Positions 1 through 64,000 of a stretch of DNA of 64,000 nucleotides are shown in pieces (positions within the stretch are counted from its first letter, which is position 1; every line of letters begins with the position of its first letter). The notes beneath the pieces are model-generated. The model made no database searches. It worked only from the letters and a program-made list of their open reading frames with translations, and was not told the DNA's origin. The DNA is taken from the NCBI GenBank assembly GCA_000934665.2, contig KZ537984.1:1-64000 (forward strand), given 5' to 3'. Position numbers and translations under genes: made by a program. Source of the DNA: Catajapyx aquilonaris (taxonomy: Eukaryota).

Positions 1-284
1 ACAATAACGTGAGAATAGACAGACAACCTACAGGCAGAAGATAAGTCCTTATTTCTAGAAAACTTACTTGTGGCACCTATTACTTTCAACCCAGAACCAA
101 CTCTCCTGTCAATCTCCCCATCAATTCTACCATTACTCTCAAGGACACTACCCAGGTATACAAACTGGCTGACCTGCTCAACCAGTTTTCCTCGTACCTG
201 CAACGTACAAGGAGAAACCTGCTGTCCCCTCTCAAATACCAATACCTTAGTCTTATCTACGTTAATCCTCATACCCCTCTTTAC
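1..284 (-). mobile_element. 5'-truncated non-LTR retrotransposon (RTE-like LINE) fragment, C-terminal part of reverse transcriptase; continues beyond the window edge
   Basis: Manual minus-strand translation is open to position 1: KRGMRINVDKTKVLVFERGQQVSPCTLQVRGKLVEQVSQFVYLGSVLESNGRIDGEIDRRVGSGLKVIGATSKFSRNKDLSSACRLSVYSHVIV. It contains the LINE RT motifs G-x-x-I-N-x-x-K-T-K, F-x-Y-L-G-S and E-I-x-x-R in RTE-like spacing. It is absent from the ORF track because no stop lies in the window. Confidence 0.9.
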
Positions 285-689
285 CCGGCAATAATGTACA
301 AATACGTCATTTATATTATTCGTAGCTCTATTGCCTGAGACAAGAATCCCAACGCACAACTAACAGCAACTCGCCGGCGCGGCGGGATCGGGGGACTTGC
401 GCCGCGCCGGTACAGTGGCGTCCGCCTCGGCCGAGTAGAGCGGCACTATATGTGTGCGCTGCGACATCGGTTCACGTTTCGACGAAAATATCCGTAACCG
501 TTTATCGCAGAGAGATCATCGACATACCGTTCGAAAGCTGAAGGTGTGCACTCCAACTTCGGTTCCTACCATTTTGTCCACATCAATGACGGTTTTCGAG
601 CAGTGCGTAAAGTGTACACTTTCGATATATGTACTGCGAGTATAAATGGGATTTATTTATTTATAAGCTCACTTCATGTCAATTATGAT

Positions 690-954
690 ATTTTTAATTC
701 ACACCCAGTTCCTCCCTGACCATTTTGGCACCATTGGAGGTCATTGCGACGGATATTTTGAGAGTAAGGCCGGTATTTCTGTGATTTTGTGACTTACGCA
801 CTTTTTGCTCAAAATAACTATGACGCCGACGCCTCAGAGGCGGGGACTTTTGGGAGGTAGCTCCTATGGTACCAAGGTACATTTGTGCCAAAAATCAAAA
901 CTACCTTATTTATTTCAAGGTTTGCCTTAAAATTTGCTTATAATGCCTGGGCTA
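690..954. mobile_element. possible end of a non-autonomous DNA transposon (terminus ...AATGCCTGGGCTA, i.e. TAG-starting TIR, Academ-like)
   Basis: The segment ends in ttataatgcctgggcta, whose reverse complement begins TAGCCCAGGCATTA. This resembles from memory the TAG termini of Academ-type elements. No partner TIR was found in the window. Confidence 0.3.
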
Positions 955-2588
955 TTAGTGTCGAGGGGTTTAGCATTGGAAAATTTTGAGAAGCCAAAAT
1001 GCAATTTTCATAAGATGACGCAACGGTCATTCATTCAAAAGTTTCATGCAAAAGTGAACAATGAATGCAATGGGGGCAAAATAAATCCTTATTAATGGCT
1101 TACTCATAAATAAATTCAAATTAAACAAATACCCCCAGGGGGTAATATATAAATAAATAAATAAAATTAAACAAATGTATCTGACATGTGCAAGTAAATA
1201 TCAGAAAGTGCTTTGGGGGAGGGGGGAGGGGTAATCGAATTTTCCGTAAATTAGGGCAAATTTTATTACGGAGTTTCAACACTGGCGGTGCTGAATATCC
1301 GCAATATATACAGTATTGTCATTTCGGGTTAGGTAAAGAAGAGATTATACCTGATGGGAAACTTTCTTAGTCCAATATCGACCGAAATTATCTGGCAGCT
1401 TACACCTCTGTCACGTAATGTTAAACCTTTGCCAGGTTTTTGGATTATTGAACGCCTGTTTCCCAGACTATTGAGCCTTGGGAGCTACTCTAACAAAACA
1501 ATAACTTGTTTAAAAAATGCAACACCATTTTTATATGGTAAAAAGGCACTGTAACTGCAGCAATCGGAAGCACACACTGTTAAATATCAAATCGTGGTAA
1601 CGATGAGATAATGGGTACTGATTCTGGGTTGGTACATTATTTCCAAGATTTTAAATTGAAAAATGGAAAGCAATGTTTTTAATGCACACTGTACTACCAT
1701 GAAAAATATGTTATCAACCCAACCCGTTTAGTCTTCAGTCTATAGATAATAATCGGTTAATGAAGTTGTCTAAAAATTTTACAATACCTAACCATCCGGG
1801 GGAACACAGTGGAAAAAACCCCCTTCGGTGGCAACACCCCAGTTTTTACTTAAAATTTTATGAGTTTAACTCCCAACATTTTTCATTTCCACAGAGAAGA
1901 TGAAAATTTCATGCTAATTGCACCGCCACCCTCCTGAATAACTCACACCATACTAATGAACAAAGCTGGTTGCGGATCCCAAATATTTCAGCACACCTTT
2001 CTACAACATATAACTGTATGGATTTTTTTAAAAAAGCACTTAGTGTAAAACGTACAAACTAACACCGAGAGAGAAAACGTTTTACCAAGCAGATTAGTGC
2101 CGTTACAAAATTCACGCACAAAATTAATTACCAAGGCGTAATAACTCGGTACGGCACTGGCTTTATTTTAAAAGCGAACTGTTGGCCGTAAATCAGACAG
2201 TGTAATGCAACGGTGTAAATAATTTTCCTACTATACGAGTTGCTCATTGCCGCAACCAACAGGGGATTGGTTCGTGCTCACCCTTCCTCAAAAACTCTTC
2301 GTATTTATCACACGAGGCATATAGGGTACCGTACTTGGCGTGTGTGTGGTGCTGCCCCGAGTAATACAGGAAACTGGTTGAACTCACCCCCATCCCTCCC
2401 CCGACCCTTCTTTTCAAAGTGAAACAAGAGAGTTCGTGGCCAATCAATTTGGCCCCTGGGTGGACACGTTGGGTCGTCTTCACTTAGCCCTGATTTATGC
2501 GGGAGGTCTCAGATAATAAACAGAATCCGCTTCGGCCTGCGACTCGTCACGTTCGTGCTTGGAAGAGGAGGCAACCCCACACAGCACA

Positions 2589-2664
2589 CAGGGTGAGTCA
2601 AAAACATAACCACAGGCAGTGGCCCCAATAACAGAAGCACAAGCACAAGTTGTGACTCACCCTG
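2589..2664. mobile_element. 76-bp MITE with 12-bp perfect TIRs CAGGGTGAGTCA (Tc1/mariner-like)
   Basis: cagggtgagtca at 2589-2600 and tgactcaccctg at 2653-2664, followed by TA. The same TIR bounds the element at 41819-42029. Confidence 0.7.
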
Positions 2665-5600
2665 TACAACACACATACACAACGGATGTGTCCAGCTTTC
2701 AATGGTCATTTTCGGCCAGGGTTGTTGCGTAGAATCCTTTCACACTTGAGATAGCCTTTGCTATCTTAAGCCTGGCTCTGAGTTACGGCTGGCCAGCACG
2801 AGACATGTGCTGCGCTAATGTGCTTACTTTTATATACTGTCGGCTTATCTTTGCGTCAAACTTTACCTCGGTCGTTATCTACACGAGGTTTTAAAAAAGA
2901 ATCTATAGTCCCTTGTATTTTGGTTGAATTCACACTCGTCACTCGACTTTTAAAACTATCCACGCTCTGTTATTATGTGTGCCTGTATTCATGAATTTGC
3001 CTGCTTATCACCTGTATGCATGTCCAAAATGACCGTGACAAATTTCGGGTTGTGTACAAAATTTCGAGAACGTCACACACCTTGATAGACTGTAGTCGTT
3101 TCCTGCATATTTCAAGCCAGCACCGGTGTGGTAACAGGTTCGTTAAATAGCCTGGCGCTTTTTTCTCGGTTCAGACACAATCCATAAATTAATCTTCCGC
3201 AATTGTCCCAGCTGCCATTTTCACACGGCGTTTTCTAAGGCTACTTGATTCCTAATGCGGTGCAAAATAGAGAATAGCGAATTGTATTTTAACATTATAG
3301 CGAGTAATTGAAAGCCGGTGGGATTATACAGACAGCACAATTAAAGGAACGCCGCTGTTACGCATTTATTAAACACACTAATAAGTGGGTTGCGAATGAG
3401 CAGCTACAATGGTTGAAACGAGACCCCCTGGTATTTCTCATTAGCTCGGTAGGCAAAGAGAAAGGGGCAAAAGAGTCCGCGCTACACATACAAAACCACG
3501 GTGATGGTTGGCGATGGCAGGAGGGCATCAGCAGAAAGCATCGTGTTGAGGCAATAAGTCATGCTCTATACTTTGCCTGCAGCCACAATGACAGAAAAAA
3601 AAGAGAAGAACCGAGAGTACCTTTACCCTGAATTTTGGAGACTCCAGGCAATTGGGAAATTACAGAGCACCTGGCCCTCAGCCCTGGAGGCAACCTCCGG
3701 GCAATGGCTTTAATGGTGGGTGATGTGTCTTTTTAAAACGAGCAGATTGGAAACCCAAGGTTATCATTTACTACAGCCATTATGACCTGGAAACCTGACA
3801 TTAGTGAGCAGGCACAATTAAGTTACACTGCTGATCTCAAAGGCCTATCGGTTTCTGGTTCTCATGTTTTCACTGCTGATGAGGGTACTACACAGACCGC
3901 AAGAAACGATCGTGTAATAAGGCTATTACATAATCTGACAATGAAAGCAAGAGCTTCAAACTTAGTCGTTCTTAGCATGCCTGAACTATAGGATTTATGT
4001 TCCTTTACAGTAAAATATAAATGTAATGAACATACAGTATCTGCAGTAATGAAACAGGTGTATATAAGACATGTTGTAGAAGATATTAGGTATTGTAAAA
4101 GATGCATATAAATAGGAGGTTGCCCTTAATTTGGGTTCGTACTACCGAGTCTTAAGAGGTATCACCAATTTTATTACCGTGATTAATTCTAGAATTATTA
4201 GGTTCTGTATTTTTAGGGTGATGACTAATGCGGCTTAAATACCAAAGTGTTAGGCGAGAACATGGGAATCAGGAGGGGGCAAAAAAGCCAATATCGTTTG
4301 CACGATTCCCCTGGGGTTGAGTCGAATGACACGTAAAACGTATTTTTTATTATACGGAGCAGCTGTATAATACGAGCAGTTCCTAGATTTGACGTCCTCA
4401 GTAAGGCGATTTACTGCCGCTAATTAATTGTTATTGGCCCACCCCTTTTTTGTAATGACTTTTTTTGTGTTTAATTAATCAATTTGGAGTAATTAATTTG
4501 CTTTCGAATCCTCATTTATGCTTTCCATATAAATTCCTGGGCTGCCATCCAAGCCACTTCAACACATTATTGCCCTCCAATCTTGCTTATTCCCCGGAAT
4601 TATTGACAGAGTATGAATGCGAAATATTGGTTTGCTATAGTTGCAATGTACTGGGCTCTAAACATGAAATAATGCAGTATTTTACAGTAGAAAGTCATTA
4701 ACGTTAATGAGTCCCTTTGCACATGTGTGCACATACCTGGAAGAATTGCACGAATTTATTTTAATGAACTGAAATGTATACCTGCCACAGATTGTGCAAG
4801 TCTTCCATGCCACATAATCTTGAGTAGCATGTGAAATTGTACAGACAATGAAGTCCAAGTCATAATTTTGCCACCAGCCTTTCTTACATAGAGAAATACG
4901 TACACAAAAAAATAAGAGCGACCCAACCGCTGCGTCTGGTATGCTCCAGGATAGGACTTTGCCTAATCGGAAATTTAACGCTCTTAATGAATTTTGTGTC
5001 AAAATGTTCTTCGCCCTCTAGACTCTCCAACGGACGGAAGCCATGGGGACACCAAAGAAGCTTCTTTTCGGGATGCAATGACCAGCATCTGGCAAGCAGA
5101 AACCTATTCCCCAACCACCTATTAATCACCTCTGCTCAGACGTTTCTCCTAATGATTTGTACTATTGGATCCCTCTTTTTTCCTATTGTGCTGGCGGACA
5201 TTAGGCGATTATTACCTCTCCGCTCTGCTTCACCGAACGTCATTTTTCATACGGCACCTGATGCAATCTATTTCCTCGTCTGCTTGGAGAATATTCCCAT
5301 GCGTGAAAGGCACCGTACTTACAGAGTACATATTCATAGGACATGCTGAGTACACGGGGATATTATTACTTTATGGCTATGGTCATTACAGGCGGGCAGT
5401 TCCTGGAACTAATAGCACAACACTACAGCAAAAATCGCAAATAGGTTCCACGGTAATTAGCGGCACACGCGGCGTTTCGCCAATGTGCAAAAAATTATTG
5501 CTCTTGTGGTATTCTGGGTATTGATTAGTCAATCAGCCTTTACAGCCAACGTACACACAATTGCTGCAGTGTTAGTGGCTCGATTAGAAACAACTTAGAG

Positions 5601-8600
5601 AAGCGCAGCAGACATTGAGAATCTTCTCATGCACAGGAGCAATTTCGATAGTCCTAAATGATCAAGTGAATGCACCAACTGTGGCCAATAGCCAAAGAAG
5701 TGCTGGAATTGCTTAGCGAAAAGTTATAGCGGGTATCTACCGTGCATGCCTCTGTGCAGATTATGAAGGTACCACATTGAAATAATAAAAAAATATTAAT
5801 TTTCAGTACGGCTTATGTGCTTGTGGCACAGAGTGGCTTATACGTGACCGATGCACGAGGGGGTCATTTTTTTTACACCGAACCGTAGCAGCATTGTTGT
5901 CATCCCCGTGGAAGCTTATTGCTATATTATGCAGTCGCAAAATCAGGCCCAAATGTGAACTTTTACGCAAGATAATCTGCATTGAAATGCCATAACACGG
6001 ATATCGCATCCATTGGGAATGCACCTCATTCATTCCCCCCACTATAAGCTGTTTATGTTGATTGATTTTTCCGGGGCGCCCCTCTATATATATTAGACTA
6101 ATACCGGACCAAAACACCCGGGTATTACCTCCCAACTAAATAACTACATCCCAATGCTCAGCGGAAAGTCAGTGCCCTGAGAGCAGACCACCTGTCCATT
6201 CAGCTCAAGCCTTTTCCAGAGTATAGTGCACTTGTAAAGCCCAATCAATCGGAACCTGTAATCGCGCTTCTAGAGGCAAATCCCAGACAAAAAGGCCGCT
6301 CCACTCTGAGGGGGCAGGCCAAGAAATAAACAGCTCCGGGTAATTCGATTCCGTCAAAGAAGAAAGAAAGAAAAGGGGGGAGGTTTGTTGGGCAGGGGAC
6401 TATCGAAGTGTTTGATTGCTGTTAGGTAGAAAAAGAGTAAGGAAAGCCTGGGTGGAGAGAAAAAAAAAGACGAAAGAGAGAGGAAAGGGGAACACAGGAA
6501 AAGGTCTCGCGTGGCTTCTCAACGTTAGCGAGGATTTGTTGCTTCAAATGGCCACTACACCAAATGCAATTTTGTGATTCTTGCCCCTTGTGACGTGACG
6601 GCGCGGAGTTACGTCCAGACCAGCCGTTATTTCAGTCAGTGCGTGGCGGTCGCATTCAGATTACCGAATCTCGGCCGTTACAGATTAAACTTACGCGCCT
6701 TCCGCGAAGCCAGCCAATAAACATGTCCACCTCACCACAATGACCTATATGTCTGTGGGATATCATCTAAAACCAATATCGCATTAAGAAGTTACAACCG
6801 ATTGATACCAAAAAAAGAGAGATTCTGTTAAGAAATTATTAAAATATCACACCTTACTGGCAGGGGCCACCCAAGATGGCGTCTGTACACACGAAAAAAA
6901 CGCAACACAAAAAAAACCTAATCCAGGGGACGGTAATATAATTGGCCCATTTATGCCCCCCACATTAAACGGCTATGGGCGGGCATCGGGACGATAAAAA
7001 TAAATACCGGGCTGTGCCAGTGGCGTCAATTTCTGCGGGTTTCTGGATCGCCGATATGGCCTCACAACATGGCTACATCAAACTGCTGGTCCATTTGGGA
7101 CGATTAACAGCTGGTCATAGCGGCGGGGCCATTTGCAGAGGAGATAACGCGGCGACGTTTCATCCCAGCAGTAGCTCCCGGACTTTCCGATATCTTTTCC
7201 TGCTGCGGGGGTGTAGGCGCCGAATGGTTGGTATTTCCCTCGGATAAAAAAAACCGGGGGGGTTATTGTCTGAATCAAAGCTCGTGTATTTCGGCCCTCT
7301 AGGTCAATCAAACCCCGATGTATACAGGAATTTTCCTATACATTATCTTGTAGGTGAGTACACATGATAAATTATTCTTTACGGATCTATAAAAGCTGTA
7401 GAAGGTGGACAAAAATAGTGCATTGTATACGACTAAGCCCGTGCAAACTCTGCTTGAGTGTAGGTAAACAGATAAAAAAGTAACGACAGCTTTCACTCCC
7501 TGCAGGCCTGACACCTCTAAAGGGAATCCGTAAATATTTACAAACGCTCACTCGCATCAGGAAGTGGCGAGAACCATTAATCGCCATTAATGTGATGTTA
7601 ATTTTGTGGAAAATGCTATACGTATTCTGACGACTTATGCGTATATGAAACAAGTTTTGAAAATTCCCACGTACACTTTCATTGTCACTGGACTGGTTCG
7701 GACAAGGACCGCTTCCATGAAAGGCGCTGTCTGGCAAGCACTCTCGTAAAAAAGTATAACTTGGTCTGGCCCAAGTGACTCTCCTGCTGCTGGTGACGCC
7801 ACAAGCTAATTGGGAAGTAAAACAAGAGAGTGTGGGAACCATATCGTCGACCTTGGCCAAGTCTGCAGCGACATTGAATCAGTCTCTAGCTCTCCCCTTT
7901 AGCCAGTTTCCTCTCCCCCCTCTTCTGCCCTTCAGAGTCGAATTTCACGCCTGCACGGTCCAGAGAGCGGCAGTGTCCAGCCACATGTGCCTTCCTAGAC
8001 GGGTCATATTTAGCCGGACCCACGAGGAGGCTTGTCACACTGCCCCTATTAGAAAGGCACGGCCAATTTGCAGGAGTCGCACAGAGGACAGGAAACTCCA
8101 GGACAAAAATGTGTATTTTTTTTTGTCCGCAGGCGGTGCGTTTCCGCTTTTGTTGAGATCTGAGTACGCAACTTCTGAGGCTCCCCTCCGAGATTGCTGG
8201 GGAATGGAATGGAATGAAAAGGGTGGTGGTGGAATGAAGTGCGTGGGGGGTCCTATCCCCTCCCCCCCCCTTCAGTTTTCCCTTTCATTCCACCTTCTTT
8301 AGTGCGGCTCTCTCCTCGTTTTATCTGGATTGTCATAGCCTTACAGAAACAAAGAAGAAAACGGCTGTCGGCGAAATTTCGGTCCGATAAAAGCTAACTG
8401 GAACTCAAACAATTTGCATATATCATTAAGAATGCAGTGCTGAGTCACGGTTACTTTGCCCGGCCCAGTATGTCGCGGAATACGGCGCTGGCTGGTGCAA
8501 CTTATCGCCATTACCGAGCAGGGGTGCGGCGGAATATGGATGAGGTTTATAGACGAGGGGGCTTGTGGCGAAAATGGCCGGCTATATATTTCTGGTTAGA

Positions 8601-9648
8601 AGGGTAGGGGAGAACAAACGCGCGTGCCCCAATCTAGTATTCAAATGGCTCGCGGATGGCATGTTACCAATAATAACTCGGGGAATATTAACGCGCCGCA
8701 ATAAAAATTTTAACCGACGCGACGGGGGTTGACAAACCGGGCGTTGTGTTTCTAACAAACTCGAGCAAGAATTTCTGTGAGAGGGGCGTCAGGTGGTGCG
8801 TACATGTAACGGTAGTCAACCGCGACACCAATTAAGTCCAGCATAAGCACCCGGCATCCCACATACGTATTTCATGCATGTAACGGGAACCGTCTGACAA
8901 TAACAAATGGAGCCCATTTATCCATGTAGTGCATGATGCCCAGGGTGTGTACGTCCTAAAAACAAGGAACGTTTCAAGCAGCTTCTCTAGGCTGCTCGAG
9001 GGTAAGGAAACGAGCGATGACAGCCCGCGTTTGTCATCCGCCTTGTTAATTGGCACTTTATCGGCGAAGAGTGTGATGCATTGTCTGCGACGCACCCTGC
9101 GACACATTAGCCCCAGACGACACTCAGCCTGCACGCCTTTCCCGCTCGGGCTTGTCACCAACCTCCGAATGAGACGAGACATGTGTCCCCCCTCCATCCT
9201 CCATATGGACCTTGTTATACGGCAGCATCCGGAACAGCAAAAAAAAATCTGTAGGGGCGTCACACCATGCATGACTTGTGCATTATATAGGCACCATAGA
9301 CAACAAAACTAGGTGTGGGACGATGGCGTGACTTTCTTGCACACAAACTTGGTGACGCGGCAAACCTGCCTCGTTTTCGCCTTTGATCTCTCTCTTAATC
9401 TCTCCGGGGCGCCAGCTGCACCGGAACTTTTGTTTCCACGCATGCATAATGCAGTAATTATTACATGCAAAACCATCCACACATTTTTATTGTAATCAAA
9501 TGAGGCCCCGGTTGGTGTGGCGCGACTCTAATGTATTCGGGATCTTTCCTTATACACGCCCACATGATTTGCGATGAAGTCATGACAGCCAGGTGGACAA
9601 CAACGCAACTCTAGAATTTACGGAGCATATACGATGGCACGTGTACAC

Positions 9649-9708
9649 TGTACAGCGCAAGTACAGTACTAATAGTACTTACTAGCAGTACTGTACTTGC
9701 GCTGTACA
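9649..9708. repeat. perfect 22-bp inverted repeat (60-nt hairpin)
   Basis: tgtacagcgcaagtacagtact (9649-9670) is the exact reverse complement of agtactgtacttgcgctgtaca (9687-9708). The 16-nt spacer can itself partly pair (tagta/tacta). Confidence 0.95.
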
Positions 9709-12700
9709 CATGACATTGGCTACCGGTTTCCATCTTTCTCTCATAAGGATGTCGTCTTCCACCTCCAATGCATTCCTCCTGGCATGACGCAACCCAACCC
9801 ACACATAATACATGGACTTTATATAAATTAATACTACAATCGGTAACATCTACGCTTGTTGCGAACGACAAGGGAGGTTCGGTTTTCGGGAATTCTTGAT
9901 GATTTCTCTGATGACCTTCCGGCAGCAAACTGCTCCAGCTTCTCACGCCTGACCGCATGGCCAGGGGTCATCGAGGTGTTCACACCCAAAGAACTCTTCT
10001 TTTTTTCGGAGCTAAAAAGTAGCCAGACGGATGAGTGCAGATGCCCGGGAGCCACGGTTGCACATGGAGAAGGAAGGTCGCTCACCAAAAACCTTCATTT
10101 CCTCGAGGGGGTCAGACACGTTTACTTTGCGTGTCGGGTCAGGTGCGGAGAGAAGCAGAACTGCATCGGCGGTGCAAAAACTGACAAACTGGAAGGGATC
10201 AAGACCTGATGGGAAGCTTTTCGGAGCGGAAGAACATGTGCAAGGTTTTGCAGCAACCTTTCGTGCAGCACACATATTACGAGAAAAATTGGCAATAACG
10301 TGATAATTACCGGTGTCTGAAAGTGTGCCCCCAGCGCCGTCTGAACTTATTCCCGCTTAATTATTCCGTGATCAGCAACGGTAGAAGGGCATGTGACCCA
10401 CAAGGTCTTAAACACTCACTGTGGGTTACGATAATAATCAAGCCAGTGCGAAAGCAATTACCGTCTATAGCATTTTAAAAAGAATACAAGAACAATGTTA
10501 TTATTCTGCCTCTATATGTAAGGTCCTTGGCTGCAAAATCCAGCTCAGGTATTTTCCTCCTGATGGATGCCGCTTATTCGAGCCCCAAAGGCTCATACGC
10601 AAGGAGCATCAGTTGAACCATAACTTGCAGATAGCGTCAGATTATCTAGCAAGTGCAGCACATGAAAGTGCAGTCTCTTATAATCCTGTCGCGTCCAATA
10701 CATACATCTCTTTGGTCAAATCCCTCTTCCCGCGTATGTCGGAACATTTGCTCTCCTCTGACAGACGAGTCTCCGATTGTCAGTCCGCAAGTATTGGGAG
10801 ATAGAGAGAGCTCTTTGGGCTGCCAAAAGATCCGACCGGGTCTCATTAAAAGCTTATGGAACCCGACTGCTGTTGGAGCGGCAATTCCGGACGCCGGGGA
10901 GGTAATCACCATCAAAGGATAGAAAACCCGGGACATGCGAAAGCCCACTCGAAAATCCCAGCCCCTCTTTTCCCCTCCCTCTACACCGAAAAACGAGGTA
11001 AAAAAAAAGTCTGGTACTCGACGGAAAAGACCTGACCAACTAATGAGGGAATGGGAAAAAGGGGTATGCATTCGTATTCCTCTCCTCTTGGCTTATTGCG
11101 AAAAGCGAGACAAATGATGGAGCGCAATGAACGCCGTCCGATCAAGTTGCTGCTCAACCCCCCCTCCAGAGGACCTAATCCCCTCAGGATGAAAAGAAAC
11201 GGGGCACGATTGCAACCCCAGTGATTCACCACCAGCCCCTTCCATCCAGGGAACACTTCTCTTACTTCCCGCATTTGGAAATAAAGGGCTTAAGTTTAAT
11301 TGCTATGTGTCATGGAGTCTCCCCGGTTGTTTGCCATGGGAGTTGCTTGTCCATCCGCCCGTTCAAGTCTAACTGCACCGCCTCTTTACTGGGTGTAATT
11401 GGATTGGAAATTGGCGGATTATCGTCCCTTCCTTGCGACGCTGGCTCCCTCCACTTTTTTTTCGTGCGAAAAATTGCTGGTGTTTAGACATTAATTTGTC
11501 ACGATCTCAAAAGGGTGGATATCACATATTTCAATGAACCCAACAGTTGGAATTTTAAAATGCGTGGATGTTCAACAGGGTGGAAAGGGAAGTAGTTTGT
11601 CTTGCAATCACACGAAACCCGTTGGAAGCAACAATCAGCTTAATGACTTGCGATTGTTGTTTCTTTCCCCAAAATGCCAGGTTGCTTCAGAAAGATCTGT
11701 AGAACAACAAATATTTTCTTACAAATCAACACACATCATAGGAAGACATCATTAAGTTCATTAGGACCCGTTACTTTACTGTATGTTTAGAGGACATATT
11801 CCCAAATTAGTTGTTTTAATCAACTTGCCAAGTAATTGTGCTGTAATCACATTCCCGCCCCAGCGGGTGAGCTTTTTTTCTCTCTCTCTCGTTTTAAAGC
11901 CAGGAGTAATGATTTAGCTGGACACAAAAACCCTCGCTTAAGCCAATTCCTCTGAAACATTTGCATCAATCAGTTGGAGTAGGAAAGCTTCAACGCATCC
12001 GACAGTTAATTAGAGTACTTTCGCATGAACGTGCACTTACTGACCTGTCGTTCCAACAATGCGGATTGATTGCATTGAATTATTGAGTGTCCTGGGATCC
12101 TGGCTCTGTCTAATGCAGAAGTCCTGCTCCTAACACTGCTCCCAAAAATACTGTATAAATCACTGAAACATCTACAGCACATGTGACGCTTTCAAACGCA
12201 CTCTTTGGTGTGCAAATTCTGTGTATTAAATAGTGGAGATGGTTAGAGGTAGTCCTGCACACTTGATCGAATCGGCTTTGCACGCTTTTTCCTGCCAGAA
12301 GGGTGCGTTCTGCAAGTCAGAAGAGGGCTGGGCAGATGCTCTGTCAAGTGTGATATCAACTTTTATTCGTGGCTGCCATGCGTCTTTCCCTCAACTTAAT
12401 TCCACCCAGACTACAACACTCCCCGAGGGCTCCTTTCCTTTTGGAAGCTGCACCCATGTAAACGGGTATAATTACAAAACATGACACCGGACTTTTTTCT
12501 CTCCTTGTCTTTTGTTGTGTCACTGATCGAATGGGCTGTAAATCTATCTGTGGGCTGGGCTCTCTCTTGGGGTGGAGACGGGGGAAGGCATTATTTGTGG
12601 AGGTGGGTGGGGGAGGTGAACATTGAGACCAGGATAAGGGAGGGTGGCCGTCGTCGCAACAATGCCTGGTCCCCGCCGGGCAAAGACCAGATGGCGTTGA

Positions 12701-12836
12701 CACGGGGGTCACTTTGTTTGATGAGCTGCCCTTTTCCTACATCCCCCACCAGCCGTCGTACCTACTGACGCTGCATTGTCTTGGGTATTGGCTGGGGATA
12801 TCATTTCACCGCTCGACAAAACTTGCGTGAGAAGTT

Positions 12837-12930
12837 GTACTATGGGCGCCAAAAGAATTGACCGGATTTGATGGGTATATGGCGCTATATACCCATCAAC
12901 TCCGGTCAATTCTTTTGGCGCCCATAGTAC
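12837..12930. mobile_element. 94-bp near-perfect palindrome; probable foldback MITE (88 bp, 12840-12927) with TA target duplication
   Basis: Arms 12837-12880 and 12887-12930 are reverse complements with 1 mismatch in 44 bp, and the centre is ggcgct. Reading inward from TA, each end begins CTATGGGCGCCAAAAGAATTGACCGGA, which resembles Tc1-type TIRs. Confidence 0.75.
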
Positions 12931-15900
12931 CACCATGATACACTCGACAAACCTGCAGCCAATTGTACATAGCAAACATTGTACTAGTGTATGACTAAGA
13001 TCAAAGCATCATCGTCCCTGGGGATACATTGCACCGTCCTCCCCACTTTTCGAATTTATGATCCGAGCTTCTCAGCGGCAATATCCTCTCCTACCCCTGC
13101 AAACTTTACTGCCGTAATATGAGTTCTCTCCCCCCTTTCCCCCATTCGTGCCAGCACCATCCTCTTATCTCATGCTTGTATTTGGAGGTAAAAAGTTTTA
13201 AGAGGGTCCAGAAGGAGGCTGCGTCCCTCCGACCACAAAAAGACATACGGGAGGAAAGGACATGAATACTTCATGCCACGGCCATCTTTTGGACCGATTC
13301 GTGATTCCCATCACCTCTCGACGTCTCTTCTCCCCCCTCCAGGCCAGAAAAGCACAGCACACACTCCAATGCGCGAATGATATCACCCATAGCGCGGAGC
13401 TCTGCAACTTTCAAATGGGCAAGTTTTTATCGCCCCGGCGTTTTAATTTACGAGTGCTACGTGTCACACAAGACTCCAGGAAGCATTACGGGCAGGCATT
13501 ACTCCCTCCCATAACTCCGCCGACGTCTGATTACGGAAACGATTTACAATTACCCACACGCTCCGACACTTGCGTGCCCTCCGCGTATTTGTAAGAGTTT
13601 TTGGTAACGAAATTACCCTCGTAAATAGAAATTAAGTTGGTAATTATCAGCGCTTCCGGATGTTATCAATTAAAAATCGTCGGCCTTACTCCGGCCAAAA
13701 TAAATATTTCCTTCCCTTGCAGGGGAGCCGATATTCCGTGTATACTCTGTGCCACTTATGGAGCATTTATTTCAGGCTTTTAATAAAAATCCACCTTGCC
13801 GCAGCGACCATGGGTTACTTTTAGCACCTATTCATGCAACACAATACAACATAGTGTTTCAGCGATTGATAAATGCAAGATCGAAAGGTTTTCTTACCTA
13901 AAAAGCATTGACATTCCTGACAGTCGCTAAATCAGATTATGAAAAGAAATTCCTGAGTATATAAGACAGTACATTCGTCTCTTCCTTTTCTGGCTCGCAA
14001 TGAACCGATGAAGAACTCGAAGCATCACTTCCATTAGAACGAACATTGGTTCTAGAGCATTTTAACCAACAGCTAGTAAGAGAAGAGCATCCAACTTTTT
14101 TTTTCACAGTCCATCACAAAAAAAAGACCTGTGATATCAAAGGTGGCGAACGAAATTACCTTAGCTACGATTTAAAAGTCTTCTTCTTGCTCTTCTTCAA
14201 CTTCCTTTTGCCCTGCTGGGAATCCAATCATCCAAGCCACTTGGCTGCTTCGTCCCCTCCACCCATCCCCCCCCATTCCCAAAAAGCTTCACTTGTTCAC
14301 AAAATCAATTCAATTTCCTGCCATAGAGCAACAACCTGGGAGATGGTTCGCCAAGGGGCGTTGCTGACTCATGAATGCTCAAGCTTTTCTCTTCTTTTTT
14401 TATACCTCTCTATACCCCCTTCTCTCTATATATTTTTTTGCTTCTTCCTCTAATGAATTGGTCCCTCAAGAGCTGTCCTGGACCCACCTCCAAACTCGCA
14501 ACCTTCGCTGACGCGTCTTCTGTCAGTCCTCCCAATCCTATTACCAAAGAAATTTGCCATTCAGAGCGTTCCGGTCCTAAAATGAGTCAATTCAAGTCGC
14601 GAAGAGCCCGAATTAAGAAACGGGGGAACCTATACTCGGGCATCAGATGCAAGCTTGAAAGATCAATGGCTCTGAGGAGGTATATTATACGTAAGGGCGC
14701 AGAATCCAATCCGGGATCCAGATGGGGAAATGGTTCACGCACGGAGCTTCCAGAAGAGAGAATAAAAAAGAGAGGAAAAAAGAAACGGTCAGGATGTACT
14801 GCTGTGAAAATTAAATTGTGAAGACAAAAGCTTCAGGATATTGCCGAGAAAAAGGCGGTTTCCTAGTCTGTTACGTTCCCTTCGGAGCCATACTGAGTCA
14901 TTTCTAGTCAGATGCAGGCTATGGAGGAGTTTCATCCTACGTACTGTACGTGCATGTCTTGATCACCGGAAAGTCTCATCAAGGGCAGAATCATCCGGAA
15001 TATACGCGCCGGAAACAGTAATGATAGTTTAGGGGCCACCAACATCGTCACTGACAGTACATAGCAAAAAGGCTCGTTATAAAGCAATTAAAATGACATA
15101 CCATTCCCGATGTCCGAGATCCACAGCTGCAGTGTGTTGCCTGTAATTATTCAGAAACAAATTAACTGCAATGGCTTCATAAAATCGTTCAGATTAATTC
15201 ATAATTAAAATAATTCGTCCATTAAATATCGACATGGAATCATTTAAACGGGAGTAATCAAACAGCGGAAAACTCTCAGAAAACTCTTTTCAAAAATTAA
15301 CCCAGATATATAACAAACACTTTTGATTGAGAACCGACATTTTGAGCCAAATCGTTCGGAACATGATCACACGGTGGGATAGAGGAGTGAGATTCGTGCA
15401 TTGCTGCATCAGAGGAGGGTATGAAAGTAATACAAAACGCCTCATTTGCGCTAAAGAGGAGTCAGTGTCGACAGGCATGTCATTATGACTGTATCCCATT
15501 ACTTTCCGCACTACTTGTTTGCATTCCTCTGCAACTCATTATGGCTAATCCGTTTCCGTGCATGGAAGTGTGTACTGACAGGAGTAATGCAAACCGTGCT
15601 CCTAGAGAATATAGCCGAGCCATCAGTAATAGGGGAACTAGGTTTACCACCCATTACATTATATGCCGATATATTCCGGATATAGAGCTGCTTCAAATTT
15701 CGCTCACCTTTATGCAGAAGCAACCATAATACCTTAAGTTGCATTTTTATGTGCCCCAGTTTTACAAATAGACGCAAATGCTCTCCCAAGTACATGATAT
15801 GAAGGACATAATGCCTGGCGGTTTAAAGATGAATAATAAAAAGACAATTCAACCACTACCTTACGTGTCGTCCGCAATAGTAAAATGCAACACTAAGGAA

Positions 15901-16615
15901 AGTAAAGCCGCGGCGACAATATCATCAGGCCTAAAAATAGTCAGTTAATTAATGAAAGGCTATATTCTCGTAGCAAGCAGTGTTTTGTGGTATTTCTGTA
16001 TACACCAGCACTTATCAAGTGAAAGATCAGAACAGTAAATAGGCTCGAGGCCATACATTTTACAACCCACAGATGTTGAAACCATTTGCCTCTCCGGTAA
16101 TCAAAAACTTTATGGGTTTATCGTACTTTTCATCTGATGCTCTTCCCCTGCTGCACAGACACACACAAATAAAATTACACCACTCTGATGTATCAGCTCT
16201 TAACAGCACTGCACCTGCAAGCCATGACTTCATGTAAACGAAAACCATGTCCCCGTGACAAACAATCGCGTGCAAGATGCAAGCTTGGTGTCTTTATCCA
16301 AAGCGACACTACCTAATAATGTGTATGCATGGTCGCCGCGATGTCACCAGATAACCCGTGACATGACACCAGTACATTTCACTATTTCCAAGCCTGGTCC
16401 CTTCAGAAGCCTCTCTATAGGTCAGAATATTGTCCAAAATCACGACAAGAGGCACACAAGGAATGTTAAATTATTTTTATTTTTATTTTTACGCAATGAA
16501 AGATTGTGACTTACTCTTTGAGAGGTCAATTTCTCACTAAAATACTGTATACAATATTATTAAATGAAATAAAAATGATTATGCAACGCTGGTTACACAG
16601 GTTCAAATGAATTTA

Positions 16616-17007
16616 AGTTGTTTCGAAAACCACTGAAGTCCAGTGAACCAACTTTTCAGAGAAACACATCATTACAATCTTTGCTATTGCTATTATTATT
16701 TTAGTGAATATTCCTCATTAATAGAGGAATATAATATTGTATATTATATCTAGAAATTACCCATGCAAGTTGTGAAATTTGAATTAAAACTTTCTGGACT
16801 TATGTGGTTTTCGAAACAACTGGGATTTCAAAGCGCATAGAAAACGTGTGAAATTATTTTTTATATATTGTTACAAGTTACAAATTTCATGCTTTTTTGT
16901 TTCATAATCACTTTAAACCACAAAATCACGATCCCAAGGCAGGCAACATGGCAGTATTAACTCAAAGATTCCAAAAAGTAGACTTATGTTGTTTTCGAAA
17001 CAACTTA
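16616..17007. mobile_element. AT-rich DNA-transposon relic carrying a ~28-bp motif three times (one inverted, two direct)
   Basis: agttgtttcgaaaaccactgaagtccag (16616-16643) vs ctggacttatgtggttttcgaaacaact (16794-16821; 26/28 as reverse complement), plus gacttatgttgttttcgaaacaactta (16981-17007). Confidence 0.55.
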
Positions 17008-17605
17008 TTCAAATGGAGTAACACAATGGGAGATCATTAGTTCCAGTTATCACCTCAAAAAATCAGACACAGTCTCCCATTACTTGAAAATTGAAATTAA
17101 AATTATTCAACATTCCTTCCGCCTCTTGTCGTGATTTGAATGTGCAAAAACTGCAAGATTGCAAATTTTTTAAGGCAGATTTTCGTAAACCTGAACCTAA
17201 ACAGAACATTACTGAGTTTCACTGCTTCATCTGGCATTATTACAGACAATTGTTACTAAAACATTTGGCGGGACACGGGAAAAAGCGATCCTGGACGAAA
17301 TCCTTTGTTTCATAGCCAGCTGCAAAAAAATTGCTGAAATAAACGATGTAAATGGTTTGTCCAGAGACCCACAGTGTAATTAGATTTTGCAAAAAAAATG
17401 ATGTGATATTTTTTCTGCTTATTCTACGTTCAACAACGCTTTTTATGCATATTTTGTAAATATACACAAGCAATGCTGTGCTGTATAAAATGAGGCATAT
17501 ACAGTTTTCCACCTCACTTAACATTTTGTGCTGGAATATCGTATCCAGTGTGCTTTCATGCATACTCACTAATTAGACGTGAGCAAGCCTGCTAATTTTA
17601 TTTTT

Positions 17606-17630
17606 TGTGCGTGTGCGTGTGTGTGTGTGC
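17606..17630. repeat. imperfect (GT)n microsatellite
   Basis: tgtgcgtgtgcgtgtgtgtgtgtgc read directly. Confidence 0.9.
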
Positions 17631-20600
17631 TTCAGGACTATAGGTACAGCTGCATTATCCGTCAACAATTGATGTTCTGGCAGGGGTCCCTTTGACGGGC
17701 AATATTTCGTAATATTAATTTGTCGGGTGTTGCTGTAGCGTTCGTGGGACATGCAGCATTTTGTGGTCTGGAACGGTCCAGCGTCGGACTGTGCGACGGA
17801 TTCGTCGGATTCCAGGCCAAGGCTGCTTAAAGCAATTTATTACATTATAGCAGCCACGGAACGCCAGGAGTGATTCCAACTCAGCCGCGATTTGAAATGA
17901 ATTCAGTTCGTCCAAATTATCCCACCCGACCCCGGACAGTTCACGCGCAATTGAGTAGTTGATTTTCCACTCGCACCTACACATACCACGTTAAAACATG
18001 GGTGCCCGCACTACACGTGTAGCACACACCGCGAATCCAATTTCCTGCGGACTCTACCCCATTCCGAGCTTCAATGAACTGATTTGAACGCGACGGATTC
18101 CACAACTCCAAAATAAACTCCCTGCCAGCCAAACCTGCATTAGATGAATGTATTTTTTATGGATTGGCAAGCGGCTAATGACTTTTGCATTTGAACGCCC
18201 CCCGCCCCACCCTGCTAAATACTAACGGGGTGGTCTTAACTACTCGTTAACGCGGAACAATCAAGTGCCAGATGGATAATGTGGACGTCCGTTAAAATCA
18301 CCTAATGGGAATCCGAATTGAATATCATTAATTCAGGCCTAACCCCCCCCCCCCCCCTGAAACCGCAAATGGATATCTTTTCAGCCGAATGTTTCCACCG
18401 GACCTTATTATTGCGACAAATCTGCCTCGCAACCTGGCATTATAATTATATGGTGGAATGTGTTTATGCCCAATTTGAGCGCCTTTTAAAAATCCTAACT
18501 GGACGTACAATAGAGTACGGATTAATCACAATGCAATAACCGTCAAAACGTCAACCGCTCGGCCATCAAAAGGTGTGAAAAAACGTTTCATTATCTAACT
18601 TTAACCGTCAGATACGTATCGTGCGGTAGTCCCCAGCATTTTGGCCGTCTGATAAAGCGGTTGGCAGCAGCTGGTTGGCGCCCGAGCCTTTCAACCACCA
18701 CAGTAATTGAAGCAATCGATTTGTGGTCGAGATAGTATACATTCAATTGTTGTAATGTCAGTTTGTCGCCATGCAGCTAATAATATTGAAGCACGCACTA
18801 TTCACGGTGTGTCGCCTTCCCTTACACGCCTCACGCAGTGTGTGAAGAGCTGAAGAGGGGAAAAGTTTTGCATTGTTGTTTCTAACAATCAGCTGAAAGA
18901 ATCAGAGTGCAACAACCAACAAAAACTATGCATTCAAATAGAGCAGAAAATCGCTGAAAACGATTTAGCAAAACTTTCACACTTTCTCTTGAACTGAGGC
19001 ACTTAAGAAGTTCACCAGCCTGTACACTTGCTGTATATAATCTTACACGCACACATTTTGCCAATGACTCAACCGCCCCGCGAAAAAATTACAACGTTCG
19101 ATTCGACACAAAATTAGCGCAGGCCACGAGGCGGCAATTTGCATGAAAATCCTCGCGAATAGAGATCCACCTCACCGTCCTTTTCATAGCCAAATGAGGA
19201 CGCCGGTTAGCCCCGGGCAAGTAATTGCGATTCCTTGTACCCTTTGGTCGCCAAAATTTGATCAAGGATGGAGGGATAATAACTGCCCCTGGCATCACCG
19301 ACTAAAAAAGGAAAGTACAATTCAGCTGTCCCGAGTGGGTATGAACTGCCCTCGAGATAAGCACACAGGGTGTCTAGTACGAAGTGGGGGGGTATAGATG
19401 AATAAATAAATTAGAACTGGAACCATGGACAGGGCCAGTTCGCCACCCTGTATAGAAGACAAGGGGACTTGAGGCAATAGGGTGGCTTCAGGGATCTAAA
19501 ACGTAACAAATGTAGCGTGCGTAACATGGTGAATTTATACCGGTCGGCTCAGCATTATACGCACGGCACGAGACTAGGGCTGCCCTGGACCATTATCGCT
19601 CATGATTACCATAAAAAATATTTAACCAGAGGGAGGCCGGTCCCGTCAGGGTCAGAGTTCTCAAGGGGACCGTTTCAGAAGAAGGACTATATACAGGGTG
19701 GGGAGACTGTGCTTGCCAAGCGGGGTCCCCATTCAGCTAATCGCCCTGCTTCGCCACTGCTGCAACCTCAACCTAATCCTGATTAGCATTTCCAAGACCG
19801 AAATCTCCATTATGGCAGATCAGGGCTTATCAGGAGAGGCCCGGGGGGCCCTGCTGCTTGCCGCTGCCTATTCAACGCTCTTGCGGCTTCCACATAGCCT
19901 TTTGCATGGTCTCTCTCCCTCCACCACACAGCCCCTCTAAGATAAACCAAGTCGGATCAGCCTATGTCTAGCTTATTCCGGTGCGACACCTTGGAACTAA
20001 ATCTCCGGGAAAGAAAATTTAGCTCGTGTAACACTTCCCCTATTCGTGTCACTTCGGTTGTGTAGCTGTCTACCCTTTTCTTAAACAATCTGCTCCTATA
20101 TATAGCGCACTTTGTCTGCTCGAGGTATTTTATAGCCCGAGTGCTACTACAAAAAAAGAGAGTGAAGCTCTCATTTTCATCTTCTAATACAGCGCCTTTA
20201 ATATCCTGCTCTAAACATTCTTTTCCTAGCGTGTGCAGCTCATTTTTCAGCCCTTTTCAACATGTTAACATCTGCTCCACTATATCTAGCCCTCTCCAAC
20301 CCACTGCTGAATAGTGCACTTGGCAGTTATAGCTACTAAACCAGGTATTTCATGGGCGTCTTTTATCCCTTGTATGAGGTGGAACCCCAAAGCATAGTTT
20401 AACGAGGCAGTGATGACCACGTATATTCAGGTCCTGATTATCAGGGCTTCATAACTGAGCGTATATAGATCTGTGTCCGCTCACCCCTGCAGCAGCAGCA
20501 GGCTCCAGCTTTTTGCATATGCGCAGATTTTGGCAAGCCAATATGGACATTGCCGGTCAAGAAAATTCGTCATGCTTGAAATATCCCCCAGTGGACAGAA

Positions 20601-23600
20601 AATGTGGATTGACATTCCTGGCTTTAATCTGAGGGACCGTTTCGGAGGAAAAAGGACAGCGGGAGAGGAGGGGAAAAAGACATTATAGGGGGGAAAGTCT
20701 TACTTTCCATAATGCCCCATGAGAAGAATGAAAGGCAGCAAGTCAATCTCGTCAATGGGACGGGAATATCCGATGTATGAGGCAGCAGCACTTTGGAGGC
20801 ACACACAATCGGCCCATTGTCATAAGGAGAGGCAGAGTAGTGGCGGAATTGGAGGAGGGGGGACCGGTCATGCTAGATTTTAGGCGATGACCCGGGTCCC
20901 TTTTAACATTATTATTGATATGGTGTCAATCTTCCGTGCGATTTCACGTGTTATATTGAGGGATGTGGAGGGAATAGGGAGAAGGTTTCATGGGGGGAGT
21001 TATAGACACTGTAATGGAATATTTGATCCGGCATGCGTTATGGGGATTTGCCACTCTATGCGCCTCCACTAAATCATGGACAGATTACATTCGAGCACGT
21101 TTGTTTGCACATGGACATTGAAAAAAAAAGTGAAAGCAGGATATGTCACGCATTACCAGTAAATCCGACCTGTGCCTGACGCGAAATAAAAATTGCCCTA
21201 AATTTGGTGGGCGCTCCTGCATTTTTTTGGCCCTGTAATTGCATCGATATGGTGCAGCACTTTGGTTTTCAAACGTTGTAGACCACAGGACCATGCCCCC
21301 AAGGGTGGTCCAGGAAGATGTTTATGTAATGGCTGATATGCAATTAGGGGCAATCTTTAGTATCTGTGGTGCTGTGGTCGGTAAAAGGGATTACTGAAGT
21401 GGTTTTGCTAAAGCTGCTGTACTAACAAAACCTATCATAATATAACAGCAGGGTCGTACAACAAATGCTCAATTTTTTGCTAAAAATATGAGTATCATAA
21501 AAATGGTGCAGATGAATTTTTTGAAGTCAAAAATGGTTTCTTCACAACAGAAATTAATCTGCATATAGCCCATAGCTGTGGGTGCAAGTGCCTGGTGTCC
21601 GCTTTCCAAGGGAGCATATTCCTCGAGGCGCCGGATTTACTTGCGAGGAAGCGTCCAATAATTAGTTTCCATGCCGGTCGGGCCTCAAACCGCCTTCCAG
21701 ACCACAATAAGCAGCTGCCTGAAACGGCAATGGATACTGTAGAGCAGCGGGCGAAACTTGGGAGAGTCCTGCACCTAACTACCACCAGTATATATACGTA
21801 TACGTATATTCCCCCCAAGATGAAACGTGCCACAGGGGCCCTTCTCGCAATCATTAGGGCGTGCAACTAATCCGCGATTGTGCATGGAATCCACCCATCC
21901 CGCTAACTGCAGACACAAGTAATGAATCTCAGTCGGGCCCCTGCTCTGGTCATTTAGCAAAGGAGGCTCAGGTAATTGGATTCATCTCAGAAATCCGCTT
22001 TACGCCATGTAATTTGATTACAGGAATCTACCCATGTTATGACTATGCATGTGCCAGGTCATATCCGCGCTAATTGTTTGAATCAAGTAGTGTGAGGTAA
22101 GTTCTAACGAGTTTACGCCACCGCACATCGTCTCCAAAGGTGTAATTCTTACAATGTGGCGTAAATTGCAAAATTTTATCATTATTGAACAATACGTTTT
22201 AAGAAAAATTTAACAGCCTCCCAAGCTTTTTAATGTCCTCGCAACATGCCAGCATAATTCGTTTAAAATAGAAAAACTTGAGGTCACAACCTCTCTTGAT
22301 ATTGCATCCCAGAATGTCCCCTGCTCTAAAGACCCGGAAAACTAATCAAAAATCCGGGCCGTTGGCGACGGTGTGATACTGATGTTTTTCCAGCCTAACG
22401 CACCCCACCCGCTTGACTATCATCAAATATTCGACACTTGGTAGCTTCATTAGAGCGTCCCGAGCGCGACGGGCCAATATCACAGATCGCGGTTAATCAG
22501 TCAAAAAAAATGTGACTAATACCGTCGCGCAACAGGCTTTTGGCGCCGGGTGGGCGCATTATGGCTTGTAATATCCCACAAGCCCAAAGTGGAGGACATA
22601 TTGGATGAGCAGAAGAGGAGGGGGAGAAAAAAAAGAGAATGCATCCATGAGGCTGCCATGCAGGGGAGAAAAGAGAGGGCAATTCCTTCCCCGCGGCTTC
22701 TTGATGCCACGTCATCCCATGCCATGAACCGCATTGAAAGTCAAACAGCATGGAACAAGAGAGATGGCGGATGAGTTGGGGTGGGGGCCGATTCTGAAAC
22801 TGAGGGTGAGGGTGGTGGTGGGTGCCAGGCATCGACGTTGATCGTCGACAGCTGGCGAGAACAGGGGCCCGGCAGGTAGCAGCTGCGGGATTCAACGCAA
22901 GCCAACCCTGCCTGTTTCTCACTTAATTGAACTTCTTGTCCGGCCAGAGAGTGGAAAAAAGAGTGGGGGGTGTCCAATTAGGAGCCACCAATTGCGCGTG
23001 CGGATGCGTCAATAGCAATGCCCAACAGTCCAAGACAAAAGTTAGATGGATAGTCTATAACACTTCCATATGAGACCTCACCAATGACTGATGCCGATAT
23101 GTCGTCAATATGCAGTATAAGAACTTCCGGAACTATCTTTCCATAATACGGATGGTTTTAGGGGGCATTTTCTGCGGCTGACAGATAATGGTGAGTGTTC
23201 AGAACAAAGGGAGGAACAAGACAGAGGGAAACATCAAACATCGGTTTGGTCTGGGATTTATATGCGAGGGGATTTTCCTTCGACTGTTGTCTCTGTCCTC
23301 TTTGAAATGCTGCGCTTCGAATCCTCTTGGGGAAGGATTTTTTAAGGCAAAGCTGCACCTTGTTATTCTACAATTTTACAAGTACAAAAGCGAAGTTCAC
23401 CAGGGTATAGGAGAACTCGATGAATAAATAGCACTGTGTTCAAAGGAATGGAATATGTATTGTTAAAAATCTGCCTATTGAAGACTCCTTCACGCATGTA
23501 TGCAACACTGTAAATTTTAATGCCTGATGAGTCTATTCTCAAATATAAAATAAATTTGTTCGAAAAATATACGTCATCACAATTATTTAGACCTTATACA

Positions 23601-26600
23601 ACTTGCCCCCCCCCCCCTTTTAATTTAACAATATATATTGTGATAGTTGTATAAGAAAATAAAAGCACAGTATACGCCCATCATGTTCCCAAAATTTACC
23701 CTCACCCATATATACCCAGTTTGCGTCACCATTTCCCCCGACCGGACAAATTAATGTGACGGTAACTCGCAGCGATGTAATCTGTGAAATATTAACACCC
23801 CACTGATGAGGACACTGCTGCTGGCTGGGAGTGGAGAGAAAAAAAGAATGGATGTCCTGAGGCTGGGATCCGGATATTAAGAGAAAGCGACAAAGAACTG
23901 CGGCAAAGGGGGGTTGAAGGGGGGGGGGGGNGGGGGAAGGAGAAAAAAAAGGACTGGGGGGAGACCAAAATGGACTTGGTTGATCTCTCTGGAGGCGAAT
24001 GTTAAATTGGCTCTATTGTTCGTGGAACCCGATAGAATTTTAAATTTGTATTCAGTCCTTCACCTCCTCTGTTTTCTCTCCGAAAAGGCCCCATTCATGA
24101 GGAAACGAATGGAATAGGTCGCGTGTCCATCTGATAAAGGTTAGTTCATTCTTTATGGCCGATTTGGCGGTCAGTCCCAACACTACAAGTCACTGAATCC
24201 TGTAGGTACTATCTCTCGACAATGAAGCAAAAAATACCCTGTTTTTTTGTATAAAAAAGAGAGAGAATTTGCACAACTGCATGATGTGAAAAGCTCCATG
24301 TGATGACGCGTTTAAAACCGCCCGCAGAGAAGAATCAATACGACGTGGAATCCGTAATGTTTCGTGCCGCATTTATGCGACCCATCACGACATATCTTTT
24401 GGCACACATAACAAGCGCTTTGCATCAGCAATGCCGTTTAATTCAGGTTAGGTACAAAAGTGGGCCAATTTATACAGTATACAGTATACCATGCTGTAAT
24501 TGCTGACTTTTCTTCCAGAAATATTTCAGGGTGGTTTTTTTAATGTTCTTCAACTCTTCTCGAGAAAATAGAGGCTACTAATAATCGTCAATTGTGAGCA
24601 AATTACCTTGCCATAGTGAACAATATACCCGCAGAATAATGACAAAGAAGCCAATCTGTAATTAAAACAAATTAACATCTGTTTGCTCCTGGGTTTCAAG
24701 TTCCTCCATTTGGAAGGTTGCCCCATCCATTCAAATATGGACACTCCAACGGATCCGGTCATGCAAGCAAACTGTGCAATCACAGCCCAGGTTCCCCCAA
24801 ATGAAGTTGAGTAGGTCCGGACCATTTTTTTTCTCTATCTGTATGCTGCTGCTGGAGCATAAGAACCCCCCTGCTTTTTAAGGCAAGTCCATTTGTTCTT
24901 CTGGAAAGCACCATCCGTTCATCCCGCCCTGACGACCGCCCACAGTTCAACCCAAAGCCTTCAAGAATAAAATAAAGCACTTCCATCCCGAGGCTGGTAT
25001 GAGGAACCCGCCAAAATGAAAGATTTGCATCCGGAATAATCACCTACGCATCAGCCCAAGAATGCTGGTTGGAACTCGGCTTATGCACCTATATTCTGCT
25101 GTGTGTTTCTTAAACCATTTCCGTCCAAAACTGGCCGACAAATTGAAAGACAGAGAATCGGAATTCCGGATAGCCGTGATTTAGTGTAAGACCGCGTTTG
25201 TGAGCGGTTAGCTCGCTTCTGCCGTTGCAACTGTGGATTCATGGCTCCGAAATCGTAAAATACAACACTAATAAACGACACCACAGGGGCAGTCGCCTTT
25301 TTATTGACTGAACACCCCCCATGTTTTTTTTGTGTGTTGTGTGTTTGTGTGGAGAGGATGGGAGGAGATGGAAGGGTTCTCAACAAAAGGGGAGCTTCCC
25401 CCCTCCGGAATTGGGAACATTCTCGTGAGTGTACGCTTTCGGTGATTTCAGGGCTCATTTCGCCACCTCCGGTACGAACAAATTGTTTTGCAATGAGGAA
25501 TTTCACACCTGGCCGACCATAAGAACGAAATGCGTTATGGATACAGTCACGCTTGCCCTTACTCTCTCGCATTGTGCGGCGAATTTAATACATTAACTGC
25601 CGACAATGCCGAAAAATTTTCGCAAAAAGGCATATCATTTGGTTGTCTCGACACCGGCCCATTTTTTGAACCAAACTTTTCGTATACAAACAAGTAATGC
25701 AAACGCCACGTGTCGTATAGTCTAATGAATTAATATCTGCAAATTTGCACATAAGCAATCTTTGATCTACAGTACAATACTGTACAGTCTAATTATCGAA
25801 ATCCTCTGCAGGCGTCAATAACGTCCTTTCAAAAAAAATCCAATATCAAACAGCACTGCATTATTTTCCATCAAAGAACACTGTTCCTCATTCATCTTTA
25901 CATGATCAAAGTCAGAGAGGGTTGCGTCAAAATTTGCTTCCCATCAGGAAAGAAGGGGGAGAATGAAGAGCAGGGGTTGAAACTAAAAGAGGTACAATAA
26001 TTGTCAAGTGGGTTTGAAGCTGAGGGGAAGGTAATAAACATAGTCAGCAGCAGCCGCCTACTAACTATATGCGCGCGACCCTTTTCAAATATTTAATATC
26101 CTTCAGGATGAACCGGACCGGAGTGGAAATGTTCCCATGAATCAACATGCAACGAGATGTATACGTATTATAATCAGAGTAATTTACAATGCATTAGTTA
26201 GGACTTCCTGGGAAGCGGTATGCCTGGTGGGGGTTATATGCTCGAAGGCTCACAAAATTGGCATTATGTAACCATGCGAATAAGCCTAGGGAGGGGGGTG
26301 CTGACCTTAACCTCTACCCTCCCAACACCCTCCACGACACACCATAATAATAAGGCCGGACCCGTCATTCAGATCTTGCAAATGAATGACATTCATCGCC
26401 GCCTGCGATTCTTCTGCCCTATGGGAGTATGAAGAGAGAGGAGGGGGAAGGGGGGGGGGAAGCTCCGTAATCCCAACATTGTTCCTCCTCAGGTCGGCCA
26501 TTCAAGGGGCCATATATGCAGCAGGAACATGACAGATGTCAGATATCTATTGCAGATAGCCGTGCAAGAGTATAATAACAAGTCTGGCTCCGTGGCACAG

Positions 26601-29600
26601 CTGTTGAAACGAGGGATTTGCATTCTGGACTCGAGCACGTCGCAGGATGAATCCAAGGGGTGATTGACAAGTGAACTGAGAGGATATAGGGAGAGGAGTA
26701 GGGGGAGAAGAGCCGAGAAGGCAAATGCTCCTCTTGGCAGTGTGCATATATCGTGTCGGCTTCGCTTCCCACCTGGTGGGCCACACTTTTCACATCCAGA
26801 TTAGAATGCGTCAAGTGTATTGTCGGGGCTGTGGTGTCATCTCCTGAATGGGAAATGCGCGCCAGTTGCAATCAAGAGGCAGGAAGTTTTGTATATTGAG
26901 CATGGGCTGGGTTCGTCTCAAGTATATAAGGAACAGGAAGAGCACGTGCTTTGCTAAGAACATGGCGGGCGTGTACGCATAAATCGTGTGTGTCACAATG
27001 TTAAATGCGGCACGTGAGCCTTCAAGTACAGGAACCACAAAATGATAAAATGCTAACTATAAGACAAATCAAACAACCGCACAATTAACAACATCTGAAG
27101 ATAGCTTGGGAAAAAAAAGTGGCATACCACACCCTATATCAATATGTTAGGTTACACATGTTTTTGTGACTTCAACCGCATGCACTTTACGTACTTTTCG
27201 AGTCCATTCCAGCTTTTCTCTCCGGCGTGCCCAGTGCCCCACAACTGTCACTGCAAAGTGCACGTAGAAACAAACGACCGACGATTTTCCCAGAAATCAA
27301 TGCAGAAAACTGCTGAAAAGATGTGGATCTGGAAAGAAAGAAGAAAAAAAAACGAAGAAGGAGAGTGAAAAGAGATTATATATGAAATGGTCCGGCATCG
27401 CCCGAATTTTTTAGCCAAGAACACAAATACATGTTGACTTGGCCATTTCTGGGTGAAATCGGGGAAAAGGAACATAAAAGGTCTCGCCCCTGGGAAATTT
27501 GGAGAGGGGAAGTGCCCCCGAGGCCGTCACTGTGCGGGTCGATAATCCTCTCAGGGAAGTTGGACCAACAGATTGTCCTGGAGGGACGATGGCGGATCCA
27601 AACGTGGGATGGAAAAAAAGGAAAAAAAAGGGAGACTTTTCTTCGGCTCTCAGGATTACATTCACATACTTCCAGGGCATTTCCCCAAGATTCGACCTGC
27701 ACTTAGTTTGCAGCATTTCCGGTCCAAACAGGGAAAACGACACCTGCTTTTATTCACTCCCAACGAGATGAGGAAGATTCAGTTTACGTGGTGCTTATCT
27801 GCTCAGCATGGTTCGTACTCCGTTCGTACTACTTGTATGTAGATATAGGCTACACCATATCTGGCAGTACACTTGCTGCAAAACCGTGGGAAGTGAATCG
27901 CACCTGCTTGTGATGTGGTTACATGAGTGCCAACGCGGGACATAAGCAATGGAGACCACTAAGCTCTAAAAGGACAGCTCGAGTAGCTCAAGTAGAAGGA
28001 GGACACTGGACAGCATCAATGGTCCGCAGTGTGGTCGGAAGAGGGGATGGTTACAAGTGACCACTTGGAACCCCTCCCATATACTCTCTGAATACACGAT
28101 TAGAGGGAACAAAGTACACTTCAGCATATATGGCGCAGTGCGTGCAGATGATTAAAAGGCCGCAAAGCACTGCATCATGCGGGTCAGACCGCCGCAAAAC
28201 ATGGGCAAATATTAGCTTAGAAAATGTTTTATGCGCTTCGGCAGCACTTTGTACCTGTCCGGCAACTAAGTGTTTAGCACCCCAAACCCTCATTGAAATG
28301 TGATTAGTGAGATTTGCCTTCCACCTCTTATACTGTACTCCAGTAAATTGCATTCGGCATGAAAAAATACCTGTGTGTACCGGTGCTAAGGAATATTTCA
28401 AGCGGGGGCGGAAGTAAATTGCTATTCCGCACCACATCAAAACAAATGGACTCCGTGACACGACTACCGGGAGTATGGGAACTTGCTAATTACAACCGCC
28501 AAATGTAACGTCCGCCAACATGCAAAACTTTCAGTTATTGATATGCTTCGTGCACCTCAGCCAGTTCCTGATAAAATTTTACGTAAGTCTGCAATTTGTC
28601 AACTCTCGCAATCAGACTGAAGATGCTCCAACGCACAGTAGCCTGCAATGTACCAGACCGCCGGCTGACAGAAATACGCACGCACGTTGTAATAATACGA
28701 AGTCGCGACTTTTGCGGTGCAAGCAGAGAGATAACTTGTTGGCAGAAACATCGTGAGAGCTGCGGTGTTTGCTGGCCGGGGGCATCCGCAGTTAGGAGAA
28801 AGCCGCAGCTCTCAAGGCGCTTGCATTCCGACTCTAATTTACGGGCTGCACTCCTTTTTTTTATTAAAAAAAACAAGTAGCCAATTTTTACCTTTCTCAC
28901 AACTCAGATTCTTGGAGTCTCGAAGGATTCGGCTTCCCAGAATGACTAACGCGTGTGTTTATGACGTGGAACTGTGGAAGTGAAAATAGGGAGCAGTGAT
29001 AGATACTGCTGTTTCTCTTCAGGGACTCCGAATTTTTTTGGTGGGGCCTACAGTATGCCTAACCGACGCTTTTTCCCGAAGTTTTTGAAAAATGCAACAA
29101 TCCCTGGTGCATTATATAGCCGCGGATCACTGTACTAAACTGATTTGAGGCATTCCAAAGTTATTAAACATTTGTGACCCATTGATCAGTCGGGCTGGCC
29201 GATATTTGAAGACTATACAGTTGTTTTAATGCGGTGTAGCAACAGAAGCAGGCTTGACACATGTGGGTTTTAACGGCCAGATTTAATTATCAGGCCGCTG
29301 CAGTTAAAATCCCTCACACAACAGTTCAAACGTTAGGTGCAATTAGCCGAAATTACAAATCAAAATACACGTACGCTACTCCATGGAATTAGTTTATCGA
29401 TACCTGTGATAGCTTAACACACACTAGAATGCATGTAAAATTAGATCAGTCGCCGAATCACGTGTGATATCATTTGTATTGTGTGTGGGTGTGTTTGGAC
29501 AGTGGCTGTGATTGTTGCTTCTTCATCCGCCTGCAAAAATTTTGTGCGAGAACAACACAATAATACTACCGGAAACAGATATAGAAAAAACCGACAAAGC

Positions 29601-31404
29601 TGTGATTCCAGCAATCAAAATAATCATCTCTCTAACATGTCCCAAACATAAATTATAATTTAAAAGGTGGTTCACCGGCTGCACCAATGATATCGGTCGG
29701 GTTCTCACAATCATTCTTATATAATTTTCTATTGTTATATGTTGCGAGTAACACTTTTACAAGCAGCCAATCCTTTGTTTCTTAAATATCTAGGGTGAAT
29801 AATGAGTTGTAATGGCCTGTCGCAACAAATAACCTCCACTATGGAAAGCTATAAAATGCTGCGGGATAATCCCATTGGTGTGAATTCGTGTGAATATTAT
29901 TAAAAGAATAAAGAACCACTCATCATTGGTGTGTAATTGATGCAGTTGACAGATAGGATGTCACTAATGCATTGTACAAGCCAAACGGTGTTAATTTCTG
30001 CGAACATTTATTACGAGAGCTCCTGCAATGCGTGTAACTCTACCCACTATTTGGCGCAATATTTAATTACATACCAATTATTACATTTTCACACAGATTG
30101 TAAATATAGAACCACCGATTATTTCGCCAGTGTGCACAATAGTTCCAAGCCTACAAATCGGAACAAAAAAAGTATATTACATGCCAAACGATAAAAATCA
30201 AGGCTGTGTAACTGCAGGGGCCAAAATTATGTCCCACTGCCTATTGTGTCAGTGATTTCTCCTCCCCATGACCCCCTCTTTGCCCCCACGCAGAGAGAAG
30301 ACACCACGCAGAGTTTCTTTTCTTTTTTTTACGTATATTCCTAGATGTAGGATATAGCATCATTGTAGGGGCAGTCCCTTAGAAGGTGCCCCCGGGCTGC
30401 CCTAGGCCTCCCTACTGCCACCTGTCAGCACGGAATGTAGCCTCCGTGGCTCCCTCATTACCCCAAAGGCTCCACGGGCTACATTTGCAGCGGACAAGAA
30501 AAAAAAGAACAATAATAAAAAAGTTGGTGCCCCTCCGGCTAAGAATGGCTGCCTCTCCCCCCATCATACCAGCTCCCCTATGTGCCCTGTGCAGGGAGTA
30601 TTAATCTACTATATCTACCCCGAATTCTCTTTTTTTTGTATAGTGTATACCAAACGGGCAAAAAAAGAAGAGGAAGGAATCCTCCGCCCTAAACAGGCAT
30701 TCCATTCAGCAACCAGATTTTGCCAGGATATATTCACCAACACCAGTGTTTCAATAGCACAAAATCCAAAACTTTTCCTATAAGCGTTGCTAACGAAAAA
30801 AATATCCAAAGTCCTATAGTGTTGACAGATGAGCAAACCTTAAATATATTTTTTTTGCACAAATTATTTAAAACCAGCCTTATAACTAATTGTTTGCACT
30901 GAAGCGGAAGGCGGGTTCCGTCCGCGTGGGTAATTAATTTCGCTCCACAAACTATCTTACAAGACCCCGCGAGATGAAGGCGTGATTCAGTGCAAAGTAT
31001 CTGGCGAGGAACGCAAACAATAGATTAGTTCTTCGCCACAAGTAGACTGGATGATACGCCAGAGTGGCCAGTTTTTGGTGGCCGGATCCACTCCTCGTGA
31101 CCGATGGCCATTTGCTGAAGATCGGGGGGCATTGTTTGAGTAAGGTAAGCGTTTCTTTCTCAAGGATAGCAAGCGGGATGGAGGGTGGTAGGAGTGGCTA
31201 AGAAAAGGGAGGGTGATGGATGATGTTGCTGGGAAGGATCCTCGTGATCACTGTACTTTTGAATTCGCCACCTCTTTGCAGTTGTAGTCAGCAGGCCGTT
31301 TTTCATCGATAATCTCCTCGGCCAGGTTGGAAAAATCTTACACCTTTTTACCTGCCGAATACTCGATCACTCCCTGCTAACCCAATCTAAGCTTCCCTAT
31401 AGTC

Positions 31405-31657
31405 TAATTGGACAGTGTTATATGCAATAATGAGTCAACCCACATGAGAAAACATTGAGAAAAAGGGCTAGTTTGAATGTCACACCTGTGAAATCAATCC
31501 AGTGTCATTTTCGGCCATTTATGTCAGCATTTCGCCAGATTGATTTTAATTTAATGAAGTACCGGTATATGTTCCTGGGATCAACTCAATTATTGCGACA
31601 TTTTTTGTGGGTTGACACAATATTGCATAACACCCGTTGATAACATCCGTCCAATTA
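31405..31657. mobile_element. ~250-bp MITE with long imperfect TIRs
   Basis: Left end is taattggacagtgttatatgcaataatgagtcaacccaca. The reverse complement of the right end is taattggacggatgttatcaacgggtgttatgcaatattgtgtcaacccaca: the same motif blocks with one indel. Confidence 0.7.
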
Positions 31658-33440
31658 ACAACTGCTGGTTACATTTTATGTTGGCAGCAGTGAGCATAAA
31701 GAATGACGGGCCATTTCTTTTTCTCAGACTGGGACTAACCTGTGCTCAATGACGCATAGGCTGTGCCATGTTGGAAGCAGGCAAGCGCGTCGTAATTAGC
31801 CCGTAATCTATTGTTTCACTATCCGTGTGGGAACCGGACATCACGTGGAATGTTTGCGTTGTGTCCTTCGCCTTATATACGGCTCGAGGCCAGGAGTATT
31901 ACATTCGTAATGTGTCCAGCTCAAGTACAAGGTGGGCACCTCTCTTGGGGTTTGCCACTGAGGCTGGAGCTAATTTATGATTTCCTCTGGGAAAGATGTG
32001 GGCAATTTCGGCTTTCTAATCGCGCCGACGTGCGCTTGAAATGACGCGCATGCCCGGAACCGCTATCCTGTCATTATCCACCAGGCAACAGCCTGTGAGG
32101 AAACAATTAGCAGACATTTGGCAGGATCCAAAGTTGGAGAGAGAAAAAATTACACGAGCCAAGGTCTACAAGAAACGGGTTTGTTGTGTGCAATCTACTT
32201 CTGGGTGGAGCAAATAAAAATGAGATACTCTGCACTAGTGAAGTCTACTGTGACGTAATAAATTATTCTCCAAAAGTGTTACTGTACGTATATGTAGTAC
32301 AGTTTATGATACTGTACTGTACATAACCTACAAAAAGGGCCCAGCAATAAATTAAAATCATAGGGGAAACGTGACCGTGCCTGGCATGGCCACAAGACGG
32401 ACAGTACTGATGTGGTCACCCAAAAGTCATGCAGCAGCTTAGGGCAAGTATATAAGATTACTGGTATGCTACCATATAGGCTGCCATGAGACTTTCAAGA
32501 AAAAAAGCATGCAATAATGTGTAAATGGGAATTACCCGGAATCTTTTGTAATGAGAGTGTGTGGAATTAGCATGTGACGAGGCATCTCCAGAGACGGAGG
32601 CGTTACCCAGTTTGCCCACCGATTAGCAGTAACGCCCACGTATCTCCCTCGACTATGCGGATGCAGCCCGCCTCCTTTTCACGACTACTGTTGACCATAA
32701 ACCAGTTTGACAGCTGCATATTTGCAGGTTGTAAAGGGACAAATATGGAAATAAACTGCGCCGGTGGAGACTTTGTCACAAAAATGCAACTTTTATGCCC
32801 ACCGTGCATTGCACCGCAAGACACGAAACGCTGTAAAAAGCTATCCCAGAAGCGTTTTATACTTCTGGGCGAGCAAAAAGGGAGACACGGGCTGAATAAC
32901 CTGCGAAAAACTGGCGCCGCATAAATCCGCGGTCTCCCTGCAAGAACACTGTAACCTACTCTTCGTTGACAGAAATTTCTAACACTTTCAGGCAAGTTTT
33001 ACTACTGCATAAGCCCTGCTACAAAAACCGGAATTCCGTATTTTTATAAAACTACGCGACGAACCAGCCACTTTTCCTTAAATAAAATCTCAGAAGCTCT
33101 CAATTAATTTTCAGCAGAAATGTTCATTTCTTATAAAATTTTTACAGTCGACAATTTTTAGGCGGAAATTGTGGCGGTCCAATCCTGATGGCGGATCTCA
33201 CATTGCAGGACTGAACCCGACCTGTCTTTTTTCATCTCTAATTAACCCTTTCAGTAAACAATATTGTGACAAAATCCTGCCACTCGCTTCAGCAGTGAGC
33301 AACGACAAAAAAAGTTGCATGAAAAGCCCTTCGTGGACACCTCTATTGACTAATGGACAGCAGCCCGTTGCGCCTCGTGCAGCCCACTAAGCCCTATCCA
33401 GCTTTTCGAGTTGCACGACGAACTAACTTCCCTCAGCACC

Positions 33441-33464
33441 ACACACACACACACACACACACAC
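33441..33464. repeat. (AC)12 microsatellite
   Basis: read directly. Confidence 0.95.
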
Positions 33465-36400
33465 CCGATATCCAAAGGCTTTGATCGGCCAGAAAGGGGG
33501 GGTAGTGCTGCGCACTTTACCAAGCAAGAGAAACCTGCAAATGGGAGATAAGTTTGGACAATGTAAAGGGTCAGTAAGGCAAAGCTCCCCTCCCCCCCCC
33601 CCTCTCTCTACCAGCAATGATTATAGGAGGCGGTATATGCTAAAAGCAGGAAGGCTTATCTGGCTGGCCCGACTGGTCTGGACCAGTCCGGGCTGCTGGC
33701 CATCCATGCTCGGCAGGTATTCTGGCGTTGAAATTTCCCCGGCTGGAACACGTGCGATTGCGTGGGGGATACTATACATTGGCCCCACTCTTGCGTAGCG
33801 TGTGCGGGGGAGGGTACTTTTTGTCCCATCACCCATCTAGTGAGAGTGTGTGTGTGCGTGAAGCAGGAGGGGTAGACTCAGACAGACGTGGCCTTGCGGA
33901 CGGGAAACATGCTGATTTGCAAATTGCTCGTAATGGCTCGGAAATGAAGGTTGGCCCAGGTCGAGGTATGGGAAAGCATCTGTCACGTTGTGCAGGTGCT
34001 CCAAGGTGCATGCAAAAAAGGAAAAGGGGGGCACGCCATATGCTAAATGTGATGTTGTACTGGTCGAGAAGGATTTTGCAGGCCAATGTAAAGGAACGGT
34101 CATAACTCATAACAATACGGCTGATATTTTTTGTGCTCCGGATTTTATACACCATCAGAGTACTATGGCATACTGCAACAACTGCAATGCACAACCAGGA
34201 AAATTGCTGAGGATTTACTGACGTGAAGCACCATCATTTATTCACGCAGTCATGTTTTGTTGACAATATATGACACTCCGCCTAATAACTTTGATCCACG
34301 TGGACATCAAAATCCTTTCTGCTATCACAAAAAAATCGTTGTTTTTTTGCGGGAGACAAGGATTTTTATTGCCGTCTTTAAAATGTCATGTTACAACATA
34401 ATATTTTTGGTTCACTAAAATTCCAGGGGTAACAACAACAAAGATTGTAGAATATTTCACATACAAATTTTCTGAGTGTCACTTTGTAAGGTTACAACGT
34501 CGTTCATCGCAAAATGGCCCAATTCCAAGTACTGATTCCAATACATTAACTCTCCAAACCATCCAGATTCAGCCAATCCTGCCAACACATGTAGAGAGCA
34601 TTAAATCATATACAGGAATCCCACATTCCCCCCAAGGTGTAAATAAAGACGTTTTCCTCGACACTCCTTTAAAAAAACCAACCATATTCCTGACATCCGG
34701 AAACCATACACAAATCCTATGGCATGTGCTTGCCATAAATTCCTAGCTGATTTCTTCCCCCGCCACAAATAAAGACCTTCTCTTGGCAAGAGAGCACCTT
34801 TGTGCCGAACCCCCAGCTGAGTCCAGACCTCAGCATCTCTGGAAAGTATGCATCTCTCTGTAGACATGGCGGCGTCCCCACCCACAGTAAACAAGGGTAG
34901 GGAATGTGGGTTCTGTGGGGAAAGAGAAGGGTCCAGCTCGGGTTGCAGGGGCTGGCCCTCCGCAACAGGGGAGTGATTTACGGGCCTAGCAGTTGCACAC
35001 AACAAGGCGCACAAGGCTGGGGTGTCCTCCACACCGCACCTTTCAAATCCCCAACATTAGGGGTCGATTCTGGGCCTCGAGGCGACTGGTGGCCAGTGTT
35101 GCGGTCGGGTCCGGACATCCACAGACCGCACTGCAGGGGTTGCTGATACTAACATCCATATCGCGCCCTTTGCGACAATGGGGACAAATTAAGCGCAGGG
35201 GGAGGGTTGGAGACTTGGAACAAGGAATCCGAAAGGTGAGGGATAGCCCTCGCCTCCCCCTTGGAAGGGATGCCTAATTGTCGCCATTGGACGGCGGGGG
35301 TCGTCCATCACTTTTGGTGACACGAGAGTGTGTCGAGGTTTTATAAATCAAATGTTTTTATTGCGTAACGAGAAGGCGTCAAAATAAGTGTCGGATGTGT
35401 CAAAACTTTAGTGCCAGGTGCTGGATTGGTGAATGCGGCTAGGCACATGCCGTGCCTACAAACCGTGTCTCAAACAACCACAGTATACATAGAGTTATAG
35501 CTAAATTATATATGGCAAATGTGTACATAGACTGTATAGCCTGAGCACTTATTGCAGATGACTGATAAAGTAAGTGGAGCGTTTCAAACTCTCAGATGTC
35601 TCCGTCGAAGCCACAAAACTGTGTTCACACGCAACTCACTGGCGGTTTAATCTAACAAGTAGATCTGAGCAAGCAAAGTCATTACACTATAGCAGCGCCA
35701 TTTACTAGATTGCTTCCACCGAGTGGTCAGTAGGAATAGAGCTCGAACCATTATTTTCTCCCAACCTCTTCTGGAAATAGCCCCCAACTTGCCTCTATAT
35801 GCAGCCCTTCATTTCTTCATTTTGGGACTATTACCTAACCAGACATGGGAAAGTAAAGGCTCGATTTGATGCCCGCTACTGATAGCCAAAATGTTTCTCG
35901 CATTAAAACAGCTTACATTTTACGAAAAAGAAAGAGAGAGGAATAATGTTGTCCTATGCAGGCGATAATTCCCAATGTAATGAACTCGTGATTGCAACAA
36001 TTCCAAGTGATAATGAGGAAATTAAATGAATGTGCTGCCACGCTCGGGATTCGGTCATCAACCATATTCAAATGAGCTCGAACGGTTCCTTTATCAGAGA
36101 CACGTCCCCTGATGTAGCGGCAGAAATTACCACACCCGTTCTTCAACTTAATTATCATTGCAACCTACTGAAGTACGCGTTTACCTTAGGCCATACAAGC
36201 TTCCTGCAGTCTGCGAATATGAAACAGCACACAATTGCTGCTGTATACGCGCAGCTGACGGAGCGATTTGCATTCACAGGAAATGAGGTCAGTAGTATAT
36301 ATACGGAAAAGACATTGGTCGGAAAACTTTTTGATCCATCGCACAGTTTCTTCTTCATCAAAGCGCCATTAAAGGTATTAAAAATGCACGGAAAATTTAC

Positions 36401-38857
36401 CCTTCAAAGTACTCTGCAGCTTTTCTTCTCCTCGATAATCCAATTATGCAGGCCTTAAGATTCCAAAGTGCCCCCTTCTTGTGAGAAGAAATTCCAGTTA
36501 ACTTACTCAAAAGTACAGCATTGTCTAAGGATGCATTAAAAATTCCAGATGAAATTTAGGAAGCAAGACAAAGATACTATGCGTGGAGACATAAATTCCG
36601 TGTGCTTTGGACTTTGCCGGTTTCCAAAAAAACATTTCACATCCTGAAACAATGTCACTTGCAATGTTCACTGTTCCTCTTTTCCACCGCTGCACATATT
36701 GTCGAGCTGTTGACGTACACACTGGCACACTGATTGTGAGTTCCGGATTATCTGCCAGTGATTTATCGAGCATTCATTGAAGTTCAGAAAGTGGCAATTA
36801 AACATCCATGATGGTAATTGTCAGTTTCATTTTCCGACCGTTATGTGGGTTTGCTGCAATCTAGATCAAAGCCTTTTCGAACTACCGCCATTCATTTAGT
36901 CCACAACTATCAGTAGTTTATGGCCAGGTCATATTGTGACAGGAGCTGGCGTGACTGCAGTAACAGACCTTTTTCAGATTAATTATCTCTCTCTATACGG
37001 CTATAATCAGGTGTACGTGTCACTCATTCCGTCACACATCAACATTGATAAATTCGTTTATCTACGTACTTGTACAGTGTGGAAGTGGGGAGGGGGATGT
37101 ACAGTCTGCACACTGAACAGGGACACCGTCAGATCTGGTTCATATCACGCCGGCATTAGCACCATCTGATACGTGGGATTACATGACATAACAAAATACA
37201 CAGTCGGACGAGGCGTCAAATTTGCTGTTTCAGGGGAAAACCACGCAACTTCGACAACCTCATAATGTCACCACTATACAAACAGTACAAGGTTCGCTGA
37301 ATTGCACACTCTATTACTTGGTACAGCAACTGACATGTAATTAAATCCGCGCTTATGTTCTGAAATGTTGAGTTTATTGCAGTAAATACGCGCTCAATAC
37401 GCGCTACTAACATTTATAAATTATTTACAACTGCAGCAAGTACGTTACTACATTTAAGGCCACAAGTTATCTTCCAGACATTGCCAACTCCTGTCACGAC
37501 CGACCTGGCCAGTTCATCATCAAGCAACAAAAATTCTTCAGGACGCGAACCGGCCTGATTTCAGTCACACAAGAATGCGCAACCCTGAAATGATTCGAAC
37601 TCCATAAAATAGTTCACTGCGTTTTACAACTTATTCTCACGTTATATTCCTCCCACAGCGCATTCGGTTGTGATACACATGTGCGAGGAACGAGAACATG
37701 GTGCCACACAAATTAGGCCTAATTTCGCCCCATTCAGGCGCACACCCGAACGATTTAAACAATTCGGTTGGGCCCCCATTGTATTATTTTCCCTAATAAC
37801 CACTCTCCTCCCGGCAAAAGCGCGCTCCGAATAAATCCGACTTGGCATTCCAGGCTAGAGTTTCACGGACATCTCTTTCTATTCTGCTCGAGAAGGTGTA
37901 AGTGAGTCTGGCGGCAGTAGCAGTTGGGCAGTTCTGGTTGGCTGTGGACCGGCTGGTGAGGCTACGAGAAATGCTAATTAGCTCCGGCAACGCATATTAA
38001 TGCAGCCCGAAAGCCGGTAATTGTACGTCTCTCGCTACTTACGGACATTCCAGTGGATCCTGCAAATTACATGCAGGGCGTGAGGAGAATCTGCAGACAG
38101 AAAGGAGAGAGAGAGGAGAGAGAGAGGTGAGGTCCCTTGGCTACCGGACCCGTCCGACCGCCGTGATATGGATTGAATGAAAACCTGTTGCAGCAACTGG
38201 ATTAATTTGCAAGTATAGGACCAGAACCAGAGAGAGGATGCAGGATTCCCCTGGTGTGCAACGCTATTTTTTTCGTCTCTTGCACTGAGTGCAGACTAGT
38301 CTGTCTGCCCTCAGGTCAAATCCGCATTTATTTAGCGTCTGAAAATGGGGCCGAACCTGCACAGTGAGATGCGCTGCAATGGTGGTTGCCTATTCTGGAG
38401 GATAACTCTGGCTGACTCATGCAATTATAATGTAAGGAGTGGTTGACTTGGTTGCATTAGAGCCACGTGTAAATATTTACAATGCATGATATGACAAAAT
38501 CGTTGATACTATCTGATGCAATGATGGTCTGAAGAAATCAGGCTCAATGCGGACTCTCAAATGTAAAACTGCAGCAGATTTCATTTTACACGCTCATTTC
38601 ATATTTCCGCTTCCTATAATTACAAAAAAAAACTTCCGGGTTTTAGCTCCCCTTTTGATAACTTATATTTTTTTTAAAAATCCACCCTTCTGCACTCCTC
38701 GCGGGAAAGGATATTACTCCACAATACACGTTCCTCTGATGATGGAATTACTGAAGTGTATCAAAACAGGCGAGGCTGAAATTCGCCTCCTTCCCTTGCT
38801 CTCACCAAGTGTGACATAAAAGGCAGAGGATTCGTTATCCCAAAATGCTCTCATCTT

Positions 38858-38860
<3 letters not shown>

Positions 38861-38896
<36 letters not shown>
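38861..38896. repeat. (CT)18 microsatellite
   Basis: Read directly; produces the spurious RERERE ORF at 38714-38965. Confidence 0.95.
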
Positions 38897-38902
<6 letters not shown>

Positions 38903-39940
38903 CTCTCCTACTCCAAAGAGTCTACACCACATCTTGAGCAACTCAAACAGCTCATTAAAGTTCAATTAGTCGTTCTGGCTCAAAGGATTTAGCTCTCTGG
39001 AATACACGTGATTTTTTTCCCCCCCACTTCTGAAGCATCTTATGGCTTCACTGCACAAGTGGAACTTATGTGCGATTAAAGGACTGCAAATTGCGCGAAT
39101 AATGCTCGAGTAATTCACTTCAAACCGCTGATACAGCATATGTCTTAATAACAGTCATGCGAAGTTTCCACTGTTACAGATTTATAAAGCTAGCAAGTCG
39201 GTATGCTCAAGACAAAGTGTATCAACGTTCTGAATGTTCCTTGTGTTACGTACTGTACGTTTAAAATAATTTTTATAAAATTGTGAAAGTTTGGAGTCTA
39301 TTTATTAGTTTAAACTCATCCACGACAAGACGTATTTTGTGAGCCATTTTTTCCCATACATCAACATCATGTACTGTACACCTCATTATGCAGTTTGCGG
39401 TAGGGCAATATTTTTAGTCATGCCCTTGCAGTGAGTAAAGAGAAGGGCGGCAAAGTGGTGGGCCGCTGCAAAATCAGGTTCACAAGTGTCCCTGGAGTGT
39501 TATTACTCAATCAATGCCTCAAAAAAAGATGCGTCGGCACGGCGTTGGCAGCTGGGACCACCTTGTATAGCACAGAATGAGGTATAGCCAGCATCACTTT
39601 GCCTCATCTCGAGGCTCAGCAGTGGAAGGTGGCGACATTACGCGTGGAAGGAAGTTATCCGGCAAAATACGAGGTCGTTAGGAGCTGAAGTCTGGCGTCC
39701 GGAAGTGTTTAATGAGAATATAAGGCAAGCATAAGCATGGCGAAAGGGCCGCGGTTTACACTTTCTGAAGAGTGGCGAAATCTTGAGCGCGGAAAAAAAT
39801 ATACGAGCCACCCAAGTCATCTGCTTGTGTCACTTTAGCCAGTACTACACATTGAAACCTGATCGAAAAGCACTATACTGTAGGATTTATGTCACGGATG
39901 GCCCCTGTAATGACAAAGTATCGAATGGAAAAATGCAGCA

Positions 39941-40018
39941 CAGGGTGTGCCACAACTTCGCCAACCAGGCACTGTTATACACCTATACATTGTAGTCTCA
40001 AAGTTTTGAGTCAACCTG
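39941..40018. mobile_element. 78-bp degenerate CAGG(G/T)TG-ended MITE
   Basis: Left end cagggtgtgccacaactt vs reverse complement of right end caggttgactcaaaactt (13/18 identical); right flank is TA. Confidence 0.4.
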
Positions 40019-40228
40019 TAGCGCCATAAGCAAAACTGCTTTGGTGCTAAAGTGGGTGTAGAGTCAGGCTGTTCTCTCTCCCCTTCTTATAACACTCTAT
40101 ATAGTGTATACAATATCGCCCAGATGCATCTGGGGTGTATCCTGTAGATATCTCATTCCCGAGGCCCCCTCGTTTGGTGGAAATTGCGGCTTGGGCCAGC
40201 CCGAGGGTGGGGGGGAAAGAAGGTGGAA

Positions 40229-40248
40229 GAGAGAGAGAGAGAGAGAGA
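40229..40248. repeat. (GA)10 microsatellite
   Basis: read directly. Confidence 0.95.
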
Positions 40249-41818
40249 CCATCCAGAAGAGGATTTGAAACCTTCCTTCCTCTTTCTCACCACGCTCGGA
40301 TGCCTCAGCCAGATGCCGCCTCCGCCGCACACGGTGGTGTTGCAGGGTTATCGCTTCCAGCCAGAAAACAAGGAACCTGTGATCCTATTGGCGTTGTGCC
40401 GCAGCTGCAGTCTAAAACCCTCCGGAATCAAGGGCGTCTTTGGTCGTTCTGCCAGCTTACAATTTGATTCCAGAAGTGTGGAAGGCGCTGCGAGTCATCT
40501 CCCGAGGCTCAGACACGAGTTACTGCGGCTTGCAACACCAGCAGAGGAAGAGAGGATTTTTCTCTACTACAGATTACATTCACTTTATATCGACAGTCGA
40601 AAAATAGTATACAAGTATATAGCCAAACATGACCTATATCCGACCTACAGTATATATTGTGAAATAACTTCTTTCTTGATATAGGTCAAGATCGAGCTTC
40701 TAGTTGAAGGTAGCCTCATCAAATGGTATGATTCAGACAATATTTCTACCCGAGAAAAATTCTCCGCCGCACATATTGTACCCACTGCACTGTCTGAAAA
40801 AATCAATAATCCAAATTGCAAACTTGCGACCATTTCCATGCAAATAACGTATTAAACTTGCTTCATCTCATGCTATCCTGGCTTTGAAAGGAAGGCCTTG
40901 ATAAAGTAAATGAAATGCATGGACGTGTAAGTGTACAGCATTTGATGCGGTTTCATAAACCCGAGGAGTTACTGGGACCAAAATAAAACAGTGCCGGCAA
41001 CTGCACCGGGTAACTCATGAATAAGAAAACCATTCCATTAACATGGAGAACAGAGAGCATGTCTCTTTTATAGACTATTAGATGCCATAAAGCTGCCCTC
41101 AATCTAAATTCGGATAAGGCTCATACACTGCACTCTTATATACAGCAGGATGTCTCGCAAGGGTTTAACAGTAATGAATAAATCGAAGGAAGAAAAGCCG
41201 AATCGAATCTCTCGGCATTTCCAACAGTGAATTGACCAATGCTAATTTGGTACAATAAGCCCGAAAACATATTTCAACCTTGTTGCAGGCATATGCGTAT
41301 TTTCCTCGACGCAAATAAACTGTATACGAAGCGTGTTTTCCAGCGTATCTCCGATTGAGTGAGTTTTCCAATATGCCAAGACTCATTCATGCAGGAGGGT
41401 GTGCTGCATTCACTCATTCAGGCCTCTGAATACCGCTTCATTAAATATGACGTTTCCATATATATACTTCCAGTTGAGTGCACCCCTTCTCCAGTGTAAT
41501 CACGGAATAGGAAAGAAAGATGTCGTTCGAGCAACCCCCCCTACCCCCCCTCATCTCAACCAACACTCTTCTCGCCGGCAATCTTCATTCTCTGACCTTC
41601 TTCACCTTGTTTACTTCTCTTCACTCTATCAGAGAGGAGAGAGAGCCGGAGCCGTGGAGCAAGATCGGATTCAGAATCAATTTCTTTTCAAACGCAGAAC
41701 CATCACCGAGAGAGAAGTATAGGTAGGAAATGCTAGAAGCTTCCTTATTTTCCAGCAGGGGTTTTGGTGATGATACCTTCGAGTCGCGTCCTCACACTTT
41801 CACTCTTGGAGTCCTGAA

Positions 41819-42029
41819 CAGGGTGAGTCAGAACCACAGGTAGCCAGATTGTCCCAAAACAACCAGTAAAGTAGACAACACCTATAACTTACGCTTGGCT
41901 TTTTTCAAGATCAGCGGGTGGCCTGGTGTGTCTAAGGGGCACACTACAAACTTTCATTGATATCTCGACCGTTCTTATCCTTGACTTGTATATCAAGTCC
42001 ATCTTCAGCAACTTAGTTGACTCACCCTG
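41819..42029. mobile_element. 211-bp MITE with 12-bp perfect TIRs CAGGGTGAGTCA, same family as 2589-2664
   Basis: cagggtgagtca at 41819-41830 and tgactcaccctg at 42018-42029. It shares the subterminal aaccacagg(c/t)ag with the copy at 2589. Confidence 0.7.
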
Positions 42030-45000
42030 TGTAACACTCCCAAAAGGATTGATTCTGTTGGTGCTTCTGGCTGATGGTGGCTCTGCACCGGATCTGGCGC
42101 CTTCTTCCCAGCTAGCTCCTGATGCTCCATAAGGTGCGGACACGCGCCGGGGAGGATATTATATGGGATTTGCAGTCCCCGGTGGACAAGGAAACTTTGC
42201 ACCAACGCCTCAATCCATAAAGAAGCGGGGGATAAGGGGCACCATAGTAGAACAACGTGACTGGAGTAGATTGCCGTAATGATTTCACTCAATAAGGCAT
42301 TGAACCCTGCCTCAGATAATAAGGGGGAGCTTGTAAAAATTTCATCTACCAGACATGAATTGGAAACAGGAATTGATTAAACTGGGCTGCAGGGAAGCAT
42401 TACACAGCAGCAGAAGGAAAAATGACTCTTCTCCACTGCTGCATTTTTGGCGCGATCTCTTTTTTTCGGTGTAAAAGAGGGCCACTTACACGACGGTAAT
42501 GGCTCAATAACAGATGTGTCTGAGAATCAGAAGACTTAATTACCGTGAAATTCAAATTATGCCAGAAAAACTGGTAGTGAAATGTGTTTATGGAGCAATT
42601 TTGTACTACACAATGACCTGGAATTATAAAATATGTAATTCCAATTGTAATCTCCGTGTACTGTACATATGTAACCTAGTTGCTCACAAATTACGGCACG
42701 TAATTTCTTGCAAAACTGACATGGTACAATATTTCGCCCTCAACTGTTATGCTCAAATATACCCGGCTGCATTATTTTAATTACGGTAGTTGGAAATAAC
42801 AACGCATGAACTAAACAATAGAGTAAACCACAATAACCGCCGCGAGTACAACCGAAAAGCAAATGCGCAACTAACTGCAAAATATTTGGTCAGTACATGT
42901 TATATATTCAGCCAGCTTCATTTCGGTCATAATTTCAACAGTGGAGCGCCCAGCTTGGAAACTCATATTTAAACATTTCAGGAGTGCGCAGAGAGAGCTA
43001 AGCATTCCTTTCCTTAGGAAATAACCCAGCAATATTCCCAGCTATGGTAAAAGCGCCTAGAGTGCGCGTAGCAGCCAGTACAATTGCATTCCTCCTCTGG
43101 CCGCAATATAATTTTAATTCCGGATTTTCCTTCCTCATTTTGACCCCCTCCCTCCCTCCATCCCCCTGCAAATGCAAATACTTCCTGGCCTGCCGAGTGC
43201 TTGCACCGGCTTCCTTTCTTCTCTCTGTGCCTGTCTCATCTGCTCGATAGAAGTGGGACTGACAGGCAGCTGGGGAAAGCAGCCATGGAATCCCAGAGAC
43301 TTGAGCCATTTCCTCACGTCCCTTAAGAGAGAGAGAGAGAAGAAGAAGGAGACAGAGTTTTGATGCGCGAAAGGTTTGCGGAACCGCCTTCTTTATCCCT
43401 CTCTTGGAATTTTGTGCACGACACGCCCGCCTCTTCAAGGCTGTAAATGTGACCTGCACGCCGCTGTCTTTTGCTAGACATCCATAACGTCAGCCCCCAG
43501 GCATGATTGTAACCCTATATATGGGGCTTTCTCTGCATCATCCTTCAAAGTCCGGGAAACCTGCCTGGAATATAGGCCGCATTTTCAAGAGGCGCGCCGC
43601 AGTCTGCGGACATAATAATTAGGGGAGAAGGGTTTTTACCCCCATCGTGCGACCTACTCCTGGAAGTTGGGTAAATAAAGATGCCAATGTGGACCTTAAG
43701 CCTCTTGGGTTCATGAGTATATGGTGGTTTTCCTGAATGTGGCAACGAGAAGGAAGTTTTGCTGTACATGCAAATATTTCTGTTACGCCAACGAATAATT
43801 TTGTGCTCAAGTGAGCCAACGAGATTCTCTCTTTAGACAGTAAAAAGAAACAGATGTGTGTTGAAATAGCTTTGGGAAGGAAAACCTGCACAGGAACTAA
43901 CATGCTGTAATGTGTTTCTGATGCCAATTGCTGTACATGTCAATATAATTTTAAAGATGTACTGTTACTCTGTCGCACGAAAGTGTAGGAGAAACGTATA
44001 TCCTGGCAACCAACAGCACTACAATTCCCCTCCATTTCCCCTCTAGAAGTCCTAATTATTTGCAAGTAATTGTATTCGAATTTTACAGTATACCAGCATC
44101 GTATTCTGGCGGTGTGTAGACTAATATCAACCTTCACAAATTTGTATGCTTTCAGTGTAGGCACTTTGAATGTTCCTGCAGGCAAGGTCCTAATTACTCG
44201 ACTCCTCCTTGCGACAATGGCTCTGGTACAGCAAGCCCATCTCCTTCCTTCTCAATATTGCCTCCCATATTGCCCGAATCACATGGATAAGTAATATCAG
44301 AAGGCCTGGGAGCATATTGAGCCTTCGGAGTCTCCCCCATGGAAGCAACGGGCGCAGATGGGCGGAAGTCGTTAGGAAGCGCCATCGGACGGCTCTTCAG
44401 GAAACGTGACCCAGGGGGACAAGTCTCCCCAAGAGATGCGGAAGTGGTAGAAGGAAACACCCTCTAAGAGTTGGTGACGTGAAGGGTGAAGGGAAGAGGG
44501 GGGGGGGGCATCTTCCTTCTCCAGCCAGATGAGCTCCCGGAGAAAGGGTGCAGCGTATATTTTACACGCCTGATTAGAATGACTCGGAGACTCTTCCAGA
44601 AGGGAAATGGAGGTTGAATGTCGCGAAAGGCGTGGGAGATGACTATTCTTTCCGGATTCCAACCCCCTCCAAAAACTTTCCATCCCTAGAGCCGGCGAGC
44701 CACGACTCGTTGGTGGTAAATGTTGCGGGAGGCGCGAGGTGCGATTCCAACCCATTTTTCTTTGCCATTAGGAAACAAGTTTGCTTGTCGTCACCACCAG
44801 TAATTTTAACGTGATAAATAGAGATCTCATCTGAAGATTAAAGAAACTTTTTTTTTCTTCCAGCGCAGCGGCTTGGTGTGTTCGCTTACATTGGAAAACT
44901 TTTTTTCGCCTTGAAAATATGCAAATTAAGGATGAAGCAGTCTGCAGGTAATAAAACTAAGCCAGAAATATGCGATATCTTGCACGGCCATGCAAAGTCG

Positions 45001-48000
45001 TAAATCTGAAACAGTGTTGAGCCAATGCTCATTCGTTTTCAGCTCTCCGACATAGTTGCGCTAAAGTTATTTCACATGCATACCATCCGGAACACTATTT
45101 TACACCATGTGATGCATTCATAACTGGAAACGTTCTTGGTGCAAAGCATCTATTCCCAGCCTGCCACATTCTTACCGCTGTCGTCCTATCCATCATCCTC
45201 TGCTCCAAATCCGTAGTTGTAAACGTCGCCATGAAAAAGTCTTTCAAAAGACGACTTGTGACCCTCCTACTTTTTCATTTTCCTGCTTGCGACCTCGTTA
45301 ACCCCCAGTTTCTGCACAGGATTTCTTTTCCTCCATCATGCACACATGTTCTTCGTCTCATCGTCTTTGGCATCTTCTGCCTTCACGAAAAAAAGCGGGG
45401 AAAGGTCCTGACTTCCGTAACAAAATACTCTATTGATACCTCTTAATTTGATTTACGACAACGACGGGCAAAGCTTTGGCCATAAAATAAGTCCTGGAGG
45501 GGAAAATACTGACATATTATATGCTCGCATTCTTTCTTGTCTTCCACTTTCCCTTATTTGGATTACAAAGAAACATATAGTTATAAGCGACAGACGAATA
45601 TTCAGTTATTAAATATCCAGGTGACGATTAATACCAGTATACGATGTAGCAGGTGTTGTACAACAGTCGAGAATTTACCAGGTGTTGATATCGGAGTCAT
45701 CATTATCCCGGGTCAGAAACTCAAATATCATTGCCATCAGCATTTCACAGCCTAATCCAACCGAGTCTATAATCTTTCAGCTGGTTTTGTCGGATGGCAA
45801 ACAGTTATTGACGGTGTCACAAACGCCGGTGCTAATATTTACAACAAAATTTGAAAGTAGGGCAATAGGTTTAAATTTAATACCGGTACCTCTCCAGATA
45901 ATTCCACGTTAGATCGGCTTATTAAGCGATGAGCTCAGTTATTACTTCGCTTCACTTGCACAAGGCTCGAAAGTTTCAATTTTCTCCCCGACAGTGGTTG
46001 TCGGATCACAGCACAGAACAATACCTCAGCATCTTAAAAATTGATAACCCGCAGAGCAGATGTGAATTTACGGCCTCAACAGGTAACCGGAAAATCACTT
46101 TGCGAATGGCATGAGTGACAACCCTAATATGTCCGCCGTAGTGAGGACAAAGAGCCAGCCTAAATGGTATAATTGGACCAGAGAGAAATAAATGTTTCGC
46201 TGGATCCGGTAAAGGCTTCCCGCTGCCTGAACGTCACTCAAGACACGGAATCACGCTTCACCTGGGAAAATATCCCCCTGGTGGCCAGAAAGTGAATAGA
46301 AAAAAAAACCTCCGGGGGTAAGGATCTCCCTTAATTGGGATCTCCCGGAGAGCCAGTTATCTCGATAGGTGCACTTTGGGGGAAAGGGACTCATCTCATC
46401 CCCGAAATGAATTCTGGGGGCGACCTTCCGGAAGCACTGACCGGGGGCCTTCCAGCTGGCAGAATCTCCATTTAATTAAGTCATCTGATGCTCACAATGG
46501 CACCCAAGTCATTAGATGGGCTGGGGGGTGGATAACTCATTTCAATTTTCGCTCTTTTAATGCTAATCATCTCGCCACCAGAAGTAGTAGTTTTTGTGCG
46601 GCAGATTGAGTCGAGCTTTATTTACCGGGCCTTGGAATTTTCCAACTTGAAATATTCCTATAGGGAGAGACACACAATTTCATTCCCAGTGGCTGCTGCA
46701 TGATTTTTGCTTGATTATAGATCAGCACCAGTCAATCACCTAGTTGAAAAAAATGAGCATTAAACTTACATTACAGTTATTCATTATGCTCATTACCGAA
46801 TGCTACAGGGCGTTAAAAATACAAGCGCGTTATCTATATGCATTGAACACCAATTAGTCCCATGTACTGTAAGAGGAGACTACTTTTTAACAATAAGTGG
46901 TTTTGTCAAGGGAGTGCAGTGTAATAACGCATTTTTAAAAACAAGTCTGTTCTATAAATTAATGAGCTCATAATAGCTCACACGTAGTAGCTTACGTAAT
47001 CAACCTACAAATGCAGCCGCTTCAAAATCGGACCATGCATAATTTAAAACACTGCAAAAAAAAAAACCTGTGCAATTTTCAAAGCTGGTTTATGAAAATA
47101 ACGCCCAAAAGTGCATAATAAATAAGGCAGAAAAATATCCTGCAAATCCGGCAATCCTTCCGCCATCCGTCACGTGCAGAGTTGTCTACTTCAAGGATAC
47201 GGCCGGCCGGTTTAAAACCCTCCTACGGGAACTCCTCCTTTTACCTTTCCCTATTTGCCTCCCTCTGGGAAGCATCGAAGGGAATAATCGATCGGGAAGA
47301 GTAGAAGGAAAAATGGGCAACATGCGGGTGGAATAGATAGTCTCTCGAGAGATGAATGCAGCACAGGGAGAAGCAGCATCCCGAGAGAGGATGAGGAAGA
47401 AAAAAAAAGTGCAAGTGTCTTGTAATCAACCTTCCCTTCAAGCCAAACCTGCTTGTTGCGCATGCAGGGGTATATACTCAGGAACTGTTTTCTGGGAGGA
47501 ATCCAGAAGAGAGTGGGGCGGGGTTGGGCTCACTTTCCTTGATTGCAGTGCAATCAACTAGACCGGACTTTGTCTCTTTGCTTCGTCACGATCCACTTGA
47601 GACGACTTCACTTCCATGTCTCTGTCTTCAAACGGCCTCCCCTTATGTCAATCCAACCCAGGCTTATGCGTCGTTTAATATGCACAGGCCTTAGTGCTTG
47701 CTCTCATGACGAGTGCGCTACTGTGCCAACTCTAGTTTTGAAACTGATTCCAAGTTGTTGAAGGTCGTTTTGTCAATATTTCAGGAGATGGAAGTAGTTG
47801 TCGACTGCGTCAGACCTAATGGCACGGAGGGTAATTGATGGCGGACTTTATCTTGCTGCTTACTTACTATATACCCCCGGTTTGAAACATTATTTAGGAG
47901 GCTGATGTTTCTGGCAGGAATGATCATTGTGCTGGGATGACGCAAAAACCAACAAGCTTGTAAATATTGCAGAAAATAGTGCACTCAGCAGTCATATAGT

Positions 48001-48648
48001 AAAATAATTTTGTTTGAAAATTACTACAAACAACAACACAGTAGAAAAATATGTTCGCCTGGGCAAAAGTGGCCGCGTAAACAACGTCTACTCATATTTT
48101 TCAATGCACAGTATTTTTCGCAACTATGTTCTCGTGCGCGCAATCACTTTATTGCTCTGGCAATGTGCATTACCGATTTAGGCCGAGTTTCACCACCGAA
48201 GATAGACTGGACACTGACCACAATTCATCCTTGTCATTCGCTGTTGGCAGTAATAAACCTAACAATTAATAACGAAGATAAATTCTGGGTCGACAACCAG
48301 TGTTGCAACCCGACCTTAAGCCTATTACGAACACGCCCGCATGTAAAAGGTGTCAAACAGCAGGGACGCACTGTTTTAAACAAAAAAAAATGAACCGTAA
48401 TCCTCGAAACCAATCCTTTCATCGCAGAATTTAATTCCGAAATTATTAAAATTCGCACGCTCTGTTCCCAGCTCCATACAGCAATATAGGACTGGCGCAA
48501 TATGCACTCAGGCATAATGCACTTACCCCACTCATGGCATGTCCGATATTGCTGCCGGTCTAACAGAATAAGTAGCGAAAATGAATTTATCAGCCGTTTG
48601 CAGCGCAACTCTCCCTCCATCAATTGGGAGGGGCGGCATCCAGTGAAT

Positions 48649-48673
48649 AGAGAGAGAGAGAGAGAAAGAGAGA
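48649..48673. repeat. imperfect (AG)n microsatellite
   Basis: read directly. Confidence 0.9.
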
Positions 48674-51212
48674 AATTCTGTGTGCTGCGAGAGACAGGAA
48701 ATGCCATGGGGAATACATGAATCGAGCAAACAGGTTATCGCGACACAATAGCTACTGGAAATTGGGAGGATTGGCCCGAGAGAGATGAGCCAGTCGCAGC
48801 AGCAGTGAAAGTGGAGAGATAGATGAGGTTGCTCTAACCGCCTAGGGCCTGGAAATGGGTAGAGTGGGGAGATGGGAGGGGGGGTGGTCAAAAAAAGGGG
48901 GGATCAATTTCCCCCCATTGTCACCAACCAGTGTAATTGGGTCTTGTTCGCCGGCAGTAATATTATCCCGAATGATATTCTGATGGGCAGCAGGCAGTGA
49001 TGCTGCTTCATCCTGCGGGGGTCTCTCCCTGTGAAAAGGACTCCGGTGACAAAAGGCCCTCCCACCCCAATTTTTGTGGAGGACGCCCCCCCTGCCGAAT
49101 CGGGACAATGGCCGCCTAGAGAAAGAAAGACGCGCTTCTGTTCCCTTGGACCTCTTCTTTTACCAATCTGAGGCCTCTGCTGGGAGATAAAAATTGGGAA
49201 GCTGGCCCGGCTTTTTGACTGGGAGATTGGACGAGCAAAAGGATGATGATGATGATTCCGCCGCCTTTTCATTGTGGCCAACTCGCCATCTCCATCCTAT
49301 TGGCATCTTATATACGAAAGAAAAAGATGATGGGGGGCAGAGAGGCTGGAGAGAGGAGGATGGGGCTTTTGTTGCAAAATCTGGCTTCGGTTCGCGTCTT
49401 CGGCTCGAATCCAAATCTAAAAGGCGATGATGATTCTATGCTTGGGTAGGGTATGCCATCAGTTGCCCATACGCTCATGTAAGATTTTTTTATAGCCAAG
49501 ACTTTGTGGCAGCCAGGATATTCGCAATATCTGCCTATACAGACCTATATAAAATGATACTATACCGTAGAAACAATGGATATAATCAGCACACTGTTGC
49601 CAACTTGATGTCACAGTGCCCTCTTTGCATGGATTTTACTGTATACACACTATACAAACAGAAGAGTACATACGCTATGCTTAGAGTACAGGTACTGCAC
49701 ATTATATATATACAGTATAGCGAGTGAAGTATTAATTTGTAGCATTGCCCTGCAGTGCTTTCAAAGGCCTGTATTAATTTTTCTCCATAGGTGTTATAAT
49801 AATACCAATTAAACAATACTCATTTCTATCACATCCGAGGTGACATATGAGCCCGTTTTTGACCTACAGTATATTAGTGAATGACTATAGTGTTAATGAC
49901 CTGAGGCCTGATAAACAAGCGCCTGCAAGACCGCCGTTACAGTCACCCATAACGTGCAGTTAGCCACGAGGAGTTTGGCTCAAATAGTAGCCCAAGTATA
50001 ATCTCTTTAATCTTTGTAATAAACTTATGCGTGTGTGCAAATGTAATAGTAGCATTTTACAGTTAGCAAAATGGCAAAAGTATATACGCAAATGTCACCC
50101 GAGAGAGATAATTACTCCAAATTTACCCTCGTGATGTGAGAATGGCCTAACGTCAGTGTTATTTTTTCTGCGCACTCTGTAATAAAACAACAAGTATTTC
50201 ACGACATTACAATAATGGTGTGACACTGATTGCATTACTGTTGGTTCAGTTTTTCGAAGAAAATTGTAGGACTTTTTGCCACTTTTTGACCTGAAAAGTG
50301 TATAAACTATAAACCTTATAGATTGCAATGGTATACTGTACGTATATTATAAGTGGAATGAATTTTGCCAAAATATCCAGTTCATTTCAGTTTGCTTCTA
50401 CCACCAATTATGTGCTATGCGCATAAACATTATGTAGGCCTATAATAATTATTTATTACAAACCGCACGTCTACACTGAAGTGCTGCATCATACACTTGG
50501 TAGTGCACATGTTTAAAAAGGCAAGCGTAAAACAATGGAGCTGAGTCACTTCGCACCTGATGAATTCGAGGCCTTTCTATTATTTTGTACATTTCTGAAA
50601 GAATATGTAATGGAAATCCCTCGTTACAGAATATTACACATGCAAATGAAATTACCGTCAGGCATGTCGTCCTGGAGTATTAGATTACTGATAACCTCAA
50701 TCTGTTACATTATAGTCACAGTCTGAACTGTTAAGAAGTCAATAAAAGCCATCAGTTCAAGCAATCTTTATTACAAAAATAATGGGGCTGTACCATATCA
50801 AAGCATCAAGCGAGTGTCGTGATCTACGGGCAACTGGATGCTGCCTGACTTTTGCTGGTATCGTGTTCGCACCAGCACCAGCAGTGTAAGACATTACCCT
50901 GTCGAGTACCCCCATTCAATAATTACTAATTTAGTAAGGAAGCGGGGGGATTAGAATGGGGCTCACTCTGGCTCGTCTCCTTCCCCACGGTACCATTGCT
51001 TTCATAAATTACTGCGGATGGCTCTTAATTGCGTCAAAAACGCCGGAGGGTAAGACATAATCGAGGAAGATACAAGGGGAATATAAAGGGGCTGGTGTGG
51101 ATTCGATGGGTTTGATCACACATTAGGCTAATGAAGAGACAAAACGGAGAGACATCCTTATAAATTCGCATTAGGCCTCCAGAAGAGGGAAACATGAACA
51201 AGTCCAATCTGC

Positions 51213-51218
51213 TTTATT
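51213..51218 (-). terminator. candidate polyadenylation signal AATAAA overlapping the stop codon of the RhoGAP-like gene
   Basis: The minus strand reads CAA-TAA-A; TAA at 51216-51214 is the stop. Confidence 0.4.
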
Positions 51219-52653
51219 GCATTTGGGGGAAGTCTAATGTCACCGAGGGAACCTGGAAGCACTTATCGTTCTCCTCCATTGGCACATGCTCGGGTGCTCC
51301 CTTTGTGTCCATGTTCTCGTTGCTGTCACTCCGTTCAAACGCTTCCATGTCCTGAGTTGGCGACATCAATTCCTCGACCTTCCCCATCACTGCACTTGCT
51401 TCAGACATCTGCACCTCCTCGGAAGTACGCAAATAAACTGCGATTTCCTTCTCCTGAATACTGGCAAAACTGCACTCATCAAAAGGGGGTCTCTCCACAC
51501 GTTCTTCAGACGAATTAGCCAGCGAGAAGTTCCCTCCGTTTTCAACGCTAGAGTCTAACAACGAAACCGAACTGCCCGTGAGCTCCTTCTGCTGCTGAAG
51601 GAAACCATTTTCTATGATGAACGCGTCCACCTCGCTGATCGTGATGCTTAGACTGCCAGGACACAGATCTGCAGAAGCAGACTTGCGACCCGTCACCAAC
51701 GAAGCATCGTCAGTTGCGAAAGTCCAGTCCCTAACATCATCTGTTGCGTGAGTCCCTTCTTCAACATCTTCTGTCACGAAAATCCCGTCTCCAACTTCGT
51801 CCGCTACGAAAGTCCCGTCTCCAACATCGTCCGTTGCGAGAGTCCCGCCTCCAAATTCCTCCGCGGCCTTCTCTGGATCCTTCTTATCCGCCTGAGGGTT
51901 GTCACCAATCTCGTTCACGACGTGCACACGGACGGTACCTTCTTGCTCGTCCGGGTTGCTTCCTTCTCCTCCTCCGCTCACGTGCACTTCGACCCTAACC
52001 TGGTGAACAATCTCACCGTCTTCGTCCTCCTCATTCGTGCCAGACGAGTCCGTCGCATACCCGTCTTCCTCTTGCGATTTGCGCGCTTCAGGGTACAAGG
52101 TGCGTACGATCGGCTGCTCTCGTGGACTTACCTCCGGAGAGGCCACGTCTTTCCAGCAGTACACGAATCCAGGAGGATCTTCTGGCAGAGCCGTCGGCGA
52201 CTCTTCGATCGACGCACCGCTGGTAATCCAAGTGCAATTGGTGGAACCCTGGGTACCATGGAATGGGGTAAACTCGTGCATATGGTGGCACAGCACGCAG
52301 CACTTGTCCTGCGTGGCGCCCTTGAGCGCGTCGCATTTCCTCTTCATCACGTTGCGCTTCCTCTTCAGCTCGAAGGCGCTCTTCCTCAAACCCAGCCAGG
52401 CCTGGATGCGGCACCAGAAGGTGCTGCGGGACTTCTTCTTCTTCTTTTTCGTTGTCGTCTCCTGATTCTTCTGCGTCCCGTCTCCCGAGCCCCTCCGGAA
52501 GAGTTGGGTGCAGCTCCGGACAAGGGAGTTCGTCTTATTCTTCGCGACAGAATCCTTCGGGAAGTACGGCTCCGAGAGGAACTCGCGATTCTGGGCGACG
52601 CTGCCGCCTACTGTCAGTACATTAGGTACGTCGATCGACGCACACGTCGAGGG
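51214..52653 (-). CDS. divergent RhoGAP-domain protein, terminal coding exon (479 aa: polybasic segment, Cys/His cluster, acidic low-complexity tail)
   Basis: Acceptor tattttgtag|CCC at 52654/52653, phase 0. The 1440-nt open frame includes ORF 51214..52389 plus 88 upstream codons (PSTCASIDVPNV...TTTKKKKKKSRSTFWCRIQAWLG). Composition is GC-rich and coding-like. Confidence 0.9.
   Translation of the reverse strand, partial: PSTCASIDVPNVLTVGGSVAQNREFLSEPYFPKDSVAKNKTNSLVRSCTQLFRRGSGDGTQKNQETTTKKKKKKSRSTFWCRIQAWLGLRKSAFELKRKRNVMKRKCDALKGATQDKCCVLCHHMHEFTPFHGTQGSTNCTWITSGASIEESPTALPEDPPGFVYCWKDVASPEVSPREQPIVRTLYPEARKSQEEDGYATDSSGTNEEDEDGEIVHQVRVEVHVSGGGEGSNPDEQEGTVRVHVVNEIGDNPQADKKDPEKAAEEFGGGTLATDDVGDGTFVADEVGDGIFVTEDVEEGTHATDDVRDWTFATDDASLVTGRKSASADLCPGSLSITISEVDAFIIENGFLQQQKELTGSSVSLLDSSVENGGNFSLANSSEERVERPPFDECSFASIQEKEIAVYLRTSEEVQMSEASAVMGKVEELMSPTQDMEAFERSDSNENMDTKGAPEHVPMEENDKCFQVPSVTLDFPQMQ
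51705..51865 (-). repeat. coding minisatellite, ~5 x 30 bp (10-aa acidic repeats)
   Basis: Units start at 51721, 51751, 51781, 51811 and 51841 (a[g/a]tcc...). The protein reads EEFGGGTLAT DDVGDGTFVA DEVGDGIFVT EDVEEGTHAT DDVRDWTFAT DD. Confidence 0.9.
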
Positions 52654-52744
52654 CTACAAAATAGTGTATATAACCTACTGTAAATCGCAATTTATGATTT
52701 TGCACATTTGTTCAGCAAGCAACTAATCGAATGGAAATAGTAAC

Positions 52745-52921
52745 CTCTGCTAATAAGCACGGCATCTCTTCCACTTCTTGCAGGACTTCGAGACGCTTGT
52801 GGTAGCTCGGCATCGCGCTCAGGAGACGCGGATCCTCCGGCACGGACATGACTATGTCATTAAAGATCAACTGATGGTGGATCACCAAGAAGCGAACCAG
52901 CGCGTTTCTCAGGACGCAATC
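52745..52921 (-). CDS. divergent RhoGAP-domain protein, internal exon (last helix of the domain)
   Basis: Acceptor ttcccatcag|GAT and donor GAG|gttact, phase 0/0, 59 codons: DCVLRNALVRFLVIHHQLIFNDIVMSVPEDPRLLSAMPSYHKRLEVLQEVEEMPCLLAE. This matches the RhoGAP C-terminal pattern 'vv..li.h...iF'. Confidence 0.85.
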
Positions 52922-53007
52922 CTGATGGGAAGGGAAATGTAGGGAGAATGTGCATACCGTATTGTTACTCTGTGGTCAGATAAAAGGGAAAAAAGACATT
53001 CTCCTAC

Positions 53008-53200
53008 GTTGTGATTCAGGTTTTGCTTCGAGGTGTGAGGACGCAGCATGGCAGGTGAGAGGAATCTGGACAGGACACGCAGGCGAGACCAGGGACTGCG
53101 ACTGTGCCTGCTCTTGACCGGCATCTGGGATATGTCGCTCAGGAGGGACATGAGTTCCTTCAGGAGCATCAGGGATTGAGGGGTGCAAAAGCTCAGCGGC
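53008..53200 (-). CDS. divergent RhoGAP-domain protein, internal exon
   Basis: Acceptor ttgttatacag|G (phase 2) and donor AAC|gtagga (phase 0). (R)PLSFCTPQSLMLLKELMSLLSDISQMPVKSRHSRSPWSRLRVLSRFLSPAMLRPHTSKQNLNHN aligns to 'LP..n..lL..L..fL..v....NLavvfgPnllrp'. Confidence 0.85.
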
Positions 53201-53266
53201 CTGTATAACAATGAGTCGGGCTCGTAAAATAGAAGAAATTATTCTCAAACCCATTGCCCTGCTGAC

Positions 53267-53601
53267 CTTCGGATATCTTGCAGAAGGGTTCCGCAAATGC
53301 CGCCTTGCACCTGCCTAAGTGAAATGAGGCATGAGTTGCCGATAAGGATCCAGAATGGGTACAAGTCTTCTGTCGGTAGCTTGTCCGAGCCCAGGATTGA
53401 GACGGGCAGGTGCTTCAGGTAGTTTCGAAGGAGGCACAGGAGGGCCCCGAAGGTCGAGGTATCTACGTATCGGCGAGGGAGAGTTCCCTTCTCCAAATGT
53501 CGCTTCAACCAAACCTTCCTGGTGAAGGATGATCTGCGTCGAAACTCTTTTGCCGGATCGTCCACTGTTAATGCCTGACTTCTTATGTTGTCAATTATGA
53601 C
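53267..53601 (-). CDS. divergent RhoGAP-domain protein, exon with the arginine-finger region
   Basis: Acceptor ttaactctgtcag|GTC (phase 0) and donor AAG|gtcagc (phase 2). VIIDNIRSQALTVDDPAKEFRRRSSFTRKVWLKRHLEKG...GALLCLLRNYLKHLPVSILGSDKLPTEDLYPFWI matches 'ci..ie..gl..egifR.sg....v..lk..ld.g...aslLK.ylReLPepll...ly..fi'. Confidence 0.88.
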
Positions 53602-53678
53602 CTGACAGAGTTAATAAATCCTGCTGGTTATGCTGCTCACTCATTTGAAAGTGCAAACTATGGATTTGTGAGGCTTAC

Positions 53679-53742
53679 TTTCAAAACCGGGTGAATGCTT
53701 ATGCAGTCGTACATCTCACTGAGAGGTTTCCCGAACTCCAGT
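53679..53742 (-). CDS. divergent RhoGAP-domain protein, exon with the domain N-terminal motif
   Basis: Acceptor atgcattag|A (phase 2) and donor AAA|gtaagc (phase 0). LEFGKPLSEMYDCISIHPVLK matches the RhoGAP 'FG.pL......vP.vl' signature. Confidence 0.85.
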
Positions 53743-54063
53743 CTAATGCATGCCACAAAATGTAGATCAATCAATAACATAAATAAAGTCTATTACGTAT
53801 GCATAGACATTATAAAGAACAAGCTGCATCTGCTCATGACGATTAACAATAATATCATGGGTAAAGGATTCACATTTTGGCCTTCAATGACAACACACAG
53901 TCTGCTACAATTCAGTGAAATTATGGAACATTACAATTTAAAATAACAAAGCGGGCAAATGCTAAGGTGGATTAGCATTCTGGCCAATAATGACAAACAG
54001 TATACGGTATTGCGATTAAGAAAACTTAAGAGTTCAAGTTAGTGGCGTAATCATTATTCATAC

Positions 54064-54091
54064 CTGAGGTCTTCCATGATGGGAATGGAAG
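54064..54091 (-). CDS. 28-nt micro-exon of the RhoGAP-like gene, containing an in-frame ATG (54077; MEDLR)
   Basis: taatttcag|CTTCCATTCCCATCATGGAAGACCTCAG|gtatga. The phase 2 donor matches the phase 2 acceptor at 53742 (AG+A = Arg). The ATG is in an ATCATGG context. Confidence 0.65.
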
Positions 54092-54178
54092 CTGAAATTA
54101 TTCGAAAATAATTTGTTGATAATATTAGAGCGACACCCTAATTTCTGATAATCAACGAGTAAAATGTCTCGCTTATAC

Positions 54179-54317
54179 CTGAAGTTCGACCAATTATTGA
54201 AACGCTTGCTGACATGTGCTCAGTTGAACTTATCTCCCAAACCGTACAATCCCTGGAACCAGAGGCGAGATTGGTTCCAAGACACTGCCAACGCGTGCAG
54301 TACTCATAAGCTGCCAT
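54179..54317 (-). CDS. possible first coding exon of the RhoGAP-like gene (MAAYEYCTRWQCLGTNLASGSRDCTVWEISSTEHMSASVSIIGRTS)
   Basis: ATG at 54317 in an ACCATGG context lies within ORF 54138..54407. Donor CAG|gtataa is phase 1, in frame with the micro-exon across an 87-nt intron. This could instead be 5' UTR. Confidence 0.45.
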
Positions 54318-57300
54318 GGTAACTCGCAAACAATCATCTAACAACAATGGCCTAGAATCAGGTGTATACAAGCCCGAGTGTACTGTTTCTGACCCTGAGT
54401 AAAACAATCGTCTTTGGGTCTCCGGCTCGAGTTTCGGGGCATAAATATAGTCAAAAAATTCCAGGCATCAATCCAAAAAACCGAGTGGAATTCAGCTCAT
54501 TCCTGCCAGCTCGACATAAAAGTCGATGTTGTCGTTCGTAATGCTCCAAAATTCCGAACCCGATCTAGATTTCCTATTGATTTCTTCTCTCCTTGGTCCT
54601 CGTCCCTTGCTGCTATCATCTGATTATGTCGGAGATCAAGTGGAGAAGAGAGAAAGAATGCGATCCTTCTCTCCTTTTCGTGTCATCCAGATGCCATTGC
54701 AGCAGTTTAAAAACGAGGTTTGGAGCAGTCAGCTGCACAGCATGGCATATTATGGCTCCAAGTGTGTTATTTTGATCAAGTGTCAGGAAAAGGTCTGCAG
54801 ATAATGGACATTCAGTGTGAATTAGGAATAAGTATGTTTGTCGCAGCTTTCAGGATGATTGATGAATAACTTAATGTAAATATTAAAATACCGTATATTA
54901 GACTGACGAAGATATTTACTGACTCACCGCGTGTGTAAATAAATCACTCCAAATTGTCATTTGCAATAAAATTTTCGCTTTAGAAAATTGAATGCGACCA
55001 TATATTTTCTTTAACGTACGATCCGCAGAATTTCACTTTGTGCGTCGAGTTAAAATGAGCAGTTTTCTCTCCAACGCATCTGTTTTCTTCTCTGAAATAA
55101 AGTCGTCTATATACAACCACAGCGTATGCAAATGACGAGAATGCTATTTTCTCTTGTGTTCCGCAGGTTTATTCGTTCACTGAAGAATTTAGTTTCAAAC
55201 GACGCGGTCTCAGACCAGAGGAAATTCCTTCCTTGGCGAATTGCCTTCTTTGACTTTAGTTAACCTTCCAATCTCATTGCCAATTGAGAATCCTCCGAAA
55301 AGAGCGACTTTTGGAAATAGGCAGCTTTTTTTCCCTCCCTTTCTTCTTCTAACTGTAAGAACGTTCTCTCTACTTCCACAATCACGCCGACTACTTTGCT
55401 GCCACATCATACAAGCCTTGGTTGCATCTTCTAACTTCGTAGTTTATCAGTTCGCCCCAAAATTAGCCCAGATCAAAGCAAGTTGCAGATTTTCAAAAAT
55501 CCACATGTACAAGAGTATAATCCGGAGGGAAAATCCCACCAAGGGCCATATATAGGATGAAGGTGAGTCGAGTTCCACAGCAGTATCAGCGCCCGACTTA
55601 TACAAAAACGGTTTCGTGATTCCAATGGGACTCATTGGAACGGGAACCCATTTGCCTCCAGGGCGGAACCAATTTGTGGGGGAATTGAGGCCCCCCCTGG
55701 CGTAGACAAAAGAGTTGGTACTGATAAATTGTTCCTCAAGAGCTTTGCACCGTATTCCCGCCAGTGCTTATTCCAGTTTGTACTTCGATGATCAAACATA
55801 AGACTTGTATACACACAAGCCCTGATGAGAGGTCCGTCCCATAAGGAAGATATATGCATCGTACAATAATAATAATCTGTCATGAATCCAGATGGAGTTT
55901 TACACGCAAAAAGCAGCTTGTCATTCGTGAGTGTGTACGATCACAATCAAGTGTATGAAATCCCTAAGAAAAGTTGGAAATTCGCTTTTTCCTGTCAGTC
56001 GCACTGCTCGCGATCGAACTGTAACTATTGATCAAATAAGATTTTCCATCTCCCTCTCCCCTATTTTCTTCCCCCATTCTCTTCCCCCCTTTCCCTTGTT
56101 TACCATCGCCCAGCTCTTACATCAAAGTGTTTGCACTACTCCCTGTAACTTAATATATTCCGTCTCAAGTGCCCCCCATCCTGATCCCCACAATATCTGG
56201 AGATGAAATCCATTAAGTTTCCTTCCAAATAATAAGAAATCCCTTTCCTTGTTTTTCAGGCTTTGATCAGTATCACGTGAGAGTTGCTTTCAACTCACCC
56301 GATCCATTCTTATATTGCCATTCCCCCCCCTTCTTTTTTTCCTTAATGATAATAACGCAGCATCACTCTGCATCTTTAATGGTGCGACTTGTCACCTTAT
56401 TATAGCAGGCGAAAATACATTAACTGCAATTTATGCAGCATCCCGTGTGAGCTTTGCAAGGAGCGAGGACCGGGCTACAAATTGGGTCTTTAAATGGTGG
56501 GTCTAATAAATTATTAATTGGAGCAAGCCAATGGAAAATGCTGGAAATGTTCACGCCCCCATGAGCTTAGCATTCGCTCCGATGGCCCCCAGTTGATCTC
56601 ATTCTAACGTCACGCTACAGAGAGTAAGGCGAGCGAAAAACGAACTAAGAAATAAATCAGTCCCCTTATATTCAAGGGGGGACCCCCCTGAGGAGCAGAT
56701 GTGCTCTAATGGACCAACCCCCCTCTGCTGCAATACTCAAGGGTGTCAGCCATTTTCCTCCGGATTATTGCAACTCGTAGTTAGGCGGTCGATATGCAGT
56801 TGTTGCATACGTATATACACAGCCAGGCAAGCGATAATACGTGTCAACATTGCCGGAGCACAACCAGGACTGAACCGCATTACGGAACTAAAGCATTAAT
56901 AAACCTGCCTGTTTAGAAAGCTCTCGTATTTCGGCGATGGATCACTCGTGTATGTACTGTACCTGTCATCGCATTTTCAAGGCAAGTACACAGCACTTCA
57001 CATTGGCCAAGATGCACAAACCTTTCGTGGTAAGAAGTTTAGTATTGGTGGGATGTCCATTGGCTTTTTTTCCTTTCAAATAGGTAAAAGGCTCGCGTCT
57101 TTTACTCCATGAGCAAGTTTCCTTGGACGTCTTGCAGCAAACGCCAAGATCCTGACAAGGCTAACAAACGAAGGCAATAAAAGTCAGAGTAAACGAGAGA
57201 TAGTGGGATCCCATTTCTGATTCTTTTCCCTCCCTGCCACCATTAGCAGGAAACACGACGAGCCAATTGCACTTTGAGAGCTCCGGATTACACCTCTGCG

Positions 57301-60300
57301 CACACGCACTTTTTTTTCTATTTTTTTCTATACCTTTCGAGCTCCAAAGGCAAGCTTCCTTGTACGAATATAAAACAGGGCCCATATATTATAGAGCTGG
57401 CTTCTGCCCGGATCCATCAGTCACAGCGACCCCCAACACGACCACTTTTTCCCACGCAAGAGCAACCGAGATAACACGCGGATTTTCAGCTGGATATCCA
57501 TATTAGTTCCACACGTCTATGAAGATTATGCATATGAGCAAATAGTTCGTGGGAAATGACACGGGCAGCGATTCCACCAGATACTGCACGCCCCAGTCGA
57601 TATCAAGTTGAATTTACATTTCATGCACCGCTTAATTAGGACCCTGCGAATTGCGCTACTGTATAATATGAACGATACATAAACGTTCAGTCGCTTTTCA
57701 TCTCATTACTTGGCTTATAGAGAGAAAAGGAGAACTCACTAATATTATAACTGAGGTCAATTAGTTCCTTACACTGTCCTGCACAGTATGTTGTAAGGTA
57801 AAATATCTCATGTAGTTCTTGCCCATGCGATGTATACCATTCGCCTCTAATAATAATTAGCTAATACAGACCTTATCATACAATATGAAGAGCTCTAATT
57901 GTGGTTATGAACCCCTATGGAAGTGAATATTGAACAATTTAGTATTCTCCGAGAAAAAAATGCTTTCATTTTGATTTGTTATATTCTTATAATGGTTTAA
58001 AAATCAACGTGCCCGAAAATTCGGTGATGGTGTTAGAATATCCTCTTCCAGCAGGCATCAAATAACTTTTACTGCCCAGAGCTTGCATCCCTGATTACCT
58101 CGAAAGCGTCTCAAATGCTTTTATAACTACATTTATGAACTACTACAGCCCGTAGAGCACAGAATCATCGGGGTAGCTTTAGTGGATCATGGAATCGAGG
58201 TGGGGATATTTTATAGCTCACCCATTTCCTTCGAACTAGGTAGAGATTTTGTGTAAGGAGGTCAGCGCAAAATAGTCTATGATCTAGATAGAGCTCAATT
58301 ACTAGTCTCGGCCAGATACTAATAATAATTAATAGCTGGCTGGTGCTATTTCTACTTTCTGCTCCTTTTGCACCACCATCCTATACCAAAGAGCAGTTTT
58401 TTCCAAAAATCCAACAGCAAATTGACTTGTGCGAAAGTTCAAATAGGCTTGCTCGAAAGACAGGCAAACGCTTACACAACTGTCGCCTGGCGACGAGAAT
58501 CCCCTTTTGCGTAAGTGCACACTAGATTTGACCCTGCTTATCATATATATAAGGGTCGCAGAGGGAAGCGACACAAAATTTCTCATCATCCTGCAAACGC
58601 GATTGTAGGGGAGAGAAAATAATGGTTCGTCGAGAGCACACTCGATGTTTTATAACCAGTTCTGGGTCCGAAATGGGAAGAAGGTCGGCCTCTTAGGGAC
58701 ACCCACCTCTCTCTCTATATTTTTTTCCTCCGACAAATCTTCCCTTTCCTCTTCTCCAAGTAAGCTCATATACCACGTATAGGCAAGTGGCAAAAGAGGC
58801 GGCAGGCAGGACCTCCCCACCATTTCACGCCCCATTCCTTCCAGAATAAAAATAACAAGATTGTGGAGATGAAGAAAATCCGCTTCCCTAGGCTCATTTC
58901 CCAGCATGACTCCCACCGCTTTTCTCGAATCTGAGTCCTCCCCCACCTCAACCCAAAAAGAAAAAGAAGAAAAAAAAGAGGGGACGAACACACACCCTCG
59001 TCCATCATCTTTCCTTCTCCAGAAGAAAACTCTGCACGGTACATGAGTTCTGTCCAAAACAACTCGGACGGTTGCCTACATCAGACCTGAGGATGAGTTT
59101 GCGAAAAAAGAAGAACACGCTGCGGGTAGCCCATTCGTGCTTGTCTTCACTCAGGTTTTCCTCTCTCCTCAAAAAATGGGCGTGTGGGCAACCCATAAAG
59201 GAAAAACAGTTCAAGGACAATAAGTAGTAGCTAGCCAGTCGTTACCTTCTCTCTCTCTCTTTTTTTCAAAAAAAAGTTGGATGCTTCAGAAAAATGAGAA
59301 AATGCACGCTGAGGAAGCAGTGAAGGGTTCCAGTCTTGCATCATCTTTCTTGGGCTTACAGCACAGGTAAAGGTCTGTTCAGAGAGAGGGGCCACGCTGT
59401 GGGGGTTCCCATGCGCTTCCTTTTCACCAGCAGAGCACGTTGACAAGCAAAAAGAAGTGATCTGTGACCCACCCTCCCTCCATCACTCTTCTCTCTCTGG
59501 CCTCTCTTTTTGAAAAGAGGTGGGGGTAGTCTTGAGGAAGATGGCCACGTCGCACGCGATACTTTGCCAGATTCCGCTCTGGATAGGCCAGTTTATGGGG
59601 CAGAAGGTTGTGGGTATAAAGGGATCCGGCCAGGGCTTTATCTTGCAGGAATTATCTCATCCATCACCGTGTGTTAGACTCGGTTTAAACTGATGTAAAC
59701 ATGCTTCCGAGGTGGATTTACTAGTCTGTCATGAGGACGAATATAAACGAAGTTGTAATGAAACGGTTTTAAGCAGGCTCGTAGTTGAAGTCACTGCAGA
59801 TGGACAGGCGAAAATTCATCATGCAGAAGTGAAAGAAATGTGTCCATGTCCAATCACGTACTGTACTCCACAAGTGAAAATTTGAACCAATGGATTACAC
59901 CGTGAGAAACAGTCATTACGTGAAAATCTGCCACTAAAGGAGCAATATTTAATAATTAAAAAGTGCTATATATTTCAATGCAATAGCGGAATCCCTGGCA
60001 TGACAATTGGAGTGACATTAATGCCCTACTTGCTTAGTGTACAGTACGTAAGTAACAGTCGCAACAGACAATTCAGCTGACGCTTACACATTACGTGGAA
60101 GAACTGGCGCGACAAAATAATGGCACACCCATTAAAGTGCTGCAGAACGCAGTCCACTTTGATCCACGTGAAATAATGGTGTCGATTATCTCCAGGGAGA
60201 ATGACGTTATTTGCACTAATCTTTGGGCGCTTTGTGTCGCGGTGAGATATCAAAGTATAGAATCCATGCATTAATTTCCTGCAACGTTCGAAAAGCAGGT

Positions 60301-63300
60301 TCACTTTGATCTCTGTCAATGCAAAGCTAAATTTCATTGCTCTGCCACGTCGCTGCAGTCACATTGAATCAACGAAGGGGGGGAAGGCCACCGCATGCCA
60401 GCGATTAAAAAATGTAGAGCACTGGAGCAAAAAAGTCGCGTTTCCAATAACGAACTAGACTTTGCCCCGGAAAATGGCGAAAAATGGCTGCCCTCAATTC
60501 ACAGGAGAGGTAACTCAAAATATATTGCCACGGATATGTCAACTGCATGTACAGCAATATGAATCAAACTGGCAGAGACGTGAAGGTTTCAACTCTCAGG
60601 GGGTTTCGAACAATCAACATTATACAAGTGCTGCACCAGTAGGATAATTGAAATGCCAACTTTGGCTGTTCAATTGTCGAAATTAGGCGAATATTATGCT
60701 GGCCTGCCTGTAATCACTATTTAATTTGTTCGGCGGTAATTAGTTGAGATATGCAATTATCAGTAATGTGCAAATTTTATATAGGCAAATTAATCATCCT
60801 CTCGTCGTCACTTTGGCAATTAATTCGCAAAACCACACTTGGAATGTGTTAATCACAATCATATAGTAAATTTCCGTGGTAATGAAGAGAGCAAGCAGAC
60901 AATGAGATTATCCGGAGAATGCAAATATTACTAATGGTTAAATATTAGTGTGTAATTCATTTATTATTATAATCAGTAATATATAGAATTTAGCAGGCCA
61001 TATACACTATAATTACCCGAATGGCGAATACGTGCATCGCATAGAAATATTATAGTGTATACGGTAAGCAAAATTATGGCCTCATGTGTGTATTACTGTA
61101 ACTGGCTTTCAACAACTGCTATGATACGATGAGGCAGACATTCATAATTTCTTTATCTCTGAATAGATAGATAGAGTTACTTATAACTACTTCATTGGGG
61201 TGTGCACGAATTCACTCATCTTGCTTACTGACCCACACCTGTACATATAGTGCCGAAACATTTTCTGGCAATGCTCTTGATGATGATGTTTTCCGTCCCA
61301 TTGCTCGAGAATTTTATGCGACAATCAACTGCAGGGACAGGTTCTGTTAAAGCCACGACTACTCTGCTACTTGCTATTATTTAGTGACTCTTTCCTTTCA
61401 TCACTATACTCATTTTGCAAACTTCAAACGAAGCATTTCAACAGTTAGGTGCCCCCAAAAATACAGCCCATTAAATTACAGAAAATTAAGTCCACCTCAT
61501 GGAAACAACTCTGTAAATTCCGGGTATGCGCGAACCATTTAAAATATACAGCTCCAAACATGCGAAAGAAAAGCACGCGTTATGGCTATAGCAGCGGATG
61601 TTTACAAGCGCTGGCCTAATATTTTACATCATAGGCATCGCCGGGCATAGCGGTTTTTTATATTTTAAAAAAACACCTACGACTGTCAGAGAAACTAACA
61701 CTACATTCCCCACATGGTCCATTTTTCTCGCCTGACATTTATAACCTGCTAAAATGGCGGATTGAAAACGGGGCGCGAATTAATTTCGCCTGCTCCACAA
61801 CTGCTTTTCATTCTCTCCAAATGGGACGGTTGGCACCGTTTTGCGCTTTATGTACAGATGGACTGCGGACGTTTCATTTCAAATAGCCGCAGTCACAAGC
61901 CATAAAGTGGGGTTTTGGTTTTCCGCCTCAACCTTACGACGACGATGGGGGACCCCATGCCCCATGCTTGCTGCTGGCTTTTACTCCATTTTCGTTGGGG
62001 GTTTGGGCCGCTTCTCCTATCTCGCCTAGTCTTAACTCCACATTACTACGCCACATTACGATCCCGACTCTGCATTTTGCCCATTACGCTGTTCCCGGAT
62101 GTAAGTCCACGGTTTCCATCTAATTTCACAAGGAGTCGTTTCCATCAAGGGGCTGCCGGTGCGAACGCGGCCACTTTTAGGCAAGTGCGTAACGTCTTCT
62201 CACCAACTTGGGAGTCGGAGATGCATAAATTTTCATTATTTTTTACGACGTCGTGACAAGGTGAAGTCTTAAAAGTGACAAGTGAAATATAAATTATCAC
62301 TTTTGAATAAGCAGCGTGGGAGACAGGGGAAGACTTTTCATATAGTCTGGCAGGCACAGGAAAACATATTTCGAGATAAAGCTATACTTTCTGGAGATGT
62401 AATTAGTCTGAAATCAAAATGAAATTCATTTTTAAACAGAGAGTTAGGACAGAAATATTGGGAAAATTATTGCGACTTTTCTGCAGAGGCGTTCGCATAA
62501 GGCTGTACATGTACAGTTAGATGGAATCATTATTCTATCAGAATACGACTGTGTATTGTACATACAATGTTAGCAGCATGCACACACTTGGACACAGGCT
62601 GGAAATTCACTATTGTATACAGAATAATGAGATGATTAAAATAATAATAGATGTTGTAAGGCTGGAAAATTAATTAACTGGGCCTAGCATATTAATGAGA
62701 GGCAAAAAAAACCCCTGCAGTATTTCGGCCTGCAACTTGCATTTTGTGCTCCAGCATCACAGGCGGGAAACAAAAGGAAACTATTGTTTAAAAAATAACA
62801 CAAACCAGCAGGGCCACACGCGCTTTGCTTAACAAAAATGCACCAATTAGTTCCAAATACACCGCAACTAATTACCACACTGTCGAATGCATGCCTTCAT
62901 AAAATAATCAACCAGCTTCAAGGAGACTTTCCAAAAATTGCACGACATACAGTTACTAGTAACAAACTGTATGCCGCGCAATGTTTGGAAAGTAACTAAC
63001 CCAGGAGTCATTACAAGTTTTACTTGTAACATTACGCATTTATTTGCACCTATATTGGCGGGGTTGGTGATTGTTTACCCCAGCAACCAGCCGGCCATGA
63101 CAAGACCAAATATACCAGACATCTTCACAATATATGCTGACTTCTCACTTGCATGCACCGCAGGAAATAAAAGTCTGAGAAATCCGGTGGTCCTCTGGTC
63201 CCCCCCCCTCTACAGCAGCATGTAATAGTGTGGAAATCTTTCCCTGTCCAAATGGCAGGGTGAGGGGAGGGGGGGAGAGGGTAGTTTTCAGATTCCCCTC

Positions 63301-64000
63301 GTCACATTCCCCTGTCGGCCAAGTCGGCCCCGGAATTTGAATTCAGAAACCCTGACGGCAGACAGCTGGGTAACCTCTGCAAATCAACCTGCGGTCCATT
63401 TCCATCAGTCTCCTGATCGAATTCGTATCAGTGGGAGGGGAATAGAAGAGCAGATCCCTGGAGTAGGGTGAGAATACTGCACAGAAAAAAAAGGCGATAG
63501 AAAAATCTTTCTTCTCTCACTTTTTTCCTTATTCTCTCTCTTCCTATGGAAACTGTTGTATTCGAGCAAATTTCCGTTCGAGGAAGAAGCCTTTTTTTAA
63601 AACGAAGGATTCTGTCCGAAAACCGAGCCTATACTTCCGCTCATTCTCAGGTGAGGAAAATCCCCCCGGTATTTCCTCCAACTTTTCTGTTTGTTTAGGA
63701 GTTATAAAATGGTAAAGAGAACCCATGTCTACTCTTTTCAACTTGCGTTTGCTCAGGCTTCTTTTCTAAGCTGAGAGGAAAGAGAGTAGTTAAATACTGT
63801 GGTCTGTGCAGGAGCACGTTCATTCGTCTCCTCCAGACTTTGGGAGATAAAATTGGGAACACGTACGTTTACCTTGGACCCAACACCGAAACTTTTTTTT
63901 TCTTCTCGCTTGTGTTCTTATTCTTAAGAGAATTAACAGCGGGGGATCTGTGCGGTTGAACGTCCTGTATCTTGGCAGGAAATTGCTTGAGAACGGGGGT

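Follow-up and report, generated by a model that had tools for sequence, protein, structure and literature searches.

A spliced minus-strand gene whose product probably carries a highly divergent RhoGAP-type domain

Seven exons on the minus strand of the 64-kb window (the whole stretch of DNA analysed) constitute a real, intact and unannotated protein-coding gene, of which exons 3 to 7 are the solid part. The proposed exon 1 (54179..54317; 139 nt) has a GT donor and an ATG at 54317-54315, and the proposed exon 2 (54064..54091; 28 nt) has AG and GT boundaries and carries a second ATG (54077-54075). They are followed by exon 3 (53679..53742; 64 nt, AG/GT boundaries), exon 4 (53267..53601; 335 nt), exon 5 (53008..53200; 193 nt), exon 6 (52745..52921; 177 nt) and exon 7 (51214..52653; 1440 nt), the last of these with 479 open codons and a stop. 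GT/AG was found at 12 of the 12 exon-intron boundaries, and the introns measure, in order, 87, 321, 77, 66, 86 and 91 nt. The exons total 2376 nt, and the joined frame has a single, terminal stop and specifies 791 aa; from the ATG at 54077, the coding sequence is in frame over 2223 nt (740 aa). Exon boundaries, compatible phases, total length and both product sizes were recomputed, and all agreed with the original prediction.

In 200 block shuffles that preserved composition, the longest run without a stop had a mean of 167 codons and a maximum of 252, and the 479 codons of exon 7 are thus an open frame far beyond chance; with its antisense shadow set aside, this exon is the sole ORF of more than 180 aa in the 64 kb. 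GC content was 0.47-0.58 in the exons versus 0.30-0.42 in the introns, GC3 was 0.61-0.75 across exons 2-7, and the codon score of exon 6 was reached by only 6 of 5000 random segments. The claim that a hidden spliced gene lies here was therefore borne out by the exon arithmetic, the length of exon 7 and the GC contrast. The coding status claimed for exons 1 and 2, by contrast, found no support in composition. Exon 1 has a GC3 of 0.41, unlike the remaining exons, and its codon score was equalled by 1939 of 5000 random segments; for exon 2, which at 28 nt is too short for testing, the count was 602 of 5000. Exon 1 is probably a 5'UTR exon or lies outside the gene, and the ATG in exon 2 is the likelier start, giving the 740-aa product. 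An in-frame ATG within "intron 2" (53780-53778) could also serve as the start of the protein, bypassing exons 1 and 2. At the 3' end, an AATAAA on the minus strand (51213..51218) overlaps the TAA stop codon and is a candidate poly(A) signal; the next AATAAA is at 50772.

Exon 7 encodes a low-complexity tail that is basic and then strongly acidic, with a pI of 10.05 for its residues 1-130 and 4.05 for residues 201-479. Its polybasic part contains a run of six lysines (52432..52449, minus strand) and a second basic patch, KRKRNVMKRK (52336-52365, minus strand), and is followed by a cluster of Cys and His residues spanning 34 residues (52234..52335, minus strand; C-x10-CC-x2-C-HH-x-H ... C). Further downstream, five tandem 30-nt units encode acidic decapeptide repeats (51700..51854, minus strand), which were located at the protein level and with Tandem Repeats Finder (51705-51854, period 30, 5.0 copies, 76% matches). 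All the tail features predicted (polybasic run, Cys/His cluster, acidic repeats) were thus found. Exon 7 matched no Pfam family at E≤0.01; the Cys/His cluster, covered by this search, had no Pfam match and belongs to no known family, and it may bind a metal. The 19-residue hydropathy of the protein peaks at 1.34, which points to no obvious signal or membrane segment.

The remainder of the window yielded little. Rfam and tRNA scans of the 64 kb gave no matches, and no repeats of at least 60 nt were present. A Pfam run on all 261 stop-to-stop ORFs of at least 70 aa returned six weak matches (E 5.8e-4 to 5.2e-3), all of them below gathering scores, which were judged to be due to chance because 261 queries should yield about one such match at E 0.004. 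No upstream exon encoding a domain was detected, with 0 Pfam matches at E≤0.05 for 79 minus-strand ORFs of 35-69 aa between 53.6 and 64 kb. A scan of codon usage that had been trained on this gene, and was hence circular for the gene's own exons, made no further ORF in the window prominent, and there was no recognisable neighbour gene within the 64 kb. If confirmed, the locus would place an unannotated gene in what otherwise appears to be empty DNA.

The spliced N-terminus suggests that the gene probably encodes a divergent RhoGAP-domain protein. The RhoGAP-like domain maps to 52856..53741 on the minus strand (model residues 57-275; hhalign, with coordinates converted from the exon table) and is spliced across introns 3-5. 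Exon 3 would provide its start, with the motifs FG.PL and IHPVL, and exon 4 the candidate arginine finger (codon 53541-53539) and LRNYLKHLP, which stands in place of LK..LReLP. Exon 5 would contribute the helices of the middle and late part, up to SPAMLRP, which corresponds to GP.lirp, and the first 22 residues of exon 6 the last helix, the remainder of that exon being linker.

Standard searches did not detect this likeness. Exons 3, 4, 5, 6 and 7, submitted singly, and the read-through of exon 4, intron 4 and exon 5 (P0001) matched no Pfam family at E≤10, and none of these pieces reached the gathering score of PF00620 (24.5 bits); on every piece submitted, the hmmscan check against PF00620 attached to the original prediction therefore went against it. 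Likewise, phmmer found no RhoGAP and nothing relevant among PDB sequences, and no match to P0001 at E≤0.001 among 1.84 billion representative proteins. The homologue search gave no homologous protein of near length for exon 7 and none of greater length for exon 4, and the expected lack of an orthologue thus held in both large protein searches. In the ESM Atlas, there was no usable match for exon 4, and the best match for exon 7 (0.76, to an arthropod cluster) fell below the lead threshold. Viral contigs contained no match for exon 7; those for exon 4 (16 and 23 residues) were rejected as relatives, having been seeded on the 8-residue search patterns themselves. The structural check was equally uninformative: AlphaFold2, run on the exon 4+5 read-through as a single sequence, gave a model with a mean pLDDT of 38.1, a pTM of 0.25 and some predicted strands, which lent no support to the RhoGAP fold, an all-alpha arrangement of about seven helices.

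Targeted profile comparisons gave a different result. From metagenomes, 115 loci with a RhoGAP motif were fetched, 16 of which had long open frames; all 16 matched PF00620, 15 of them over the full length at 123-173 bits. Profiles were built from such Pfam-verified domains, among them an alignment of 14 sequences (A1). The spliced N-terminus aligned by hhalign with a probability of 88.8% (P 2.5e-6; 189 columns; query 13-227 on template 10-202 of 217) and, against A1, with a probability of 63.9% (P 6.6e-5; 193 columns). Overall, the alignments placed query positions 11/13-227/229 on template positions 8/10-202/206, colinearly over exons 3-6 and without gaps over the junctions 3/4, 4/5 and 5/6, at 16-17% identity to the template sequences. 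A prebuilt profile yielded a score of 41.0 (probability 79%), against a mean of 14.0 (sd 2.5, maximum 21.3) for 277 shuffles, corresponding to a z-score of about 10.8, and the reversed sequence scored 12.9. HMMER gave 9.0-11.2 bits for the spliced N-terminus, a score reached by 0 of 2000 shuffles, and a piece in exon 5 matched HMM positions 166-204 (i-E 7.4e-5).

Taken singly, exons 3-6 each mapped to the correct region of the template, and their order was kept: exon 3 on columns 10-16 (P 0.063), exon 4 on columns 47-107 (P 0.0022), exon 5 on columns 134-182 (P 0.13) and exon 6 on columns 187-205 (P 0.012). The exon pairs 3+4 and 5+6 gave P values of 1.1e-3 and 4.9e-4, respectively. Exon 7, the negative control, gave P 0.58 against the RhoGAP template, and four unrelated control profiles remained at noise level (P 0.13-0.93); the read-through P0001 aligned to A1 with 9% probability (P 0.0036). 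Colinear similarity thus extends over the whole GAP domain of about 190 aa, with a significance that is only moderate, because RhoGAP was picked from the same sequence and the search was not blind; by our arithmetic, multiplying the hhalign P values by the 24736 Pfam models gives a Pfam-wide E-value equivalent of about 0.06-1.6. In the targeted profile test (P 2.5e-6 to 6.6e-5), the N-terminal ~215 aa were therefore colinear with the whole RhoGAP domain, and the arginine finger was retained, as predicted. The claimed order of the RhoGAP motifs stood in the profile alignment, except that the NKM..NLA motif is not conserved.

The residue mapping rests on hhalign, as hmmalign aligned only the C-terminal motif, and the columns of A1 were equated with p50 numbering from their spacing. 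In this numbering, the catalytic arginine finger is Arg282, the conserved lysine paired with it is Lys319, and the binding determinants are Arg323, Asn391, Val394 and Pro398, according to PMC8305018. The candidate arginine finger falls in the invariant R48 column of A1 with both HMMER and hhalign, in the context E-F-R rather than G-I-F/Y-R; Lys takes the place of the glycine that precedes the finger, together with an insertion of three residues, and the protein has insertions both before the finger and after LP. The Lys319 column holds Arg, with conservation of the charge, and the Arg323 column holds Lys, such that the basic pair is R/K. One of the four binding determinants is identical (Pro398), the others reading Arg323->Lys, Asn391->Val and Val394->Arg in a stretch of low alignment confidence. 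The NKM..NLA motif is lost. A1 has 16 invariant columns, and the window protein matches only 6 of them, differing at the other 10.

We consider it reasonably likely that this is a real minus-strand gene, the product of which has a highly divergent RhoGAP-type N-terminal domain and a long low-complexity tail. The first ~215 residues would form an all-helical domain starting almost at the N-terminus, and one large exon would supply a tail of ~480 residues, with a lysine-rich basic part, the Cys/His cluster and an acidic part with the five decapeptide repeats. By analogy with the family, from which we infer fold, GTPase binding and catalysis alike, the domain would bind a Rho-family GTPase in its GTP-bound state, docking at the switch regions, and the retained arginine would enter the nucleotide pocket and speed GTP hydrolysis; the basic stretch might serve to retain the protein in the nucleus or at acidic membranes. 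Given the correct fold, the sequence suggests about an even chance of real GAP activity, because two of the four binding determinants listed above carry non-conservative replacements.

The domain may instead have the RhoGAP fold but be a catalytically dead pseudoGAP that, like the p85 BH domain, binds a Rho-family GTPase or some other partner but does not stimulate hydrolysis; this is possible, if somewhat unlikely. The replacement of the Asn391 and Val394 equivalents by Val and Arg would fit such a protein, as would the Lys and the three-residue insertion before the finger, and PMC8305018 ascribes the inactivity of p85 to the loss of binding determinants and of residues surrounding the finger. 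Nevertheless, the arginine finger and Pro398 are kept, as is a positive charge at each of the positions Lys319 and Arg323, whereas the pseudoGAPs listed in that source lack the arginine. It is rather doubtful that the protein is a lineage-restricted orphan, derived from a RhoGAP and now out of range of family models, in which the finger was kept, the GTPase-contact surface was rebuilt (Asn391->Val, Val394->Arg) and a new tail module was gained, made up of a basic run, the potentially metal-binding Cys/His cluster and the acidic decapeptide repeats; if so, it might serve a new partner or have a GAP-independent role.

A less probable alternative, which we regard as quite unlikely, is that the gene is real but its N-terminus is another helical or partly disordered domain, the RhoGAP likeness being a composition-driven chance outcome of motif hunting. 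It accords with the lack of a standard match in Pfam, the PDB and a large protein library, with targeted P values that are borderline after correction for ~25,000 families, with the differences at 10 of the 16 invariant columns and with the uninformative AlphaFold model. Against it stand a full-length, colinear alignment (189-193 columns; z-score about 10.8 from 277 shuffles), two independent halves that each match the correct half of the template, and an arginine finger and a basic pair in the right columns; moreover, unrelated profiles remained at noise level, and no competing family appeared in Pfam for exons 3-7 or the exon 4+5 read-through. Finally, it is very improbable that this is no functioning gene, be it a locus that is not expressed or has recently died, or open frames strung together by chance: such a reading would explain the lack of an annotation match in the protein collections searched, the absence of a recognisable neighbour gene in the 64 kb and an exon 1 with no coding signature, but not 791 codons with no internal stop or frameshift over six introns, a 479-codon exon almost twice the shuffle maximum, the clear GC3 enrichment and exon/intron GC contrast, or a likeness to a real protein family that covers four exons.

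The favoured reading, a divergent RhoGAP-type protein, opens no long-standing question, as RhoGAPs are numerous and diverse, many having variable tails with no domain. If confirmed, it would show a RhoGAP domain that has diverged too far for standard family models to recognise, and would help in annotation and in charting the tolerance of the GAP fold at GTPase-contact residues.

The protein resembles the RhoGAP family (PF00620; prototype p50RhoGAP/ARHGAP1) in the length of the domain (~200 aa) and in the order of its motifs: FG.pL, IP.iv, an aromatic-Arg finger, the basic pair in L+..L+.LP, LY, a leucine-rich helix, (G/S)P.l.rP and a terminal hydrophobic-F. It differs in falling below Pfam detection on every piece tested, with 16-17% identity, in lacking NKM..NLA and in its insertions before the finger and after LP. 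Its architecture had been taken to lie outside the conserved RhoGAP families, which was an overstatement, as a GAP domain with a variable, domain-less tail is not unusual: 13 of 66 human RhoGAPs have no other domain, according to PMC8305018. By the description given there, the window protein is similar to these 13 in combining a GAP domain with long regions containing no known domain, and differs from them in a tail that has features of its own, namely the K6 run, the Cys/His cluster and the five acidic decapeptide repeats; no sequence relationship to any of the 13 came to light.

The pseudoGAPs named in PMC8305018 are ARHGAP36, DEP1/DEP2, FAM13B, OCRL1, INPP5B and the p85 BH domain, with p85 lacking equivalents of Arg323, Asn391, Val394 and Pro398. 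The window protein shares with them a divergent GAP-like domain that has lost contact residues, here Asn391 and Val394, but, unlike most of those listed, it has the arginine finger, and it also keeps Pro398 and the basic pair. The venom RhoGAPs of parasitoid wasps, from which it differs in having no pointer to venom or secretion (maximum hydropathy 1.34), are fast-evolving and duplicated, according to bioRxiv 10.1101/2023.06.05.543686, and by that description they provide a precedent for lineage-specific, quickly diverging proteins derived from RhoGAPs.

The seven segments of the gene model, all on the minus strand (exon 1, 54317-54179; exon 2, 54091-54064; exon 3, 53742-53679; exon 4, 53601-53267; exon 5, 53200-53008; exon 6, 52921-52745; exon 7, 52653-51214), were joined by coordinates and translated. 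The arithmetic of the original prediction was reproduced: the segments (139, 28, 64, 335, 193, 177 and 1440 nt) total 2376 nt, every intron starts with GT and ends with AG, all phases are compatible, and the joined frame contains one stop, the final codon of 792. The six intron lengths (87, 321, 77, 66, 86 and 91 nt) and the 740-aa product of the 2223-nt frame starting at ATG 54077 were likewise recovered. Exon 7 forms a 479-codon open frame; the longest stop-to-stop ORF elsewhere in the window, outside the locus, is 180 aa long, and shuffles preserving composition within 2-kb blocks gave a mean longest open run of 167 codons, with a maximum of 252 (n=200). GC content is 0.47-0.58 in the exons, 0.30-0.42 in the introns and 0.444 in the window, and exons 2-7 have a GC3 of 0.61-0.75. 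Codon usage was scored with a table trained on exon 7; among 5000 random segments per exon, the observed value was equalled by 6 for exon 6, 79 for exon 5, 154 for exon 4, 511 for exon 3 and 602 for exon 2. The spliced gene at this minus-strand locus is real, and exons 3-7 constitute the solid portion of the model. A 343-aa plus-strand open frame antisense to exon 7 (51652-52683) had no Pfam match and is read as a shadow of the GC-rich exon 7 coding frame, not as a gene.

Exon 1 has no coding signature, given its GC3 of 0.41 and the 1939/5000 random segments scoring as well, and exon 2 is too short for its coding character to be judged. The frame of exon 1 remains open for about 59 codons further upstream of ATG 54317. 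The minus-strand stop-to-stop ORF containing this exon (54141-54467) bears a WD40-like stretch, LASGSRDCTVWEI; its match to Beta-prop_THOC3 (E 0.0042, 16.6 bits, cutoff 305) is probably due to chance, about one such match being expected among 261 ORFs. A candidate start, ATG 53780-53778 (minus strand), lies within proposed intron 2, in frame with exon 3 and splice-free (M-L-L-I-D-L-H-F-V-A-C-I-R-L-E-F-G...), in a poor, AT-rich context; its use would render exons 1 and 2 superfluous. At the 3' end, an AATAAA at 51213-51218 (minus strand) overlaps the TAA stop and would, if used, leave a 3'UTR of only about 20 nt; the next AATAAA is at 50772.

Pfam searches of the 261 window ORFs of at least 70 aa gave chance-level matches only, with no transposon-type domain, and 79 shorter minus-strand ORFs upstream of the gene had no match. 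Scans of the 64-kb window for tRNAs, Rfam families and repeats of at least 60 nt were all negative. These scans, which would miss genes composed of short exons that carry no known domain, are consistent with the earlier view of this locus as the only supportable gene in 64 kb. The window is unusually featureless for a gene-poor eukaryotic region, and its one N lies inside ORF 23620-24012.

The scan against the Pfam RhoGAP family (PF00620) proposed with the original prediction found no match, either for exons 3-6 taken one by one (no family at E≤10) or for P0001, an unspliced read-through from exon 4 to exon 5 across the in-frame, 66-nt intron 4 (198 aa, with X at the two intron stops; 0 families). 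The sole Pfam match of exon 7 was dsRBD2 (14 bits, E 0.056). A phmmer search with P0001 against 1.84 billion representatives yielded 0 proteins at E≤0.001, word-indexed protein searches with exon 7 and with exon 4 detected no relative, Atlas searches with the same two exons gave no usable match, and exon 4 alone had no match among PDB sequences. The only PDB-sequence match of P0001, a eugenol synthase, was attributed to chance. Two viral-contig matches to exon 4 (loci L116, 2001-2048, and L117, 2001-2069; 16 and 23 residues) were rejected as relatives because the 8-residue patterns used for searching had themselves seeded them. AlphaFold2 modeling of P0001 without an alignment gave a mean pLDDT of 38.1.

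As the speed filters of HMMER conceal weak matches, a targeted profile test was built. A degenerate DNA pattern for the motif NKMxxxNLxxVFGP retrieved 115 metagenome loci, 16 of which were flanked by open frames of at least 130 codons on the upstream side and 30 on the downstream side; PF00620 was matched by all 16, with the full model in 15 (123-173 bits). Fourteen sequences, leaving out one partial sequence (L004) and one exact duplicate (L069), made up a RhoGAP alignment (A1). A search with A1 scored 8000 candidates, of which 934 proteins reached E≤0.001; PF00620 was present as a full domain in 120/120 of the matches listed. A second profile, obtained with a 60% identity filter, contained 21 sequences (15 proteins and six loci).

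Residues 47-330 of the spliced model were used as the query. In HMMER, run with every filter off and E-values for one target, the 14- and 21-sequence models scored 9.0 bits (E 4.2e-5) and 11.2 bits (E 9.1e-6), respectively; the best shuffles reached 4.9 and 6.0 bits (0/2000 as high for each), and the reversed query -1.7 and -1.8 bits. Alignment with hhalign to the 21-sequence alignment gave a probability of 88.8% (P 2.5e-6, score 45.2) over 189 columns, in which query residues 13-227 correspond to positions 10-202 of the 217-column template; the values were 79% (P 1.5e-5, score 41.0) with a prebuilt profile and 63.9% (P 6.6e-5, 193 columns) with A1 alone. With the prebuilt profile, shuffles scored 14.0 on average (n=277, sd 2.5, maximum 21.3), with at most 37 columns aligned among the top five, and the reversed sequence scored 12.9. 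Four unrelated control profiles, derived from the retrieved proteins (CRAL-TRIO, PH and PDZ regions and a downstream tail), remained at noise level (P 0.13-0.93), as did exon 7, the negative control, against the RhoGAP template (P 0.58). Taken singly, exons 3-6 each aligned with the expected template segment (columns 10-16 for exon 3, P 0.063; 47-107 for exon 4, P 0.0022; 134-182 for exon 5, P 0.13; 187-205 for exon 6, P 0.012), and pairing gave P 1.1e-3 (3+4) and 4.9e-4 (5+6); P0001, covering exons 4-5 only, aligned weakly with A1 (P 0.0036, probability 9%). The profile alignment crosses junctions 3/4, 4/5 and 5/6 gap-free, which supports these three splice predictions.

The similarity to RhoGAP is real by all controls run. 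The RhoGAP reading of the original prediction holds as regards the colinear match over 189-193 columns (P 2.5e-6 to 6.6e-5), but these P-values, for a family chosen from the same sequence, become borderline once multiplied by 24736 Pfam models (E-value about 0.06-1.6). We consider a RhoGAP fold in the N-terminal region to be quite likely, short of established.

PMC8305018 describes Arg282 (the arginine finger) and Lys319 as the RhoGAP signature pair (p50RhoGAP/ARHGAP1 numbering) and Arg323, Asn391, Val394 and Pro398 as binding determinants; inactive members (ARHGAP36, DEP1/2, FAM13B, OCRL1 and others) are marked there by arginine loss, and the inactivity of p85 is attributed to lost binding determinants. 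Residues were mapped by hhalign, with the correspondence of A1 columns to p50 numbers inferred from spacing. The finger equivalent is Arg (codon 53541-53539, minus strand) and that of Pro398 is Pro; the equivalents of Lys319, Arg323, Asn391 and Val394 are Arg, Lys, Val and Arg, respectively. The window protein matches A1 at six of its 16 invariant columns, nine of the 16 being preset by the search pattern. With the finger arginine retained and the contact residues partly replaced, the domain may either be active as a GAP whose contact surface has changed or be a pseudoGAP that binds a GTPase, the two being about evenly balanced.

The first 130 residues of exon 7 are basic (pI 10.05) and include a K6 run (52449-52432, minus strand) and a KRKRNVMKRK patch. 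Exon 7 also encodes a 34-residue Cys/His cluster (52335-52234, minus strand), and its residues 201-479 are acidic (pI 4.05), with five 30-nt repeats (51705-51854, minus strand). No hydrophobic segment was detected in its product (maximum 19-residue hydropathy 1.34), and no known family in Pfam or Atlas matched these tail features.

The gene probably encodes a protein with a very divergent RhoGAP domain and a tail that lacks any known domain. This architecture is not unusual, a GAP domain plus variable termini being common according to PMC8305018 (13/66 human RhoGAPs). Fast-evolving RhoGAP duplicates have also been described already (bioRxiv 10.1101/2023.06.05.543686). The predicted protein would share the plan of those 13 human RhoGAPs, a GAP domain with variable termini.
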